Assembly (NCBI GenBank): GCA_963932905.1
Contig: CAWVRN010000004.1
Span: 144,384-208,383, forward strand
Direction: 5' to 3'
Source of the DNA: an uncultured Bdellovibrio sp.
GTDB taxonomy: Bacteria > Bdellovibrionota > Bdellovibrionia > Bdellovibrionales > Bdellovibrionaceae
DNA: 64,000 nt
Part shown: piece by piece, positions 1 through 64,000 of the stretch
Layout of the letters: every line of letters begins with the position of its first letter
Numbering within the stretch: the first letter of the stretch is position 1
Made by a program: the position numbers and the translations under genes
The notes under the pieces: generated by a model
What the model was told of the DNA's origin: nothing
Database searches by the model: none
What the model saw: the letters and a program-made list of their open reading frames with translations, nothing else

Positions 1-314
1 GAAAATCGTTTCTTAGTTGCCAACAAAGTTTGAATATCAGGATTTTCTAGGACTTGAATATGATTGACTTTCAATGCCTCGACCATTGCTTTTGGACCTA
101 AGCTGGATCCACCGATACCAACCCAAACAAAATGTTTGAATTTATTGGCAAAAGTTTCACCGACTTGTTCGGTCTGACTCCAAAGATGATTCATCTCTGT
201 CAATTTGTAAAAACCGATCTCTTTGCGTTCCATCAATTTTTCTAGGCATTGATGAGGTGTGAGTTGACCATTCGCTGCGGTCGCCGGCTGACTTGAAACA
301 TAACTGATTTGCAT
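1..314 (-). CDS. pgi: glucose-6-phosphate isomerase, 5' part (runs off the window edge)
   Basis: Manual translation from ATG at 314 gives MQISYVSS...GFYKL...FKHFVWVGIGGSSLGPKAM...VLENPD. GIGGSSLG is the PGI sugar-phosphate loop. Not in the ORF track because it is truncated. Confidence 0.85.
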   Translation of the reverse strand, partial: MQISYVSSQPATAANGQLTPHQCLEKLMERKEIGFYKLTEMNHLWSQTEQVGETFANKFKHFVWVGIGGSSLGPKAMVEALKVNHIQVLENPDIQTLLATKKRF

Positions 315-573
315 AGAAATTAACCTCGATATTCCTGAAGAAATTAGCCCAGGAAACGGAATAAATCTACAGGTTTCCCGCCCAATGCGGGTTAGCAAAA
401 AGTTACAGTTTAAAAAAATAAATCTGGCATAGGCTGTATTTCTTCTCGAGTGAACAGTTGAAAAGTAACGTGGCAGACGTCCAAATTAACGTCGCCTTAT
501 TTTGAGATTTCCTTCACGAATCCGTTTATCTTCCCCTAGCCTGTCCGATAAACTGTAAGGACTCGGGGGAGTA

Positions 574-2787
574 ATGAAGCTGTTAGTAACTGTAATATTC
601 TTATCTTTTCAAATTTCACTGGTGGCCCTAGCCCAGCAAACAATGGAAGTAACAGAGGCCTTAAAATCGCACCTAATCCTAGCCAAAAAAATCTACGAGC
701 GCACAACAGGGGTAAAAATCTCGTTAAAAGATCCTGTCGTTGAACAAATGGCGAAAGAAATAAAAAACAATAACTTCGTGGGTGCCGCTAAAATAGCCAC
801 TCAAAGTCCGGCCTTTACTAATGTTAGAGCTCGCAATTTTGCACTTCGCCTTTCTAATAAATCTAACTCGGTCGGCGTTGATCTAAATGATATGGCTACC
901 ATGATTATCGGTATCATACGCGATGACGAAGACTTTAGAGAAATTATGACATCTAAAAATCACTACCAGATCAAAAACATCACTTACTACAAAAACTATC
1001 TAGAATTCAATGCTAGAAACCCAGCCACGGAGGCCGAAGACAAAATCTTGGATTTGCACGAAAACATCGAAAAAATCAGCAAGCCTCCTTATGTTATGAC
1101 TACAATCAATGCAGGGAAAGTGGCAGCCATTAATGCGGAATCCATCACACAAATCGAGAAAAACATCAAAATCTCTGAACAAGGTATTGAACTAAAAGAA
1201 AATCCAGATCCAGCCGGTGTTTTAACTACAAATTATTTTGCGCAATCTCAGTTTTCTGGCGGCACCAATCGTCGAGGCGTTGAATTTGTAGTTAAAAATT
1301 TCTTATGCAGTTCGATGCCCGAAATCGGTAACCCAAATGCTTCAGATGCCTTCGTGGGACGTGACGTTGATCGTTTCGTTGGCGGTAGTAACGCAAATTA
1401 TGTAAACAATTGTAAAAGCTGCCACACTGTTATGGATGGTCTACGTAGCGCGTTTGCTAAAGTGGACTACTCCGCTTTTTATCAAGATATGGCAACAGGA
1501 AATAACGGTCTTGCATACGGTGGCTTTGCCAATCAGCTGGCCGATGCACGCGCCGTGTGGACTGACGTCGATTTCAATCAATCTCCACTTGAAGCAGAAC
1601 TCAAATCCAAAGGCGCTAACTCGACCCTAGTCAACAACACGACACAGGCTTACGACCTTGACTACTCATTTCCTTTAAAAAGCACATACTCGGCTGAAAC
1701 CAGCACAACCTATGCCGAAAAAAAAGAAAAAATGATTTCAACAATGAACACTAACTTGTTGATCAAAAATGCAGCTGGCGTAGCGGCACCCAACACCACC
1801 TACTTATCGATGGCGCAAAAGTTTAATCGCGTCCTATTGGGCTTAAGTTTTCGCGATGTAGTTTCTGAACTGGCTGCCCGTGCTAATTTGAAAGAACAAA
1901 TTCTGGTTAACCCAGCCGCTGCCTACTCCGCTGCGAATACTAAACCAGCATGGTTAGCGGTTAAAAACAATTTACACTATTTCATTTTAACAGCCGATAC
2001 TTCTATTGGTAGCGCTCGTGACGAAGTTGCCACTGACAAAAAGACAATTCTTTATGATATTTTCGCTAACAAAACTTTGCCAGCAAATATCACTAAATAT
2101 AATCAAACATGTTTAGATAAATGGGATCAAACAAAAATTGATGCACAGACTACAGAGTCAGCTAAAAATTCAATGAGATTCACCATGTCCCAAGCTTTTT
2201 TGATCTGCGATTTGGAATTCAGAAAAAACCTATCGTTTATTTCTGAACAACTTCTACTGAAGTTAAAAACCAACGGGGCTCCGGCGGAACTTCAAACCGG
2301 TGCTAATGAACTGCTTCTGATCAACCACGTAAATATGTTTTTTAATGCTGATAGATCACGTCGTGATTATTTCACCCGTTATTTGCAATCGCAAAATCGC
2401 ATGATTGCATTCGGTGGAACAAATTTCAATGGTGACACAGGCGTAGTTAACAAAATGAACAACGGCAGTTTTACCTACGGCGCCGAGGTTAAAACAGATG
2501 ACTTCACAAACTTGGCATCGGATTCCTATGGTTGGAGAGGTCCCAATAAAGACGGCGGGTCCGGTATGAATCAATTCGGTCGAATGATTGCTGACTCGCA
2601 AGCATTTTCATCATGCATGACAAAGAAGATCTTTCAATCTGTTTGCTACAAAGATTTATCAGCAGACCCAAAGCTTTTGAAAAAATGGACCCAGCAGTTT
2701 GAAATCAATTACAAAGTTAAAAATTTAGTCGCAGAAATGGTGGTAAGTAATGATTGTGGTTTGATCAACAAAACGGCAGGTAACTAG
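574..2787 (+). CDS. exported hypothetical protein with one CxxCH motif (DUF1585/DUF1588-cluster-like)
   Basis: Signal peptide, GGGGAG RBS, CKSCH motif, AGVLTT/GTNRR motifs and C-terminal FSSCM..VC motif. Confidence 0.65.
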   Translation: MKLLVTVIFLSFQISLVALAQQTMEVTEALKSHLILAKKIYERTTGVKISLKDPVVEQMAKEIKNNNFVGAAKIATQSPAFTNVRARNFALRLSNKSNSVGVDLNDMATMIIGIIRDDEDFREIMTSKNHYQIKNITYYKNYLEFNARNPATEAEDKILDLHENIEKISKPPYVMTTINAGKVAAINAESITQIEKNIKISEQGIELKENPDPAGVLTTNYFAQSQFSGGTNRRGVEFVVKNFLCSSMPEIGNPNASDAFVGRDVDRFVGGSNANYVNNCKSCHTVMDGLRSAFAKVDYSAFYQDMATGNNGLAYGGFANQLADARAVWTDVDFNQSPLEAELKSKGANSTLVNNTTQAYDLDYSFPLKSTYSAETSTTYAEKKEKMISTMNTNLLIKNAAGVAAPNTTYLSMAQKFNRVLLGLSFRDVVSELAARANLKEQILVNPAAAYSAANTKPAWLAVKNNLHYFILTADTSIGSARDEVATDKKTILYDIFANKTLPANITKYNQTCLDKWDQTKIDAQTTESAKNSMRFTMSQAFLICDLEFRKNLSFISEQLLLKLKTNGAPAELQTGANELLLINHVNMFFNADRSRRDYFTRYLQSQNRMIAFGGTNFNGDTGVVNKMNNGSFTYGAEVKTDDFTNLASDSYGWRGPNKDGGSGMNQFGRMIADSQAFSSCMTKKIFQSVCYKDLSADPKLLKKWTQQFEINYKVKNLVAEMVVSNDCGLINKTAGN

Positions 2788-3461
2788 TGAAATATTTTAA
2801 ACTGGTCTTAATTACTTTAGTGATTTCTCTTAATTTTAACAACTGCTCTAATTTTTCAGAGCCTGTGGCCGATCAATTAATGCTTAGTACCCAGTGCGAA
2901 GAAAACTGTGATGATCTATCTACATTCAAAGTCGCTAACGACCAAGATGAAAACTTGGACGTACGCCAAGCAGTGGAAAGCTACCTCTCTATTTTGGGAA
3001 TGAAAGCATCTAATTTAACAGCCACGAACTTAAGTAGTATTAACACCGAGAAAAAACGCCGTAAAGCTTTACTCGCGCAAGACCCTGATTATACGAAAGT
3101 CAGCACAATCAATATGCTGTCTCAAACGTCTCTGGCCGGTGAAATATGCCGCGCATTTGTCACAACCGATGGACTAAATTCATCCTTGTTTTCAGGAGTT
3201 ACGTTTTCGCAAAAGCCAAATCAAATTCCGTTAAATAATTGGATGAATTCAGTTCACAATTTTGCCCTTCAGGCGTGGGGACGCGCTCTAACAACAGCCG
3301 AAACCGACGCATTCAAGAACTTTATCCAAGCATCAATGACGGAAGCTTCGCGCTCGCCGAACTCGGACAAAGTAGTGGGAACAAATTCGTTAGAATCACT
3401 TAATTTAGGTATTATGATCTGCACCACTGTTTTAGCATCGCCTGAAGCTAGCAGTTTATAG
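2787..3461 (+). CDS. putative lipoprotein
   Basis: Hydrophobic N-terminus ending in FNNC. GTG start overlaps the upstream stop. Confidence 0.65.
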   Translation: MKYFKLVLITLVISLNFNNCSNFSEPVADQLMLSTQCEENCDDLSTFKVANDQDENLDVRQAVESYLSILGMKASNLTATNLSSINTEKKRRKALLAQDPDYTKVSTINMLSQTSLAGEICRAFVTTDGLNSSLFSGVTFSQKPNQIPLNNWMNSVHNFALQAWGRALTTAETDAFKNFIQASMTEASRSPNSDKVVGTNSLESLNLGIMICTTVLASPEASSL

Positions 3462-3510
3462 CAAGTAGTTTGTAAGCCGTCATTTCTAGGGGACAAGAGT
3501 TGGGGGAAGA

Positions 3511-4980
3511 ATGAAAAAAGAAACGCACAAGTATTTACTGCAAAATGCAGACAATCCTGAAATATTAAAAAAATTCACACGTCGTGAATTGATGGGTGCA
3601 GGATTTGCGGGATTGGCCACACGCGTGTGGATGCCCTCAACCGCCAGCTTGATCGCAAATTTATTGGGCACAAGTTCGACGGCGAAAGCTGACACTGTAA
3701 CCAACTGGATGCCTTTTATCACCATTAACCTATCTGGCGGCGCTGGTATACATGGCAATATAGTTCCACTAAATTCCGCGGGTGCGATGCTACCGACCTA
3801 CGACTTTTTAGGTTTAGGAAAAAAACCAACTATTGAAAATTACTTGGGTTTAAATTTCATGGATAAATCACGTATGCTTGAAGGATTAAAATCCGTTCTC
3901 AGCGCCGATGCGGCGTCTAGAGCCAAGGGATCAATCCTTTGCACATCGACATCTCCTGACACAAATGGGATTCCTCCTTTGCGGTCACAGTTTGATCTTT
4001 CAGCTGTGCTAGAGAAAACCGGCAAAAAAGGCGAATTCTTTTCTGATTTACAAATGAATGCGACATCGACGTCGATCCGTTCATTCCACGATCAGGAACC
4101 GACCAGCCGTTTAAATGTGGCTAGCGTTGCACAACTGCAGGACTCTCTGTCGTTAACTGCGGTGTATGCGTCCACTGTTAGCGGAACAGATACGACACCG
4201 CGTTTTACGCAAAATCAGAAACGAAATGTCGCCTCTGTATTATCGAAAATGACAGAGCTACAGTTGAATTCACGTAACTCAGATAAACTGAATCCAGAGA
4301 AAAATAAAATTATTGATGCTAGTAAAAAATTGGAAGATCTAGTCGGCGGAACTGTCAGTGGTAAAACCTTGGTGGATCCCTACCAATCAGCGATGACTAA
4401 AAATGTTTACAAGTTAACCGATCCCGCAAGAGACTCCGCCAGCCTTCAAACTACGGCAGCAATCATGTACTGCAATTTGATGGGCTATTCGTCGCACACC
4501 TATTTAGCCCTACCCGGATACGACTATCATGATCCTTCCACTCGTACACAATCCAATCAACGTGACTTTGAAGCAGGACAACAAATCGGACGTATTGTCG
4601 AGCTTGCACATCAATTACAAAAATCTGTTTTTATCTTTGTAAACACGGACGGATCCTGTGTTTCAATTAGATCGGATGACATCACTTCACAATGGAGCGG
4701 TGATACTACAAATTCATTGCAATTAATTATCGCTTACACTCCAGAAGGCGTTGATTTTTCAACGACTAGTAATTTGAAATCACAAATTGGCCACTACACG
4801 AACGATCAAGCGACAGATAAAAATACATTGGTCGGCGATCGTACCGACTACGTAGCCGCGGCGGTAACAGCTAACTATTTAAACTTGCATGGTCAAATCA
4901 GTCGACTAACTGAAGTCGTACCATCAACAATAACTCAGGAACGAACCGGCGAAGTCGTTCGCCTAAAGGCCAAAGCTTAA
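3511..4980 (+). CDS. Tat-exported DUF1501/DUF1552-like protein
   Basis: TRRELMG twin-arginine signal with AKA cleavage site; motifs FITINLSGGA, GYDYHD, NTDGS. Confidence 0.6.
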   Translation: MKKETHKYLLQNADNPEILKKFTRRELMGAGFAGLATRVWMPSTASLIANLLGTSSTAKADTVTNWMPFITINLSGGAGIHGNIVPLNSAGAMLPTYDFLGLGKKPTIENYLGLNFMDKSRMLEGLKSVLSADAASRAKGSILCTSTSPDTNGIPPLRSQFDLSAVLEKTGKKGEFFSDLQMNATSTSIRSFHDQEPTSRLNVASVAQLQDSLSLTAVYASTVSGTDTTPRFTQNQKRNVASVLSKMTELQLNSRNSDKLNPEKNKIIDASKKLEDLVGGTVSGKTLVDPYQSAMTKNVYKLTDPARDSASLQTTAAIMYCNLMGYSSHTYLALPGYDYHDPSTRTQSNQRDFEAGQQIGRIVELAHQLQKSVFIFVNTDGSCVSIRSDDITSQWSGDTTNSLQLIIAYTPEGVDFSTTSNLKSQIGHYTNDQATDKNTLVGDRTDYVAAAVTANYLNLHGQISRLTEVVPSTITQERTGEVVRLKAKA

Positions 4981-4981
4981 T

Positions 4982-6727
4982 ATGAAAACGAATCGCAGAC
5001 TCCTTTTTTCACTTTTCGCACTCGCAATATTGGCCATTGCATTTCAAAATTGTGCTGGTTCCGACTTTTTTGTAGTCGCAATGGACGAACTTGAAAGCAG
5101 CTCAGAAGCGCCAACTGCCAAGCTAAATACGTGCGAAAGTATTCTTTATAACGAGTTCTTGAAACCAAATGGTTACTATGCATTTCTTAGCCAGAAATGT
5201 GTTACTTGTCATAATGGTTTAGGACAAGGCCCAGGTTTCGCTAGCCTCAATACATCAACAGCTTGGGAAAAATTTTCGGATAAAGAAATTGCCGGAAACC
5301 ACCGTGTCAGTGACCGCGCCGTTAGCGATCACCAACCCGGCGTTACAGGCACACAAAATCAATCAATTATCGGTCCTTTAAAAGAACAATTCGCAGCAGC
5401 CCAAATTAAATACGAAGCGTGTGAAGAAGATCAAGGTGGCGGTGACACGAAAGCCGTATTGAAACCAATTAAAGTCACTCCGTTATCACTCGCCTTTCTT
5501 AAAGATACCGGTGAAGATCTCACGGACGCTGAAAAGCAATTCTTAAGAAACGAAGTTCTGAAGTATTATGTTGAAGAAAAACCAGGAACTGGTATTTACA
5601 TCGAAAATCTTCAGACGCTAGAAAACCTGAATCCTTATGAGCGTCCTATTTTTAATACCGCTACCAATCGTTGGACAAAACAGGCTCTTAAGAAAGTATC
5701 GACTTTTGAATTAACAGATGAAGAAGCGGCCAATATTCGCGTAGAGACATACAAACTGGTGGACGCCGCAGGTAACCCCATCATGGATAAAGGTGTCCAA
5801 AAGGAAAAAACTTATTTCCTAAATCCATTTCAACGCATCCAACGCAATCAAACAACTAACGCCATTATCGTGGATCCAAAAACGTTTGAACCACTTGTCG
5901 AAGAACTAAAACGCGGAGGGCAGTACACATTTGCACTTCGCAATGGGACGTATACACCCGATGTATCCGGCGATGAACCTTACGTGACATTTAAAATTCA
6001 GATTTTCCGTTCACAGCGACCAATAACAAAAACGGAACAACGTTTAAGTATAAAAAAACGCGTTGACGCCAACACAGTTCAAACTCTAACGGTAGCGCGC
6101 CCTACTGCTTATGCTCAATCACTAGACCCCTATGTTGTTATTAAACGCCCCGTTTTCAATATCGATAGCGGCATGCCCGCCTCACTGTACCCAAAATATG
6201 CGTATCAAATCCAAGACCTGGGTATGTATGTTAACGGTGTACTGCAAAACGATCGTACCATTTTCCGAATCATCGATAGTGTCGTTTGTGAAAAAACCGC
6301 TATCAACGTCATGGTAAATTCCAATTCAGAAATTTTGCCACTTGATTTCAGCAAATCAAACTCGATACAATTCGAGTTTAAAAATGCGGCGATGGTAGAC
6401 CGTGCGAATTTTACTTCTAAGCAAATTTCATGCTCTGAAGATGAGCAAATGAATGAAAATGTAGTTTTACCTGACAACGTGACTTACACCGACTTGATGG
6501 GCGCTACGGATGTAAACGTCTTCAAAAAAAGCTGCGTCAGTTGCCATAGTTCAGCAAACTTAGCCGGAGGATTTGATATTTCGACTTATGATCGCGCGAA
6601 AGAACGCAACAGCAAAATCGTCGAGCGAATGAACAATGCCAACTCACCGATGCCACCAAACGGAATTTTGAGTCCAACATCGCGTAAATTAGTTCAAAAG
6701 TGGATAAGTCTGGGAAGCCCGCAATAG
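4982..6727 (+). CDS. di-heme c-type cytochrome lipoprotein
   Basis: FQNC lipobox-like signal; CVTCH and CVSCH motifs; C-terminal PMPP...KWI..G pattern typical of cytochrome c domains. Confidence 0.7.
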   Translation: MKTNRRLLFSLFALAILAIAFQNCAGSDFFVVAMDELESSSEAPTAKLNTCESILYNEFLKPNGYYAFLSQKCVTCHNGLGQGPGFASLNTSTAWEKFSDKEIAGNHRVSDRAVSDHQPGVTGTQNQSIIGPLKEQFAAAQIKYEACEEDQGGGDTKAVLKPIKVTPLSLAFLKDTGEDLTDAEKQFLRNEVLKYYVEEKPGTGIYIENLQTLENLNPYERPIFNTATNRWTKQALKKVSTFELTDEEAANIRVETYKLVDAAGNPIMDKGVQKEKTYFLNPFQRIQRNQTTNAIIVDPKTFEPLVEELKRGGQYTFALRNGTYTPDVSGDEPYVTFKIQIFRSQRPITKTEQRLSIKKRVDANTVQTLTVARPTAYAQSLDPYVVIKRPVFNIDSGMPASLYPKYAYQIQDLGMYVNGVLQNDRTIFRIIDSVVCEKTAINVMVNSNSEILPLDFSKSNSIQFEFKNAAMVDRANFTSKQISCSEDEQMNENVVLPDNVTYTDLMGATDVNVFKKSCVSCHSSANLAGGFDISTYDRAKERNSKIVERMNNANSPMPPNGILSPTSRKLVQKWISLGSPQ

Positions 6728-6744
6728 TGGGCTTTCGCTGACGT

Positions 6745-7575
6745 CTATCCAAAACGACCCGTAATATAGTTCTCAGTTCGTTTATCTGAAGGGTTAGTGA
6801 AAATCAAATTGCTAGGGCCATACTCAATCAAATCGCCCAAGTACATAAACGCCGTATAATCAGAACAACGAGCCGCTTGGTGCAAATTATGAGTTACTAT
6901 CAAGATCGTAACGTCTTTCTTTAGCTCTACGATAAGTTCTTCAATGTGGGATGTCGAAATAGGGTCCAAGGCGCTAGTCGGTTCATCCAAAAGTAGAATT
7001 TCTGGATCTGTCACCAAAGCGCGAGCGATACACAAACGCTGCTGCTGACCACCGGACAATGAAGTGGCCTGAGCATGCAAGCGGTCTTTTACTTCCGTCC
7101 ATAAACCCGCTTGCTGCAAGCTGAGTTCAATTTTTTCATCCATGTAGGATTTTTTCTTGATACCACGAACTCGCAATCCATAAGCTACATTTTCATATAT
7201 TGTTTTTGGAAATGGATTCGGTTTTTGAAAAACCATTCCAATACGCATACGAACTTCCATTGGATCCACATCGCGGCTTAAGATATTTTTAGATTCTGGA
7301 TAAAGTAGAATCTCACCATCATAAGAAACTTCGTTGTATAAATCATGCATACGATTAAAACAGCGTAGTAATGTTGTTTTGCCACACCCAGAAGGGCCAA
7401 TCAACGCCGTTACTTTTTTGTCAAATATTGGAAGCGATACATTTTTTAGAACGACTTTATCTTTAGGGTTGTAACTGAAAGACAAATTCTTAACTTGGGA
7501 ACGTAAAAAATCAGATTGAACTCCCAAATTGAATTTAGTCGTCGATGTTGTTGGAACTTCAAATTGTGGACCCAT
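6745..7575 (-). CDS. pstB: phosphate ABC transporter ATPase
   Basis: [32 protein letters not shown] and C-terminal YITGRFG. Confidence 0.97.
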
Positions 7576-7585
7576 AATTATCCTT

Positions 7586-8551
7586 TTACCATTTCATTCT
7601 ACGACGAAAGCGATAGCGAATATAAATCGCAATTCCATTCATCAACAAAGTCATCACTAACAATACTGTACCTGTCGCAGCGGCGTTAACGTGAAATTCT
7701 GTTTGCGGACGCGACACCCAGTTAAACATTTGAATGGGCATGACTGTAAATGCATCATGCAACCACTGAAAGCTTACATAAGGAAATACATTGGATACCG
7801 GCGCCGTTGGCAAAAACGCGATAAATGTTAAAGCTCCAATAGTTATCAAAGGCGCGGTTTCACCAATCGCACGGGACAACGAAATAATCACGCCCGTCAA
7901 AATACCACCGCTGGAATACGGCAAGACATGATGCTGAATAGTTTGCCAGTGACTGGCACCCAATCCATACGACGCTTCACGAATAGAATTGGGAATCGTA
8001 CGAATCGCTTCCCGAGTCGTCACAATCACGATGGGTAGCACTAATAGGCCTAACGTCATTCCAGCTGTCAAAATACTTTGGCCAAATTTTAATTTATAAA
8101 CAAACAGACCAAGCGCCATTAAACCAAACGTGATCGAAGGAACACCAGCTAAATTAATAATATTTAATTCAATGATCTTAGTGAAAAAGTTTTTCGGCGC
8201 GTATTCTTCCAAATAAACTCCAGCAGCGACACCGATAGGAATCGCTACAAATGCCGTAGTTACCATAACAGCCAACGATCCCACCCATGCGGATAGAATC
8301 CCTGCTTTTTCAGGAAAACGCGACGGGAAGTTGGTAAAAAACTCAGCATTGATGCGAGGAACACCCGTCACTGCTAAATCAATAAACAGAGCTAACAAAG
8401 TGCAAATCGCAAATAACAAAGTCAAAAGGCCAACGACAGCGAACATAAAATTCTTCGCACGACGCCATTTCAAATTTCTTGCGATATCCACTTCGCTCAT
8501 AGGCTCCTTTGTTAATCGAGCCGCTTGGGTATGCACCATTGACTGCTCCAC
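7586..8551 (-). CDS. pstA: phosphate ABC transporter permease
   Basis: [26 protein letters not shown]. The true start may be a downstream ATG. Confidence 0.95.
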
Positions 8552-9474
8552 TATTCTTTCTCCTGAATTTGGCTCTTAATCCACATCCCTAGGATATTAA
8601 AGATTAAGGTTAGAACTAATAAAGTCAACCCAGCAACGTAGATGGATTGATAGCCAATACTTCCATGAGGCAAATCACCCAAGCTAACTTGTACAATAAA
8701 TGCCGTAATTGTAGCCGCTGGTTCTGACGGATCTAAAGTCAAATTTGGCTGCATACCTGCGGCGATAGCGACAACCATGGTCTCACCTAACGCCCGCGAA
8801 ATACCCAAAACATAGGCCGAACTGATACCCGAGAAAGCACTTGGAATCACAACTCGTAACGTTGTTTGGAATTTCGTAGAACCTAACGCTGCGGACGCTT
8901 CACGTAAATGGGCTGGTACGGACCGCATGGCATCTTCACTCAGTGAACTCACGTATGGGATAATCATAATTCCCATCACGATACCGGCGCTAAGAACGCT
9001 GAAGCCACCTAAGTTAGGCATAATTTTTTGTAACATGGGTGTTACAAACAACAAAGCAAAGTAGCCGTAGACCACGCTTGGAACTGCGGCCAACAATTCT
9101 AGGATGGGCTTCAAGGCTTCGCGAGCGCGCGGTTTTAAATATTCACTTAGGTAGGCCGAGACAATCGTGCCTAGCGGAATAGCGACACACACCGCAATAA
9201 ATGTGGCCATGAAAGTACCTGCCACTAAAGGGCGGATACCAAACTTAGCATCGCTAAACATTGGCGTCCATTCACGACCCGTTAAAAATTCAGTTAACGA
9301 AACACTTTCAAAAAATGGCAGAGATTCAGAAACTAAAATATAAACAATTCCCATCGTTACAAAAACAGAACTACACGCAGCTAAAAACAAAACCGATTCA
9401 ATCAAGCGGTCTTTGATTTTCCTTAAGCGGCGAGTCGGATGACTTGCAGATGTAAATGCCTTTAGTTCTGACAT
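8551..9474 (-). CDS. pstC: phosphate ABC transporter permease
   Basis: ELLAAVPSVVYG, SRALGETMVV. Confidence 0.95.
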   Translation of the reverse strand: MSELKAFTSASHPTRRLRKIKDRLIESVLFLAACSSVFVTMGIVYILVSESLPFFESVSLTEFLTGREWTPMFSDAKFGIRPLVAGTFMATFIAVCVAIPLGTIVSAYLSEYLKPRAREALKPILELLAAVPSVVYGYFALLFVTPMLQKIMPNLGGFSVLSAGIVMGIMIIPYVSSLSEDAMRSVPAHLREASAALGSTKFQTTLRVVIPSAFSGISSAYVLGISRALGETMVVAIAAGMQPNLTLDPSEPAATITAFIVQVSLGDLPHGSIGYQSIYVAGLTLLVLTLIFNILGMWIKSQIQEKE

Positions 9475-9480
9475 AAATCC

Positions 9481-10470
9481 CTAATGTTTAGCTTCTTTTT
9501 TTAAAAGGTCTTCGATTTTTAATCCCACTTCCGAGTGGCCATCAAACACAGTCCCTAATTTTACTGAATTCAAATTCTTAGTTGCCAGGTCATACGCCGC
9601 CGCCGGAAGCGGTATATACTGCACACTCGGCACCAAAGCTGGTGCATTTTTCATGAAGAAACTAGTGTACTCTTTTACTTCTGGTTTGCTCAATGCTTTT
9701 TGGCTGACGTAAATAAATAGTGGTCGCGACAGAGGTTGATAAGAGCCATTTTCCACCGTTTGACGAGTCGGCAAAACACTAGGAAGGACTTTACCTTTTT
9801 TATCTTTGCCGATGATACCTAGGGCTTTTAATTTATCAGTGTTGCCCATGTAGTATGCCATCGGAATGTAACCAATCGCATTTTTCTCTTGAGATACACC
9901 TTGCACCAAGGTGTTATCATCTTCACTTGCTGTGTAATCTCCGCGAGATGCTTTGGCTTTGCCTACAATTGCTTCTGTGAAGTAATCAAATGTTCCTGAA
10001 TCAGATCCCGCACCGAAAAGTTTGAATGTTTGGTCAGGCCATTTTGGATTGACTTGATTCCATTTAGTTACTTTGCCTTGGGCACTTGGTTCCCAAATTT
10101 TTTTCAATTCATCGACGGTCACATCTTTTATCCAGTCATTTTTGGGATGAACAACTACGACTGTGGCGTCATAGGCGATGGGTAACTCGATAAATTTAAT
10201 GCCCGCCTGTTTGCAGGCATCCAACTCCATTTTCAAAATCGGACGGGAGGCATTTTGCACATCAGTTTCACCGCGACAAAAACGTTTAAATCCACCACCA
10301 GTTCCTTTTGCTCCCACCGTGACTTTGTATTTACCTTTAAATTCTTTTTGAAACTCTTCCGACACGGCTTCGGTGATCGGGTAAACAGTACTTGACCCGT
10401 CAACAACAACAGTTTGAGCAAGAGCGGGCGACATCCATACAAACAGCAACAAAGCGGATAATTTAAGCAT
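9481..10470 (-). CDS. pstS: phosphate ABC transporter substrate-binding protein
   Basis: Signal peptide; DGSSTVYP, GTGGGFKRF, SGTFDYF, YQPLSRPLFIY. Confidence 0.95.
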   Translation of the reverse strand: MLKLSALLLFVWMSPALAQTVVVDGSSTVYPITEAVSEEFQKEFKGKYKVTVGAKGTGGGFKRFCRGETDVQNASRPILKMELDACKQAGIKFIELPIAYDATVVVVHPKNDWIKDVTVDELKKIWEPSAQGKVTKWNQVNPKWPDQTFKLFGAGSDSGTFDYFTEAIVGKAKASRGDYTASEDDNTLVQGVSQEKNAIGYIPMAYYMGNTDKLKALGIIGKDKKGKVLPSVLPTRQTVENGSYQPLSRPLFIYVSQKALSKPEVKEYTSFFMKNAPALVPSVQYIPLPAAAYDLATKNLNSVKLGTVFDGHSEVGLKIEDLLKKEAKH

Positions 10471-10536
10471 TACTTTTCCTCTGAAATTTATAGCCTAATT
10501 TATACTGGATTTTGGTCTGTTTATCTATTTGGCCAT

Positions 10537-10553
10537 TGTTAGATTTGTGTTAA
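10537..10553 (-). promoter_or_regulatory. Pho-box-like direct repeat upstream of pstS
   Basis: Minus strand reads TTAACA-CAAAT-CTAACA (11-bp period), about 67 bp upstream of the pstS ATG. Confidence 0.6.
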
Positions 10554-10693
10554 GGCTCTCGACGGAACATCTTCAAAAATTGGCCGATCAATTGCTTTAT
10601 AACTCACTCGGGGGAATATTTTGAACAGATCGGTGTCTTTCTGATCGTAAAATTTCCCAAACTGTAAATAAAAAGAGCTTTTAAGGGGGAAAA

Positions 10694-11374
10694 ATGAAAC
10701 TACCAATGAAAACACTAGTATTTTTACTCGGCTGGTCATTAATCAGCTGGGGGCAAAGTGCGCCTGAGAGCGCAGAAATTCGCAACGTAACAATGTCGGG
10801 ATCAGGCTGCGAGGACTCCGCAGCAAGCGCGACAATTTCGCCGGATTTTAAAGATCTTTCGATACTGTTCGACAATCACGTTGTTGAAATCGGTAACGGC
10901 AGTCCCGATCCAAACAAACTCAAGCTACAAAAAAATTGTCGCATCGATATCGACATCGCTGTGCCTCGAGGCTGGCAATACGCATTTAAAAGCGTCGACT
11001 ACCGCGGTTTCGTTGCACTTCCTGCCAGTGCTTACGGTTTTCACCGTTTAGCCACTATGTCTGCAAACAGCATAGTTCCGACATTGCGTGAAGTGACCCA
11101 CAAAGGGCCAATCAATCAGGATTATACTTTCCATGTTGAAGCCAGCCCAACTCGCTATGTATGGTCTTCATGTATTTCAGGTTCACACACCATGATTTTC
11201 TATTCGCAACTCGGTGTTAGTTTTTATCCTAAATTCGCGGATCGTTCGAATGCGATCATCAGTTTAGATTCCAAAGACTTTAGCATGCGTCAAAGTGTGG
11301 GTATGATTTGGAGAAAATGTCAGTACAGCAACCAACCCACTCCTACTCCAAGTCCACGTCGTCCACGATTCTAA
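10694..11374 (+). CDS. secreted DUF4360-family protein
   Basis: Signal peptide; GSGC, SILFD, KNC, P.GWQY..VDYRGF, WS.C and W..C motifs. Confidence 0.8.
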   Translation: MKLPMKTLVFLLGWSLISWGQSAPESAEIRNVTMSGSGCEDSAASATISPDFKDLSILFDNHVVEIGNGSPDPNKLKLQKNCRIDIDIAVPRGWQYAFKSVDYRGFVALPASAYGFHRLATMSANSIVPTLREVTHKGPINQDYTFHVEASPTRYVWSSCISGSHTMIFYSQLGVSFYPKFADRSNAIISLDSKDFSMRQSVGMIWRKCQYSNQPTPTPSPRRPRF

Positions 11375-11430
11375 TATTTAAAGTGCATTTCTTCCTTTCC
11401 TACGATTTAATTTTAGGAAAGGAAGCTTGA

Positions 11431-12186
11431 ATGAATTTATTTTCTGATTACATTCCACCGATGACTGTTGCGAAAGCGATTCGTTTGTCTTGGGCTAGTC
11501 TTGCTAACACATCCATATTAATCCGACTTATATTTCCCGTGATTCTTGCGCTTGTTTTTTGCGTGGGTATTTTAGTGTGGGGATGGCCGATTATCACTTC
11601 TGTTTTTGTTCCTTACTTACAAACTTTTTCTATTATACAGGCGGTGTTTAGTCAGCTGGATGCGTGGTTAGGGTTTTCCCTACTAAGCATTTTCGCGCTA
11701 CTCATTTTTACGATCCTAATTTTCACCCTCTCTTATTTTTTCTTAATCATTCTAACCTCTTTGCTGTTGGTCCCTCTACTAAACCCGGTTATAAGAAAAC
11801 TCTTTTTCCCTAATCTTGTTGAAAATTCGGAACTTACTTTTTTTGACAGCCTGAAAAACTCGGCAGTTTCTATCGCCATTTATTTTGGATTATTGATTCT
11901 GCTTTCTCCCGTATTTATTTTTGTGCCTTTGGGACAAATCCTAGTTCCTTATTTTCTAAATGCGTATTTGGCACGACGAGTTTTTCCGTATGATGTTTTA
12001 CAAAGCTATGCGACAGCTGCCGAATTTGAACGTTTTATGCTAAAAGAAAAACAGTCTCTATGGACATTAGCTCTGCTAACAGGTGGATATTTTTATGTGC
12101 CAATATTAAATGTATTGGCAGCACCGCTTGCCGCGTTAGCATTTGTTATTTTTTCGATGGGAAAGATCAGCGAATACCGCCGCTAA
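11431..12186 (+). CDS. EI24/CysZ-like membrane protein
   Basis: Multi-TM topology; YLARRVFPYD and VPILNVLAAP motifs. Confidence 0.7.
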   Translation: MNLFSDYIPPMTVAKAIRLSWASLANTSILIRLIFPVILALVFCVGILVWGWPIITSVFVPYLQTFSIIQAVFSQLDAWLGFSLLSIFALLIFTILIFTLSYFFLIILTSLLLVPLLNPVIRKLFFPNLVENSELTFFDSLKNSAVSIAIYFGLLILLSPVFIFVPLGQILVPYFLNAYLARRVFPYDVLQSYATAAEFERFMLKEKQSLWTLALLTGGYFYVPILNVLAAPLAALAFVIFSMGKISEYRR

Positions 12187-12189
12187 ACC

Positions 12190-14892
12190 CTAGGCAGCGT
12201 TCGGAATTTGCGCCATGTTCAACGGGATTTCAATTACAAATTTTGTATTGCGAGAACTTTCATCTAAATAGAAACGACCAAAGTGAGCTTCGATAATTCC
12301 TTTTGAAATACTTAAACCAAGTCCCGTTCCCTTGCCGACTTCTTTAGTAGTGAAGAAAGGCTGAAAGATTTTACTTTGAACTTCTTTAGAGATTCCTGTA
12401 CCACTATCCGTGATTGAAATAACCAGAGTGTTCTGAACGTTTTCAACGCTTAGCTCGACCCACTTTTCTTCTAGGTTCAAAACCGCATCATAGGAATTAT
12501 TCAACAAATTTAAAATCACTTGTGACAATTCTGTTTGGCGACAATATACATCGCCCGTGTAGTTCACATTCAACTTAAAATCGATATACGATTGCTGGAA
12601 ACGCTGTTGACAGAAGGAAAGTGTTTCCTCGACTAAGTCTTTAGCCGAAACGAATGCCATGGAATCCATGCTGGCATCGCGTGAAATTTTCCTTAGACCC
12701 TTGATAATTCTAGAAATACGATCGACGGTACTAATAATTTTCGTGGCGTCTTGAAGCGTTTTTTCCGTCATACTCTGTGGATTTTTGCCTTCCATGTAGG
12801 ACTGAATCTGGCGGGCCTTGCCGTAAATAATCGTCAGCGGATTATTTATTTCATGCGCGATACTGCTGGCCATCTCACCTAACGACGCCATTTTACTGGA
12901 TTCTGCGATTTTAGCTTCCTGCTCTTTGACTTTCATTTGTGCTTTCAAGAATTCATTATGCAATTGGCGCGCTAGCTGATGAGCTTTCTCGCCGGTTGTA
13001 TGGATATTAATGATAAACAGAGCAAACATAAGAACAGAGACTGAGCCAATTAAGCCAATCCATGTCGACAAGAAATCATTCGACCCTTCATAAGTGGTAC
13101 TTTGCGCCCAACGTACATAAAATGCACGACCTGCTAAATTAACTTCTGACTTAATGATCACACCGGCTGGATTGATTTTTTCATTTGAGTTGGCGTAAAT
13201 CATCGAAGCGTCGCTGTAACTAGGATCACTGTACATTTCAAAAATTAGCTGTTCATTAAACCGACTAAAGATAGAGCCTAAAAAATCACCTGCAAACAGT
13301 GGTGCATAAATCCAATGCGAGAAATTAGCCACGCGCTGTTCTTCAGTATCAGTTTTTGATCCCTTTTTATAAACTGGCAAAAATAGCAAGTAGCCGGCTT
13401 GATCGCCGTCGTTATGCAATAATTGTAGCATCGGTGAAATTTGAGCCTTTCCCGATCGCAATGCTTCCATCGCCGTATCTCGACGCAACTTTTCTGATCC
13501 CAAATCCAAGCCAAGAACGCGTTTGTTTTTCTTCAATGGTTCTATGTAAGTTATAACTAAGCTATCAGATTCATTTGGCCGTAATTGAACACCCTGTTTT
13601 GGACTAAAGGCCTTATATTTAAAATCAACATCAAAGTATTTTTGATACGCTTTGTAGTGAGCATCTAACTTAGTTTTGGGTACACGGAATATCACCCCTA
13701 TGCCATTAATTCCTGGTGAATGATCTTCAAGATTTAACGACGACACATATTCCTGCCATTCTTTTGGATCCACACTGTCAGAAGCTAAAAACAAACTACG
13801 TCCGCCGTTGATTACATCAATATATTCATTTAATCGCTCGACAATACGCAGTTCCATATCTTTGGTCACTGCCGCCATATTTTTTGAGTCAGTTTGTTGG
13901 TGAGATAACTGCAAGTTATAAAAAATAGTAGCCCAAAAAAACCAGCCACCGACAAGGACAATTAAAATACGTTTTTGAAATATATAATTCGCGATATCCG
14001 CTAGAATAAATACCGTTATAAAAATTCCCACGATAAAAACTTCTAAGTTTAATAAGTTTTGATTGAATGAAGATAAATTAAATGGACCTAGGCCGTTGAT
14101 CGTATAGAACAGAGCGATGACCGGAATCGAGGTGCCAAAAACATAAATAAAGAATCGATTCTTTGAAAGAGCAAACACTAACAAAATTGGCAAAATCAGC
14201 ATCAAATATTTTAAACTGTGCAAATCTGAAAGCAGAAACGAGATCACGCCTAAGGCGCAAATAGACATACCTAGTAACGCTATAAATTTGCGTGGATAGG
14301 ACTGAATCGATTTAACTAGTTCTAGAAAATCTCCATCGTGAATAGAAATTACTAAAGGTAATACCAATAATGCACCGACGATATCACCAATCCACCAAGT
14401 TAACCATGCATTCAGTACCAGATCACCACTAAGATTCCCAGATAAAAATAACGAACCAACACCGACCGTTGCACTTACTAGCGGTGCTAAAACAGAGGCG
14501 ATTCCAATAGAAATCGGAACAGTCAAATGTTCTAGCTGAGATTTATACCGGCGAATTTTTATTAACAAAAAGTAGCCAACCAAAGCTTCGGTCATATTGC
14601 CAATGGCAATAAATACGGAAGTTATGGGGGCGACCGGCGTAAGAAAATTGACTAACCAAGCACCCAGAAATATTCCAGGTAAAAATTTTCGACCGAAAAT
14701 AAACAAGGCGGCAATAGCCAACCCGGTTGGTGGCCACACGGGTGATACACTTGTGTTTAATGTCGCCAATTTCAAACTCTCGCAGGCAACGAAATAGTAG
14801 ACAATTCCCAATATGAAATTGCCTACCAACACAAACCAAAGTTTGCTTTTTAATTGTTTAAAAGAATTTGTTAGATGGCCGTACCAATTCAC
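12190..14892 (-). CDS. sensor histidine kinase (MASE1-CHASE-HisKA-HATPase)
   Basis: PVWPPTGLA and WWIGD (MASE1); YIEP...LGLD (CHASE); AHEINNPL, NLLNNS.DA, DSGTG, FFTTK, GTGLGL. Confidence 0.92.
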   Translation of the reverse strand: MNWYGHLTNSFKQLKSKLWFVLVGNFILGIVYYFVACESLKLATLNTSVSPVWPPTGLAIAALFIFGRKFLPGIFLGAWLVNFLTPVAPITSVFIAIGNMTEALVGYFLLIKIRRYKSQLEHLTVPISIGIASVLAPLVSATVGVGSLFLSGNLSGDLVLNAWLTWWIGDIVGALLVLPLVISIHDGDFLELVKSIQSYPRKFIALLGMSICALGVISFLLSDLHSLKYLMLILPILLVFALSKNRFFIYVFGTSIPVIALFYTINGLGPFNLSSFNQNLLNLEVFIVGIFITVFILADIANYIFQKRILIVLVGGWFFWATIFYNLQLSHQQTDSKNMAAVTKDMELRIVERLNEYIDVINGGRSLFLASDSVDPKEWQEYVSSLNLEDHSPGINGIGVIFRVPKTKLDAHYKAYQKYFDVDFKYKAFSPKQGVQLRPNESDSLVITYIEPLKKNKRVLGLDLGSEKLRRDTAMEALRSGKAQISPMLQLLHNDGDQAGYLLFLPVYKKGSKTDTEEQRVANFSHWIYAPLFAGDFLGSIFSRFNEQLIFEMYSDPSYSDASMIYANSNEKINPAGVIIKSEVNLAGRAFYVRWAQSTTYEGSNDFLSTWIGLIGSVSVLMFALFIINIHTTGEKAHQLARQLHNEFLKAQMKVKEQEAKIAESSKMASLGEMASSIAHEINNPLTIIYGKARQIQSYMEGKNPQSMTEKTLQDATKIISTVDRISRIIKGLRKISRDASMDSMAFVSAKDLVEETLSFCQQRFQQSYIDFKLNVNYTGDVYCRQTELSQVILNLLNNSYDAVLNLEEKWVELSVENVQNTLVISITDSGTGISKEVQSKIFQPFFTTKEVGKGTGLGLSISKGIIEAHFGRFYLDESSRNTKFVIEIPLNMAQIPNAA

Positions 14893-15271
14893 TCTATTTA
14901 TCTCCCCAACGAAGATATTGATTTATCGGGAGATTCATAAATTTAATTAGGTGGATTTCTAGTTCTGGACTGAAGTTCTATAGTGGTTATCTTTCCACGT
15001 CTGGACCACCCTGTGGATTTCTGTAAAAACGATCTGTTGCCCTCAAAAGCTGTCACTGAATTCCAAAAACTGGCAGAGTCTAGACACTGGTCGAGATTTA
15101 ATTCACATAATATCGTCGGTGTGGACTATGCTATCGGATCTAGCACGCTCAAAATTCTGTCGACCCAACTTCAAAAGTTCGAGTGCATCGAAATCAAAAT
15201 CAAATCACAAAGTTAGAATTCATTTGAATCTCATGGCTGCCTGTGGCAGACACAAGCCACAAGGAGTCTAT

Positions 15272-15643
15272 ATGTCGGTAATGAGTGAGTTTAAAGAGTT
15301 CGCCATGAAAGGTAACGTCCTAGATTTGGCTGTGGGTTTAATAATTGGTGCTGAGTTTGGAAAAATCGTCAATTCGCTAGTCAATGACGTGATCATGCCA
15401 CCAGTCGGTTTGCTTATCGGTGGAATCGATTTCAAAAATCTTTTTATTACATTGAAAGAAGGCTCAACTACTGCGGCTCCGTATGCAACGTTAGTAGATG
15501 CTCAAAAAGCCGGCGCCGTTACGATTAATGTGGGTTTATTCGTAACGTCTATTATCTCTTTTACTATCATTGCATTTGCAGTTTTCTTATTGGTTAAGTC
15601 GTTCAATAAAATTCGTCCCACACCACCGCCAGCAGCCCAATAG
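15272..15643 (+). CDS. mscL: large-conductance mechanosensitive channel
   Basis: [21 protein letters not shown]...IMPP. Start moved to ATG 15272 behind an AAGGAG RBS. Confidence 0.95.
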
Positions 15644-15709
15644 GCATAAAGACAGCCCAATGTTTTCATTGGGCCTTGGGCAATTCTGAAACACTACTTG
15701 CGCGATTTG

Positions 15710-16675
15710 CTATTTTTCCTCTATACCAATTACGTCTAAATCTTTTTGACGAATGCGACTTACATCTACGGGAATTGATTTTAAAATAGCCTCAGACAAC
15801 GTTTCTATTAGGTTTTCTTTATAGTGCGCTCGCTGGTACACAAGTCCAATTTCGCGCGATGGAATCGGACGATCAAACGGAATAATCTGGGTGTCTGATC
15901 CGACTTCTTCCGATGCTAATTGCGGAATCAGTGTGTAGCCCCCATAGGAATTCACCAATCGTTTCAAGGTTTCCAAGCTGCCACTTTCAAATTCGAAATT
16001 TCTTTTAGTTGCTTTATTTGGTTTAAGTGCGCAGATATCCAAAACTTGGTTACGCAGACAGTGCCCTTCTTCCAATAACCAAACGTCCTCCATGTTAAGG
16101 TTTGCATATTTGACCTTTTTCATTTTAGTGAGCGAGTGCTCTTTATTACACAAAACTAAAAATGGTTCATAGTAGAGTGGAATTTCGATCACCTTTGGTA
16201 AATTTAATGGCGTTGCCAATATCCCGACATCGATTTCATCATTACTGAGCTGCTCGATGATTCGACTTGTTTGCAGTTCCAAGATTTTTAATTTTAATTC
16301 TGGATAGCTTTTTTCAAGTACCGGCAGCATCAAGGGCAAAAGATAGGGTGCAATCGTAGGAATCACTCCCACAATCAACTCGCCATTAACGGTATTGGAT
16401 TCACTTTGCGAAATGATACCTTCGATTTTTTTAGCTTCAAAAAGCACCGTCTGTATTTGCTCGATAATTTTTTTACCAACGTCAGTCAGTAAAATCGGCT
16501 TCTTAGAGCGATCAAAAATAATGACCCCAAGGTCCTCTTCAAGCTTTTGAACCTGCATGCTTAGTGTCGGCTGTGTGACGCTGCAAGCCTCAGCTGCTTT
16601 CGCAAAATGGCCATGCTTATACACCGCCCAAATATATTCCAGCTGAGTGATAGAAAAATTGATACGTGATTTCAT
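15710..16675 (-). CDS. oxyR: hydrogen peroxide-inducible LysR regulator
   Basis: LysR HTH; LEEGHCLRNQVLDIC redox cysteine pair; divergent from ahpC. Confidence 0.92.
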   Translation of the reverse strand: MKSRINFSITQLEYIWAVYKHGHFAKAAEACSVTQPTLSMQVQKLEEDLGVIIFDRSKKPILLTDVGKKIIEQIQTVLFEAKKIEGIISQSESNTVNGELIVGVIPTIAPYLLPLMLPVLEKSYPELKLKILELQTSRIIEQLSNDEIDVGILATPLNLPKVIEIPLYYEPFLVLCNKEHSLTKMKKVKYANLNMEDVWLLEEGHCLRNQVLDICALKPNKATKRNFEFESGSLETLKRLVNSYGGYTLIPQLASEEVGSDTQIIPFDRPIPSREIGLVYQRAHYKENLIETLSEAILKSIPVDVSRIRQKDLDVIGIEEK

Positions 16676-16711
16676 ATAGTTACCTCGCTCTATGCCTCAT
16701 AATACATCATA

Positions 16712-16726
16712 ATAGAGAAAATCTAT
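16712..16726. promoter_or_regulatory. OxyR-type operator element ATAG-N7-CTAT
   Basis: ATAG-AGAAAAT-CTAT in the oxyR/ahpC intergenic region. Confidence 0.6.
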
Positions 16727-16828
16727 TATATCAAAGAAATAATTGATTTTACCTTGGGCCTAAAAATCCGTAAAGTGAGTACATAAACAGAGTGGTTTTT
16801 TTAAGACCACCTATATGAAGGAGCAACT

Positions 16829-17395
16829 ATGCAAACATTGATTAACTCACGCGTAACTGATTTCAAAGTTCAAGCGTACCACAACGATAATTTCAAGACT
16901 GTGACTCAAGACGATTTACGTGGCAAATGGTCAGTATTCTTCTTTTACCCAGCAGACTTTACATTCGTATGCCCAACTGAGCTTGGTGATATGGCTGATA
17001 AATATTCTGAATTCCAAAAACTAGGTGTAGAAGTATACTCTGTCAGCACCGACACTCATTTCACTCACAAAGCTTGGCACGACACTTCAGACACAATCAA
17101 AAAAATCAAATACCCTATGTTAGCGGACCCAACTGGTCATCTATCACGTGCATTTGGTGTTCACATTGAATCTGAAGGCTTAGCTTACCGCGGAACTTTT
17201 TTGATCAATCCAGAAGGTCAAATCAAATTGGCTGAAGTGAACGACAACGGTATCGGTCGTAATGCTGACGAATTGCTAAGAAAAGTTCAAGCCGCTCAAT
17301 ACACAGCCAAGAATCCAGGTGAAGTGTGCCCAGCGAAATGGACTCCAGGCCAAAAAACATTGAAACCTGGCTTAGATCTAGTTGGTAAAATCTAG
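16829..17395 (+). CDS. ahpC: alkyl hydroperoxide reductase subunit C
   Basis: [12 protein letters not shown] and EVCPAKW motifs. Confidence 0.97.
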
Positions 17396-17433
17396 TTTTG
17401 TACATCGGTAGACGTCTTGACGTTTACCCATTG

Positions 17434-17463
17434 AGCGGGCGATGGAAACGTCGCTCGCTTTAT
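17434..17463 (+). terminator. hairpin downstream of ahpC (terminator or mRNA-stabilising stem)
   Basis: AGCGGGCGATG-GAAA-CGTCGCTCGCT followed by a short T run. Confidence 0.55.
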
Positions 17464-17608
17464 CCCTCCGAAAGAGTTTAAAGAAGGGAAAATTATTTGA
17501 AATTCTCGCGCGCACGAGAATTTGAATTAAGAATCTCTAATAACAGACTGAAAAAAACTTCACTATACTACCCGTGTATATTTTGAATTCCATTGAATAG
17601 GAGCGTTT

Positions 17609-19177
17609 ATGATTGATCAAGACATGAAAGAACAACTAAAAACCGTGTTTGAAAAACTAGAAGGTAACGTTGAATTGGCTGTTGATTTGAGCCAACACGC
17701 AGATCAAGCCGAACTTTTAGACTTACTAGAAGGTGTCGCTAGCACCAGTGATAAAATCACGGTCACTAAAAATTTGAATCCAGGTATGCAGTCTTTGATA
17801 CCCCGTTTTAAAGTACGTCACAATGGCAAGCCCACTGGAATTACATTCTCGGGAATACCAAGTGGTCATGAATTTACTTCTCTTATCCTTGCGGTACTAA
17901 ATGCGGATCACAAAGGTAAAATGCCAGACCCTATACTAGCAGACAGAATCAAACGACTAAAAGGTCCGATCAAGCTGCGTACATTTATTTCCTTAACATG
18001 TGAAAACTGTCCTGACGTAGTTCAAGCACTTAACCAAATGGCAATTTTAAATCCCAATATCGAGCACGAAATGATCGATGGCGGTTACGCAGAAGACGAT
18101 GTTAAACGATTAAACATCCAAGGCGTACCTAGTGTTGTTAGTGCTGATGAACTGATTCACTCTGGTCGTATTAGTTTCCTAGATTTGTTAGTGAAGTTAG
18201 AAAATGAATTTGGATCTAATGATGCTCCTGTCGATCAAAAACCTCGCGATCTAGGTGATTTTGACGTGGTCGTTGTTGGTGGTGGCCCAGCCGGCGTATC
18301 AGCGGCTATTTATGCCGTACGTAAAGGGTTAAAAACGGCATTGATCACGGAAAAAATTGGCGGCCAAGTACAAGAAACTCGCGGCATTGAAAATCTAATC
18401 TCTGTAACCTACACAGAAGGTCCACAATTAGCGGGACAGTTAGCACAGCATTTGGCGGCGTATCCAGTACAACTGCTGGAACATCGCCGCGTGAAAACGG
18501 TTCATAAAGACGGTTCGCCAAAACTGGTAGAACTAGAATCGAATGAAACTTTGCGGACCAAAGCATTGATTGTTGCGACGGGAGCCAAATGGCGCGAGCT
18601 GGGCGTTCCGGGCGAAAAGGAATACATTGGCCGCGGCGTTGCTTTTTGCCCGCACTGTGATGGTCCATTCTACAAAGGTAAAAAAGTCGCGGTAGTCGGT
18701 GGCGGTAATTCCGGAGTTGAAGCCGCGATTGATTTAGCAGGTATCGTGCGCGAAGTAGTCTTGATCGAGTACAATGAATCTTTGAAAGCCGATCAGATTT
18801 TGGTTAATAAACTAAAAACGCTTTCTAACGTAACTATATTAACCAATGCTAAGACAAAACAAATTCTTGGCGATGGACAAAAAGTGAATGCGTTAGAGTT
18901 TGAAGATCGTGCTTCGAAAGAACTTAAAAAAGTGGAACTGGATGGCGTGTTCGTTCAAATTGGATTGCTACCAAATAGTCAATTCTTGAAAGACGTTGTT
19001 GAGCTGACTCCGTATGGCGAGATTGTCGTCGACAACAAGGGCCGCACGTCCACTAAAGGTATTTACGCAGCTGGTGACGTAACAACAACTCCCTATAAAC
19101 AAATTATCATCGCCATGGGCGAAGGGGCTAAGGCCGGCCTGGCCGCGTTCGAAGATACGATGTTACACCACGCTTAA
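17609..19177 (+). CDS. ahpF: alkyl hydroperoxide reductase subunit F
   Basis: GHEFTSL, CENCPD, GGGPAG, CPHCDG, GGGNSG. Confidence 0.97.
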
Positions 19178-20283
19178 TTGGAATAAAATTTCTGACACGA
19201 ATTTAAAGGCTTCCTCGCTGGGGAAGCCTTTATTAGTGGTAAATAACGGTCAACAGATAAACCCGATTCTTTTAACCAAGATTCAAAAAATACGTCTCGC
19301 TGATAAGAACCTAAAAGTTCAGGAACTTTTTTTTTGAACGGAATAAATCCAGGCTGAACCTTGATCCAAGCAATTCTAGATTCAATCATCTCGGCGTGCA
19401 GAATAAATTCCGAGAAACTTCGCACCGCACGAACAGCACGTCGTTCAAACGGCACATCGATTTCTGCAAATTGAGGCTTCTCCTGGGTGCCTGTCAAACT
19501 CACCAATTTGCGAAACGTTAGATCTTGATTACGTTTGGGATTGAACTGCGGATTTAAAAAATAAGAATGCAATCGATCTACAATGACGTTTGCCAGCTGA
19601 CTAAATGACTTTATAGATCCTGTTTCTATTAAAATTTGAATATCTTTTATACGAGTCATTAAATCAATTCGGCTGAGCGCTAAAGGCGGTGACGTATTCC
19701 AATTGCTTCTGAATACGCCCGAAGACAACTCAGGATGATTGGCATTGTCGACAAAGTAGTTAAACAAGGATCTTAAATCATAACCAAACGCGGAACGCGC
19801 TCCCGTGTTCATGTGGGTCGCGCGACTAGGACGGCTCTCTAAACCAGCCTCACGAGCCGATCCAAAAATAAGCTCTTCTTTCAAATCCTGATGAGTGTAT
19901 AGTTCTTGAATGGTTGATGGTTTGGTTTGAATTTCTACGCACAAAGGGTCATAGCTGATTTGAAACCACCAGCCATCATGCAGTTGAACAAAAAATTCTT
20001 TGCCCCACTTGCCGTTCACTTGAGTCACTTTACATCCAAGAGCACGGCATTTTTTAGCAACAGCTTCGGCCATCTTAACAGCCGCAGGAAATTCACTTCC
20101 GCGCAACCCACCGACTTTACTTTTTGAATCCGCAGCATAAATTTGATCGCTAGTGAATTCGATTTCACCGCCATGGGTGATCCCTGATTCGACAAGAATT
20201 TGTGCGTTGGAAATAGAAAGGAAAAATAGCAGCCACAGGATACGCATAAGGCGACGAGTATAGCATGACGAAAATACCATCAA
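19174..20283 (-). CDS. secreted hypothetical protein, possibly amidoligase/GCS-fold
   Basis: Long ORF; signal peptide from the internal Met (MRILWLLFF); GGEIEF, EIQTKP, THMN and ERRA motifs. Confidence 0.55.
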   Translation of the reverse strand: MMVFSSCYTRRLMRILWLLFFLSISNAQILVESGITHGGEIEFTSDQIYAADSKSKVGGLRGSEFPAAVKMAEAVAKKCRALGCKVTQVNGKWGKEFFVQLHDGWWFQISYDPLCVEIQTKPSTIQELYTHQDLKEELIFGSAREAGLESRPSRATHMNTGARSAFGYDLRSLFNYFVDNANHPELSSGVFRSNWNTSPPLALSRIDLMTRIKDIQILIETGSIKSFSQLANVIVDRLHSYFLNPQFNPKRNQDLTFRKLVSLTGTQEKPQFAEIDVPFERRAVRAVRSFSEFILHAEMIESRIAWIKVQPGFIPFKKKVPELLGSYQRDVFFESWLKESGLSVDRYLPLIKASPARKPLNSCQKFYSN

Positions 20284-20321
20284 AACTGTAGACTTTTAAA
20301 CAGATAGCCGTTTTTGGGAAC

Positions 20322-20386
20322 TGACCTGCTCCCTTTCATGAGCCAGACTATCTTATTTTCTGGCTCGAGTTAAGGGGAGTAGGTCA
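20322..20386. mobile_element. 65-bp mini element made of two abutted IS3-family-like ends
   Basis: TGACCTGCTCCCTTTCATGAGCCAGA ... TCTGGCTCGAGTTAAGGGGAGTAGGTCA; TG...CA termini with imperfect inverted arms. Confidence 0.55.
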
Positions 20387-20393
20387 AGGCCAG

Positions 20394-20816
20394 ATCATAG
20401 ATTTGAACTGGCAGCAGGTAAATTTGGAGTCTAAAGAAGTTTCATTTCTAAGAACTTTAAAATCACAATCTCGAAAAATGAGAATATCTGACGAGTTAGT
20501 TCTAATATTAGAAAAGAGAAAAAAGACCAATGGATACGTCTTCATGACTTATTACAAAGAACCATTTACTAAGCCTAAACTAGCTCGATTGGTAAACGAA
20601 TTCAAAATCAAAACGCGTTGTGAAATCCAGTGGACTCTCATGGATCTAAGGCATTCCTTTGCTGTTAATTATCTTCGATCTGGAGGAGATATTAGAAAAC
20701 TTCAGTACTCACTAGGGCATGAAAATATATACGATACCAAGCGACTTTATTCTGAAGCGATCATCAAAGCTGATTCGAAAACAGTCGAATTAAGCCCATT
20801 TGAAATCGGATCTTAA
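20394..20816 (+). pseudogene. tyrosine recombinase, C-terminal fragment (copy 1)
   Basis: IIDLNWQQVNL...MDLRHSFAVNYLRSGGDIRKLQYSLGHENIYDTKRLY; no N-terminal binding domain; begins right after the mini-IS. Confidence 0.85.
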
Positions 20817-20920
20817 ATCGTACAATTTGCAGTGCAGGGATCACGGGCGGCCCAGGATCCGGGCCCCCATTTTTCGGGTTTAGTCGAGAATTTTGGTAAT
20901 CTTTTGGCCAAAGTTTGGCC
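20817..20920. repeat. conserved GC-rich non-coding block after the recombinase (copy 1)
   Basis: Near-identical to 24288-24391; contains GGATCACGGGCGGCCCAGGATCC and TTTTGGCCAAAGTTTGGCC. Confidence 0.85.
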
Positions 20921-20964
20921 ACGAATTTAAACAAAGTGTTTGTTTGGAAAATGCGACGCTTCGC

Positions 20965-21192
20965 TCAGCGCACTATTGGCCCTGAGGGAGAGCTTCCATT
21001 TCGCAAAAAAAAGTAAATCGAAATTGCCCCAAGAAGAACACTTGAAATTCCAAAAGCAATCCATTCCCTATTCCAAATGGACCAAAGTAAAATAATACTT
21101 ACAATAAATGAAAGGAATGAAAGAATATTTTCAATCCTTTTACGCTTTGGATTCTTGCTTTCTTCAATCGGTTTCTCCGGAACAATCTTCAT
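20965..21192 (-). CDS. putative immunity protein (2 TM) for Rhs tip A
   Basis: Small hydrophobic ORF 10 bp downstream of the Rhs-CT, with a GGTGG RBS. Confidence 0.65.
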   Translation of the reverse strand: MKIVPEKPIEESKNPKRKRIENILSFLSFIVSIILLWSIWNREWIAFGISSVLLGAISIYFFLRNGSSPSGPIVR

Positions 21193-21201
21193 ATCACCAC
21201 C

Positions 21202-21578
21202 TTATGGAATAGGAGCCATGTACAAACGTTTACATACGTAACCCATAGCTCTATAAGCAGCTACCTCAGCTGCCTTAGATACCGCAATATTAATTACAGC
21301 AATCTCCGCTTCTGTTTTTGCATCTTTTCCACACATGCCAGGTTCAAGCCCACGCGACTCCCGTTGACTTCGATCAGACTCCGCATATGCTTCTGCAGCA
21401 GCACCTCTACCTACACCTGGTGTAGCTATAGAACATAAAAAACCTGATACAGGACCGGTGCCTTCAGCATCTATAAAGTTTATCGGATCCTGCAACACAT
21501 ATCCATACAAATTCGTATCCCCACCCTCAAACAAAATCGGATCTTTACTCGTCCATCTCCCCGTCTCAGGATCATAAT
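21202..21578 (-). pseudogene. orphan Rhs core end + C-terminal toxin tip (cassette A)
   Basis: [39 protein letters not shown] followed by a unique tip ending CKRLYMAPIP. ORF-track codons upstream of 21578 are not Rhs-like. Confidence 0.85.
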
Positions 21579-21961
21579 GTCTGTATGAAGTATTGAAGCA
21601 AAATGCTTCACTTGAATGTTTCATAGTTATTTCAATATCTTCTCACTTAGATTCTGTTTTTTACAACCGCCAAATTTTTTGCATTTTGGGAATATTTTTT
21701 TAGTTTTGGCCAAAATCTGGCCAACGAAATTCGAATCCCGGTGCGCAATACTCTCAAATCTGCAGTTTTACCTATATCAATTTAGTGATCTTGGTATTCT
21801 ATGGTGATTGATACTTAAAATAATTTCTCTGTATAAAGTGGGGGCTATGTCTGACTATTAACTTTCCAAAGTGCCATTTTTAGGCTATATTGGTGCGCTA
21901 TAAGCCAATATATTGCTTTACGTTGGGTATAGCAGTTGCAATTTAAGTTTTTGGAGATTTT

Positions 21962-22171
21962 ATGACTTCACAACATGAAGAAAAAAATAAGCGTCTTGAA
22001 ATCCTTAAGCAAGAAGAGAAAATTATTTCTGAGCTGAATGACACTTCAGAACTAAGTGAACGACTTAATAAGATTAAAGAAAGTCATAACCGCAAATATT
22101 CAATTAATGACGAAGTTCAAGAAGAACCTGTTAGAAAAATTGCTATACCAGAAAACGATAATTCAATTTAA
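21962..22171 (+). CDS. small charged protein, candidate antitoxin/partner of the PIN gene
   Basis: GGAG RBS, 69 aa, ends 8 bp upstream of the PIN-domain gene. Confidence 0.5.
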   Translation: MTSQHEEKNKRLEILKQEEKIISELNDTSELSERLNKIKESHNRKYSINDEVQEEPVRKIAIPENDNSI

Positions 22172-22179
22172 GATTAACC

Positions 22180-22905
22180 ATGATATACAAAGCTCAAGAT
22201 GTACTACTCGATAGTGCTAAACGCATTCTCGTAGACTCAAATATCATCGTTGCCTATTTCGATGAAAAGCATAAGTTTCATAAAGAAGTTTTTGATAGAC
22301 TAAATCCAGTATATTTAAACGGAGCAAGTTTTTTCTATGTTCAACCATGCCTTTTAGAATTTAAGGAGTATTGGCGTAGAAAAAAACTAACAGAATGTAT
22401 TGAAGAAATGATCGGAAAAGAGTTCTATTTTTTCAGAGAGTTTCGAAAGTTATATAATAAATTTCGTACCGACAATCAAAATCAAGGTTATGAGTACTTA
22501 AGTGATCGACAAATCAAAAATCTTCGTGGCACTCTTGAAAACATACACAACAATAAAGGATTAAACTTCTGGTTCGATTTAAGCAATGTTGCATTAACAG
22601 GAACTTTATCCAACTTAGAAAATCGATTATCTAAATCGAAATTTATCTACGCCAAATTTGATGACAATAATCTTTTTCCAATATCAAACAAACCAAACTG
22701 GCCTAAGTGGATTGACGCTGATTTGGCCCAGGAAAAATTTTGTTTAGCAGCTAACGATGCGGCGATCTTGAATATGACAAACAATGCATTTAACATTGAC
22801 TCATTTATTTCAAATGACGGAGACATGCTGTTTGCGGTTAGCAACGGTGCGCTCAAACATCAAATTAATACATATACTTTTTTAGATAACTCAAACTTTA
22901 TCTGA
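22180..22905 (+). CDS. PIN-domain (VapC-like) ribonuclease with an internal insertion
   Basis: ILVDSNIIVAY..D...H, conserved E (LLEF), NDAAIL and FISNDGD: the acidic PIN signature. Confidence 0.75.
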   Translation: MIYKAQDVLLDSAKRILVDSNIIVAYFDEKHKFHKEVFDRLNPVYLNGASFFYVQPCLLEFKEYWRRKKLTECIEEMIGKEFYFFREFRKLYNKFRTDNQNQGYEYLSDRQIKNLRGTLENIHNNKGLNFWFDLSNVALTGTLSNLENRLSKSKFIYAKFDDNNLFPISNKPNWPKWIDADLAQEKFCLAANDAAILNMTNNAFNIDSFISNDGDMLFAVSNGALKHQINTYTFLDNSNFI

Positions 22906-23135
22906 ATTCTAAATAGGTATTACTATATAATTTTACTTACCTCTATTGCAAAGCTCCTGAGCATTTGGCTCATCTTTCCGGCACATGTTATCAACAGAAT
23001 CCCAGCAACCCCCTCCGTCTAAGCAAGCGTCTTTTTTCTCACAGCTAAGAGATAAAAAAATTATTGATAGCAACAAAATTTTAACTAAATTTTTGGAATG
23101 TTAAATTTCTTTCCGTTTGAATGTTTGTTAGGGAA

Positions 23136-23693
23136 TTATGAGTATGTTTTTATCCAATCATCAATTTGGTTTTGCAAATCCTTGTCTTGCCACTCAAAAT
23201 AAAAATTGCCGTCAAGGTCTTTCTTGTATTGCAAATTAGTCTTTGGCGGCACATTGCTAGTAGTGCCTTCTTTCAACTCAAGGCCAACTTTTTTAGAAAA
23301 CAAATCTGCATATGCTAAATGATCATTTGGGTAAAACCTTGTACTCGCCATTTGTTGATTGAAAAATGTGATTGTCAGAGTTCCCTTAATTCCTAAATGC
23401 TCATAGTTCTTAATTTTCCAACTCAAGATGCTAAATGCTGGCCTAGTATCTCCGTTTTCTAGTTTACTATCTTCGATGACTTCAACACTATAGTTTGCAT
23501 TTTTTAGAATGTCTTGCGCCTGAGCTGGGTTCATCAAACTAGAGAATGGATCAACTAATTCGGTCTTGATCGTAACGTTGTTTTCTGTGTAGCTAGGTCT
23601 ATAAAAATAAAATAGTGACGCCACAACAAATATAAGAAATCCCACAACAATTATTATTTTTTTATTTTTCAAAGCGATCTCCTCAGTACCCAT
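23136..23693 (-). CDS. membrane-anchored periplasmic protein, putative orphan immunity protein
   Basis: N-terminal TM; its start overlaps the end of a toxin-like remnant (ATGGGTACTGA). Confidence 0.6.
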   Translation of the reverse strand: MGTEEIALKNKKIIIVVGFLIFVVASLFYFYRPSYTENNVTIKTELVDPFSSLMNPAQAQDILKNANYSVEVIEDSKLENGDTRPAFSILSWKIKNYEHLGIKGTLTITFFNQQMASTRFYPNDHLAYADLFSKKVGLELKEGTTSNVPPKTNLQYKKDLDGNFYFEWQDKDLQNQIDDWIKTYS

Positions 23694-23810
23694 TTGAGCC
23701 CGTTACCGGCGTGGTAGTCAATATGCCATTAGTAAGTGAACTCATGCACTTCTGCGAGCAAGTTCCTGCCCCTGCAGAGTTACCTCCGTGGTAGCTTCCG
23801 GTAGCATTAT
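23683..23810 (-). pseudogene. 3' remnant of a probable toxin tip
   Basis: Open frame NATGSYHGGNSAGAGTCSQKCMSSLTNGILTTTPVTGSNGY* overlapping the next gene start; cut off by recombinase copy 2. Confidence 0.45.
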
Positions 23811-24287
23811 TATTTCTATCCAATTCTAAAAATATTTTCAGAATCTGGAGCAAAGCTCTGCGAAATCATCGATTTAAATTGGCAACAAGTAGATCTGGAA
23901 AATAAAGAAATAACATTTCCTAGAACCATCAAATCGCAATCTCGGAAAATAAAGATTTCAGACGAACTAACTTCAATTCTAGAAAAGAAGAAAGAAGTAA
24001 CTGGATATGTTTTTAAAACTTATTATAACGAGGCGTTCAGCAAACCTAAACTGGCCCGACTGGTTAACGAATTTAAAATCAAAACAAAATGTGAAATTAA
24101 ATGGACGTTGATGGATCTAAGACATTCTTTTGCTGTTAACTTTCTTCGCTCGGGTGGAGACATTAGAAAGCTTCAGTACTTAATGGGGCACGACAACATT
24201 TACGATACAAGGCGCCTATACGCAGGTGCTGTCGCAAAAACAGACTCGCAAGTGGACACTTTAAATCCGTTTGAAATCGGGTCCTGA
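23811..24287 (+). pseudogene. tyrosine recombinase, C-terminal fragment (copy 2)
   Basis: Manual translation YFYPILKIFSESGAKLCEIIDLNWQQVDL...MDLRHSFAVNFLRSGGDIRKLQYLMGHDNIYDTRRLY...NPFEIGS*. No start codon; in-frame stop at 23802; colinear with copy 1. Confidence 0.85.
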
Positions 24288-24391
24288 ATCGTACAATTCG
24301 CAGCGCCAGGATCACGGGCGGCCCAGTATCCGGGCCCCCATTTTTTGGGTTTAATAAAGAATTTTGGTAAACTTTTGGCCAAAGTTTGGCC
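24288..24391. repeat. conserved GC-rich non-coding block after the recombinase (copy 2)
   Basis: Near-identical to 20817-20920. Confidence 0.85.
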
Positions 24392-24458
24392 TCGGATTTT
24401 GAAGTAATAAAGCTATTTTTAAAAATAGCTTTATTACGTGCGCTCACTATGGCTCAGT

Positions 24459-24764
24459 CTAGTGGATCACAGAGTTTGGCGGTTGCTTGATATCCGGAAT
24501 TTTATATATTCCAAAACCAATTAACAATACTCCAACAAAACAAAGTACATAGCCCAATATTTTTTCATAATGAATTAGTTCATCGGCACCACCACCAATT
24601 TTTTGAACTATATCCAGACTTGCAAGTATTGGAAAAAATAGAAGTATGCCTCCGCAAAGACCAACAACAATTCCTAAAAATATTAATTTTAGTCCACCCT
24701 GACTTTTATTTTTAAAGTTTTCTATATTATCAATTTGCGGTTTTGGAGGCACAATCTGATTCAT
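24459..24764 (-). CDS. putative immunity protein (2 TM)
   Basis: ATG 24764 behind an AGGAGA RBS; follows a decayed toxin tip. Confidence 0.6.
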   Translation of the reverse strand: MNQIVPPKPQIDNIENFKNKSQGGLKLIFLGIVVGLCGGILLFFPILASLDIVQKIGGGADELIHYEKILGYVLCFVGVLLIGFGIYKIPDIKQPPNSVIH

Positions 24765-24772
24765 AAATTCTC

Positions 24773-25002
24773 CTATGGTGTGAAAGGGCTTAACATCAAA
24801 GCAAGACATGCCTTATAACCAAATTTATCAATGGCATATCTAGTTGCTCCAGTTGCGGCAGACTACGCCGCTAGCTTACCAACCTTTCTCATAAATCCTG
24901 CTTTAACCGTATCATCGATATGATCGATGATACGAATCAACACTTACACGAAATCTATCGAGGGTTGCCTATCGACTAAGAGTGCCGGTCTCGTGCTCCA
25001 TA
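24773..25002 (-). pseudogene. decayed Rhs tip (cassette A')
   Basis: Starts YGARD then degenerates; 3' frame ...KLAA*SAATGATRYAIDKFGYKACLALMLSPFTP* has an internal stop. Confidence 0.55.
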
Positions 25003-25035
25003 GCTCCTAACGGCCGTTTCTGGCCGTCAAAAATT
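25003..25035. repeat. collapsed cassette linker
   Basis: GCTCCTAACGGCCGTTTCTGGCCGTCAAAAATT: the first ACGGCCG box is fused directly to the hairpin. Confidence 0.7.
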
Positions 25036-25098
25036 AGGGACTACAAAGCTTTAGTTAACAACTATCACAACTGGTTTTATGCTTGCTTCCTTCTTAAA

Positions 25099-25224
25099 CT
25101 ACTTTTCTTCTGCAAGAATTTGCTGATCAGAATTTTTATAAAAACAAGATTTAACCACTACTGTAATGGCAATAGTGGTAACAAAAATAAGTGCATATAT
25201 GATAATTTTTTTCTTACTACTCAA
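25099..25224 (-). CDS. 41-aa single-TM putative immunity peptide for tip B
   Basis: Manual ORF with TTG start and GGGAG RBS: MSSKKKIIIYALIFVTTIAITVVVKSCFYKNSDQQILAEEK. Confidence 0.5.
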   Translation of the reverse strand: MSSKKKIIIYALIFVTTIAITVVVKSCFYKNSDQQILAEEK

Positions 25225-25276
25225 GCACACTCCCTTTCCAAAAATATTCTTACAACCTATATTATAACTAATTTAT

Positions 25277-25639
25277 CTATGCGGGACATTTATTAATTGG
25301 CTTTGGACGTCCAGGCCGAGGAAATCGATCTGGTTGTCTTGTTTTAGGAAGCCTCTCAATTTGTGTTGGGGGACCATTGATAAATTCATCCCATCTAAGC
25401 CTCCACTTTAAGGTGTAAGTCATTGGATCTTTAAAATAATCAACTAATTCCTCACCAATTAGAAGCCCGGTCCCAACAACTATAGGAACTATAATAAATG
25501 GATTCAGCCCACTCGGATCTGTAAAGTTCACAGGATCGTTCCAAGTATAACCGTAGAGATTAGTATCAGCACCTTCAAACAAAATGGGATCCTAGCTCGT
25601 CCATCTCCCCGTCTCAGGATCATAATTCCTGGCACCAAA
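25277..25639 (-). pseudogene. orphan Rhs core end + toxin tip (cassette B)
   Basis: [43 protein letters not shown] then a unique tip; TAG at the Lys codon. Confidence 0.85.
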
Positions 25640-25713
25640 GCCTCTAACGGCCGTATCACAACACAATATTTTCAAACTCAAAAAAGAAAACGGCCGATCT
25701 CGGCCGCTAAAAA
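25640..25713. repeat. cassette linker (CGGCCG x3, hairpin)
   Basis: GCCTCTAACGGCCGTATC...AAAACGGCCG-ATCT-CGGCCGCTAAAAA. Confidence 0.85.
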
Positions 25714-25752
25714 TAATTTTGATACTAATTGCTTTAACTATTTTAAAAGAAA

Positions 25753-26175
25753 TTATTGGAGTCTATTTAAAACAAAAACAACTACCAAAGAAACAACAAA
25801 AACAAATCCAATAGCTATAGCAACCAAAACAAAGGGATGTACTCCTAATCGATCTATCTTATATCCCTGATTGTTATAATTTCTAATTAAACCTACTAAA
25901 CGCTCCCGGGCACTTTTTCCTCCAGCATTCCAGATATCATCACTTTGAGCCTGCACTATAAATTTTGTTTTATTTGGATATTTTACCCATGAGACCCGTA
26001 CCTTAACACGCTGAAAACCATACTTTACTACGCCCTCAAAAAAGTGTTCCTGCTCATTACTAATTTTTCCTAATTTCTGAAGGGCGGCCTTAGCTACTTG
26101 CAAACTTGTTGCAAAGTCTTGTTGAGTCTCCACTTCTCCATTTCCTAAATCTACAAAATCCATATTCATCCCCAT
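25753..26175 (-). CDS. putative immunity protein (C-terminal TM) for tip C
   Basis: Starts 6 bp after the toxin stop. Confidence 0.65.
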   Translation of the reverse strand: MGMNMDFVDLGNGEVETQQDFATSLQVAKAALQKLGKISNEQEHFFEGVVKYGFQRVKVRVSWVKYPNKTKFIVQAQSDDIWNAGGKSARERLVGLIRNYNNQGYKIDRLGVHPFVLVAIAIGFVFVVSLVVVFVLNRLQ

Positions 26176-26180
26176 TCAAA

Positions 26181-26543
26181 TTATTTGTCTAATATTTGAT
26201 CGATGTTGCTTTTACCATCATCAATGATAATAGGTAAAAGTACCTGACCCGCACCTATAGCAGCACCAAGCGCGGCACCCGCTATCATCCCTGGGCCAGA
26301 GCCAGCCGGCAAACACATACCAACCGTCGCTCCAGTAACTCCGCCAATTACAGCCCCTTTAAACGCTCCTTTTCCTGCATCTAATATATCTCTAGAGGTT
26401 ATTTTCCTCAACCCATCTGGATCAATAAAATTCACCGGGTCCTGTAGCACATACCCATACAAATTCGTATCCCCACCAGCAAACCCAATCGGATCCTTCG
26501 AAGTCCACCGTCCAACCTCAGGATCATAATCCCTGGCTCCGAA
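26181..26543 (-). pseudogene. orphan Rhs core end + glycine-zipper tip (cassette C)
   Basis: [44 protein letters not shown] followed by GAxxG-rich helices. Confidence 0.85.
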
Positions 26544-26659
26544 GCCCCTAACGGCCGTATCTCCTTAAGGAAAATCGAACTGGAAAATTAAAACGGCCGC
26601 TTTCGCGGCCGTTTTAATTATTTATGCATCAACTATCTTAACTGACTCCGATAGACTAG
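26544..26659. repeat. cassette linker (CGGCCG x3, hairpin)
   Basis: GCCCCTAACGGCCGTATC...AATTAAAACGGCCGC-TTTC-GCGGCCGTTTTAATT...ATCAACTATCTT...CTAG. Confidence 0.9.
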
Positions 26660-26672
26660 AATTTAAATTGCA

Positions 26673-26963
26673 TTAGAATATTTCCTTTTCTAAGAATAAA
26701 AATAAGAGACTAACAGCAGTCGCACTAATCATTATTAGATAGCCTAAATAATACAATTTTTTCATTTCTGGAGTCATTTCTCTTGCTCCAAAACTTACCC
26801 AATTGCCTTTTTTGAGAATCGAAATTTTAGCCCTGAAAAACAGTACAAAACCAACAATGAAAATCAGTGCTAACTGCACTCTAAAATTTAGTGAAAGCAA
26901 GGCGCCACAAATCAAAGGTCCATAAAAAATTGCTGCGTTAAATTTAGCTGACTGTGGGCCCAT
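26673..26963 (-). CDS. putative membrane immunity protein for tip D
   Basis: AGGAGA RBS, three hydrophobic segments, starts 12 bp after the toxin stop. Confidence 0.65.
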   Translation of the reverse strand: MGPQSAKFNAAIFYGPLICGALLSLNFRVQLALIFIVGFVLFFRAKISILKKGNWVSFGAREMTPEMKKLYYLGYLIMISATAVSLLFLFLEKEIF

Positions 26964-26974
26964 ATTTTCTCCTT

Positions 26975-27379
26975 TTATATTCCTGGAACTGGGGGAACTG
27001 TATTACCCGGATTAACCATGCCACATCGGTATCCAGCACCTGCGACGCCTTTCCAACCACCGTAGCTACTGATAAGCGAATAATTTTTATCGTACTCATC
27101 ATATAAGGGATCATTTAATTTATCTGCCTCGCATTTTCCCTTAGTAAGCTCATTGTACTTTATTTTAGTGTATAAGACAGCATTTCTGGCCGTCAATGCC
27201 GCAACCAAGGCATAATTATTAATTGACCCAATAACCATACAAAGCTTTCCATCTGGGTCGATATTATTCACCGGATCCTGCAAAACATATCCATACAAAT
27301 TCGTATCTCCACCCTCAAACAGTATGGGATCTTTCGAAGTCCACCGCCCCGTCTCAGGATCATAAGCCCTGACTCCAAA
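26975..27379 (-). pseudogene. orphan Rhs core end + toxin tip (cassette D)
   Basis: [44 protein letters not shown] then a unique tip. Confidence 0.85.
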
Positions 27380-27493
27380 GCCACTAACGGCCGTATCTCA
27401 TTCAGGAAAATCGAACCGCAAAATTAAAACGGCCGCGTTTGCGGCCGGAGAACTACTTAGGTATCAACTATCTTGATTGGCTCCGTGGCCTAG
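27380..27493. repeat. cassette linker (CGGCCG x3, hairpin)
   Basis: GCCACTAACGGCCGTATC...AAAACGGCCGC-GTTT-GCGGCCG...ATCAACTATCTT...CTAG; alignable with 26544-26659 over its whole length. Confidence 0.9.
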
Positions 27494-27666
27494 TTTTGTT
27501 TCTCAATAGCTGGTGCTATTTTAATCTTATCTCTTAGCTCTCTTTCTGTTTTATCTGTCCTATTAAAATAAAAAGCTTTAAGTAATGCGAAAAAGAAAAC
27601 CAGCAGGCAGAATATCCATATCCACAATCGTTCATTTTTTTTAAAACTATTTAAAAGCCTTCTCAA
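27490..27666 (-). CDS. 58-aa single-TM putative immunity peptide for tip E
   Basis: Manual ORF; TTG overlaps the toxin [46 protein letters not shown]...EKQN. Confidence 0.55.
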
Positions 27667-28043
27667 GAATTCTCTCCCCCATGATAGCTGTTAGGATACC
27701 CTTTTGGCGGTCTAAGTCTATGCCATTTAGGCATCGGAGTAGATTTTATTTTTTTAGGAACAGGACAGGTTCCAAAGTTTCTCGAATCGTTCTCTATTTC
27801 GTTAAACTCACCTTCGCCAAAATTATCTCCCAAAATTGTTCCAATGTAGTCTCCTAAAAAATATATTCCAGGTAAGATAATAGGTGCCAATATCGGCCCA
27901 ACGGCTGCTTTCCCCTCAGGATCAATTAAATTCACCGGATCCTGCAACACATATCCATACAAATTAGTATCACCGCCATTAAATAAAATAGGATCTTTCG
28001 AAGTCCATCGACCAGTCTCAGGATCATAATCACGGCCGCCGAA
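27663..28043 (-). pseudogene. orphan Rhs core end + toxin tip (cassette E)
   Basis: [44 protein letters not shown] then a hydrophobic tip. Confidence 0.85.
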
Positions 28044-28118
28044 GCCCCTAAGGGCCGTATCCCGATACAACAATTCCAAAACTCACAAAATAAAAACGGC
28101 CGTTTTCGGCCGTTAAAA
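28044..28118. repeat. cassette linker (hairpin; first box variant AGGGCCG)
   Basis: GCCCCTAAGGGCCGTATC...AAAAACGGCCG-TTTT-CGGCCGTTAAAA. Confidence 0.85.
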
Positions 28119-28177
28119 ATAATATTCGAAATCAACAATTACTTTTATATTCTTGGGCCACGAAAACTCACTAAAAA

Positions 28178-28651
28178 CTAATTCTTAAAATTTATATTTT
28201 CAAAAACTGAAGTTAGCTGATGCTTTTCCAGTTCGCCCTTGTCTTTTTCATCGGCAACAAATTGCATTTTCTTCGCTTCTTCGAATAATGGTTGAATCTT
28301 CTCCAACTGATTTGGCGAATTGTTTCGCTGATTCTCTCTGGCGACCTCTATACCTTCGTAAAACAGCCACACTTCAATAGTAGGAATTTCTTTTTGAGGT
28401 ACAGTTTTGTAAATTTGCTTCGCCTTTTCTATATCCTGCTTGACGCAAAGGCCTCTGGCGTAGAAAGACGCAAACAAATATGCTGCCTCATTGGAAAGAT
28501 AGACAGCACGTTTAGTATTTTCGAAACTTTCGCAATACTCACCGTCTTCAAACTCATGCCTGCCTTTTTCTTCAAAATGAGAATACGTAAGTCTATAAAC
28601 TACGAATAAGCTAAAAAGCGAAATTACAGTGCCTATTATAATTTTTATCAT
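28178..28651 (-). CDS. Sel1-repeat-like membrane-anchored immunity protein
   Basis: N-terminal TM; EAAYLFASFYARGLCVKQDIEKAKQIY resembles a Sel1 repeat; TAATG overlap with the Rhs stop. Confidence 0.7.
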   Translation of the reverse strand: MIKIIIGTVISLFSLFVVYRLTYSHFEEKGRHEFEDGEYCESFENTKRAVYLSNEAAYLFASFYARGLCVKQDIEKAKQIYKTVPQKEIPTIEVWLFYEGIEVARENQRNNSPNQLEKIQPLFEEAKKMQFVADEKDKGELEKHQLTSVFENINFKN

Positions 28652-30300
28652 TATAGTCCTACCTCAATTGTATTATTTCCGTCCTCTGCACCCAACAGAT
28701 TATTTATATTACTTAAATCTGTTTCTGATGAGTTTGGATCTCCTGTTATGCAACCATTGGAGCCACCTTTCCTCAAGTGTAATAAAAAGTCTCCACCGTT
28801 TTGTCCTAGTTTAAATCCAATTCTAGAAAATAATCCAGGATCTAAAAACCAATCTCCAGTCTTTAAGCCTGGTAGCTTCCTAATATCATAAGTGCCTATT
28901 GGGATTGGACCTAAAGGAGAACCAGTTGCAGATGGTTTATTTTTAAAGGTTCCGGCGCCACTAAACATCTGCGACATGTAAGAAGTAGCACCATCATTAC
29001 TAGTACAATTTAGTTTACCACTAGTAATTGAGTAGCTACATTTCGCCAACCCCATCGGATCAATATAACTCATCGGGTCCCCGCCGACATACGCATACAA
29101 ATTCGTATCCCCACCCTCAAACAAAATCGGATCTTTACTCGTCCATCTCCCCGTCTCAGGATCATAATCCCTCGCCCCAAACCGAACCAATTTCGTGCTC
29201 CAATCGGCTAGCCCCCCGGCAAAGCCAATTGCCAGCTCGCCGCTTCGATTGTCTTGTAAAACTTTTCCAAATTCATCGTATTCAATTCTTTGAATTATGG
29301 ATCCGTCACTGCCCTTTACTACCATCACCGGGCTGCCCAATAAATCTGTAACTATTTTGTAATTTACGCCGGCTTCTATATAGTAATCAGGCGCATGGGA
29401 TTTCGTTGCGTAAACGTATCTTCGTTTTAAACTTCCGTCGGCATTTAGTTCGGCAACTAAACGACTCTGTTCCCATAAATAGCGTCTAACAACCACCCCG
29501 TTTATCTTGCGACTGACTCTTCTGTTTAGTCCATCAATATCGTAGTTGATTAACGTTCCATTTTCTAACTTGACTTGAGTTAAATTCCCGAGCGTATCAT
29601 AGACGTAACTGGCCGTTTGATTGAGCACCGTATTTGTTTTGCTTTGTAGCTCTCCGTCCGCGTTATAGGCAAAGGTGCTAGATCCAAAGCTAGACAGACG
29701 ATCTTGCGTGTCATATGCCGCTGCCGTCGTGCTGGGTGGGCTTGCGATCTGTGCAGAGGTTCTATTCCCGTTATCATCATAGGTATATTTTCTGATCCAC
29801 ACCGATGATAAATATTGGATTTCCTTTAGGCGGCCGCGATTATCATAAATATATTTATAGGCTTTAGTTGGCCAACCGCTGACTGTGTAGGATCGAGTCA
29901 AAATACGTCCCAGATTATCGCGCGTCAGGGTTTCGCTATACAGATTGGCGCTTCCGCTTACAACTGTCCGCCCAGTGATTTCTGCAAAATTATTTGTCGT
30001 AATGTTTTCATCAATCAAACCAAGCGTGGTCTTGTTCAATATTCCATTCGGAGCAGATGAATAAAATAAGTTTAAACTTCCGGCTTGGGTCAGTTGTTCA
30101 TCATCGTTATAGACATAAGGCAGAGTTTCAATTGCCCCCGCGCCCACCTTTAATTCAAAGCTAGATAGTTTTCCTTCTGATGCAAAATACTTTTTACTAT
30201 AAGCCGTGACACTGCCGTGCTCAAACGACTCTTTACTGACATAGTCTCCTAAATACTCATACCTTGTTACAATACCACTTGGTCCGGTGACACTAGATAT
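28651..30300 (-). pseudogene. rhs: 5'-truncated Rhs/YD-repeat protein with a Tlde1/DUF2778-like toxin tip
   Basis: YD repeats, core motif ...DPMSYIDPMG, tip with GPIPIGTY and FLLHLRKGGSNGCI. The frame stays open upstream of the GTG at 30147 up to 30300, where an in-frame TGA and a repeat cut it. Confidence 0.88.
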
Positions 30301-30302
30301 TC

Positions 30303-30318
30303 AAGGAGCCAGTTCTTA
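30303..30318. repeat. 16-bp perfect inverted partner of 33955-33970
   Basis: AAGGAGCCAGTTCTTA versus TAAGAACTGGCTCCTT. Confidence 0.7.
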
Positions 30319-30596
30319 TTCAATTCAATACCTGTTTTTTTGAAGAAAATCAGAGGCGATGATAAACTCTATTTACGAAAACTTCGATCATTGCTTTATT
30401 TGTAGAAACTTAAACTCGATCTGACACTTCCCACAAGTGGTTTCGATTTTATCAGACAACCGGAAAGAATGGCCAATATTTACAACATATTCGACTGTCA
30501 ATTTCTGGAGGTTCTTTCCAGTAAACTTGGGTCATAAAGTCTTTAAATTCATAATCGAGAAGTCTAACATTAGAAGATTTATGGAGACGCCAATCA

Positions 30597-31787
30597 TCAG
30601 AAATTGTTGGTGGCGCCAGCATCCTTTCTCTCTCCTGGTTTGCCCGGGCTCTCATCCTGAAACAGAGTTGTATATCGTTTACGAATCCCCAAGTTGTATC
30701 CAAACCTGAGTCCAACACGCAGATTGTTATACGCTGAAAGGTCCTTTACTTGGTCCCGAATTGTCTGAAAAGCGAGACCGTATAACGGCTTCAAATCCTC
30801 TCTCGTCTGATTAAGGGAGCCTCCCACAAAGGTCTGTACAATAATTGATCTAGTAGTGTTTGAGTTATTAGAAAACGTGTTGTCCGTCACGCTCGTTAGG
30901 TTAAATTTTCCAGTGGATTCCATCTTGTTCCGAATATCTAACAAAGTTGCGATATCTGGATTCCTTTTGACCGCTGTAAAGCTCCATAGTCCTACTAGTA
31001 TAATAACTGCGGAAACAGCTCCAGCAATGGCTATTGCCTTTTTTGTTTTCGCTGGATCGTCTAAAGAGGCCAAGGCCGTTGCATTAAATCGATCATGGTA
31101 CACAACAATCGAGTTAGCTATGAGATCGTGGAGTCCGCGCTTCAGCGGGTGTAGCGGCAAAAACAAATAGCAGCCAACAACTCCAATGAACCACATCGTA
31201 CCAATAATGGAATCGGCCGTCGTAGAAAGCTCTGAGCCCACTAACAAATTGACGACGCCAGAAAAGACGCCGATGTATCCAACGAAGGCGATGATCAGAT
31301 ATCTCAAGAAAGATTTAACCAGAGAAAGGGGTTCGCCATTCATATTCAAAACCTGAATACCCAAAATTCGCTTACCGAGGCTTTGGCCGTTACCGAAGCT
31401 ACTTTGCGAAGGTACAAAATATGCGATTGATACTAGTAGCCCAAGCCACACGCCATGCTCGCCCAGCTTCACAAACAAGTCCTCCAGTCCAAAACTGAGC
31501 ACCATCGCGAAAGTCCAGAGAATTGCTAAATCGATGACATCGGCAACGACTCTTATCCAAAACCCAACAACCAGTTTTGGCACCTGGCTTTCCACAGGCG
31601 GAGTTATTTGAACTTCGTTCCACAACCCTTTTTCCTTCCGTGTCTTAATTTCAACTAGGCACGCTTCATAGTTTGCTGGGAACTTATCTTTATTTATTCT
31701 ACCCAAAGAGGCAATAAGTTCGCCTTGAGGTAACGTCGAGAAGTCTATAGTGCTACTAGTTTTTTCGTCCGTCAATTTCTCTCCCAT
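30597..31787 (-). CDS. RDD-family membrane protein
   Basis: GFWIRVVADVID, GQSLGKRILGIQV, RGLHDLIANSIVV. Confidence 0.85.
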   Translation of the reverse strand: MGEKLTDEKTSSTIDFSTLPQGELIASLGRINKDKFPANYEACLVEIKTRKEKGLWNEVQITPPVESQVPKLVVGFWIRVVADVIDLAILWTFAMVLSFGLEDLFVKLGEHGVWLGLLVSIAYFVPSQSSFGNGQSLGKRILGIQVLNMNGEPLSLVKSFLRYLIIAFVGYIGVFSGVVNLLVGSELSTTADSIIGTMWFIGVVGCYLFLPLHPLKRGLHDLIANSIVVYHDRFNATALASLDDPAKTKKAIAIAGAVSAVIILVGLWSFTAVKRNPDIATLLDIRNKMESTGKFNLTSVTDNTFSNNSNTTRSIIVQTFVGGSLNQTREDLKPLYGLAFQTIRDQVKDLSAYNNLRVGLRFGYNLGIRKRYTTLFQDESPGKPGERKDAGATNNF

Positions 31788-32097
31788 ATCAATGCCAGTT
31801 TGGCGACAGCATTAACATAAATTACAAAAACGCTCAACGTCGAATTGAGTTCGAGCGTATCGACTGACGTAATATTAATGATCAGTTCCTAAGCGAAAGA
31901 ACTACAAACTCACTTTTACTGGAATATGTGCCTTATTCTTTCTATAAGTGTCCAACTTAAAGGATATCAACAATTCGGCCTTTATAGCACCCGTCCTCGA
32001 GTGGATTCCATGTTATACAGGTGCCTTGGCTCAAGACGAGGGGTGCAACCTTACCCATATCGGGGACAGTATCCACCCCCCGGTGCTTTATAAAAAA

Positions 32098-32919
32098 TTA
32101 ATCTCTGGCGATCAAAGCGTTTGCTAGTAATTTAGCGGCCTTCTTTGCGGTTTCTACGTTCGGGTGGATACCGTCACCAATATGGGTGAAGTTTTTCCAT
32201 ACGTCCACCTGGATAGCGTTAGGAAGTTCACTTTGGATTCTGTTTTTATATCGATTTCTTAATTTGTTGTAAGACGTCTGATCGATAACCCATGGAAGGC
32301 CAAATGTGTTTTTGAAATGATTTAAATCTAGGTCATTGTATTTTGGGTAATTATCAAAAACAGGCGTCAGCCCCATAGAAATCACCGATTGTCCCACCGC
32401 GATCATGCGATCAATCGACTCGTCGATTTGTTGTAGCGTGCAGGGAGTCGTTAGACTCTGCGGCTGATCAAAGGCACCGGCATGGAGACAATCATTTGGA
32501 ATGGTAATTACAACATACTTTGCACCGAACGAAGAAAAGGTAGGCGGAGCTAGAACACGTGGCAACGCTTTGTTAAACATCGTCAAATAGCTGTCCCAAC
32601 CCGGTGACTGGCAAGTCGTTGCATTGCAGTCTTGACGAGCAAACGATGTTGCACCGGCTTGACCTTCATTCACTACAAATCCCGGAAGAGATTTTTCTCG
32701 AACAAGTGCATCCCCTAAGCTCAGGTAGGCGCTACCATTTACAGCTGTGCCTCCCAATGGAGCCGATGCGCCCGTATACGGAGTCTTTGCGCTCGCATAG
32801 GAAGCCCCAATCACTATCAAAGGTTTTTGTGAATCCACCACGGCATCAGCAGTTACGGGTAGTAGTCCGAGCGTTAGCCCCAGTAAAGCGTATTTATTGA
32901 AAATTCTATTTTTTAACAT
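32098..32919 (-). CDS. secreted SGNH/GDSL-like hydrolase
   Basis: Signal peptide; IGASY (block I variant), NEGQAG, PND and DGIHP. Confidence 0.75.
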   Translation of the reverse strand: MLKNRIFNKYALLGLTLGLLPVTADAVVDSQKPLIVIGASYASAKTPYTGASAPLGGTAVNGSAYLSLGDALVREKSLPGFVVNEGQAGATSFARQDCNATTCQSPGWDSYLTMFNKALPRVLAPPTFSSFGAKYVVITIPNDCLHAGAFDQPQSLTTPCTLQQIDESIDRMIAVGQSVISMGLTPVFDNYPKYNDLDLNHFKNTFGLPWVIDQTSYNKLRNRYKNRIQSELPNAIQVDVWKNFTHIGDGIHPNVETAKKAAKLLANALIARD

Positions 32920-33377
32920 ATGTATTTTCTCCTTGTTTCACATGATAAGGAAATTCATTATTAAAAATCACTTGATTAATTTGATTGATTCAATAACTAG
33001 GCATTAGACCTCGGCAAGCTCCCAATTTTTGCATCATATTAGGACTTCTGAACAGCGGATGTTTGTTTTGATTTTGCTAAATTCTAAAAAAGCACAAAAA
33101 ACGTTTAAACAACATAATCCAATCCGACGCTGATAAGTATGTTCAAGATTCAGTCGGAATGTGGCTCAGATTCGTAGAGTACAGGGACGCCCCATTCGCA
33201 GACCTACAAAAACAGAACTGAGCGAGGAAATCGGAAAAAAATATTTACCTGATGATTCAGAAACATTAAAGAATGCCTACTATACAACTGTCTTTATGAA
33301 TAACGAAGTTAAGGAAGTCATCAAAGTTATGGCTGGAAATCCATTATAAAAATTTCGCTACTTTCATAAAAGTAAAT

Positions 33378-33929
33378 ATGAAATTTATCTTAACCTATGC
33401 AATATTTAGCTTCAGTGGAGGATTAAATTTTATGGTAACTGTATCGCCAAAGCATCATCTAAGATGGGTTCAAACACGAAGAAATCTTTTAAAAAAGCAA
33501 TTCACAAAAGTGGTAGCCACCAAACTAAAAAAATCGATTGAGACTGGTGACTCCCATATAAAAAAACATCCAAAGTCCAAATGGACTCCCGCCACAAAGT
33601 CATATGTTAGTGGCCTGGAAAAACCAACGGTAATTAAAACTGATTTAATAAAAGACTTTAACTTAGCAGAGCTAGTGGTCATGTCCCCAAATGAAACCAC
33701 ATTAAGTATCGCTTTCTTTGCGCCAATGGGAGATCCCTTATTAATTTGCGATTTTGAGAAAAATAAACTGACGTGGAAAAAATTTGCTGTCTCGGAAAAA
33801 TCAAAAAAAGAAAATCAAGTCACCTACCTTAAAAAATTATCAGTGGGGTTAAAACGTCAAATGGGATTGACTCCACCCAAAAAAACAGTAAATCAAAAAA
33901 ATCTCCGCTTAAAGAAGCGTAAAAAATAG
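33378..33929 (+). CDS. lysine-rich hypothetical protein
   Basis: 183-aa ORF; GGAGG RBS before the internal ATG at 33432 suggests that start. Confidence 0.5.
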   Translation: MKFILTYAIFSFSGGLNFMVTVSPKHHLRWVQTRRNLLKKQFTKVVATKLKKSIETGDSHIKKHPKSKWTPATKSYVSGLEKPTVIKTDLIKDFNLAELVVMSPNETTLSIAFFAPMGDPLLICDFEKNKLTWKKFAVSEKSKKENQVTYLKKLSVGLKRQMGLTPPKKTVNQKNLRLKKRKK

Positions 33930-33954
33930 CGTCAAATTATCGATGACAATAATT

Positions 33955-34216
33955 TAAGAACTGGCTCCTTAGCTTGCGGCTAAGAAGCTAAATTCTATTG
34001 GAAAGACAGTTGTTTAGTTGAAATTTAAAAGCGCTGTCTTGAAACAGTTTTTCAAAAAAAAAATTATTATCCGAATTAACTCGTAATACATTCGAGTTTC
34101 GATTCCTCAATAAAGCGAGCGTGTTGAATCTTTCTGGATTTCAGATAGCACGTTTTAAATTCACTTGATTTGACGATATCTTACTTGCCCTTAGCCGCAG
34201 GCTAAGGGGCCAGTTC
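33955..34216. repeat. REP-like inverted doublet (hairpins at 33958-33995 and 34187-34216)
   Basis: GAACTGGCTCCTTAGCTTGCGGCTAAG and, on the opposite strand, GAACTGGCCCCTTAGCCTGCGGCTAAG. Confidence 0.7.
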
Positions 34217-34460
34217 AAAGAGATTTAGCTGCAATGGATTCGTTCGTTCAAAACCTGAAAAAACATCCTCGGCAACTCAAATGCACAACGCAAGTTTCAG
34301 AAATCGGTGAAATTCATTGCCAAAGACCCATTCCAATCACACAATTTTTACGACAACCCATGAACCTAGATGCTGGGATTTAAGAATTCGGCCTTTATAC
34401 CGCCTATCCTCCCCTGCATCACATTTCCTGCCTACTGTGCAGATTGAAGGACCTCAGATC

Positions 34461-35360
34461 ATGAGCGGATATTGGACAGACACAGCTTCTTTCATCGATG
34501 CGCATCTGGGCACTGGAGGCGCCGTCTGTGTGGCCCTGATTGACGACGAGATGGCTGCCCATAACGTGCCTTTCACAAGCGTGACCTGCCTTTATCAGGG
34601 CAACTGGCTTGATGGCGGCACGTTCAAGTGGGACACAGCGGCCGTAACACGATGCCAATTACCCGTGCCGCAGTACGCGATCGTCGGCGTCAATGGACAG
34701 GTGCAGTTTGTGGGCAGTGGCGACATGCACGAAGAACGCATCGCCGAGGGTGTGCTTGCCCCCCCGGCGGGCACAGGTCTGGTGCGCGGCGCACGCGCCA
34801 TCGAAGGTGTGCTCTATGTGTGCGGGATGAAGCGACAGGTCTTCCGCCGCGAAGGGCGCGAACAGTGGCGCTGTCTCACTGCTGCAATTCCTCAGGAACG
34901 GGGCGTTGTAGGTTTCGAGGCCATCGATGGCTACACCCACAGCGAGATCTATGCCGTTGGCTGGGAGGGGGAGGTCTGGCATTTCGATGGCACGAATTGG
35001 AACCAGTACGATACGGGTACCAATGTCATTCTCCTAGATGTGGTGTGTGCAGGTGACGGCATCGTGTATGCGATCGGCCGAGGACGCAAACTGGTCATTG
35101 GGCGCGGTGCCCAGTGGCGCACCATCGACCTGAACCTGTCGGTCGAGCTGTCAAGCATCGCCTGGTTTGAAGGCAAGCTCTACGCCTGCTCGACGCGAGA
35201 TATCTTTGTGTGGGACGGCTCGCTATTCAACCCTTTGGTGATTGAGGGTGACCGGCCTCGCACCATCCAATATCTGAATTCTGGCGAAGGCGGTTTGTGC
35301 GCTGTAGGGCCTAAAGATCTCTTCCGCTTCGATGGGTCGACCTGGTTCAGGATCGATTGA
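34461..35360 (+). CDS. beta-propeller-like (WD40/BNR-type) hypothetical protein, high GC
   Basis: ATG 34461 behind GAAGG; repeats such as IYAVG..GEVWHFDGTNW and LFRFDGSTW. Confidence 0.7.
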   Translation: MSGYWTDTASFIDAHLGTGGAVCVALIDDEMAAHNVPFTSVTCLYQGNWLDGGTFKWDTAAVTRCQLPVPQYAIVGVNGQVQFVGSGDMHEERIAEGVLAPPAGTGLVRGARAIEGVLYVCGMKRQVFRREGREQWRCLTAAIPQERGVVGFEAIDGYTHSEIYAVGWEGEVWHFDGTNWNQYDTGTNVILLDVVCAGDGIVYAIGRGRKLVIGRGAQWRTIDLNLSVELSSIAWFEGKLYACSTRDIFVWDGSLFNPLVIEGDRPRTIQYLNSGEGGLCAVGPKDLFRFDGSTWFRID

Positions 35361-35507
35361 GGGTCTGGCTGGAACCACGAGGCACCCCACCTCGAAATAG
35401 AGACGGCAATATTATTTTCCCTGGCTTATTTGAAATATTGATCTTATTTCTTATTTTTTTTCGCCAGAGAAAACGCTGTCTCCACGAACTCTAAAGAAAA
35501 AGAACTA

Positions 35508-37160
35508 CTAGCTAGCGCCCGAACACTCGATGACTTTTTGAATACCGTTTTTATTCAGGACGACACGGTATAATTGCATCTGCTTTTGAGTTTCGACACC
35601 ATTTTCTTTAGCGGCGTAGTTAACTAAGGCATAAAAATAATACATTTTATTCGATGTTTTACGAGTGAAGCGCCCTTTTTGATCCAAGATTGTAATATCT
35701 TTCATCGGGTCATCTAGAAACTTTAAATATCGCTGTAAATTGACTCTTAAGGTTTCTTGTAAAGACAAAGGATTGTCTTTGTTTTTTGTTTTTGGCGCTA
35801 AACAGTAAACACGTTTTAAGAACAACACATCCTCTTTCAAATAGGACTCTGCTTCGGATACCGATGCACTTTTACGACGATGACGAATCACTTCAGGCAG
35901 GTCCATTGTTCTGACCGTTTTAAGCCATTCTTTAATGCGACCAAGATGAGCGTCTTTATCAGTTAATTCATATTCAAAATCAGGAACGAATCTAGAAATT
36001 CTTTTATTTAAAAAACTTTTCGCAAAGTCTTTCAATCGATCCCTAACCGCATACAGGCCCATAGCAAAGAAAATTAACGATACGCCCTGAAGACTGAATT
36101 TATAGAAATCGGGATTACCAAACTGCTGAATAACTGCCGCAGAAATCCCGGCAATACAGGCTGCTAGTGCGGCTGTTGGCTCAGAAAACTTTTTTAAAGA
36201 CTGTGATTTTTGCACGTCGATAAACATTTTTGACTGAAAAAACTTTTTCATTTGCCCGAGGCGAACCAGCAACAATTCACTGCTGTCTTGGCTTTTTAGA
36301 TGAGATGGCGTTAGGCAATGCTTCTTTTGAAAATGCATTTCTTTTTTCTGCAATAACGACAATTGCAAATGCAGTTGGCGCCAGCCATCAACGAACTTGG
36401 TACGCTCCACACTATCCATATTTTTTTGAAAACGCGAAATTTCAAAATCAATTTTACCTAAGGTTTCGATAAAAACGTGATGGATATATTCATCTAATAA
36501 ATTCACCACCGGTGAATTTACGGTCCAATTTGCATCGGTTACCGTCCGTACACTTTCTAAAATTTCTGCCAGATCATCTATTTCGGCGGTAATTTCGCTA
36601 AAAATTGAGTCAGACATCACGTTATGAGTGCGAGAATGAATCAACAATAAATCACGTTTAATTTTGCTTGTACGTGCCTTCAATGTTTCACCAACAATAC
36701 CACCGATAACTTGCACCGATGACGTCAGCTGTTCTTCGATATGAGCATCGCAGCCAGGAATGGAAAGCAACGTTAACAGGCGTTTGATATCATCCAAAGC
36801 ACCCAGCATTTCCCTTGAATCCAAGCTTTGATTCAAGGGAATAAACAATCGTTGTCGAGAATAAAAATCACTGAATAAATCATCTTTTTCTACTTCACGC
36901 ATTTGCACAGAAGGGGGAAAAAACAAATAGAAATCTAGGCGAGCTTCCTGCTCGACACCAGAAAAGTTAAACAACGATTTTAGTTCTAAATTGTGATTGT
37001 CATGACGTTTAACCGAGATATCAGCGGCACATGAGCCCGCGTTGGCTTTGGCCATCGAATCTAACAGAACTTGCTTATTAATGAGCTGACTATCTGTTTT
37101 CTCTTGATCTAATTTAGCATCGCCCAATTTTGGACTCTTATCCCACATCGTTTTCCTCAA
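35508..37160 (-). CDS. hypothetical protein with two central hydrophobic helices
   Basis: 550-aa ORF; motifs RHD...ELK, YLFFP, RDRLKD, FLDDP. Confidence 0.7.
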   Translation of the reverse strand: MRKTMWDKSPKLGDAKLDQEKTDSQLINKQVLLDSMAKANAGSCAADISVKRHDNHNLELKSLFNFSGVEQEARLDFYLFFPPSVQMREVEKDDLFSDFYSRQRLFIPLNQSLDSREMLGALDDIKRLLTLLSIPGCDAHIEEQLTSSVQVIGGIVGETLKARTSKIKRDLLLIHSRTHNVMSDSIFSEITAEIDDLAEILESVRTVTDANWTVNSPVVNLLDEYIHHVFIETLGKIDFEISRFQKNMDSVERTKFVDGWRQLHLQLSLLQKKEMHFQKKHCLTPSHLKSQDSSELLLVRLGQMKKFFQSKMFIDVQKSQSLKKFSEPTAALAACIAGISAAVIQQFGNPDFYKFSLQGVSLIFFAMGLYAVRDRLKDFAKSFLNKRISRFVPDFEYELTDKDAHLGRIKEWLKTVRTMDLPEVIRHRRKSASVSEAESYLKEDVLFLKRVYCLAPKTKNKDNPLSLQETLRVNLQRYLKFLDDPMKDITILDQKGRFTRKTSNKMYYFYALVNYAAKENGVETQKQMQLYRVVLNKNGIQKVIECSGAS

Positions 37161-37194
37161 ACATTGGACCCCAATGGACCCAACATCGGTTAAT

Positions 37195-37222
37195 TGTCAG
37201 GGTTTTGTCAGGATTATGTCAA
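37195..37222 (-). promoter_or_regulatory. triple 11-bp-period direct repeat (Pho/OmpR-family box-like)
   Basis: Minus strand reads TTGACA-TAATC-CTGACA-AAACC-CTGACA. Confidence 0.55.
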
Positions 37223-37523
37223 GATTATACATAATATCGATTAAAAAAAACATATCTAAGCGTTTGAAAATTCCAGGCAATCTTAGGTTTAGCTTGGGGC
37301 ATCCATTAGAGAAAACTATCGAGTCTGAACTTTCTACTTTGTAGGAAAAAAAGCGACGAAAAGGGCTCTGGTCCATGATTTTCTTGGGTCATGAAATATT
37401 TCTACCGGGGTGCCCATTTACAAGTCGAATTGATTGCCAAGATTTCTTCACACGTATCCTGGCGACTTTGACAGGGTCTTATCCTCGGCACCCCCCTTGC
37501 TCTTTAGAAACCCACGAGGTTTT

Positions 37524-38501
37524 ATGAACGTACTTACACGACTTCCAATGCTGTTTATTTTTTTGACATCAGCTATGTCCACGGCAGCGCCTGATTTTAC
37601 CTTCGGCTATCCCGAGTACGAGGATTTTCGCGCGAATAAAGTAGATACTGGTTATTTTGTTCAGCGAGAACTGCTGGATGATTCTTTTTTTATGTATGAA
37701 ATCACACAACGTATTTTCTCGCCCTTAAAAAAACAAAGCCCATTCACTGTGACGACACCGATGGTGGCCCGATTCTCGCCAATCATTAAATCGATAGAAT
37801 TGTATATTGATGAGCAGAAGAAAGGCATCATGTCTCAGTGTGAAGACGGGCCTCAAAAATGCTCCAAAACTTTTGAATCCATCAATGGAATTTCCGAACG
37901 CGAATTAGCGATGGAAATTACGAAGGCATCTTACTGCTTTGGAACGGACCCATTTGTTGTGGCCTCAAAAATTCGTCAAGAATCACGTTTTGACATGTCG
38001 TCGGTGTCTAACACCGGAGCCATCGGTCTGACCCAATTAACGGCGCCAGGACTAAAAGAGATTTTAGATCAAATGGGCCATCGAGGCGAAAAGTACGCGT
38101 TTCTAGATAACAAATCATTCTTGGATGCCGCGATGAAATGTTACCCTCAAACGACAGAGGTTGAGGCATTTAAAGATTTTCCAGTCATCAAAACCGTAGC
38201 TCTCAAAAAAGGTCGTATTGAATACACGGCCGAAACTATAAAAAACCTTAAAGCGTGGGTTCTGCCACGCAAAGGCCAAAATCAGATTGGCGTAAAAGAA
38301 CGACGCACTCTGATTCAACGACAATTGTTCCTTGGACAAATTTTATTGAAAGTATATTTAGCGTACTCTAAAAAAGTCTTAAAAAACGAAACCATCGGGC
38401 GTCAATATGAAGCGGCTTTAAGAATGTTCAATGGCGACAATATCCGGGTGAAATATGCCAAAGAAGTAATTAAGTTTTCTCGTCAGGCCCAATCTCTTTA
38501 G
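37524..38501 (+). CDS. secreted lytic transglycosylase (SLT-domain) protein
   Basis: GAGGT RBS and signal peptide; IRQESRFD, GAIGLTQL, ALRMFNG...YAKEV. Confidence 0.8.
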   Translation: MNVLTRLPMLFIFLTSAMSTAAPDFTFGYPEYEDFRANKVDTGYFVQRELLDDSFFMYEITQRIFSPLKKQSPFTVTTPMVARFSPIIKSIELYIDEQKKGIMSQCEDGPQKCSKTFESINGISERELAMEITKASYCFGTDPFVVASKIRQESRFDMSSVSNTGAIGLTQLTAPGLKEILDQMGHRGEKYAFLDNKSFLDAAMKCYPQTTEVEAFKDFPVIKTVALKKGRIEYTAETIKNLKAWVLPRKGQNQIGVKERRTLIQRQLFLGQILLKVYLAYSKKVLKNETIGRQYEAALRMFNGDNIRVKYAKEVIKFSRQAQSL

Positions 38502-38541
38502 GCCTTTGACTGAAACCCTGCCTTAGCATTACAGTGAATCT

Positions 38542-38826
38542 ATGAAAATATGTGAACGATGCGGACAATCTTTTGGCTGTGGGGCCAACAACAACGATAA
38601 AAAATGTTGGTGTATGGATTTGCCCGTCGTCACGACCATTCCTTCACAATATAAGGATTGCCTTTGTTCCAGTTGCTTAAAAGAACTGGCTGTTAAAAAA
38701 TCAGATACTGACCTAACCGAAGGCGAAGATTATTATATAGAACGCGGGCAATTTGTGTTCACCGAAAAATATCATCTTAAAAAAGGCGAATGCTGTGGCA
38801 ACGGCTGTCGCCACTGTCCCTATTAA
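38542..38826 (+). CDS. cysteine-rich CWC + DUF5522-like protein
   Basis: CERCG..FGC, CWC, CLC..CL, then FTEKYHLKKGECCGNGCRHCPY. Confidence 0.8.
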   Translation: MKICERCGQSFGCGANNNDKKCWCMDLPVVTTIPSQYKDCLCSSCLKELAVKKSDTDLTEGEDYYIERGQFVFTEKYHLKKGECCGNGCRHCPY

Positions 38827-39626
38827 AAACTTTGAATTAGTTCTGATTCTAGTTCAGTCAATAAACTTTCTTTTTGAAAAATGGCTTTGGCTTTGTAGGG
38901 AGCTTGCCACTTTATATTCACCTCGTGCAATTTGCCTTTGTTCAAATAATCTGGAACTAAGCACGTCGCATCCATTAGCTCGGCCAATCGACTGGCCGCT
39001 GACCAGCTTTCGACTTCTATATGTTGAGCAAATTCGATTTTATTTTTGGAGGCATATCTATAAAATGATTCAATTTCCGGCCGTCTTTCCGTGGTGATGA
39101 AAACATTTCCAAGTTTTCCATTTCTAGAACGCAGTTCAAAACTACCTTCGTAAAGATCAATCGCTTTAAAGCGAAAGTCCTTTTGAATTTCGATCAGGAA
39201 AGCAATGTGAATCTGTTCTTGTTCTAACATATTTAGCAACTGAATTGTTGCGCCAACCTTAATGACAGGTTGAAAACTTCTATTTACGAACGGTTGAATT
39301 TTCGGAAAAACAAAGTCGATGAGAGAACTAGAGCAACCGATCCGCAAAGATTTGTTGGTAGCTTTAGATTCTAAGAATCCCCTGGTTAGATTGTCAAAAT
39401 TTTGCTTTGCCAACCTATAAAATATTTTACCATCTTCTGTTAAGCCGAAATTACGTTTTTCATGAATGAGCAAAGTCTTACCATACCAGTCTTCAAGTCG
39501 CATAATAGCTTGACTGACGGCAGGACGCGAAACGTGGTTCTTTTCGGCACTTTGAGTGATGCTATGAAGTTCAACGGCATCTAGGAAGTATTTCAAGGAC
39601 GCAAGACTTAATTCTTCTATCTTCAT
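38823..39626 (-). CDS. LysR-family regulator
   Basis: SITQSAEKNHVSRPAVSQAIMRLE HTH. Confidence 0.9.
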   Translation of the reverse strand: MKIEELSLASLKYFLDAVELHSITQSAEKNHVSRPAVSQAIMRLEDWYGKTLLIHEKRNFGLTEDGKIFYRLAKQNFDNLTRGFLESKATNKSLRIGCSSSLIDFVFPKIQPFVNRSFQPVIKVGATIQLLNMLEQEQIHIAFLIEIQKDFRFKAIDLYEGSFELRSRNGKLGNVFITTERRPEIESFYRYASKNKIEFAQHIEVESWSAASRLAELMDATCLVPDYLNKGKLHEVNIKWQAPYKAKAIFQKESLLTELESELIQSF

Positions 39627-39774
39627 GTCATTTATTATTACTATTTATTAAATATAAGTCACATTAATTTACATTTATTGTCGAAATAAGCAATAATATT
39701 TAACACAATAAAAGAACTTCATGGCTAAATAGTTTACAGAGCATTCTATCGGCAAGTCATGTATCTATAGCTTC

Positions 39775-41193
39775 ATGAATAAAACTCGACGGAATTTTTT
39801 AAAGCGATCGGCAGCATTAAGTCTTGGTATTTTAGCTCAGCAATTTTTAACAACGTCCCGCAGTTATGCGGACGCGGTGAAGAAAGCATTCATATGGAAG
39901 AACTGGTCAGGAAACGTATCCTTCACACCCAAGCAAGTTTTCTATCCAGAAACCGTAGAACAAGTGAAACAAGCGATTTTGACTTCTACAAAGGTTCGCG
40001 TGACCGGCGCGGGCCATAGCTTTTCGGCCTTAGTTCCTAGCGTGAATTTAATCAGCCCTCAAAAATTCAAACAGATCCATATTGATTCCTCTAGAATGGA
40101 AGTCACGACTGGCGCCGGTGTTACATTAAGTGAATTGAACAATGCTCTAGTGGCAGCAGGGTTCGCTTTGCCCACCGCCGGCGAAATAGATCATCAAACA
40201 ATGGCGGGCCTTATCGCCACGGCGACCAAAGGAACCGGAGTTCAATTCGGATCATTCTCTGATGCTGAACAATTACTGGGACTTTCTATCGTGGACGGTC
40301 GTGGTGAATTTCATAATATTGATTTTAGTGATGCTAAATATAAAAATGTCGAGCCCGCGTTAAGAATCAACTTGGGCGCATTCGGTTTCGTTACTGCTGT
40401 TAAATTTAAAATCGTGCCTAGTTTTACTTTAAAAGAGGTCCACTCAAAAGCTTCGCTGACCGATGCCATTCAACCCGAGAACTACACTCAAAATTATCGT
40501 TATTCTTTTTATTACTATCCGCACTCACACCAAACAATCAAACGAACTCAAAATATCACGACAGAATCCTACTCGGATCTGGCACTAGAAAAACGAAACA
40601 AGAAAAAAGCGTTAATGGAAGACACCTTAGGGAATTTGCTTATAACTGTTCTGTCGCATGCTCCGTCTTTATTGCCGAAAGCTTCTAAAATATTCTTTGC
40701 TCAACAACCCGATTCTGAAACAGCCGTCGGTCGCTGGGATAAAATCATGATCAATAATCGCAAAATGCGTTATTTGGAAATGCAGTACGTACTGCCGGTT
40801 GAAAAATTGTTACAAGCTATGACCCTAATCAAAGCCAAGACCGATGAGTTAAGTAAACAAGGAACATATTTTGTCGATATCCCCGTGAATGTCCGTTTTT
40901 CCCGTGGTGATAAGTCGACGTTACTCAGCCCGGCCCAAGATGCATCTAAAGTTTACGCACAAATTGATCTCAACTGCCACCTGAAGCAAAAGAATTCAGA
41001 ACTATTTATGAAAGCAGTTGAAAAAGATTTGGTTGCATTGGGTGCGAAACCACACTGGGGTAAAATATCATACGTTGCGGTTGGATCTTTACATGAAGGC
41101 ATCGTCGAATTTGAAAATTTTCGCCGTCAATGGGATCCCGAAAATCGCTTTCAAAATGATTTTATCAAAAAAAATATTTCTGATTTAGTTTAA
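39775..41193 (+). CDS. Tat-exported FAD-linked oxidoreductase, aldonolactone oxidase family
   Basis: TRRNFLK signal; NWSG, GAGHSFS, EMQY, KPHWGK, DPENRF.N. Confidence 0.88.
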   Translation: MNKTRRNFLKRSAALSLGILAQQFLTTSRSYADAVKKAFIWKNWSGNVSFTPKQVFYPETVEQVKQAILTSTKVRVTGAGHSFSALVPSVNLISPQKFKQIHIDSSRMEVTTGAGVTLSELNNALVAAGFALPTAGEIDHQTMAGLIATATKGTGVQFGSFSDAEQLLGLSIVDGRGEFHNIDFSDAKYKNVEPALRINLGAFGFVTAVKFKIVPSFTLKEVHSKASLTDAIQPENYTQNYRYSFYYYPHSHQTIKRTQNITTESYSDLALEKRNKKKALMEDTLGNLLITVLSHAPSLLPKASKIFFAQQPDSETAVGRWDKIMINNRKMRYLEMQYVLPVEKLLQAMTLIKAKTDELSKQGTYFVDIPVNVRFSRGDKSTLLSPAQDASKVYAQIDLNCHLKQKNSELFMKAVEKDLVALGAKPHWGKISYVAVGSLHEGIVEFENFRRQWDPENRFQNDFIKKNISDLV

Positions 41194-41202
41194 ATTTTCA
41201 GA

Positions 41203-42417
41203 CTAATCTTTTTCCACAAAGTCTAAGTCTTTGTGGAATGTCTCATCTATATAATAAAGCCCAACGAACGAAAACACCATCGTAATTACACCGGTAATTA
41301 GTCCCGCATTTAAAATTCCAAACGATGGTTTTAACGCACTGAAAATCAACGAAATCACAACTAACGATCCACGAACAAAATTTGGTGTCGACGTCGCGAC
41401 CGTGGCGCGCAAGTTAGTACCAAACTGTTCGGCAGACACAGTAACAAATAACACCCAAAAGCCCACACATATCCCCATGAAAAACGTTAGGGTATAAAAC
41501 TGATTCGCCGTAAGTTCACGTAAACTAAAATAAGCTAATATAGAAACTGTGGTGGCAAGCAAGAAGCCAAAAATAACTTTTCGGCGACTTTTAAAAATCT
41601 GACTCAATATCCCGGCCATGATATCACCCACAACGAGACCGGCATACGAAAAGAAAACACAGCGACCCGCCTCAATAATTTCAGTGCCACCTAAGGCTTT
41701 AAAAAATTCGGGAGAAAGCGTAATCAGGATACCTACGACGTACCAAAGTGGAGCACCGATAGCGATGCCATTCACAAAACGACGCAAACGCGAGCGATTG
41801 GTAAACAGAGATAAAAAATCGCCCCGACTAGCAACACCATGGGATTTTTTTAAATTTTCAAATAGTCCCGATTCCAAAACACCGACGCGAAGAAACAGAA
41901 GCGCCAGACCCATTCCCCCACCAAAGAAATAGGCAGTACGCCAATCAAACTCATTAGCCATGTACCACGCTAGCAACGCACCGGAAACGCCAACTGCCGA
42001 CACGATGGTCGTTCCATAACCACGTTTATCTTTAGGAATCATTTCAGCAACTAATGTAATACCCGCACCCAGCTCGCCCGCTAAACCAATACCCGCTATG
42101 AATCTTAAAATGGCATACTGTTCGTAGGTTTGCACGAATCCATTTAGAATGTTAGCAATCGAGTATAAAAATATCGACCCAAACAAAACGGACAAACGTC
42201 CCTTACGGTCTCCCAAAACGCCGAAGAAAACTCCGCCGATTAACATACCTGCCATTTGCAGATTCAAAATCAAAAGACCTTTCGAGGTAATATCTGCGTC
42301 CGACAAACCAATCGCTTTCAGACTGGGAACACGAACAATACTGAATAAAATTAGATCATAAATATCTACGAAATACCCTAATGCCGCAATGATGACTGCA
42401 AAATAAACTTTTTTCAT
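41203..42417 (-). CDS. MFS transporter
   Basis: GVLGDRKGRL (motif A), RFIAGIGLAGE, about 12 TM. Confidence 0.92.
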   Translation of the reverse strand: MKKVYFAVIIAALGYFVDIYDLILFSIVRVPSLKAIGLSDADITSKGLLILNLQMAGMLIGGVFFGVLGDRKGRLSVLFGSIFLYSIANILNGFVQTYEQYAILRFIAGIGLAGELGAGITLVAEMIPKDKRGYGTTIVSAVGVSGALLAWYMANEFDWRTAYFFGGGMGLALLFLRVGVLESGLFENLKKSHGVASRGDFLSLFTNRSRLRRFVNGIAIGAPLWYVVGILITLSPEFFKALGGTEIIEAGRCVFFSYAGLVVGDIMAGILSQIFKSRRKVIFGFLLATTVSILAYFSLRELTANQFYTLTFFMGICVGFWVLFVTVSAEQFGTNLRATVATSTPNFVRGSLVVISLIFSALKPSFGILNAGLITGVITMVFSFVGLYYIDETFHKDLDFVEKD

Positions 42418-42554
42418 AATTTATCTTTTTCTATCGACGCCAACAATACAAGACAAATTCTTGGCCAACTTGCCATCGGTTTGCGGATTATTTTTTCAAC
42501 AAAGCCGACGAATTTTCTTGAGCGATTAAAAAAATCAACTTATCGTTTAGGTTA

Positions 42555-42613
42555 GGTAATGGAGTCAGGCTTTAACCGCCGCTCATTACGAGGTCGTGCT
42601 GATGGCTCCTACC
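42555..42613 (+). ncRNA. fluoride (crcB) riboswitch
   Basis: GGTAATGGAGTC...TAACCGCC...GCTGATGGCTCCTACC directly upstream of a CLC-F gene. Confidence 0.8.
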
Positions 42614-42635
42614 AAAGTGAAGGTAGGGTTGCGTC

Positions 42636-43832
42636 TTGATTACTTCAAAATTTAGTATTTTGACAAAACGATATTTCCGCTGGATTCTCATCAGCGCTGC
42701 ATGTGGATTCCTTGCTGGGCTCAGTTCTACCATTTTCTTGATAACTTTAAATTGGGCCACTCAAACTCGTAACGCTAGCCCCGCTGTCATTTGGGGATTA
42801 CCAATTGCTGGATTATTGATAGGATGGTTATATCATCGCTTTGGCAAAGAAGCCTCTAAAGGCAACAATCTGATCATCGACGAAATGCATGATCCTAAAA
42901 AAGTTCTTCCTTTAAACATGGCCCCGTTGGTTCTTGGTGGAACTCTTTTAACTCACCTTTTTGGAGGTTCTGCCGGACGCGAAGGAACGGCCGTTCAAAT
43001 GGGCGCGTCACTTTCTGATCAACTATCCCGATTTTTCAAAATTGAAATGAGTGAGCGAAAAATCTTACTCGCTGCGGGAGCCGGGGCAGGCTTTGGCGCT
43101 GCCATTGGAACCCCATGGGCCGGGGTCATTTTCGGGATGGAAATGATTAACGTTGGAAAATTTAAACTTTTCGCTTGGTTTGAATGCCTGATCGCTTCAT
43201 TTGTAGGCTTCGGCACGGCCATTCTTTTACATGCTCCTCATTCGGCATTTCCGTCTGTAGAAATTGACTCGTTTAATTTTATAATTTTACTCTGGATTTG
43301 CATCGCTGGGATCGGATTTGGTTTGACGGCCCGACTTTTCACCCTATTCACACACTTCATCGAATGGCTAAACCAAAAATTTATTCCCTACCCTCCCTTA
43401 AGACCATTCTTTGGCGGGTTGATAATTGTGGTTTTATATTATTTTGAAGGATCTTACCGCTATGTAGGTTTAGGCATACCCGTTATAAGTGACGCACTAA
43501 CTTCGCCGGATTCTATTCGTGACCCTATTTTGAAATCTATTTTCACGATGCTAACTGTGGGCTCAGGCTTTAAAGGTGGAGAATTCATTCCATTGGTATT
43601 TATCGGAACCACATTAGGTAGCGCACTTTCCGTTTTACTACCCGTGTCTGTTGGCTTGCTTTCTGCCGTGGGATTTGCTGCGGTATTTGCCGGTGCCGCT
43701 AACACACCTATTGCGTGCACAGTCATGGCGATAGAAATTTTTGGAATCGAAATCGCACCCTACGCCTTGATCGCCTGTATAGCGAGCTATATGTGCTCTG
43801 GCCGCAAAGGAATTTACAGATCGCAGAAATAA
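42636..43832 (+). CDS. eriC: CLC-family fluoride exporter (CLC-F/EriC-F)
   Basis: GNNLI, GREGT and GGEFIP motifs; riboswitch upstream. Confidence 0.88.
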   Translation: MITSKFSILTKRYFRWILISAACGFLAGLSSTIFLITLNWATQTRNASPAVIWGLPIAGLLIGWLYHRFGKEASKGNNLIIDEMHDPKKVLPLNMAPLVLGGTLLTHLFGGSAGREGTAVQMGASLSDQLSRFFKIEMSERKILLAAGAGAGFGAAIGTPWAGVIFGMEMINVGKFKLFAWFECLIASFVGFGTAILLHAPHSAFPSVEIDSFNFIILLWICIAGIGFGLTARLFTLFTHFIEWLNQKFIPYPPLRPFFGGLIIVVLYYFEGSYRYVGLGIPVISDALTSPDSIRDPILKSIFTMLTVGSGFKGGEFIPLVFIGTTLGSALSVLLPVSVGLLSAVGFAAVFAGAANTPIACTVMAIEIFGIEIAPYALIACIASYMCSGRKGIYRSQK

Positions 43833-44029
43833 TTTTTCGCTCTGTTTTTATAATCAAGTTTTGGTCAAACCCCAAGATTCAGGCAAAGAACAACTGGCTG
43901 TAATTTATTATTTGGTCGGCACATTTCTATATAAGATGATTCATACAGCCATTACCACAAAGGTTAATTTCGCCAGAACAAAACGATACTTGAATCTGGT
44001 GGGAAATCGGATTAAAAAAGATTAGTCGT

Positions 44030-44105
44030 GACCTCATAGCTCAACTGGATAGAGCAGTCGTTTCCTAAACGATCGATCCCCGTTCAAGTCGGGGTGAGGT
44101 CACCA
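44030..44105 (+). tRNA. tRNA-Arg (anticodon CCT)
   Basis: Acceptor stem GACCTCA/TGAGGTC, D arm GCTC/GAGC, anticodon loop TTCCTAA, T loop GTTCAAG, encoded CCA. Confidence 0.95.
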
Positions 44106-44439
44106 TATTTTTAAAAACGTAAATTTTGGGTTCTTCGGGTTCTTCTCATTTCAGGTGATTAAGGCTGGAAAACCGGATTTTTGTATTTTTCAGAAATTCC
44201 AAAAGATCTGATATTGATACTGAACAATACGCAAAAGTTAATACGTTTATAAACAAATATCAGGATAACCCCCTTGCAAATCGATCCCCTAAAAAACACT
44301 AGAAGTACGGTTGATTTAGGAGCGAAGTATAGAATGACATATTATTTGAGACCTGAGTCCTGTTAACAAATACTACTTCAGTCTAGGATTGTAGTTGTTC
44401 ACTATAGAAATGGACAGTGAATGCCGACTTGATACATGT

Positions 44440-44928
44440 ATGCAACTCAAAATATTTCTTACATTTTTTCTTGTAGTAGCATCTGCGTTAGCTGATACGC
44501 TCCCTATTGCTGGCATTTCAATTCCGGTGCAACCAGGTTGGCGCAATTACAGAGAATTAAGTTCTTTTCCTGAACAACCATTTGAACAAATATGGATTAA
44601 CAACCGCTCCAGATCAATTAGAATGGTTTCCACAACTTTTACAGAGTTCAAAAAAGTTTGCATGAGTGAAAAATGGAGTTTGGAAAAAAAGAATTTTGCA
44701 ACCGTCGATTTTGTAATTCCAAGCACAAAAGGCAAAAATTATTGTGCGTTTAAAGCGGTGCGTGGAAAAGAAAATTTTTTTGTGACTGTTCAGGACAATC
44801 CTCGACATCTTCCTAACGGAAAAATATTTGCATCTCAAAATATACTTATTGAACAAAACGGTGACATTTCAAGTTTTAAAAGATGGATTGCATCAATAAA
44901 AAAAATTGAGGGGAAAAATAAAAAATGA
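44440..44928 (+). CDS. secreted hypothetical protein
   Basis: Signal peptide from ATG 44440 (MQLKIFLTFFLVVASALA). Confidence 0.65.
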   Translation: MQLKIFLTFFLVVASALADTLPIAGISIPVQPGWRNYRELSSFPEQPFEQIWINNRSRSIRMVSTTFTEFKKVCMSEKWSLEKKNFATVDFVIPSTKGKNYCAFKAVRGKENFFVTVQDNPRHLPNGKIFASQNILIEQNGDISSFKRWIASIKKIEGKNKK

Positions 44929-47081
44929 GGATTTTTTATTTTTTCATCTTGATTTGTTTTAATTCGGTTGTATTTGGACAAAGCTGTCCGTTTAAGGCTT
45001 CTGATTCAAATGCAATATCAATGGCATCAAATACTGCCGGAACAATACAAGGTTTACTCGATGCAAAAAATCAATGCTCAGCAACTTTCACTGAGGCCGT
45101 AAAGTCTGTACAGGGTCTTCCAGAATTACTAAATGCGGCAAAAGATCCTGTATTAGAATTAAAAGCAAAAAAAGATTTTTTAAACAGAGAGATCGCAAAA
45201 TCATTATCTGATCCTAGCTACGCTAGTGAATCTAAAAGTGGATACTACGACAATTATTTAGAATATCTTCTTTCGCAGCGAAGTGATATTGACAAACAAA
45301 TCGCTGAGGAGCAAGTGAAGTCAAAGTACCAGACTAAAGAAAACAGTAAGGAAAAAGTTCTCAGTCTTACGTGGAACCTACTAGCTGCAAGCTCGAACGC
45401 ATTAAATGACCCCAATTCGCCCTGTGCTCAAAATATAAGTAATAGATTTGGCACCCAACTTTTAACACTGGGTATGGGCGCCTTGTCGTCAGCAGGCTAC
45501 TTAGTAAGCCAAGCAGCAGGCGGAGGGGTTACTCTTGCGGCGGGACTGCTATCTCAAATTATGGACCTCTTTAGTAAAATGCCGGAGCGTGGGGCTCTTC
45601 GAGATTTTGAACAAAATAATCAAACATATGATTTAGCATGCTTGTATCACAACATCGTAACTATGAGTTGTGAAATGAAATCATCCATTGGAAAAAAAAC
45701 CGGCCAATCATTTATTGATCAGGCTAATAAAATTCCTAACGCAAAGATATACTCAAAAGTGCTTTCGACAAAAGAAATAAATACTGATCTTTCTTCTGTT
45801 ATTATGGCCGTTGTTACACAAGATATTTCACAGATTTCAGATGGTTCAGGATCTAGCGTAGATAAAAAAATATCTGATTTGTTTGGCAAAGAACAGACTG
45901 TCTCACCAAAAGAAGTATATGAAAAGCAACTTCAGCAATTTGATTTTTTCAAGTCTCTTTTTATTCCAAATCGAAGCGGATTTGACGCATTGACCGGAGA
46001 TCAACAGTCCACAGTGAGCATGTATTTAGATTTTCTTATAAGCAATATTCGCTCGAATCTTGAATCTGAAGGTATCCAAACACGGCAACCAAACGGTTCA
46101 AACATTAATCCAGTAATAATTTTCACTACCAATTCTGCTGCCATCGAAAAAATACTTAGGAAAAAACTAAAGGACTCTTCTGGTGGAGAAAGTTCAAATC
46201 TAATTAGTTTTGATAATCTTAGAGATTTGCACCGTGGGATAAACGCCAAAGATTTAAGAGCTAAAAACAAATTTACCGTCGATACTTACGACGATATTAA
46301 AAAATACCTAAAAGAATCAAATCTTGAAAATACAACCGATGGCAAATCTCTTATTTTACAAATTGATGAAGTTCAAAAAGTATTGGGAAACTTCGACAAT
46401 TGGCTCTCTGTTGACCCAGGATCTCCAGAATATCAAAGTTCTTTAAACAAAGCGGCTAGTGAATTAAAAAAATCTTTAGGAGCAAAGAGTGATGATGGTT
46501 ACACCCTAAGAGAAAAAGTGAAGTTTTTGATGGCTCAACCATTAGCTAAATTTCAACAGATGGTTGGCGAAGGTAAAAAACTTGATGACGACAATGTTTT
46601 CTCGAATCCATTCGTTTCTAAGCAAAAGGCCCTTTCTGATTTCGATAGATATGGCGTACTACGAGATGTATATAAAACAGTTTCTGATCCAAGACTCGAA
46701 TTGAAGGACATAAATCTAGTGAATGATACAAGACAATTGTTTGAAGCAGATAGCTCAACTTTGCGTAAAAACTTTTTGGCTGGCTTGAAAGGACTTCGTG
46801 AAAGAATGTCATCTTCACCGGACCCTGAAGTGTCGAGAAAAATGTTGTCGCAACTTTGTGGACTTGCGTATTCACTTCCGTCAGGTGGATCTCCGCACGC
46901 TTCAGACGATTGCAGCGGTTTGTTGCCAAAAGACATGCAACCGTTTATGAGAGTGGGAAAAGAAACCCCAGATTGTTCTTACTACAGATATGTTAATGAA
47001 AAAACACGAACTGAATATTTTGAAACCGGAAAACAGCCAAGTCTTCCGTCTGAATCAAATTCAGGACAAGGTGTAAAATGA
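44925..47081 (+). CDS. secreted, mostly helical hypothetical protein
   Basis: Signal peptide, Cys pairs, central hydrophobic Gly/Ala-rich hairpin; overlaps its neighbours. Confidence 0.7.
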   Translation: MRIFYFFILICFNSVVFGQSCPFKASDSNAISMASNTAGTIQGLLDAKNQCSATFTEAVKSVQGLPELLNAAKDPVLELKAKKDFLNREIAKSLSDPSYASESKSGYYDNYLEYLLSQRSDIDKQIAEEQVKSKYQTKENSKEKVLSLTWNLLAASSNALNDPNSPCAQNISNRFGTQLLTLGMGALSSAGYLVSQAAGGGVTLAAGLLSQIMDLFSKMPERGALRDFEQNNQTYDLACLYHNIVTMSCEMKSSIGKKTGQSFIDQANKIPNAKIYSKVLSTKEINTDLSSVIMAVVTQDISQISDGSGSSVDKKISDLFGKEQTVSPKEVYEKQLQQFDFFKSLFIPNRSGFDALTGDQQSTVSMYLDFLISNIRSNLESEGIQTRQPNGSNINPVIIFTTNSAAIEKILRKKLKDSSGGESSNLISFDNLRDLHRGINAKDLRAKNKFTVDTYDDIKKYLKESNLENTTDGKSLILQIDEVQKVLGNFDNWLSVDPGSPEYQSSLNKAASELKKSLGAKSDDGYTLREKVKFLMAQPLAKFQQMVGEGKKLDDDNVFSNPFVSKQKALSDFDRYGVLRDVYKTVSDPRLELKDINLVNDTRQLFEADSSTLRKNFLAGLKGLRERMSSSPDPEVSRKMLSQLCGLAYSLPSGGSPHASDDCSGLLPKDMQPFMRVGKETPDCSYYRYVNEKTRTEYFETGKQPSLPSESNSGQGVK

Positions 47082-47851
47082 CTATAGTTCGCACATTGCT
47101 TTGCAATTTAATATTCATTTTAGCTTCGTGCGTAACGACCAATGAAATTACCATTGAGAGATTACCTAGTAGCTATGGAGATTTCAATTCACCCTGCCGA
47201 GATACTCGCGACTGTAGTCTCGGTCTTTTGTGCAAAAGTGGCTGGTGTAGGCAACCTGACACCAGAAAAGAAGCTTTTGAGACTTGTAGAACTTATACGG
47301 AGTGCTTATCGAGCCGCTGCGAAAATAGTAAATGTGTTCCTTCAAATCTTGCTCCGGCCGATAATGGCCAGGAATGCTTTGCTGGAGTTCCGACGAATTG
47401 TAGATCAAATAAAACTGTTTATGGCATTTGCCAGGCATCCTCCTATTTTCGAGGTTTTGCAGGAATGAATTGTTCTATGGACACGGATTGCATTTCAAAT
47501 CGCTGCGGCGTTGATAAAAAATGTCTTGCAGGTAGTGATTCATTGAGCTGCAAATGGGTAAACGAATCATGCTCGCCGTCGGACAATTGCTGCTCTGGAA
47601 ACTGCCTAAATGGTCGTTGCGTTGGAAGAGGAAATTCTAGATGCAACCAAGGTCAATGCTCAAATTTAGTTGGAAAAGTTTGCGCTTGGGAAGGACAGCG
47701 TGTTCAATTCCAAACAGAATGCTGTAGCTTAAAAATGATTTCAAATTACTGCGTTAGAGCGAATTCAAGCTCACCAGTTTTTTGTTTGCAAAATTCTGAC
47801 TGTTCAAACGGCATGATATGCGACCCGCGAGTTAAAATATGTGTGCCTTAA
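47078..47851 (+). CDS. cysteine-rich repeat lipoprotein
   Basis: LASC lipobox; 33 Cys in 257 aa by manual count. Confidence 0.75.
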   Translation: MTIVRTLLCNLIFILASCVTTNEITIERLPSSYGDFNSPCRDTRDCSLGLLCKSGWCRQPDTRKEAFETCRTYTECLSSRCENSKCVPSNLAPADNGQECFAGVPTNCRSNKTVYGICQASSYFRGFAGMNCSMDTDCISNRCGVDKKCLAGSDSLSCKWVNESCSPSDNCCSGNCLNGRCVGRGNSRCNQGQCSNLVGKVCAWEGQRVQFQTECCSLKMISNYCVRANSSSPVFCLQNSDCSNGMICDPRVKICVP

Positions 47852-47864
47852 ATGAGGAGGGAAA

Positions 47865-48923
47865 ATGTGGCCTTTATTTTTAGGATTTTTTTTCGTAACA
47901 AATTTTACCTATAGCTCCGTTGTAAAATCTAAATCCGCCATCGATTGCGCAAAGGTTGCGGGTGTACATTTTTTGACAGCCGTGATTGAAAGAAATGGTG
48001 AAAAACAGGAGTGGATCCTTTTTAATTCTGACCCAATGGAATCACTTACCGGAAGATACTCCAGACCCAACGGAAAAATGACAATTTTTAATCCAGCAAC
48101 CAAAGAGGCATTTCAGTTCCCACAGGCAAGTGATACCTTTCAAACCTCAAATGGCGGGTTAGTTATAGCTTCGCTAAGGTTCGCCGGCGAAAATACTCCG
48201 TATGTGCTTGTACATCCACGAAATGACGAAGATTCAATAATTTTAAAAAAAGCCGCAGATGTATCTGGTGTTTATCATAAATTTTTAGGTCTACCTCCTG
48301 GTCCCAAAGTCGATGCATTTATCGCAAAGAAAGATGCTGCCCTTGCGCAATTAGGTTTGAATCCGTCACTGCCAATTGCTAAAAAAATTTCTGCTGATGA
48401 GTTATATGAAGAATTTGAAAGTCAAATTGGAGCTAAAATTTTTGACATGAAGCTCTCTTTTGATGCTTTACGAGAGAGAGACAAAAAGTCAGGCTTTTAT
48501 CATTACAAAGATTTTGATTCTCAAATTAAGAAGTTAGAGCTTGTTTTAGATGATATTAGAAAAAATGGATTCAAGTATAAAGGAAGCTATATTAAGTCCG
48601 AAAGTTCCCGGGTAAAAGCAGAAATTGTTAGACTGAAAAAAGCAAAATCTGATTTTATGTCCGCAAAAGATGAGAAAGGAGTACCTGAATATAATTTTGA
48701 TTCAGATGCTTATAACACTGTGTTTCTACGTGGCCGAGATAAAAACGAGTCTATTTCTATGTTTACACAGAGGCTTGTTGATAAATGTTCAGACTACGTT
48801 AAAGGTTCCACCAATTATAGTAGCAATAACTTTTTTATCGAAGACCTCCGAAAGAGCCTCCAGCTAACTCAAACTTCAAAATCTCCTGACAAGGTAAAAG
48901 TTGACATAGATGCTACTAAATAG
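47865..48923 (+). CDS. secreted hypothetical protein
   Basis: GAGGAGG RBS, signal peptide, 352 aa. Confidence 0.7.
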   Translation: MWPLFLGFFFVTNFTYSSVVKSKSAIDCAKVAGVHFLTAVIERNGEKQEWILFNSDPMESLTGRYSRPNGKMTIFNPATKEAFQFPQASDTFQTSNGGLVIASLRFAGENTPYVLVHPRNDEDSIILKKAADVSGVYHKFLGLPPGPKVDAFIAKKDAALAQLGLNPSLPIAKKISADELYEEFESQIGAKIFDMKLSFDALRERDKKSGFYHYKDFDSQIKKLELVLDDIRKNGFKYKGSYIKSESSRVKAEIVRLKKAKSDFMSAKDEKGVPEYNFDSDAYNTVFLRGRDKNESISMFTQRLVDKCSDYVKGSTNYSSNNFFIEDLRKSLQLTQTSKSPDKVKVDIDATK

Positions 48924-49138
48924 AGTAGCATCCAAGTATGAAAGCGATGAAGTTTTAAATGTAGGTTGTACGCAAAATTAGCTAATTAGTTAGAAAAAAG
49001 ATTGGAAAAACTGGATAGCATTTTCAAATACGTATTTGGAACCATCAACGATACTCTGGATCGACCTGATTTTGCCCAAGTCTAGCTCAATATGAGACAG
49101 TTTTAAAAAAGAACCTTAACATTCTCAATTAGAAACAT

Positions 49139-51634
49139 ATGTATTTCTATAATACTACCGATACATTATATGTGAGCAGAAAATCATTTCTAACGTATTT
49201 ACGTTTTTTTGTGGCCTTACCTATAGTTACTTTGAATATGAGCTGTTTCTTAAATAGCCAAATTACAAAAATTGAACAAAATTATTTAACTGTCGAAAAT
49301 AAAATCATTTTATCCGCAAATTTTTCTTCGTCCAGTTTGGTTGAGGGAAGCAGTTTCTCACTGGGCTTATCCTTAGACACTGAAAGCTCGGCAGACACCT
49401 TAGTTGAATTCTCTATCAGCGGTGGCACTAGTGGTCTAACTCGCTTTTCCTCAGCCCCTGCTTCCGCAACAATTATTGCCGGTACCAAAACAACTTCAAT
49501 TGCCTTCGTATCCATAGACGATCTTACCGTACACGGCAATGAAACGTTTTCAGTACAGATTTTAAATGCTCAAAAAAATATCGAATTAAAAACGACTTCG
49601 ATTTCTTTTACTGTTTTAGAAAATGATGTTGCACCGTTGCCGTCGGTCACCGTTTCAAAAACGTACCCTACTAGCGGCGCCAAATGGCTTTCGTTTGTTA
49701 AGGGTAACAATGGTGGCACGCGGTTCTTCAATCAACCAGATGTAGCCTGTGACAGCACGGAAACGGGTTCTACGGAAGCTTGTATTCATGGGGGCGACAA
49801 ATTAAAAGTGGTCGTCACTGGCTATACATCGTGCTCGGGATTGACGACAACAGACTACCTAGCGGCTTTTGATTGGCTTTGCGCCATTGACGGAGGAGTC
49901 GCTACATTTTTTTCAATCGGTTTAAAAACCGGAAAAGGTCTTTCCGATCTGATCGACTTCACAAACAATGATTGGCTAAATAATTTTGTCACTGTAAAAC
50001 TCAATAATACAGCTATCATGGCCAGCTCCAGTGCCAAATGGTGGAATACAACCACTGAAAACCCAATCGCACCCGCCCCTGATTCGTCGTCAGCAACCCA
50101 AGTCATAACAGGATTTCCAGCTGGTACTATTTTAACAATTCAAAATTCGGTAACCTCCCATGGATTTAATATTGATCAGGATAGCATTGGTTTTGTTGTA
50201 AAAAACGGCAGCACTCTTACCTACGGAGGCAACGCCAACAATTGCAACGAAAGTACGGGAGAAACCGCCGTGGCCAATTTTAAGATTCTCGTTTGCAGCG
50301 GCGGTCAAAAATATCTTTGGATCGAAGGATCAGTAACGGGAGCCGGTGGAACTGCAGATCATATCATCGCCATGAGCGGAGCTAAGTTTTCAAGAATTAA
50401 CAAGGTTCGAATTGCCGAAGGCGGCGCCGATGTAGCCATGCTCATGATTGGTTCAGACTATAACAAAGTTATCGACGTCGAAGTTAAAGGCAGCACAGGT
50501 TACGGCATCTTTTGGATAGAGAATTCAAACTATAATATGATCACAAAATTCAAAGGTTCATTCATGCGGTCCCCTGTAACCTACACAGGATTAAATCTAG
50601 AATCCAATTGCAATCACAACATTCTACAAGATATCGACGTGAACAATTGGGATGCACGAGCCATTCAAATGAATGGCAATAATAATATTTTGGGTAAGGC
50701 ATTAGTAACGAATAGCGCGACTGTAGAAATCAAAGGGCAAAATCCGATCGCCCATCATATAACTTCGTCAAACAACAGTAGCAGCGGACTCAGTATAGAT
50801 AGTGCCACCAATGCTATTATTAACCAGATATACTCCCATCAAAGCAACCACGAAATTTTTATCTCAAACTCCAACAATTCCGTAGTTTCCCAGATCGCAG
50901 TAAAACGTATAATCTACTATTCGGTTGGCTTTGGCTTAGACACCACCAACGGAACTAAGTTTACCAATAATATTTTAATAGATGACGACAACAACTCTTC
51001 AAATCGCTGTACTTTATATAATAATAGCGGGGCCAATCCTGGCTTGGTGGCGGTTAATTGTGGTAACGCAAACAGTTCCAATGCCAACTGGGTCTTCTAT
51101 CCATTTGCGACTGCAAGTCCCCTGATCGGCCTCGCAACTTCCGACAGCGTCAACGCCCATGGTTCATCCGGTACGATTACTTGGTCTTCGATTACAGATT
51201 GGCTTAACTTCGAAAATCCTTTTCGTGCCTGGTCCTCTCAGACACAAGGGCAATGTAATTCTGGCTCCTGTGTTCTAGTAGACTATCGTATCCGAACAGG
51301 CGATGGGTTTATTAAAAATAGGAGCGGAGACGGATCAACAGTGAACGACGCTTTTGTGTCCGGAGCCACCTGTCCCGCAGCCGTTCATGGAAACAAAACC
51401 ATCGCAGATTTTCAGCCTTCGCCACGTATTTTTCTAGTTAATGCGTTAGAGATTTATGGAGACGGAATAGGTAATGATAATACTCTTTGCGAATCAAATG
51501 AAGAATGTATTTACTCACCGAATTTTGGCGTTTACCAAGGCGAAGGTGACTATAAATCAAATGGCACATGCACGTTCCAAAACGGCAATGTTTCAAACGT
51601 AACTATCTATTCCTACCCTACAAACGGCGGATAG
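49139..51634 (+). CDS. surface protein with Calx-beta-like and right-handed beta-helix regions
   Basis: EG...DD...GNETF...ILEND-like motif; Asn-ladder repeats; C-terminal GNDNTLCESNEEC. The true start is probably downstream. Confidence 0.7.
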   Translation: MYFYNTTDTLYVSRKSFLTYLRFFVALPIVTLNMSCFLNSQITKIEQNYLTVENKIILSANFSSSSLVEGSSFSLGLSLDTESSADTLVEFSISGGTSGLTRFSSAPASATIIAGTKTTSIAFVSIDDLTVHGNETFSVQILNAQKNIELKTTSISFTVLENDVAPLPSVTVSKTYPTSGAKWLSFVKGNNGGTRFFNQPDVACDSTETGSTEACIHGGDKLKVVVTGYTSCSGLTTTDYLAAFDWLCAIDGGVATFFSIGLKTGKGLSDLIDFTNNDWLNNFVTVKLNNTAIMASSSAKWWNTTTENPIAPAPDSSSATQVITGFPAGTILTIQNSVTSHGFNIDQDSIGFVVKNGSTLTYGGNANNCNESTGETAVANFKILVCSGGQKYLWIEGSVTGAGGTADHIIAMSGAKFSRINKVRIAEGGADVAMLMIGSDYNKVIDVEVKGSTGYGIFWIENSNYNMITKFKGSFMRSPVTYTGLNLESNCNHNILQDIDVNNWDARAIQMNGNNNILGKALVTNSATVEIKGQNPIAHHITSSNNSSSGLSIDSATNAIINQIYSHQSNHEIFISNSNNSVVSQIAVKRIIYYSVGFGLDTTNGTKFTNNILIDDDNNSSNRCTLYNNSGANPGLVAVNCGNANSSNANWVFYPFATASPLIGLATSDSVNAHGSSGTITWSSITDWLNFENPFRAWSSQTQGQCNSGSCVLVDYRIRTGDGFIKNRSGDGSTVNDAFVSGATCPAAVHGNKTIADFQPSPRIFLVNALEIYGDGIGNDNTLCESNEECIYSPNFGVYQGEGDYKSNGTCTFQNGNVSNVTIYSYPTNGG

Positions 51635-51657
51635 AATTCAACTAGTCAATCTAGGCC

Positions 51658-53274
51658 CTAATAACCGCTTTCTTTTACTATTTCAGAATTCTTAGCAATG
51701 GGGAATAGTTTCAAATATCTACCTCCATTTTGATTTTTCAAAAATTCTAACTGTTGATAAATTAATTTCGGCGGCGGTGAAAATTTATAAGTGTCCTTAA
51801 ACCGAGCGACAAATTCGTAAATGGGCTTCTCGAAACCTCTCTTAGTGAATTCCAAAATCAATATCGTCCGAACCAACGATGGCTTAATATCTGGATCGAT
51901 CGGCAAACCGGCCTTACTCAATACGGCTTTCAAGGGCTCAAAACTAGAGACTTGGTATGCCACGTAAGCAATAGGGTTCATCCAAAAAGATTCTTTTAAC
52001 TTTCGTTTATCTTTCTCCGTCCATTCAAACACTTTATCAAAGATCAGATCGTGAACTCTTACCTGTTCTGTTTTCGAAAAATCTCGATATTCTGCAAGCA
52101 AATCAAAACGTGGATCCACATCAATATCACCGGGTGCAAACGCTATAGTAGTATCATCACTAATAGTTATTCTTTGAAGAAAATTTCTATTTTCTTTACT
52201 TAAAAAAGAATTTGAAAAATAGGGAACGGGAGCCAATCTGTCTTTTCCTAGAGCTAATTTTTTGGCCGCTAAATCGAAGGCCATCGCCACCAACTCAGAG
52301 CAAAAAATACGACTATGATCTGTTAAATTCATAGAAAAATCATACTTAATTTTAACTTTTCCATTTTTGGATAACCTTTTGATGTATTTATACGTTTCTT
52401 CCGCCGCTACGTGTGCGATCTTAGCGTCATCAAAACGATAAATCGAAATTCTGGGCAAAGAATGATCTAGAGCATGCACGAGAGGTCTTATTATAACCCC
52501 CTTGTCAATCAACGACTCTAGAATAAATTTTTGTTTAGTGGTTGGATCGACATAGACAATCGCCACATGGGAAAATTGTGTTACAGAGTCCGTGATTCGC
52601 GCAATAGCGGCGCTAATTGAACTAGCTCCTCTAAATAAAAGGATATCGCCAGACTGAAATGAATTAAAATCAAAAGCTCTTCCACCCTGAAATCCACGGG
52701 TTGTTAACAAGCTTAATCTAGATTTTAAATCCGCAGATTGAGGCGAGGAATTTAGCAAGTTGGAAACTGCAATGAAATCAGCGCCGTGCTTTGCTGATGA
52801 CCCACTCGAAGTTGTCTGTTTCATCAGCATCGATTCGGCAATAACATCTTCAAGGTAACGACCAGCACGCATTAGGTTTCTTACAGAGGCTACAACCTCA
52901 GGACCATTTTTTAAATTCTTAAGCGCTTCTTCTCGGTTCCAAACAGTCACAACTTTTCTAAGCCATCGCCTTAATTCGAACGATTTCTGAATAATGGGCA
53001 GGCCTTGCGATTTTGTATCATCAATACTGTATACAGAACTATTAATATTGTATAAAAATTTATACATTCGATCTATTTCAGTTTTGACTTGCAAAAGAAT
53101 GCCTTCGTCAACATGTGGAGATTCCGCGGCTATGGTAACCAATTTATTGACATCCTTTTGGGCACTGTTTAGATCTTCAAACAAATTGCGCTTGCCGGTT
53201 GCATTTGAAAACTGAGTCGTTCCAATAATCGATAAAACTAGAACTAGCGAGCCGATCCTATTTACAATTCTCAT
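51658..53274 (-). CDS. secreted permuted papain-like amidase (YiiX/YebB-like NlpC/P60)
   Basis: SGDILLFRG, FSHVAIV, YDF and IFCSELV. Confidence 0.85.
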   Translation of the reverse strand: MRIVNRIGSLVLVLSIIGTTQFSNATGKRNLFEDLNSAQKDVNKLVTIAAESPHVDEGILLQVKTEIDRMYKFLYNINSSVYSIDDTKSQGLPIIQKSFELRRWLRKVVTVWNREEALKNLKNGPEVVASVRNLMRAGRYLEDVIAESMLMKQTTSSGSSAKHGADFIAVSNLLNSSPQSADLKSRLSLLTTRGFQGGRAFDFNSFQSGDILLFRGASSISAAIARITDSVTQFSHVAIVYVDPTTKQKFILESLIDKGVIIRPLVHALDHSLPRISIYRFDDAKIAHVAAEETYKYIKRLSKNGKVKIKYDFSMNLTDHSRIFCSELVAMAFDLAAKKLALGKDRLAPVPYFSNSFLSKENRNFLQRITISDDTTIAFAPGDIDVDPRFDLLAEYRDFSKTEQVRVHDLIFDKVFEWTEKDKRKLKESFWMNPIAYVAYQVSSFEPLKAVLSKAGLPIDPDIKPSLVRTILILEFTKRGFEKPIYEFVARFKDTYKFSPPPKLIYQQLEFLKNQNGGRYLKLFPIAKNSEIVKESGY

Positions 53275-53482
53275 ACATTACCTCTGCTGCCGCTTTGGAT
53301 ATCCAAAGATCGGACGGGACAGAATATACAAAAATTCTCGCGAAGTTTCCACCGTAGAAAATTAGACACTTGTTCCAAAAAACGGCTCTTTTTAGGCCCC
53401 TCTCACCTAGCCATCTCTGGTTTGTTGATCCTGAAGAAATGTAAATGGTGCCGCCTAAGCGACACCATTTTATTAGGAACGT

Positions 53483-53887
53483 CTAATTTACTTTACAAAT
53501 AATATCGACCTGGTTTGCCGTACTTCTTAAATCCGGCAATTGCACACTGCTATTTACTAGTTTGTTTTCAGCGTACGTCGAAAAATGGATTCCCAGTTTT
53601 TTGTCCAACGTGACAATGCTCACTAACAATCCGGTTGATCGACTTGATCGGGCTTGGCCAATACGAGCCACTGCATAAGTTTGAATTCTTCCGTCTAGAG
53701 TTTCGAAATTCAACTTAGCATCATACTGCTGAATTGTCCCTGATACTGGCTCCCACTTATCCGTTTTTTTTACGACCGTTTTGAAATTCGATTCGTGGTT
53801 CCAAGAACTGGTTGCACCGCACTCAAATACGGGCGTTGCTGCGTAAGTCAAAGTCCCCGCGATACACAAAAATACAAATAGCTTCAT
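53483..53887 (-). CDS. small secreted hypothetical protein
   Basis: GGAGG RBS, signal peptide, terminal Cys pair; divergent from LysR. Confidence 0.7.
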   Translation of the reverse strand: MKLFVFLCIAGTLTYAATPVFECGATSSWNHESNFKTVVKKTDKWEPVSGTIQQYDAKLNFETLDGRIQTYAVARIGQARSSRSTGLLVSIVTLDKKLGIHFSTYAENKLVNSSVQLPDLRSTANQVDIICKVN

Positions 53888-53951
53888 AAATCCTCCGTAG
53901 TTATTTCAAGGGAATGTAGTTGACCTTGATCTATAAGTAAAACTAGTGTTT

Positions 53952-53970
53952 ACCTATACCTAGTATAGGT
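53952..53970. promoter_or_regulatory. LysR-type operator palindrome
   Basis: ACCTATAC-CTA-GTATAGGT containing T-N11-A, 9 bp upstream of the LysR ATG. Confidence 0.6.
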
Positions 53971-53978
53971 GATTACTT

Positions 53979-54812
53979 ATGAAAATTCGGCTTAGTGATA
54001 TAACAAATTTTATTGAATTGGCGTCTCATAAGACAATAGTGGCCGCTGCTGCTAATCTAGAAATAACTCAACCGGCTTTGTCAGAAAGCTTGAAAAGACT
54101 TGAGTCTGATATTGGGTACTCTTTATTTTACAGAACTAAAAATGGGATACAGTTGACCCCGTATGGTCGTATTTTTTTACTAAAGGCCAAGGCTTTTAGC
54201 ATTTCGTATGACAATCTAAATCCATTAAAAAACCAGGAGTCTGAGTTCTTTAATCAGACCATAACAATTGGGTGCCATCAGACCGTTGCTCAATACACAC
54301 TCCCTAGCGCATTGGTCTATTTAAAAAAAGTGGCACCTGATTACAAAATCAAATTAGTTCATGGTCTTTCAAGAGACATTCAAGACCAAATTCAACGTGG
54401 ACAAATCGACATCGGAATCATAGTAAATGCCAATCAAGTTCCTGATCTTGTAATTAGTAAACTAGGAACAGACACCGTGGCGGTTTTCTCATCCGAACAT
54501 TATAAGTCTAATGATACGGTTATATGCAATCCAGACCTTTTTCAAACGCAATCAATTTTAAAAAAGTGGAAAGACAAACCTTCAAAAACAATCCACACTG
54601 ATGACCTGATGTTGATTTGTTTGCTTGCATCTCAAAATTTAGGATATGCAATTTTACCCAGTCGTGCCATTCAATTTTCAAATTTTAAATTAAAACAGCT
54701 TACAAATACTCCTATCTATAAAGATGAAATTTCATTGGTGTATCGACCTGAATTCGGTAAACAAAAAGCTGAAAAACTTGTTATTGAGTCCATTAGAAAG
54801 ACATTTAAGTGA
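53979..54812 (+). CDS. LysR-family regulator
   Basis: AAANLEITQPALSESLKRLE HTH. Confidence 0.92.
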   Translation: MKIRLSDITNFIELASHKTIVAAAANLEITQPALSESLKRLESDIGYSLFYRTKNGIQLTPYGRIFLLKAKAFSISYDNLNPLKNQESEFFNQTITIGCHQTVAQYTLPSALVYLKKVAPDYKIKLVHGLSRDIQDQIQRGQIDIGIIVNANQVPDLVISKLGTDTVAVFSSEHYKSNDTVICNPDLFQTQSILKKWKDKPSKTIHTDDLMLICLLASQNLGYAILPSRAIQFSNFKLKQLTNTPIYKDEISLVYRPEFGKQKAEKLVIESIRKTFK

Positions 54813-54992
54813 ATCTTTTGTCACTTCCAAGATTTGTTTTCAAAACCTCGAGTGCAAATCGTACGAACTGAAAACAGTGACGCCTAAAAATGGAATAATC
54901 TCGTTTTTTTGATCTATAAAGTAATATGGAGGACTTGATCCCATATTTTCAGGCATCTTTTTTGAACACCTGTCAAACCTTCGAGGTGCAAC

Positions 54993-57017
54993 GTGAATAG
55001 AACCCGCTTATGGATGTCTAAAGTCTTTTTATTTTTGATTACTACGCTAATAGGGACGACACTTCAGGCAAAACCATTGGATTTGGATTACAAAGGATTG
55101 CCAAATGCTAAGCAAGTAGACTTAAAAGTCGACACTTTAAAAAACAACGAAGCTATTTTAATTACGGTTCGATCTGAATCGGTTGTTTTCGAAGATTGGG
55201 CCAAGCCTCTATGCGATGAAGCACGAGACATGCTGAACCGTATTTTGAAAAATCCGACTCAAGCTCATTGTTATCGTTTTTCTGAACCAGTTGATATAGT
55301 AAAATTCGTGTCTCAGAAAAAACGAGAGATGTATTTAGGTCTACATTTAGATATCGAAAAAAATATCCAAGGCGGCCTGATATTGAACATGTCTGATTTA
55401 CGACGATCTGATCCGTTGATACGCGCTGTTGTTGGTTGGAAAGTTCACCATGGCGACTTAAAATCCTTAGATGAAAAAATCGCAGGCTCACTAGCGATGT
55501 TTGAAAAAATGGATTGGGTTAAATCTGCATTACTTGACCTAGTGATTGAAGAAGAATACAAAGGCATCAGTACCGAGTACCTTAAAACAATGTCTGATTC
55601 TGAAAAGCTGTCTCGACTGAAAAAGAACCCTCGTTTTTCACAAGATACAGCCAGGTTCATGACAGCCATGACCCAAATGATCGCTGCGCTCGGTATCGGT
55701 TGGTACGGCTATCATAATTTGTCTGATAATACGAAAGACTATGACTATGACAACTTCAAAACAACTCTAAAAAACAAAATCCGCTTTGGCAGTATGGCCC
55801 GTTATGATGATAACGGGTTTGGCACTAACTATACCCATACTTATGCAGGGGTTGGTTACTATCTAATTTGCCGTGGCAACGGGTTTACGGCTTTACAAAG
55901 CTATTTATGCGCTACAGCGGGTTCACTAGCATGGGAAGCTGTAATCGAGTGGCGCGAAGTTTTTTCGATAAACGATCAAATTTTTACCGCTCACGGCGGC
56001 GCTATTCTAGGTGAAGCCATTTACCAAACTGGAATATACTTATTTTCCCATGGCCCCAGTTGGTTAAAAGGATCTTTAGGTTGGGCATGGCGAGGCCCTG
56101 CCGAGTTTTCAGACTGGATGAGCGGTCGTTTTTTTGACGGCAAACCTAGAGTCAGTGTTAAACAAGACGTGACGGGACACTTTAATATCGAAGTCGGCTT
56201 CATGCGAACAAAAAAACGCGGCACTGAAAAGTCCATTGCTTTGGACACCGAAGTTGTGCGGATTCCTTTTCATGAACAACCTGGTGAAATGTCTGATTTC
56301 CTGTTGGATGTTGTGCAAACAGATTTCCGCTTTAGCGCACCACTATCTGCCGACTTCATGGATCAGCAAAAGATTTTCTCAAAGGTCGTTTTTGCCGCTT
56401 ACCATCACAAGCGACTGACTTTGGATGCCAACGAGAAATTACGTGGTTATTCATTGTATGTCGGTCCTTCCGCAGCTTTGGAGATCGTTAACGATAAAAA
56501 TTTTCACGATGACTTCTATGCCATCACTCATATAGTAGGCGGATCGCTACGTATGGAAAGTTTTTTCAGTGGCATTAAAGTGACGACGACGTTTGATGCT
56601 TGGGGTGATGCCATTATGATGAAATCAATGGCGATTGAAAGCTATAAAAAAGATAATCCAAATACGGAGTTAATCAATATTCTACAAAATAATGATTACT
56701 ACTATGGCTGGGGTTCCACAACACGTGGTCAAATAATCGTAGAATTCGGTCATGCCTGGAATGTCGGAGCTGAAATTCGCAAAACCATCGGTAATGGGAC
56801 TAACGAAAGACAGAAAGTTACGAATCCGAATGCGGTAGCTCTAAGTTTAAAAGACGAAGTTCTAGATTTTGGTGTATTTATAGAAAAGGCCATTACACCG
56901 ACGTTGAAGGTGAAGCTGGCCACAAATCGTTACAAACGTCAGGGACGTATTGGTGGCTACGGTCAACAGACTGTTTCTGAAAGACGAACGCAGGTTTCCA
57001 TGATTTATCATTTTTAG
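54993..57017 (+). CDS. DUF3943-like exported/outer-membrane protein
   Basis: DDN.F.TNY.H.YAG..YY...R.NGF...S.....GSLAWE...SIND...T..GG.ILGE; C-terminal YHF. Confidence 0.7.
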   Translation: MNRTRLWMSKVFLFLITTLIGTTLQAKPLDLDYKGLPNAKQVDLKVDTLKNNEAILITVRSESVVFEDWAKPLCDEARDMLNRILKNPTQAHCYRFSEPVDIVKFVSQKKREMYLGLHLDIEKNIQGGLILNMSDLRRSDPLIRAVVGWKVHHGDLKSLDEKIAGSLAMFEKMDWVKSALLDLVIEEEYKGISTEYLKTMSDSEKLSRLKKNPRFSQDTARFMTAMTQMIAALGIGWYGYHNLSDNTKDYDYDNFKTTLKNKIRFGSMARYDDNGFGTNYTHTYAGVGYYLICRGNGFTALQSYLCATAGSLAWEAVIEWREVFSINDQIFTAHGGAILGEAIYQTGIYLFSHGPSWLKGSLGWAWRGPAEFSDWMSGRFFDGKPRVSVKQDVTGHFNIEVGFMRTKKRGTEKSIALDTEVVRIPFHEQPGEMSDFLLDVVQTDFRFSAPLSADFMDQQKIFSKVVFAAYHHKRLTLDANEKLRGYSLYVGPSAALEIVNDKNFHDDFYAITHIVGGSLRMESFFSGIKVTTTFDAWGDAIMMKSMAIESYKKDNPNTELINILQNNDYYYGWGSTTRGQIIVEFGHAWNVGAEIRKTIGNGTNERQKVTNPNAVALSLKDEVLDFGVFIEKAITPTLKVKLATNRYKRQGRIGGYGQQTVSERRTQVSMIYHF

Positions 57018-57097
57018 AAAAATCTAGTTTACCTTCAAGCGCCCGTGAGTTTGTTTGGATCTACCTCAACAAAGGCGGATCCAATCAAAAACTAGTG

Positions 57098-60000
57098 TTA
57101 TTTGATATTAGCGCCAGTTGCCGAGTTATGAAGCCTTCCATTTCGTCCCCAAAATAGAACTGACTGATCTTCTCTAATGACGGCATAATCATTCGCTGAT
57201 GAAACAACTTGTTTGACTGGAATGACACCATTCAATGAATTTGCAAAAATTGATGAGTCACCACCATCAGCGTAACTACCCCAAGTGACAATGGATCCAT
57301 CTGTCTTAGTAATGCAAAAGCTAAAAGTATTGTAATTGACGGCAGCGATTGTCGATGAATCGTTTAATTCCGAAATAACCGCGGATGCGTTTCCGCCATA
57401 GGTAGAATTTCCCCATACAACAAGTGAACCAGTTGTTGGGACAGCAATATAAGCAGAACCGTTTGCGTAGACGTCTTTGATCTTATTAACTCCATTTAGT
57501 TGACTAGCGATTGATGAGGAATCTCCACCGCTAGATGCATTTCCCCAAGTCACAACTGAGCCATCTTCTCTGAGAGCAGCGAATGCGGACATAACTGCGG
57601 CCCAGTTACCTTTGTTTTGAGACGGAATTATTTTAGTTACCTTGTTAGCTCCATTGATGGCCGCAGCGACTGTAGTGGAGTTTCCACCATTTGCAGAACT
57701 ACCCCAAGTGACGACTGAACCATCAGCCCTAAGGGCCGCATAGGCTCCTCCATTTCCAATGACTTCGCTGACGGGATTCGTTCCATTAATAGAACTAGCG
57801 ACAGTCGAAGAGTTTCCTCCAACTGTGGAGCTTCCCCAAGTGATAACTGATCCATCAGTTCTGAGAGCCGCAAAAGCTCCTAACATAGAAAAACTATTCC
57901 AAGCTGAATTGGAAATAATTTTGATTACAGGAATTGTTCCATTCAAGTTAGCTGAAACCGTGCTTGAGTTTCCTCCATTAGAATTTAATCCCCAAGTTAT
58001 TACTGATCCATCAACTCTCAGAGCCGCATAAGCTTTAGGAGTTGCATATATTTCTTTTACATCGATGGTTCCATTGATTGCGGAAGCCACGCCCGACGAA
58101 CTTCCACCATTGCTTGAATTACCCCATGTGACAACAGATCCATCGAATCTCAAGGCGGCAAAGGAATAGTTATTAGAGAATATTTTTATCACTTTTGTGG
58201 ACCCATCCAGACTAGAACTCACCAAGCTAGAATCTCCACCATTCGCTGGGTCTCCCCAGGTGATCACCGAGCCATCAGATCTGAGAGCCGCAAATGCGTA
58301 ATCAGAAGAAAAAATTTGAGTCACGGGAATATTGCCATCTAAAGCCGGCAAGGAAGTTCCAATATTAAGAGACATTGTTATTTCGCCCCAACCAACTACT
58401 GAGCCATTTGATCTCAAAGCGGCAAATCCAAATTCGTTTTTATAAATATCTATGACCGGAATTGAACCATTTAACACATCTGAATAGCTATTTGAATTCC
58501 CACCAGAATCGTAAGCATTCATATCTGAAGCATATCCCCAGGTGGTAACGGAGCCATCTTCGTTGAGGGCAGCATATGAGTTATTATTAGCTATAACTTT
58601 TTTTACTTTCTTAGATTTTGAATTTAAAGACTTGATCACTGAATCACTATGACCACCTGTGAAGTCCAACCCCCAAGTTTTTACTGACCCGTCAGACAAG
58701 ATGGCCGCAAACGAGTATTCATTGGCCACAATAGATGTTACTGGAATAGCGCCATTTAAAATTGAATTGATATTTTGATTAAAATAATCAGTGGTGTAAC
58801 TACCCCAAGTGACAACACTGCCATTGGTGCGAATTGCCGCATATCCAAAAAGACCCGAAGTGATGTTAACCACATCTATAGATCCGTCTAATAAATTAGC
58901 TACAGCGCTGGTGTCGCCACCATAGGGACCAGAACCCCAAGTAATCACCGAACCATCATTTCTGATGGCGGCGTATGAATATTCATTTCCCACAATCTTA
59001 ACCACCGGCACGCTGCCATTTATTGAACTGGCAACGGCTGAAGAATCGCCACCGACCCCACCCCAAGTAATTACAGAACCATTATTTCTAATCGCGGCGT
59101 ATGAATATCTATTTGTTACGATATCAATTACTGGAATAGTGCCATTTAAGTTCGATGATACAGAAGATGAATCGCCACCATACCCCGAATCACCCCATGT
59201 GACGACTACTCCGTCCGAGCGGAGAGCTGCAAAAGAGTATGGATTGCTGAAAATTTTAGTAACGGAAACAGTTCCATTGATTGAACTTGCAATCGAAGCC
59301 GTATTTCCACCTTGAGTTGAGCTTCCCCAAGCAATGACAGAGCCATCATTTCTGAGAGCGGCAAATGCGTTTTCGGTACTATAAATTTTAACCACAGGTA
59401 CTGAGCCATTGATTGATCCGGCAACAGATGAAGAGTCACCACCAGAAAACATATTTCCCCAAGTTATAACAGATCCATTTGATCGGAGTGCTGCAAAACA
59501 ATATCTAGTCATTTGTATATCAACTACAGGGATAGAACCATTCATATTACTAAGGGCGGTTGCATCGGCATTATATGCTGAATCACCCCAAGTGATGACT
59601 GAACCGTCGGATCTGAGTGCTGCAAAATTATTATCCGTATTAAAAATTTTAGTTACAGGCAGGCTTCCATTGATAGAGCTAGCTACACTGCTGGAGTTAC
59701 CACCATTGGCGCTGCTTCCCCAGGTAATAACAGAGCCGTCAGATCTGAGTGCTGCGTAGGCAAATTGATTAGGGTAAATTTTAACTACAGGTATAGTTCC
59801 GTTTATGGAGCTAGCGACTGAACTGGAATCTCCACCGTAAGAAGAGCTTCCCCAAGTAATGACAGATCCATCAGACCTTAACGCCGCGAAAGAGCTTTGA
59901 TTTGAATAAAGCGATATTACCGGTTTAGCAGAGTCTATTAGAGCTGAAGCGACCTGAGATGAATCTCCTCCAGAATCAAAATCTCCCCAAGAAACAACAG

Positions 60001-60784
60001 TCCCATCCGCCTTTAAAGCGGCATAGGCTTTTGCTGTTTGTTTTATTGAAACTACGGGAGACTTTCCAAGATAGATATAGGCTTTTGACGAATTAACACA
60101 AAGTGAATTTCCAAAGCCATCGGTACCTAAAGCTGAAAAGAAGTAGGTTCCTTTTTTTGTTAAAAGATTACTAGATTTAGAAATAAAAGATAAATTTTTA
60201 AATTCACTACTGTCATCACTAGAATTGATTTCTTGAACAACGTCGCCTTGGCAATTTTGTTCAGAATAGACAACGATATTTTCTGATGAATTTAATTTGG
60301 GAACCGAGAAAATTGGCTGAGGGTCGGAGTGAAGTGGATTTAAGGACTCAACCGATAGTTTAAACGATCTCATCTTAAATCTTAAATTAATAATAATTGG
60401 CGTGGTGATACAGGTCCCCGCTGTTTTCTTCCCCGCGTAATATTTCAAAAACAGCCTGTGCTCTTTTTCCTCTTTTGGAAGTGTGAACTGCAAACTAATT
60501 TCAGATGAGCTAGAGTTGTTCTTCTCAGTTACTTTGCTGTCGAGACAAGTCTCCCTTGAATAAAGCTCCACTTTAGAAACATTTTTCAAATCACCAGTGA
60601 ATTTAAGCTCGATGTTTTCCGAGTTCAACTTTAACTGATCACCTAAACCGCCGGTTACAGAGTTTGCAACGATGTTTGAAAAAGCAAGTTGGTATTCAAT
60701 GCTGGAAGTAGTTTTGATCATACATGATGATTGAATAATAAATAAAATAAAACATGAAATTTTATTAAATGAATTCACCGGCAA
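57098..60784 (-). CDS. RCC1-like tandem-repeat surface lipoprotein
   Basis: About 22 copies of FAALRxDGSVxTWG in roughly 44-aa units; QSSC lipobox-like signal. Confidence 0.85.
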   Translation of the reverse strand: MPVNSFNKISCFILFIIQSSCMIKTTSSIEYQLAFSNIVANSVTGGLGDQLKLNSENIELKFTGDLKNVSKVELYSRETCLDSKVTEKNNSSSSEISLQFTLPKEEKEHRLFLKYYAGKKTAGTCITTPIIINLRFKMRSFKLSVESLNPLHSDPQPIFSVPKLNSSENIVVYSEQNCQGDVVQEINSSDDSSEFKNLSFISKSSNLLTKKGTYFFSALGTDGFGNSLCVNSSKAYIYLGKSPVVSIKQTAKAYAALKADGTVVSWGDFDSGGDSSQVASALIDSAKPVISLYSNQSSFAALRSDGSVITWGSSSYGGDSSSVASSINGTIPVVKIYPNQFAYAALRSDGSVITWGSSANGGNSSSVASSINGSLPVTKIFNTDNNFAALRSDGSVITWGDSAYNADATALSNMNGSIPVVDIQMTRYCFAALRSNGSVITWGNMFSGGDSSSVAGSINGSVPVVKIYSTENAFAALRNDGSVIAWGSSTQGGNTASIASSINGTVSVTKIFSNPYSFAALRSDGVVVTWGDSGYGGDSSSVSSNLNGTIPVIDIVTNRYSYAAIRNNGSVITWGGVGGDSSAVASSINGSVPVVKIVGNEYSYAAIRNDGSVITWGSGPYGGDTSAVANLLDGSIDVVNITSGLFGYAAIRTNGSVVTWGSYTTDYFNQNINSILNGAIPVTSIVANEYSFAAILSDGSVKTWGLDFTGGHSDSVIKSLNSKSKKVKKVIANNNSYAALNEDGSVTTWGYASDMNAYDSGGNSNSYSDVLNGSIPVIDIYKNEFGFAALRSNGSVVGWGEITMSLNIGTSLPALDGNIPVTQIFSSDYAFAALRSDGSVITWGDPANGGDSSLVSSSLDGSTKVIKIFSNNYSFAALRFDGSVVTWGNSSNGGSSSGVASAINGTIDVKEIYATPKAYAALRVDGSVITWGLNSNGGNSSTVSANLNGTIPVIKIISNSAWNSFSMLGAFAALRTDGSVITWGSSTVGGNSSTVASSINGTNPVSEVIGNGGAYAALRADGSVVTWGSSANGGNSTTVAAAINGANKVTKIIPSQNKGNWAAVMSAFAALREDGSVVTWGNASSGGDSSSIASQLNGVNKIKDVYANGSAYIAVPTTGSLVVWGNSTYGGNASAVISELNDSSTIAAVNYNTFSFCITKTDGSIVTWGSYADGGDSSIFANSLNGVIPVKQVVSSANDYAVIREDQSVLFWGRNGRLHNSATGANIK

Positions 60785-61124
60785 TAATTCCTCTATAAAT
60801 TTCCAATCTCTTGGTTTTTTATCGGACTTTTTGACAGATCGCTAAAGAAATTTTAACAAGCACATCCCACTATGAAACAAAACAAAAAGGGGTCCCAAAT
60901 AAAATCATTTTTTTGAGAGTTTAGAAATTACATTTTTTTCACTTAAAAACTACACGAATACAATCAAGATGTCGATTTTTGAGACATTGATAAGAAATTG
61001 AAGATTGAACTCGCTCGCTAACTATTCACAATCAAATAGTTCTTTCCGCGACAGTCGCGGTCAGGAAAGTTCAGTAGACGAAAGTAGCTAAGCAACTAGA
61101 ACGTAGTGATTCTGTTCATACTCT

Positions 61125-62501
61125 TTAATGATTTAAAGCCTTTTCTGCTGCGCAAGAATTTGCATCTAAAGGAATACTACCCTTGGATTTGGGACAATTT
61201 TCTGCCGCAAAATCGACACCCACTGCCTGACTGGCTTCGCTCCAGTCGTAATCCGCAATCCAAGTCCTTAACTTCTCAACGGCCTCACTACAACGATCGT
61301 GGTTCCAAACTCTAGGGCAATTGGAGCTTGAAAGTTGAGAAAGTTTTGATCGATATCGTAATAGTGTTAACAACTCTGCAGGTGATGATGGGTTACAATT
61401 AACAAAGTCAGGAAAATTTTGCACGAATAAAAAACGAGAGTTATAGTCCGCAATCGCGCCTTTGTAACTCATTTGATTTATTAAAACTCTACCCGAATTT
61501 TGTCTAGTGTCGACGGAAGCATTTCGCTGAAAGAAGAATTTTTTTATAGAAACTTCTTGATCATCTAAGGATTGTTTTTCAATTTCCCTACTAAATTCAA
61601 CAATTTCAGAGGAAGAAATTTGTCCAATGCTGACGCTCGGTTTGGAGTCGATAAGAGCTGAAAACCTGTCACATAATCTCTTAGATCTATATGTTCGAGC
61701 CGCGTAAATTTGGGCTCTTTTAATCATCCATGCTGGAATACCTTCTTTTATCGCCATGCACGCCGTAAAGGCAGAAGCGATGGTGTGATAATATTTTGCC
61801 GGAATTGCCTTTCCACCTAAATTTGGAGCTTGGGTAGCAATTACATAATTAGTTACGTCCATATCTAAAGTAAACTCTTTACCTAATGACCCCGGGACAT
61901 ATAGCGATGAAGTCCTATCTGGGCATCTAACTGATGGATTGAATGTTCGCAATTCATCATCATGACCGCAAGAGGAAACAAGGCTGAGAGCTAAATGTTT
62001 ATCTCCTTGGCTCATTTTAACAGCCAACTCCCAAGCATATCCGGGCTTAAGGTGCTTTCGCTCGTTTTGCCCAAGCCTATCGATTATTGCAGGTCGACCT
62101 TGAAGGAGAGACACATCTCCTATCTTTGGATAAATACCTACGTCTTCATCATATTTTTTGATTAAGCTAAAGTACTCTGCTGCAACCCTATTAAAGCAAG
62201 GATTAAGGTTAGAACGCCCCTTAAAATAATTGATATGTCCAGAATTTAAACTGGCATTCCCGATTCCATTTTTAGAAATCCCAAGAAGCCGAAAATAGTC
62301 GGATAGCTTTTCATTAAAAGGCAAATATTTACGAATACTCTCTTCAAGAGAGGCATTTGAAGGGGATCGATCGGATGAATTGACTTTATCTAGTAACACT
62401 TCTGCAATCCGAATCTGTAAAAGAATATCTAACGTAAAATAAGTCGCACCGAGTGCTAAAAAAGCAAATAAAATGAAAGCCCATCTTTTCCTTAATTTCA
62501 C
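61125..62501 (-). CDS. membrane-anchored hypothetical protein
   Basis: N-terminal TM; CGHDD and AKYYH motifs; several Cys. Confidence 0.65.
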   Translation of the reverse strand: MKLRKRWAFILFAFLALGATYFTLDILLQIRIAEVLLDKVNSSDRSPSNASLEESIRKYLPFNEKLSDYFRLLGISKNGIGNASLNSGHINYFKGRSNLNPCFNRVAAEYFSLIKKYDEDVGIYPKIGDVSLLQGRPAIIDRLGQNERKHLKPGYAWELAVKMSQGDKHLALSLVSSCGHDDELRTFNPSVRCPDRTSSLYVPGSLGKEFTLDMDVTNYVIATQAPNLGGKAIPAKYYHTIASAFTACMAIKEGIPAWMIKRAQIYAARTYRSKRLCDRFSALIDSKPSVSIGQISSSEIVEFSREIEKQSLDDQEVSIKKFFFQRNASVDTRQNSGRVLINQMSYKGAIADYNSRFLFVQNFPDFVNCNPSSPAELLTLLRYRSKLSQLSSSNCPRVWNHDRCSEAVEKLRTWIADYDWSEASQAVGVDFAAENCPKSKGSIPLDANSCAAEKALNH

Positions 62502-62620
62502 AATGTCTGATCGAAAATTCTAAACCACAACTTAAGCAGAATTAGTGAGCTCTTCTTAAAATTGGTTTTGAGAAGCAGGACCTTCGTTTGAATCCAAGTT
62601 TCACTGGACCAAAACGTAAA

Positions 62621-63365
62621 GGGCCTGTTGAAAAAGTCCCATCGCGCCTTGTTTAAATCGATTCGAGAAAAAGAATAAATTTAAGCGAGGGTTCCAATGC
62701 AAGGACAGCATCAATACCAACCAGAATTGTTCAGTCAAATCGATTATGAGTCACTGATCCCAAAAAATCATCTTTTGCATCGAATCGACAATGTTCTGAA
62801 TCTTTCGTTTTTATCTGAACTTACAAAATTACTTTATTCTTCAGGTTTTGGACGACCATCAATTGCGCCGGAAATTTTCTTTCGAATGATTTTACTACAA
62901 GCGCTTTACAATATCGATTCAGATCGACAGCTTTGTGAAGAGGTTGGTTATAATCTAGCGTACAGATGGTTTTGTAGACTTTCACTTACTGATACTGTTC
63001 CAGATCATTCGTCAATGACAAAAATTAGAGATCGCCTTGGTGAAAAAAAACTTATAAAGAAATTTATAATAGAGTTTTGAATCAATGCAATTGAAAAATA
63101 TTTTGAAACGCAAATTAAAGAATTAATTGCCGATCGAGGTTATGGATCAGCAGAAAATTTGGATGCGTTTGAAAAGCGCGGAATCCAGACTAACATTCCA
63201 CTTTGGAGTTCAAGATCGGGCGGAACACTGACTGCTGAAATTGAGCAAGGATTTAAAATAGCTGAAGATGGTAAGACCGTAACTTGTCCAGAGGGTAACC
63301 GCTTAACATTGGTTGGAATGATGGCCTATGAGGAAGGTTTAAAAAGGACAAAACCTGAGAATTGA
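62621..63365 (+). mobile_element. decayed IS1182-family element (transposase fragments 62697-63080 and ~63090-63365)
   Basis: IPKNHLL..ID, GRPSI.PE, SDRQLCE, PDHSSMTKIRDRLG; later ADRGYGS and CPEG; frameshift and internal deletion; GGCCTGTTGAAAAA end-like motif at 62621. Confidence 0.8.
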
Positions 63366-63423
63366 AAATTTTTAAAATTTAAAATTCTCGATCAAACTTC
63401 GTAAGTACTTGAATTTCAGGCAT

Positions 63424-63453
63424 AAAAAAACCCACTCAAGGCGGGTTATTTTT
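63424..63453. terminator. bidirectional intrinsic terminator-like hairpin
   Basis: A-run + AACCCACT-CA-AGGCGGGTT + ATTTTTT. Confidence 0.55.
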
Positions 63454-63458
63454 AAACT

Positions 63459-63921
63459 GGTAGTGAGACTCACCTATTAAGCGAACCCACGCAACCTACT
63501 GCAATCATTGAGCTTCCTGAACCTGAAAGGCTCGGCATTTACGCTCAATTTGCCGAATTATACTTGAAAGATCACTCTCTGCGGGAAATAGAACAGCAGA
63601 CCGGCACTGCTAAATCTATAATTAGAAGACGTCTGATTTCTAACGGAATTAAGTTGCGAAGTCATATCGCCGTTTCTTTCTCTTCAAAAAGAATCGTGCC
63701 GGGAAAAAGTAACATTCGCACGCCTTATAGATTTTTTTAAGCTTTGGAAATCAGATACCAATCCCAATAGAATTTCAGATCTTCTCAACGAGAAAAACAT
63801 TCCACCACGAATCGCAAAGTGCTGGAACCGAAATTCCGCAATCAATATTTTAACCCGACTTGAAAACAAACAAATTGTCTCAAAAGGAGGCCAACCGGCT
63901 AAAGCGAAGGCAGATAGCTAA
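63459..63921 (+). pseudogene. HTH + recombinase-domain (serine recombinase DNA-binding type) remnant
   Basis: Two frames: LYLKDHSLREIEQQTGTAKSIIRRRL...TPYRF* and NRISDLLNEKNIPPRIAKCWNRNSAINILTR. Confidence 0.55.
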
Positions 63922-64000
63922 GACAGCAGAAAAAAGTTTTGGGTAACGAGTTATCTTGTCTAGATTCGTATCAATCTTAATAAAACCGATTAAAGAAAGA

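Follow-up and report, generated by a model that had tools for sequence, protein, structure and literature searches.

For the acquisition and exchange of the ends of Rhs and other polymorphic toxins, homologous recombination by way of hypothetical circular intermediates is, to our knowledge, the only explanation given so far. In integrons (IntI, attI, attC), co-oriented cassettes are bounded by repeated sites, a lone site lies by the integrase, the integrase gene is located 5' of the cassettes and divergent from them, and attC sites form imperfect hairpins as single strands. Shufflons and tail-fibre invertase systems swap C-terminal ends by inversion of oppositely oriented segments at sites within a gene, and recombinase-in-trio (RIT) elements consist of three tandem tyrosine recombinases. 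For Rhs genes themselves, C-terminal displacement arrays have been described in which co-oriented dissociated tips lie downstream of a main rhs gene, and circular intermediates were proposed (Jackson et al. 2009, PMC2935791). As defined in 10.1101/471110, rAID-1 loci have at their 5' end a XerD-like recombinase with no less than 44% identity to the B. fragilis reference, and two or more co-directional low-GC genes after it. Recombinases of the XerC/D-like type beside polyimmunity loci were proposed to aid the accumulation of conflict genes (Zhang et al. 2012, PMC3482391).

Main Rhs gene, orphan tips and decayed modules

The window, that is, the whole stretch of 64,000 nucleotides from an uncultured Bdellovibrio sp. 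analysed here, was inspected using ORF lists, Pfam and NCBIfam profile matches, and repeat finding. These analyses revealed, on the minus strand, one long Rhs gene accompanied by seven modules of the same orientation, of which two are decayed, in agreement with the original prediction. The main gene (28651..30300, minus strand) contains the end of the YD-shell, the core end (29128-29163), and a Tlde1-like tip, the Tlde1 match of 28.3 bits being under the Pfam cut-off of 30.1. Its frame is open from 30300 to 28654; the ORF starts with GTG at 30147 and specifies 498 aa, and the region 28651-30147 scored above the cut-offs for PF05593 (RHS_repeat), PF25023 (TEN_YD-shell), and TIGR03696 (Rhs_assc_core). 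YD/RHS repeats, a core domain with a DPxGL-type motif, and a variable tip, the hallmarks of Rhs/YD-repeat polymorphic toxins, are all present. The gene aligned solely to residues 846-1261 of a 1358-aa relative, the N-terminal approximately 845 residues being absent; it is therefore 5'-truncated, as had been claimed. A putative immunity gene of 157 aa from the ORF list (28178..28651, minus strand) belongs to the main tip. It had no family match in the Pfam search, and ORFs with 27-29% identity come after homologous tips in two other loci, L048 and L079.

Five orphan tips with the core end DPE(T/V)GRWTSKDP were located on the minus strand at 27663-28079, 26975-27397, 26181-26564, 25277-25621, and 21202-21624, and a small ORF is found 3' of each. 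Mapping of ORFs and core ends thus bore out the expected composition of these five modules, i.e., an Rhs core end, a differing tip, and a small gene. The first four, recognised by ORF list, repeat finding, and linker profile, are designated type-C modules (25625..28180, minus strand) and consist of a linker, the core end, an unrelated tip, and a small ORF each; the orphan at 25277-25621 carries an in-frame TAG. The fifth, orphan 6, forms a leader-type cassette with a 75-aa ORF containing a transmembrane segment (20965..21624, minus strand), as defined by ORF list and core-end comparison. It has its own ATG and a leader of 24 non-Rhs residues, and its core end equals that of the main gene over 75 identical nt.

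One of the decayed modules (24459..25047, minus strand) starts with a partial linker (24992-25047), in which homology ends just short of the core end (partial nhmmer match, E 0.075), and continues with a 116-aa transmembrane ORF (24459-24809). The other, detected by profile search (23136..23853, minus strand), comprises the C-terminal remnant of a tip (23683-23853) and a YdcD-family immunity gene of 185 aa (23136-23693) with 30% identity to the immunity ORF of locus L014. Judged by eye alone, the tip remnant is similar to the terminal part of the L014 tip (DUF6973). Two further ORFs of 69 and 241 aa (21962..22905, plus strand) are situated inside the decayed element on the strand opposite to the array; profile searches yielded no family matches for them.

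Co-oriented core remnants with unrelated tips and immunity genes downstream of a main gene, as in Rhs C-terminal displacement arrays, are therefore present in the window. Core remnants of varying length, expected of homologous crossovers, were not observed: all four type-C orphans begin 12 codons ahead of Y|DP, and every leader-type orphan breaks at Y|DP.

Recombinase remnants, ATT sites and linkers

Intact relatives of the elements in this array carry two recombinase genes. The canonical Xer-like tyrosine recombinase is named RecB here, and its paralogue, in which the first catalytic Arg is replaced by Lys, is named RecC. The window contains two plus-strand RecC fragments detected by Phage_integrase matches, one at 20376-20813 (residues 198-343 of the 343-aa recombinase) and one at 23811-24284 (residues 186-343), which a weaker HMMER match with four stops extends back to 23661. 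They show 73% amino acid identity to each other and both lack the N-terminal half. Terminator-like GC hairpins are found 3' of each fragment, at 20849-20865 and 24320-24336. Of the convergent recombinase fragment and the conserved GC-rich block predicted to occur twice, both elements were recovered, and the GC-rich block is the terminator of the recombinase gene. No full-length copy of the window recombinase was found in the genome, consistent with the earlier view of truncated recombinases in a relic. The window holds a dead copy of an array: with both recombinases and the main Rhs gene truncated and no intact recombinase in the genome, only the immunity genes could still matter.

Next to the recombinase fragments a repeated site of about 60-100 nt was defined, designated ATT, which contains GGCC-N7-GGCC as a 15-nt palindromic core and a conserved flank. 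Profile and site searches placed three copies in the window on the minus strand: a2 (GGCCAAACTTTGGCC and its conserved flank, together with the GC terminator of fragment 2 that adjoins it; 24321..24427), b (GGCCAGATTTTGGCC and its flank, some 150 nt upstream of orphan 6; 21660..21756), and a1 with the GC terminator of fragment 1 (20850..20955). Elsewhere in the genome, the profile detected none at E<0.03. A search over 349 kb of related loci gave 23 matches, including the 15 training sequences, and GGCC-N7-GGC[CTA] is kept in 20 of them. Matches outside the training set coincide with consecutive cassette borders in L076 (3), L053 (3-4), L189 (6), and L188 (2). In the RecB/RecC family ATT adjoins RecC and is also found about 150 nt upstream of leader-type orphans with their own start codon; the site-bounded unit therefore consists of leader, core end, tip, and immunity gene. 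In about 11 cases leader-type orphans diverge from Rhs at one and the same codon (Y|DP); where the palindrome was found, it lies 150-162 nt upstream. The spacers of ATT copies flanking one element differ, e.g. AAACTTT and AGATTTT, which would not be expected if they were partners for a simple tyrosine recombinase. A search for a lone in-frame site beside RecC gave nothing significant (best match 19/30 nt, equalled by 8 of 300 shuffled sequences; nhmmer E 0.3-3).

The linker of the type-C modules is a different matter. The original prediction saw a conserved non-coding linker before five modules. It is indeed present, in four full copies and one partial, yet it is composed of a terminator hairpin, about 30 nt, and 12 Rhs core codons, so that it is not entirely non-coding. 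Should it be the dedicated recombination site of the adjacent recombinase, its confinement to the array would be understandable: it is not dispersed, since an nhmmer profile run over the 4.55-Mb genome gave no additional one at E<0.07. It also resembles ATT in containing a GGCC-bearing palindrome, and a linker of the same type occupies the same position in a genome of the same genus, G008. That genome, however, revealed no recombinase of the RecB/RecC family, and the ATT profile does not match any type-C linker in the window. Moreover, the hairpins have GGCC-N6-GGCC or GGCC-N8-GGCC spacing and T-runs, score as terminators (28095-28114, 27430-27447, and 25689-25708, minus strand), and are matched by generic terminators in genomes G123 and G084. 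A role as recombination site is thus very unlikely, and this part of the prediction is not supported. From its sequence, the linker is an ordinary terminator hairpin with 12 leftover Rhs core codons, without detectable kinship to the recombinase-associated site. The type-C modules, which account for the greater part of the array, are a separate layer, derived perhaps from homologous exchange between like arrays or from an older, decayed type of site.

Intact recombinases and their linkage to Rhs arrays

Full-length relatives (L013, L014) are encoded in an operon in the order Mom-like gene, RecB, RecC, with a separate MobC/Replic_Relax gene upstream. Intact elements generally carry a MobC-like replication-relaxation gene or a primase and helicase, then a Mom-like gene with an excisionase-like HTH tail or an HTH protein alone, then RecB and RecC. 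A RIT element was considered and rejected because the trio opens with a Mom-like gene that has an HTH, not with a recombinase. PF00589 scored above cut-off in the full-length relatives as well as in both window fragments, and the R..H-x-x-R..H..Y signature of tyrosine recombinases is recognisable. RecB retains the motifs HTGARR, HS(F/L)RHSF, GH, and LYG, while RecC has Lys at Arg-I in seven out of seven sequences, a position aligning with the catalytic Arg of XerA; in the window copies the N-terminal half is missing.

The family was detected in 18 of 390 genomes of the class, and a metagenome scan added 10 true family loci. Outside the window, the terminal recombinase is followed at a distance of 0.08-3.3 kb by an Rhs core end in 15 of 28 loci, without exception in convergent orientation, so that RecC and an immunity gene face each other with their 3' ends. 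Where at least 1.5 kb of downstream sequence was available, a core end is present in 12 of 17 loci and absent in L052, L063, L077, L082, and L083, L077 showing just a distant Rhs-like match by tblastn. In L190 the Rhs genes are co-oriented with the recombinases. In a phylum sample, RecB relatives occur in 19 of 401 genomes, and 20 loci examined contained 11 clear and one weak convergent Rhs end. These counts come from related genomes, so that the samples are not independent. Linkage of the recombinase to Rhs arrays is real, and the proposed specific tie, open to challenge had intact homologues been unlinked, held.

For the same reason, the arrangement could in part be inherited, and recombinase and tips might be neighbours merely by riding one ancestral island. 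Such hitch-hiking without functional link is extremely improbable: the arrangement persists at RecC identities down to about 28-45%, across backbones, tips, and several families and classes; its orientation is constant in the 15 positive loci; and in genome G000 none of the remaining weak recombinase-like matches (contigs C15, C14, C30, C6) shares a contig with the remaining Rhs-like genes (C3, C44, C1, C11).

In other classes of the phylum there are arrays with a single recombinase and as many as eight or nine orphans, the break always falling at one codon. Here the site is contained in the codons R-x-Y|D/N-P of the reading frame, and homology ends directly after the junction. In L194, L195, L197, L198, and L200 one lone leader plus junction copy is situated 42-213 nt from the recombinase stop. 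These copies match in 23-29 of 30 nt, a score reached by none of 300 shuffled sequences. A lone junction beside the recombinase is an att-like pattern and, for related arrays, supports the earlier idea of dedicated sites. Two arrays of one genome share their Rhs core and the stretch that begins with the lone site and includes the recombinase, but have unrelated cassettes.

From these results, the window is best explained as a dead Rhs toxin-tip/immunity array that was probably visited at least twice by a family of mobile elements specialised for Rhs arrays, with recombinases that would move cassettes. We infer that these recombinases act on the ATT sites. By joining ATT sites, they would insert or excise tip/immunity cassettes, and the recombinase backbone itself, as circles; homologous recombination via the core end of about 75-140 nt would then transfer one of the stored tips to the main Rhs gene. 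In the single-recombinase version, insertion at R-x-Y|D/N-P would fuse the new tip in frame. No product of recombination was seen; the one joint of note in contigs from the Logan collection leads from 21504 to 29093 (back 7590) in two runs, X1 and X4, of two studies, and it spans the 75-nt exact repeat, which short-word contigs cannot resolve. If real, the joint points to homologous and not site-specific exchange.

Alternatively, the elements could be ordinary integrative mobilisable elements which move only themselves and happen to have their attachment site in the spacers of Rhs arrays, tips being gained when incoming DNA recombines homologously with the array and displaces the old tip. Their MobC-like or primase/helicase modules and excisionase-like gene would suit such a parasite, as would the direct-repeat ATT copies around the backbone in L014 and L188. 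The type-C modules need no recombinase and occur in G008, where none was found, and the 75 nt common to main gene and orphan 6 are enough for homologous exchange, for which circular intermediates were proposed by Jackson et al. (PMC2935791). On the other hand, ATT also lies between cassettes without a backbone (L076, L189, L053), single-recombinase arrays have the lone junction beside the recombinase even though no mobility genes were among the adjacent ORFs (read in L197 only), and orphans break at one fixed codon rather than in the varying core pieces described for classical arrays (PMC2935791). This explanation is considered unlikely, although it is the strongest competitor of those discussed.

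Extending the cassette-moving explanation to the phylum leads to a tentative model, which we hold slightly short of even: an 'Rhs integron' in Bdellovibrionota, whose Xer-like recombinase would put circular tip/immunity cassettes into a 20-27-nt site in the conserved R-x-Y|D/N-P codons of the Rhs core end, so that the toxin shell continues in frame into the newest cassette while earlier arrivals move further down the array. A mobilisable version with RecB and RecC, the Mom-like/excisionase gene, and MobC would spread cassettes between genomes. If true, it would provide an enzymatic basis for the circular-intermediate tip exchange proposed in 2009.

Comparison with known systems

A phylum-wide recombinase family tied to Rhs arrays, with defined candidate sites and up to eight or nine stored tips, would change the picture of tip exchange by homologous recombination alone. 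It would offer a concrete, testable enzyme-and-site mechanism, an integron-like capture of weapons rather than of resistance or immunity genes, and RecB/RecC with their sites would be a marker for tip reservoirs in genomes and metagenomes. In our reading, this is an integron-like tip-cassette system, for which no earlier description was found.

As in the displacement arrays described by Jackson et al. (PMC2935791), each tip combines a core piece with a toxin end of unrelated sequence and is accompanied by an immunity gene. While varying core pieces and homologous recombination are reported there, a fixed-codon break, non-Rhs leaders, a repeated site, and a dedicated recombinase at the array end are found here. 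The rAID-1 loci of Bacteroidales, as presented in 10.1101/471110 and PMC12247911, have a 5', co-directional recombinase and immunity genes only. Here the recombinase is 3' and convergent (15 of 15 positive loci), the cassettes are toxin tips with Rhs core end and immunity genes, and the phylum is another one. The polyimmunity note of Zhang et al. (PMC3482391) concerns immunity genes; in its first 300,000 characters the word 'recombinase' appears twice, on neither occasion with reference to toxin cassettes. Shufflons resemble the proposed mechanism in that site-specific recombination at in-gene sites would swap alternative C-terminal ends; the segments here are all direct, and exchange would therefore go through excision and insertion instead of inversion. 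Integrons share the co-oriented cassettes between repeated sites, the lone site beside the recombinase, and a first cassette that would be the expressed one. They differ in the position of the recombinase, which is distal and convergent here in all 15 positive loci, in the single-recombinase site being inside a reading frame, and in the enzyme itself, RecB and RecC scoring 76 and 53.5 bits with TIGR02249, the model for integron integrases, which has its cut-off at 265.

The Rhs array and its linkers

The Rhs array is located on the minus strand between 20.4 and 30.3 kb of the window. The open frame of its main Rhs gene extends from 30300 to 28654, with an ORF starting at a GTG at 30147, and matches to RHS_repeat, YD-shell and Rhs-associated core domains were obtained. 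Since the alignment covers only residues 846-1261 of a 1358-aa relative, the N-terminal two thirds of the protein are missing. The tip appears to be Tlde1-like, at 28.3 bits slightly below the cut-off. The core end DPE(T/V)GRWTSKDP is present in five downstream fragments, where it is followed by unrelated tips and small ORFs; in orphan 4 an in-frame TAG lies within the conserved WTSKDP motif (25586-25621), which reads WTS*DP. Two further modules on the minus strand are decayed, one retaining a partial linker and a TM ORF (24459-25047), the other a tip remnant and a YdcD-family immunity gene (23136-23853). Two tyrosine recombinase fragments on the plus strand (20376-20813 and 23811-24284) face the array. 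No intact copy of this recombinase was detected in the 4.55-Mb genome, and other weak recombinase-like matches and other Rhs-like genes occupy different contigs. A single-protein scan of genome contigs gave one unrelated match besides the record of the query itself. From this inventory of main gene, five orphans, two decayed modules and recombinase fragments, the original prediction of a truncated Rhs gene with orphan and decayed modules, linkers and two recombinase fragments was confirmed.

It had also been proposed that the conserved linker is a dedicated site at which a recombinase may capture, store or swap toxin-tip cassettes. Four full copies and one partial copy are found in the array and none elsewhere in the genome. 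In the linker, a T-run-bearing hairpin is separated by about 30 nt from 12 Rhs core codons, which run into the core end; together with core end, tip and small ORF it forms what is called here a type-C module. Three linker hairpins score as terminators, the two GGCC motifs of the hairpins lie 6 or 8 nt apart, and the GC-rich block 3' of each recombinase fragment is terminator-like as well. A search of 181 other genomes of the family gave matches in seven, only one of which, in genome G008 of the same genus, was a true copy, positioned behind a complete Rhs tip with its immunity gene. Those in G123 and G084 were rejected as generic terminators matching the hairpin part, and the four weakest (19-24 nt) had no Rhs or recombinase match within their 3-kb loci. 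Terminator-like hairpins, the failure of the type-C linkers to match the profile of the repeated site described below, and the true copy in G008, where no recombinase of the family was found, all argue against the linker as a dedicated site.

Outside the array, an RDD-family membrane protein gene (30597-31787) lies directly upstream of the truncated Rhs gene on the same strand; no counterpart was detected in the other nine genomes of the genus. The genes of the left flank are conserved in same-genus genomes, but without adjoining Rhs or recombinase genes, and the right flank gene was not found there. A sharp GC peak is present at 34500-35500 (0.62 and 0.52 versus about 0.40 around). Attachment to a tRNA gene was considered for TTCGAATCCCGG near 21730, which resembled a tRNA 3' end, and was rejected, ARAGORN finding only a tRNA-Arg at 44030.

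Recombinases linked to Rhs genes

Full-length relatives of the window fragments, designated RecC, show 66-73% identity across the portion covered by the window fragment. At the relative loci L013 and L014, RecC (L013:8177-9208; L014:12839-13867) is part of a three-gene operon with RecB, a canonical Xer-like recombinase, and a Mom-like gene (L013:10239-11480; L014:10789-11811), whose product has an excisionase-like HTH tail joined to a Mom-like DNA-modification domain (PF25680, phrog_1384). A MobC/Replic_Relax gene is located upstream of the operon and separate from it. In a variant, L049, the Mom-like/MobC set is replaced by genes for a primase, a helicase and a small excisionase-like protein (89 aa, HTH only). 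All seven RecC sequences of alignment A6 carry Lys at the position of the first catalytic Arg of XerA, while Arg-II, His and Tyr are retained; judged from these residues, RecC may be an altered partner of the canonical RecB, or one without catalytic activity.

The family is present in 18 of 390 genomes of the class, and a metagenome scan added ten loci, two of them duplicating genome loci. With the window excluded, and in counts that are inflated by kinship among the genomes, an Rhs core end was detected in 15 of 28 loci, at 0.08-3.3 kb beyond the 3' end of the last recombinase gene and convergent in all 15; when only loci followed by 1.5 kb or more of sequence were counted, it was 12 of 17. 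No downstream core end was found, despite sufficient sequence, in L052, L063, L077, L082 and L083, L077 having a distant Rhs match by tblastn only. RecB relatives were also found in 19 of 401 genomes of a phylum-wide sample, from which 20 loci were fetched. The convergent Rhs arrangement was clear in eleven, weak in one, and not seen in seven, three of which are on contigs of 4.4 kb or less; in L190 the Rhs genes are oriented in the same way as the recombinases. The interpretation offered at the outset is partly upheld, the site it proposed being wrong. From sequence comparison the idea of a tip-cassette system receives strong support; the recombination event itself is not among the observations.

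Sites at cassette borders

Downstream of the RecC stop codon, five loci share a terminator followed by a block ending in TTTTGGCCAAAnTTTGGCCACGAA, after which homology ends. This block, a GGCC-N7-GGCC site referred to as ATT, is repeated together with about 45 nt of conserved flank some 150-160 nt upstream of leader-type orphans, that is, tips with their own start codon and a non-Rhs leader, which enter Rhs homology at the codons Y|DP. The window contains three copies, one beside each recombinase fragment and one upstream of orphan 6, and no further copy was found in its genome. In 349 kb of loci the ATT profile gave 23 matches, 15 of them training sequences, and GGCC-N7-GGC[CTA] is kept in 20 of the 23. 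Matches outside the training set mark successive cassette borders in L076 (three), L053 (three to four), L189 (six) and L188 (two), the last two belonging to another class. ATT is therefore considered to bound the recombinase backbone and the leader-type cassettes. Its spacers are unlike at the two ends of one element.

At the cassette position, L048 (genome G315) has a 650-aa ORF (12465-14417), flanked by RecC on one side and by a leader-type orphan's immunity gene on the other, indicating that elements can carry extra cargo there. A conserved ORF of 268-269 aa without known family is present in elements of two genomes that belong to different families (L057:11473-12279; L056:14250-15059).

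In other classes, a lone RecB relative is found at the distal end of arrays with one to 8-9 orphans (L194, L195, L197, L198, L200). The orphans of these arrays have a short leader in common, and all diverge from Rhs at the codons R-x-Y|D/N-P. In each of the five loci, leader and junction occur once more on their own, 42-213 nt from the recombinase stop codon, with 23-29 of 30 nt matching and none of 300 shuffles equal. This lone copy matches the orphans up to the junction and diverges beyond it; the main gene shows the reverse, with agreement only past the junction. Such a pattern, Rhs-O-core end, leader-O-core end (repeated) and leader-O-terminal flank, with O as the site, would be expected if circles integrated into it. 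Two arrays in one genome have in common the Rhs core as far as its core end and the segment that begins at the lone site and includes the recombinase; the cassettes between, five and one, respectively, are unrelated. In the two-recombinase family no significant lone in-frame site was found. A 'pseudo core end' that overlaps the stop codon of RecC was detected by a repeat finder and rejected as insignificant (E 0.3-3; 8 of 300 shuffles); it may represent what is left of the lone site present in single-recombinase arrays.

History of the locus and known systems

Along the minus strand, the truncated Rhs gene with tip and immunity gene is followed by four type-C modules and one decayed module, then by ATT, terminator and RecC fragment 2, two foreign ORFs on the opposite strand, ATT with leader, orphan 6 and its immunity ORF, and finally ATT, terminator and RecC fragment 1. 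The group with RecC fragment 2 is read as the scar of one element, its interior deleted up to the tip remnant and the YdcD-like immunity gene, and the group with RecC fragment 1 as that of a second element. L053, too, shows serial insertions that later decayed. The main Rhs gene and both recombinases being incomplete, the window copy is a relic, as had been suggested. For co-inheritance of the YdcD-like gene with the element no evidence was obtained, the window and L014 copies being only 30% identical. Within the decayed element, 21962-22905 contains two plus-strand ORFs (69 and 241 aa) with GC content down to 0.31-0.34; Pfam gave nothing for either, and NCBIfam and PHROG nothing for the 241-aa ORF.

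Logan contigs of four sequencing runs (X1-X4) were also inspected. Those of X2 and X3 diverge from the window exactly at 30302, where Rhs homology ends, and related strains may still carry a full-length Rhs gene. The lack of X2 cover at 26812-28981 and the joints 25661/28078 and 26507/29158, each with 12 foreign letters, are too weak to be taken as evidence that strains vary at the linkers. In contigs of X1 and X4, from two studies, 21504 is joined to 29093, the order expected for a circle or tandem copy. These positions begin a 75-nt exact repeat shared by the core ends of the main Rhs gene (29093-29168) and orphan 6 (21504-21579), and the joint was not counted as evidence because short-word contigs cannot resolve a repeat of this length.

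A RIT element was rejected, since the trio begins with a Mom-like gene and not with a recombinase gene. For comparison, Zhang 2012 (PMC3482391), the rAID preprint (10.1101/471110), PMC12247911 and Jackson 2009 (PMC2935791) were considered. Among the titles and abstract openings covered by literature searches, none appears to tie Rhs tips to a site-specific recombinase; Additional File 1 of Zhang may list recombinase neighbours.

Follow-up and report, generated by a model that had tools for sequence, protein, structure and literature searches.

A fixed linker-core junction in a Bdellovibrio-like Rhs cassette array, probably inherited and carried by homologous recombination

A row of Rhs toxin/immunity cassettes in a Bdellovibrio-like genome, with five orphans and one stub by ORF calling and core tblastn, repeats a unit in which a conserved non-coding linker meets the Rhs core at one and the same codon. 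We read this row, which lies in the 64,000-nucleotide stretch of DNA analyzed here (the window), as an Rhs C-terminal displacement array in which the junction formed a single time and has since been carried by homologous recombination, not as an integron-like site, with a probability of about 0.65. The locus is an Rhs/YD-repeat polymorphic toxin locus with seven Rhs core copies, and its cassettes are presumably silent. The gene at its head, the 'long rhs', contains YD repeats and an RHS repeat-associated core with a DPxG motif (core end ..YIDPMGL) and matches TIGR03696 of NCBIfam (74.6 bits against a cut-off of 32.5) as well as TEN_YD-shell (9e-29) and RHS_repeat (3.7e-9) of Pfam; Tlde1 stays below the cut-off in the Pfam search. 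Its ORF (28651..30147, 498 aa) has its first listed start, a GTG, at 30147, and the open frame runs from about 30299 (~550 codons) with an upstream stop near 30300. The long rhs is not a full-length form with an N-terminal delivery region; full-length relatives measure 1197-1377 aa. The downstream modules consist of a partial core, an unrelated tip and a small downstream ORF, as in a displacement array. The cassettes are arranged as follows, with the immunity roles assigned by position behind a tip.

28651..30302, minus strand: long rhs, a 5'-truncated Rhs fragment with YD repeats, Rhs core and main C-terminal tip
28178..28651, minus strand: putative immunity gene of the main tip (157 aa ORF)
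28044..28177, minus strand: linker E, with hairpin 28114-28095, T-run, 35-nt spacer, box GATACGGCCCTTAG at 28061-28048 and 4 variable nt
27663..28043, minus strand: orphan E, partial core from the F codon (28043) and C-terminal tip (core tblastn; ORF 27663..28079)
27490..27666, minus strand: putative immunity gene E (58 aa ORF)
27380..27489, minus strand: linker D, with hairpin 27447-27430, 32-nt spacer and box 27397-27384
26975..27379, minus strand: orphan D, core from the F codon (27379) and tip (ORF, core tblastn)
26673..26963, minus strand: putative immunity gene D (96 aa ORF)
26544..26672, minus strand: linker C, with hairpin 26611-26594, 32-nt spacer and box 26561-26548
26181..26543, minus strand: orphan C, core from the F codon (26543) and tip (ORF, core tblastn)
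25753..26175, minus strand: putative immunity gene C (140 aa ORF)
25640..25752, minus strand: linker B, with hairpin 25708-25689, 33-nt spacer and box 25657-25644
25277..25639, minus strand: orphan B, with its core starting at the F codon (25639) and a TAG in frame at 25594-25592
25099..25224, minus strand: small membrane-type ORF (41 aa, read by eye), candidate immunity gene for B
24988..25026, minus strand: linker A' and stub, with hairpin CGGCCA-GAAA-CGGCCG, arm 2 running directly into GTTAGGAGC, then TAT GGA GCA CGA GAC
21202..21576, minus strand: orphan A, core from a Y codon (F+15), with ACAGACAT just before
20965..21192, minus strand: putative immunity gene A (75 aa ORF)

In the Pfam search, the orphan tips have no family in common, and the immunity gene of the main tip (28178..28651) has no match.

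The five junction strings quoted in the first-pass annotation are all present on the minus strand as given, both by direct reading and by regular expression, and the junction pattern ACGGCCSTTAGNRGCTWYGG matches the window five times against 0.00 expected (100 shuffles). The regular-expression matches are the following.

24998-25017, minus strand: junction pattern, linker A'
25635-25654, minus strand: junction pattern, linker B
26539-26558, minus strand: junction pattern, linker C
27375-27394, minus strand: junction pattern, linker D
28039-28058, minus strand: junction pattern, linker E

The claim of a same-codon junction holds: the linkers meet the core at the F codon of FGARDYDP, or at Y (TAT) in A'. 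The frame across the junction reads D-T-A-(V/L)-(R/S)-G and then F-G-x-R-x-Y-D-P in B to E, and the core similarity of stub A' ends after Y-G-A-R-D. The long rhs reads TTG GTT CGG and then TTT GGG at this point, as had been noted. Upstream of the junction, the linkers of orphans E, D, C and B present a CGGCCG hairpin, a T-run, a spacer of 32-35 nt and the box GATACGGCCGTTAG, in this order. All four intact window linkers contain the hairpin CGGCCG-N4/6-CGGCCG followed by T-rich sequence. Arm 2 is separated from the box by 35 nt in E, 32 nt in both D and C and 33 nt in B, and the start-to-start distances from the second to the third CGGCCG (45, 42, 42 and 43, respectively) are those first reported. 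The motif ACGGCCGT, a perfect palindrome, is seen in three copies per linker, and ACGGCC[GC]TTAG occurs six times in the whole 4.55-Mb genome, five of them at this array. The proposed division of the spacers into two subtypes is real: one form, of 32 nt, is common to C and D, while E carries a 35-nt form that is also present in other genomes, and B has a diverged 33-nt relative of the E form, the C/D and B/E spacers being different over most of their length. In stub A', the second hairpin arm is the box itself and the spacer is absent, a configuration that would match the expected remnant of a deletion between direct repeats ACGGCCGTT.

The linker is confined to a narrow group of bacteria. We collected 13 distinct type I linkers from the window (E, D, C, B and A'), two congeneric genomes (G008:C55; G006:C145, C19 and C152) and two metagenome contigs (three in L036 and one further in L037), and all 13 align end to end and join the core at the same codon. 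The linker is found in 3 of 182 family genomes, all of one genus, and the junction in 3 of 384 genomes of the order, while a scan of 185,579 species representatives returned two stretches with the linker, titled Bdellovibrio or Bdellovibrionaceae; elsewhere among these 384 genomes and 185,579 representatives, the type I linker was not found. In G008 and G006, the same linker also follows the immunity gene of full-length rhs genes (1237 and 1197 aa, respectively). Seven of the nine inspected near-matches to the junction pattern in relatives proved to be unrelated sequence, and L029, a candidate from the metagenome scan, is GC-rich and unrelated to the linker.

How could such a uniform unit arise and spread? 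In the mechanism that we favor, a 5'-truncated rhs is followed by orphan modules in which a toxin tip stands between a partial core and an immunity gene. The first part of the linker, the GC-rich hairpin and T-run, would be the 3' end of the preceding module, and the second part, spacer plus box GATACGGCCGTTAG, a leader of ~50 nt that presumably became joined to the core a single time, in an ancestral member of the genus, either at the F codon of FGARDYDP or immediately ahead of it. Later cassettes would all inherit that junction and would be gained, lost and swapped by RecA-type homologous recombination in the ~135-nt core repeats flanking each unit. Because exchange would take place within the flanking core repeats, the linker would travel inside the unit and never be the crossover point, and because the junction would be inherited, its uniformity would mark descent from one illegitimate join, not a site-specific recombination site. 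Both the single origin of the junction and the RecA dependence of the exchange are inferred.

The mapped end-points of exchange lie inside the cores. L027 and L037 are 97.96% identical over 1,128 nt in a block that begins at F+13 of one core, takes in the tip, the immunity gene and the linker and stops at F+94 of the core that follows; past this end, the next tip is different. The first 73 nt of orphan A match the long rhs exactly and the sequence is E-like afterwards; orphan cores thus appear clearly to have been overwritten by the main core. Contigs of runs X1 and X2, from two studies, join the upstream flank of A via the 73-nt tract to the main tip, and those of X3 and X4 place a C-type core and tip behind a full-length-type core (..DTKLVRFGAR and ..DTGLVRFGVR), although these joints come from short, low-depth assemblies and the A/main tip joint, which spans a 75-nt shared repeat, could be an assembly switch. 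In other strains, the tip of orphan C thus stands on a full-length-type core, with the loose contig ends at 26531 and 26533. Exchange through core homology is accordingly recorded in the F+13/F+94 end-points, in the 73-nt tract with its switch in similarity and in the low-depth contig joints. A crossover at the linker, as first proposed, is not borne out, given that these end-points fall in core repeats and not at GTTAG. A point against our reading is that the longest exact matches between window linkers, 13-17 nt by eye, are short for RecA-type exchange within the linker. A pop-out circle formed core to core, followed by homologous insertion, is the published model for such loci (Jackson et al. 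2009, PMC2935791), and it should reproduce the uniform unit once one such unit exists.

The small hairpin is the only consistently predicted fold in the linkers, with 6-8 bp in general and 15 bp in C, where up to 15 pairs form with the A/T flanks. The RNAalifold consensus has 8 pairs, 0 of them compensatory, and leaves the third box unpaired, and the suggested folded site that includes this box is not supported; the alignment yields no covariation because the stems are invariant. Arm 1 pairs instead with the third box in a single minimum-free-energy fold, that of B, and in 0 of the other five RNA folds, and the box changes in E and L036z are uncompensated by eye. The hairpin has the anatomy of an intrinsic terminator, namely, a GC-rich stem-loop followed by a T-run downstream of a stop codon. 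Three of the four intact window hairpins are flagged as terminator-like and the fourth folds into 15 pairs, against a regional background of 9 terminator-like sites with 7.5 expected. Hairpin and T-run are therefore most likely an intrinsic terminator that would end transcription of the preceding cassette. An Rfam search gave six matches at E up to 1, none above the gathering score and all taken as chance; the best, BSnc120 on the opposite strand of linker C, reached 34.9 bits against 114.

The terminator leaves the spacer and box to be accounted for. The boxes and their spacing are conserved, as first noted, and across genomes too. Relative to the column consensus of 11 linkers, changes affect 0/132 cells in the hairpin arms and 6/154 in the third box but 17/44 in the 4 nt between box and F codon and 43/110 in the 10 nt upstream of the hairpin, a contrast that is inflated because 4 of the 11 linkers were selected by a pattern requiring arm 2 and the box. 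All four linkers recovered without that pattern (L036z, L037b, G006:C19 and G006:C152) have box changes. In pairs with intact cores, identity is 0.77-0.89 in the spacer and 0.93-1.00 in the box, compared with 0.58-0.73 in the adjoining core and 0.31-0.64 at its third codon positions. Codon third positions within the box are conserved as much as the others, and the constraint would therefore act at the DNA or RNA level, not on coding. This slow change of spacer and box is not explained by a terminator alone or by a terminator with neutral descent, which counts against our reading; ascertainment bias and the younger age of the linker soften the rate contrast without abolishing it. Our favored guess is that spacer and box play a cis role, either as a downstream homology arm for swaps of tip and immunity gene or by serving the next cassette as a leader or a site of protein binding. 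The first-pass annotation had named, as the finding that would overturn its reading, common descent with tip replacement and a linker serving only as a terminator; the first half stands, as both linker common descent and tip replacement are seen, yet the third box looks constrained. That the box derives from core coding sequence is possible but unsupported: its GAT ACG shares the frame of the D-T codons in certain full-length alleles, and the T-to-F spacing is equal, but a degenerate D-T-A-V-R-x-F-G-A-R-D-Y-D search of the 384 order genomes recovered only the six known orphan junctions and zero full-length genes. Translation of orphans from a start in the linker was also considered and rejected, with a TTG in frame in E, B, L027 and L036a but not in C, D, L028, L036b and L037b.

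A regulatory reading, in which spacer and box are the cis-regulatory leader of the next cassette (promoter, operator for a DNA-binding protein, or RNA leader) and each orphan immunity gene is expressed as a separate unit, insulated by the terminator upstream, is unlikely. It would account for ~50 nt of nucleotide-level conservation right after a terminator-like hairpin, for the conserved third positions of the box and for the threefold perfect palindrome, and orphan immunity genes are useful only if expressed, a need established for orphan modules in PMC3967940 and PMC12247911. However, a sigma-70-like site occurs in 0 linkers, and the region holds 31 promoter-like sites against 27.6 expected. 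Likewise, the linkers have no Rfam family above the gathering score and no conserved structure besides the hairpin, their C/D and B/E spacers have diverged, and among linkers found without requiring the box, that of G006:C152 has a degraded one.

A still less probable reading, which we regard as improbable, holds that the linker is only a terminator and that spacer and box are a neutral relic, seemingly conserved as the junction is young and the core has been overwritten by older rhs alleles. The very narrow taxonomic range, the overwriting of orphan cores, the selection of part of the sample for an intact box and the box changes in 4/4 pattern-independent linkers all fit this idea. However, two stretches of this same young unit, the 4 nt from box to F codon and the 10 nt that precede the hairpin, vary ~8 times more than the box. 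Furthermore, in a hand count of E, D, C and B with three independently found linkers, the box has 6/98 changes against 9/28 in the 4-nt stretch.

The remaining readings invoke site-specific recombination, for which the distal end of the array is relevant. Orphan A is separated from stub A' by non-core DNA that may be an insertion that split one orphan, and a recombinase fragment lies both within this DNA and beyond orphan A.

21577..24987: non-core DNA between stub A' and orphan A, with several ORFs, a repeat, a hairpin and a recombinase fragment
24459-24809, minus strand: ORF in non-core DNA
24359-24391: repeat D4c in non-core DNA
24320-24336: hairpin in non-core DNA
23805-24287, plus strand: truncated Xer-like recombinase in non-core DNA
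23136-23693, minus strand: ORF in non-core DNA
21962-22171 and 22180-22905, plus strand: ORFs in non-core DNA
21577-21722: 'type III' leader, including hairpin GGCCAGATTTTGGCC
20325..20920, plus strand: second truncated Xer-like recombinase copy (open frame 20325-20816), with hairpin 20849-20865 and repeat D4a 20888-20920

Both Xer-like copies are C-terminal fragments, with 160 and 163 open codons and 74.6% aa identity to each other; they are convergent with the array and lie at its distal end. The presence of truncated tyrosine recombinase genes in the array is a point against the reading that we prefer. Besides type I, two further fixed leader types occur, each with its own fixed junction; type II and III leaders join the core exactly between GAY and TAYGAYCC, their junctions reading ..CAT followed by TATGATCC. 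The type I linker and the type II and III leaders could in principle be attachment sites that capture tips at fixed codons, with the Xer-like pair as the enzyme, which we consider very improbable; if true, Rhs toxin/immunity cassettes would be acquired in an integron-like manner alongside homologous recombination.

The weakest reading, to which we give even less credence, is that the linker itself is an attC-like site at which a recombinase reads the three ACGGCCGT palindromes and inserts cassettes before the F codon. The fixed junction, the invariant palindromic boxes with their kept spacing, the resemblance of A' to a precise deletion between two boxes, the X4 contig joint (25661 to 28078) in register within the linker spacer, the Xer-like fragments of the array and, on G006:C130, an intact homologue next to an rhs array speak for it. 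However, the supposed likeness of GTTAG to the integron GTTRRRY fails in all five linkers (GTTAGGG, GTTAGTG, GTTAGAG, GTTAGGA and CTTAGGG), and no integron integrase lies above the cut-off in the genome, the best TIGR02249 hit reaching 59.8 bits against 265 and all 11 hits being generic tyrosine recombinase matches. An attC is a long imperfect stem with R''/L''/L'/R' boxes, and the linker folds contain no such extended stem. Hairpin loops differ (six different sequences among nine four-base loops), which argues against strand exchange there, and the mapped end-points fall in cores. Within the genus, the recombinase homologue is found only on linker-free contigs (G006:C130 and C150) and in the window and is missing from G008 and from G006 contigs C19, C145 and C152. 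In the X4 joint, one side is just 43 letters long, and 12 letters fit neither of the linkers.

The array can be compared with several known systems. Orphan Rhs tips are usually described with ragged core stubs of variable length. Rhs C-terminal displacement arrays with orphan rhs-CT/rhsI modules have been described (PMC2935791; Poole et al. 2011, PMC3150448; Koskiniemi et al. 2014, PMC3967940). As here, a core-bearing rhs is followed by modules of partial core, tip and immunity gene, main and orphan cores recombine by homology, and tips are common to genomes at differing positions. Unlike in those arrays, the type I orphans here all begin at the same codon after the same conserved non-coding linker, each of two further leader types has a fixed junction of its own, the bacterium is Bdellovibrio-like and even the 'main' gene in the window is 5'-truncated. 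Integron arrays share co-oriented promoterless cassettes, a recurring inverted-repeat element between them and newer cassettes apparently closer to the expressed end, but here there is no IntI, no attC-type stem and no GTTRRRY, and exchange ends in coding homology. [quoted passage not shown] However, rAID requires an intact tyrosine recombinase upstream of at least two co-oriented short genes, and the recombinase genes here are truncated, distal, convergent with the array and missing from other linker-bearing loci; the cassettes keep Rhs core fragments and the phylum differs. In silent-cassette systems such as the Neisseria mafB or pil loci, variable cassettes have conserved flanks that permit recombination into an expressed copy. 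The discussion of PMC2935791 draws an analogy with such systems, but no evidence for programmed, high-frequency switching is found at the present locus.

To our knowledge, Rhs arrays have been little studied in this predatory-bacterium lineage. In this clade as a whole, the repeat unit is uniform and its non-coding linker conserved, which makes the boundaries of the cassettes simple to recognize. The array thus offers a clean natural system for studying the addition, insulation and reactivation of toxin/immunity cassettes. Should the box prove to have a function, polymorphic-toxin loci would have a new cis element; otherwise, the locus would be a neat textbook example of displacement through homologous recombination in a lineage of predatory bacteria.

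On the minus strand of the source genome (4.55 Mb, 40.7% GC), the long rhs gene is followed by a small ORF, the four orphan modules E, D, C and B, the stub A', approximately 3.4 kb of other DNA and orphan A. The orphans are partial-core and tip modules, some with a putative immunity gene. The principal features, including leaders at loci (L-numbers) beyond the window, are as follows.

30302-28651, minus strand: long rhs fragment with YD repeats, an RHS-associated core and a tip
23805-24287, convergent with the array: truncated Xer-like tyrosine recombinase, copy 1
20325-20816, convergent with the array: truncated Xer-like tyrosine recombinase, copy 2
21577-21722: type III leader preceding orphan A; also at L076 (G006:C150) 1455-1691 and L077 (G006:C22) near 5647-5786
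L037 near 3975-4150, minus strand: type II leader; also at L075 (G006:C130) near 6230-6393 and L069 (G006:C56)

The RHS-associated core of the long rhs matches TIGR03696 (74.6 bits; cut-off 32.5), and its tip matches Tlde1 weakly. The long rhs is 5'-truncated because its frame ends near 30300; its relatives span 1197-1377 aa. Contigs from two sequencing runs depart from the window sequence at exactly 30302, which suggests that a longer version is kept in other strains. Four more Rhs-type genes in the genome (contigs C3 at about 41 kb, C44, C1 and C11) are ~26% identical to the long rhs, and the type I linker is absent from all four.

The first-pass annotation described a linker that joins the Rhs core at one codon in divergent cassettes. 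Every junction string that it quoted was found, and the same-codon junction is real, with five pattern matches against 0.00 expected; ACGGCC[GC]TTAG occurs six times genome-wide, five of them in this locus. An intact linker opens with two CGGCCG arms around a loop of 4 or 6 bases; a T-run, the spacer, the third box GATACGGCCGTTAG and four variable nucleotides then lead to the F codon of FGARDYDP. The spacers of the E, D, C and B linkers measure 35, 32, 32 and 33 nt, reproducing the earlier spacings of 45, 42, 42 and 43 bp, and the two proposed spacer subtypes (C/D versus B/E) are borne out. In linker A', the box itself is the second hairpin arm. Orphan B contains an in-frame TAG (25592-25594), and stops or a frameshift interrupt orphans L036b (L036 5353-5470) and G006:C19 (L068 8380-8520); these decayed orphans still have largely intact linkers.

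In a species-representative scan, close public relatives of the feature occurred only in records titled Bdellovibrio or Bdellovibrionaceae. A query combining the hairpin arm and box found two stretches among 185,579 species (one genome each) and nine metagenome loci, of which four show overlapping parts of a single scaffold with the window's four linkers at the same spacing, two duplicate genome matches, one is a chance match and two are new (L036 and L037). Among 182 family genomes, BLAST with linker E was significant only in the source genome and the congeneric genomes G008 and G006 (two places in the latter), and a 45-aa core protein search of 10 genus genomes recovered this core clade from those three alone. 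Reading upstream of every orphan added one degraded type I linker on G006:C152. All 13 distinct type I linkers join at the same codon and align over their full length. In G008 and G006, full-length rhs genes have the linker behind their immunity gene. Loci L028 and L036 have downstream ABC-transporter genes in common (76% identity over 3.2 kb) and differ in their cassette sets, indicating fast turnover of orthologous arrays.

Where does exchange occur in these arrays? L027 and L037 are 97.96% identical across a 1,128-nt block that extends from F+13 of one core (13 nt into that core) via the tip, immunity gene and linker to F+94 of the next core, beyond which the following tips differ; this module is an orphan in L037 but lies on a 1237-aa rhs in L027. 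The first 73 nt of orphan A equal the long rhs exactly and the sequence is E-like thereafter, and orphan B has a 31-nt exact run in common with the long rhs. Contigs from two studies lead from the orphan A upstream flank through the 73-nt tract to the main tip, and in one study the contigs of two runs carry a C-type core and tip after full-length-type core sequence; we give these little weight because all are short, low-depth assemblies and because the A-to-main-tip joint crosses a 75-nt repeat. Taken together, the exchange data fit the displacement model outlined in PMC2935791, in which core-to-core pop-out is followed by homologous insertion; they also fit recombination between main and orphan rhs of the kind demonstrated in Salmonella (PMC3967940).

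Displacement with homologous recombination leaves the conservation of the box and spacer unexplained. Pairs whose cores are intact resemble each other more in the linker (spacer identity 0.77-0.89, box 0.93-1.00) than in the adjoining core (0.58-0.73; third codon positions 0.31-0.64), although overwriting of orphan cores by older, diverse alleles makes the linker look comparatively young. Across 11 linkers, four of which came from a pattern requiring arm 2 and the box, cells differing from the consensus number 0/132 in the hairpin arms, 6/154 in the box, 17/44 in the 4 nt beside it and 43/110 in the 10 nt upstream of the hairpin. Every independently found linker has box changes. The rate contrast between the box and its directly neighbouring 4 nt persists despite both caveats, so the box and spacer are likely to be under some constraint at the nucleotide level.

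The two truncated Xer-like recombinase copies are 74.6% identical, and each is followed by a GGCCC.G...C.GGGCC hairpin and a GGCCAAAGTTTGGCC-containing repeat (copy, hairpin and repeat together span 20325-20920 and 23805-24391). An intact 343-aa homologue lies downstream of another rhs array on G006:C130. Its neighbours there are another tyrosine recombinase of 339 aa and an ORF of 413 aa that matches the Mom family, and the group (L075 8128-11480) may resemble multi-recombinase mobile elements; a homologue fragment lies on G006:C150. The type I linker is absent from both contigs, and the homologue is absent from the remaining linker-carrying contigs; no integrase domain was found among the subset of ORFs examined at L036, L037 and L028. 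Outside the window, the recombinase and the type I linker were found only on separate contigs, so the two are not coupled. It may instead be linked to leader types II and III or their Y-codon junction. The type III leader consists of a GGCCA..TGGCC hairpin, ~125 nt and ACAGACAT, and it meets the core at the Y codon of YDP (F+15); leader and junction are both conserved at three loci in two genomes. The type II leader ends AACGGCCGC..GTTCTAGTCAT with the same Y-codon join at three loci. An ACGGCCG box persists in it 23 nt upstream of TATGAT, so this leader may derive from the type I linker. Stub A' (24988-25002) stops after Y-G-A-R-D, one codon short of the orphan A start (Y-D-P, 21576). Since these ends are consecutive codons, the intervening 3.4 kb may have inserted into what was once a single orphan, at the core position of leaders II and III, which may mark a targeted insertion site. 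A perfect 11-bp inverted repeat, GTATCATCGAT-CAT-ATCGATGATAC (24909-24933), lies just within the non-core DNA after A'. The 3' ends of both recombinase copies (20803-20843 and 24274-24314; repeat family D3) are 71% like the Rhs core GATCC..GATCCGATTT over 41 nt, as compared between 20803-20843 and 21534-21574; this likeness may be fortuitous or may reflect a remnant of the core.

The first-pass suggestion of a folded site that includes the third box is not supported: the small hairpin is the sole recurrent structure in RNA and DNA folds of either strand, and RNAalifold of 11 linkers gave eight pairs, no compensatory changes and an unpaired third box. Of the four hairpins in the window, three were classed as terminator-like; the linkers matched no Rfam family at gathering score, and no sigma-70-like promoter site was found inside any linker. 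The integron-like reading is not supported, with GTTRRRY fitting none of five heptamers and no integron integrase found in the genome.

The linker array is real, non-chance and well conserved, and a residual constraint acting on its spacer and third box is left unexplained. The interpretation that fits best is Rhs C-terminal displacement in a uniform-unit form, in which a uniform cassette unit, once formed, would copy itself through core-to-core recombination and the linker would be carried within the exchanged unit, never serving as the crossover point.
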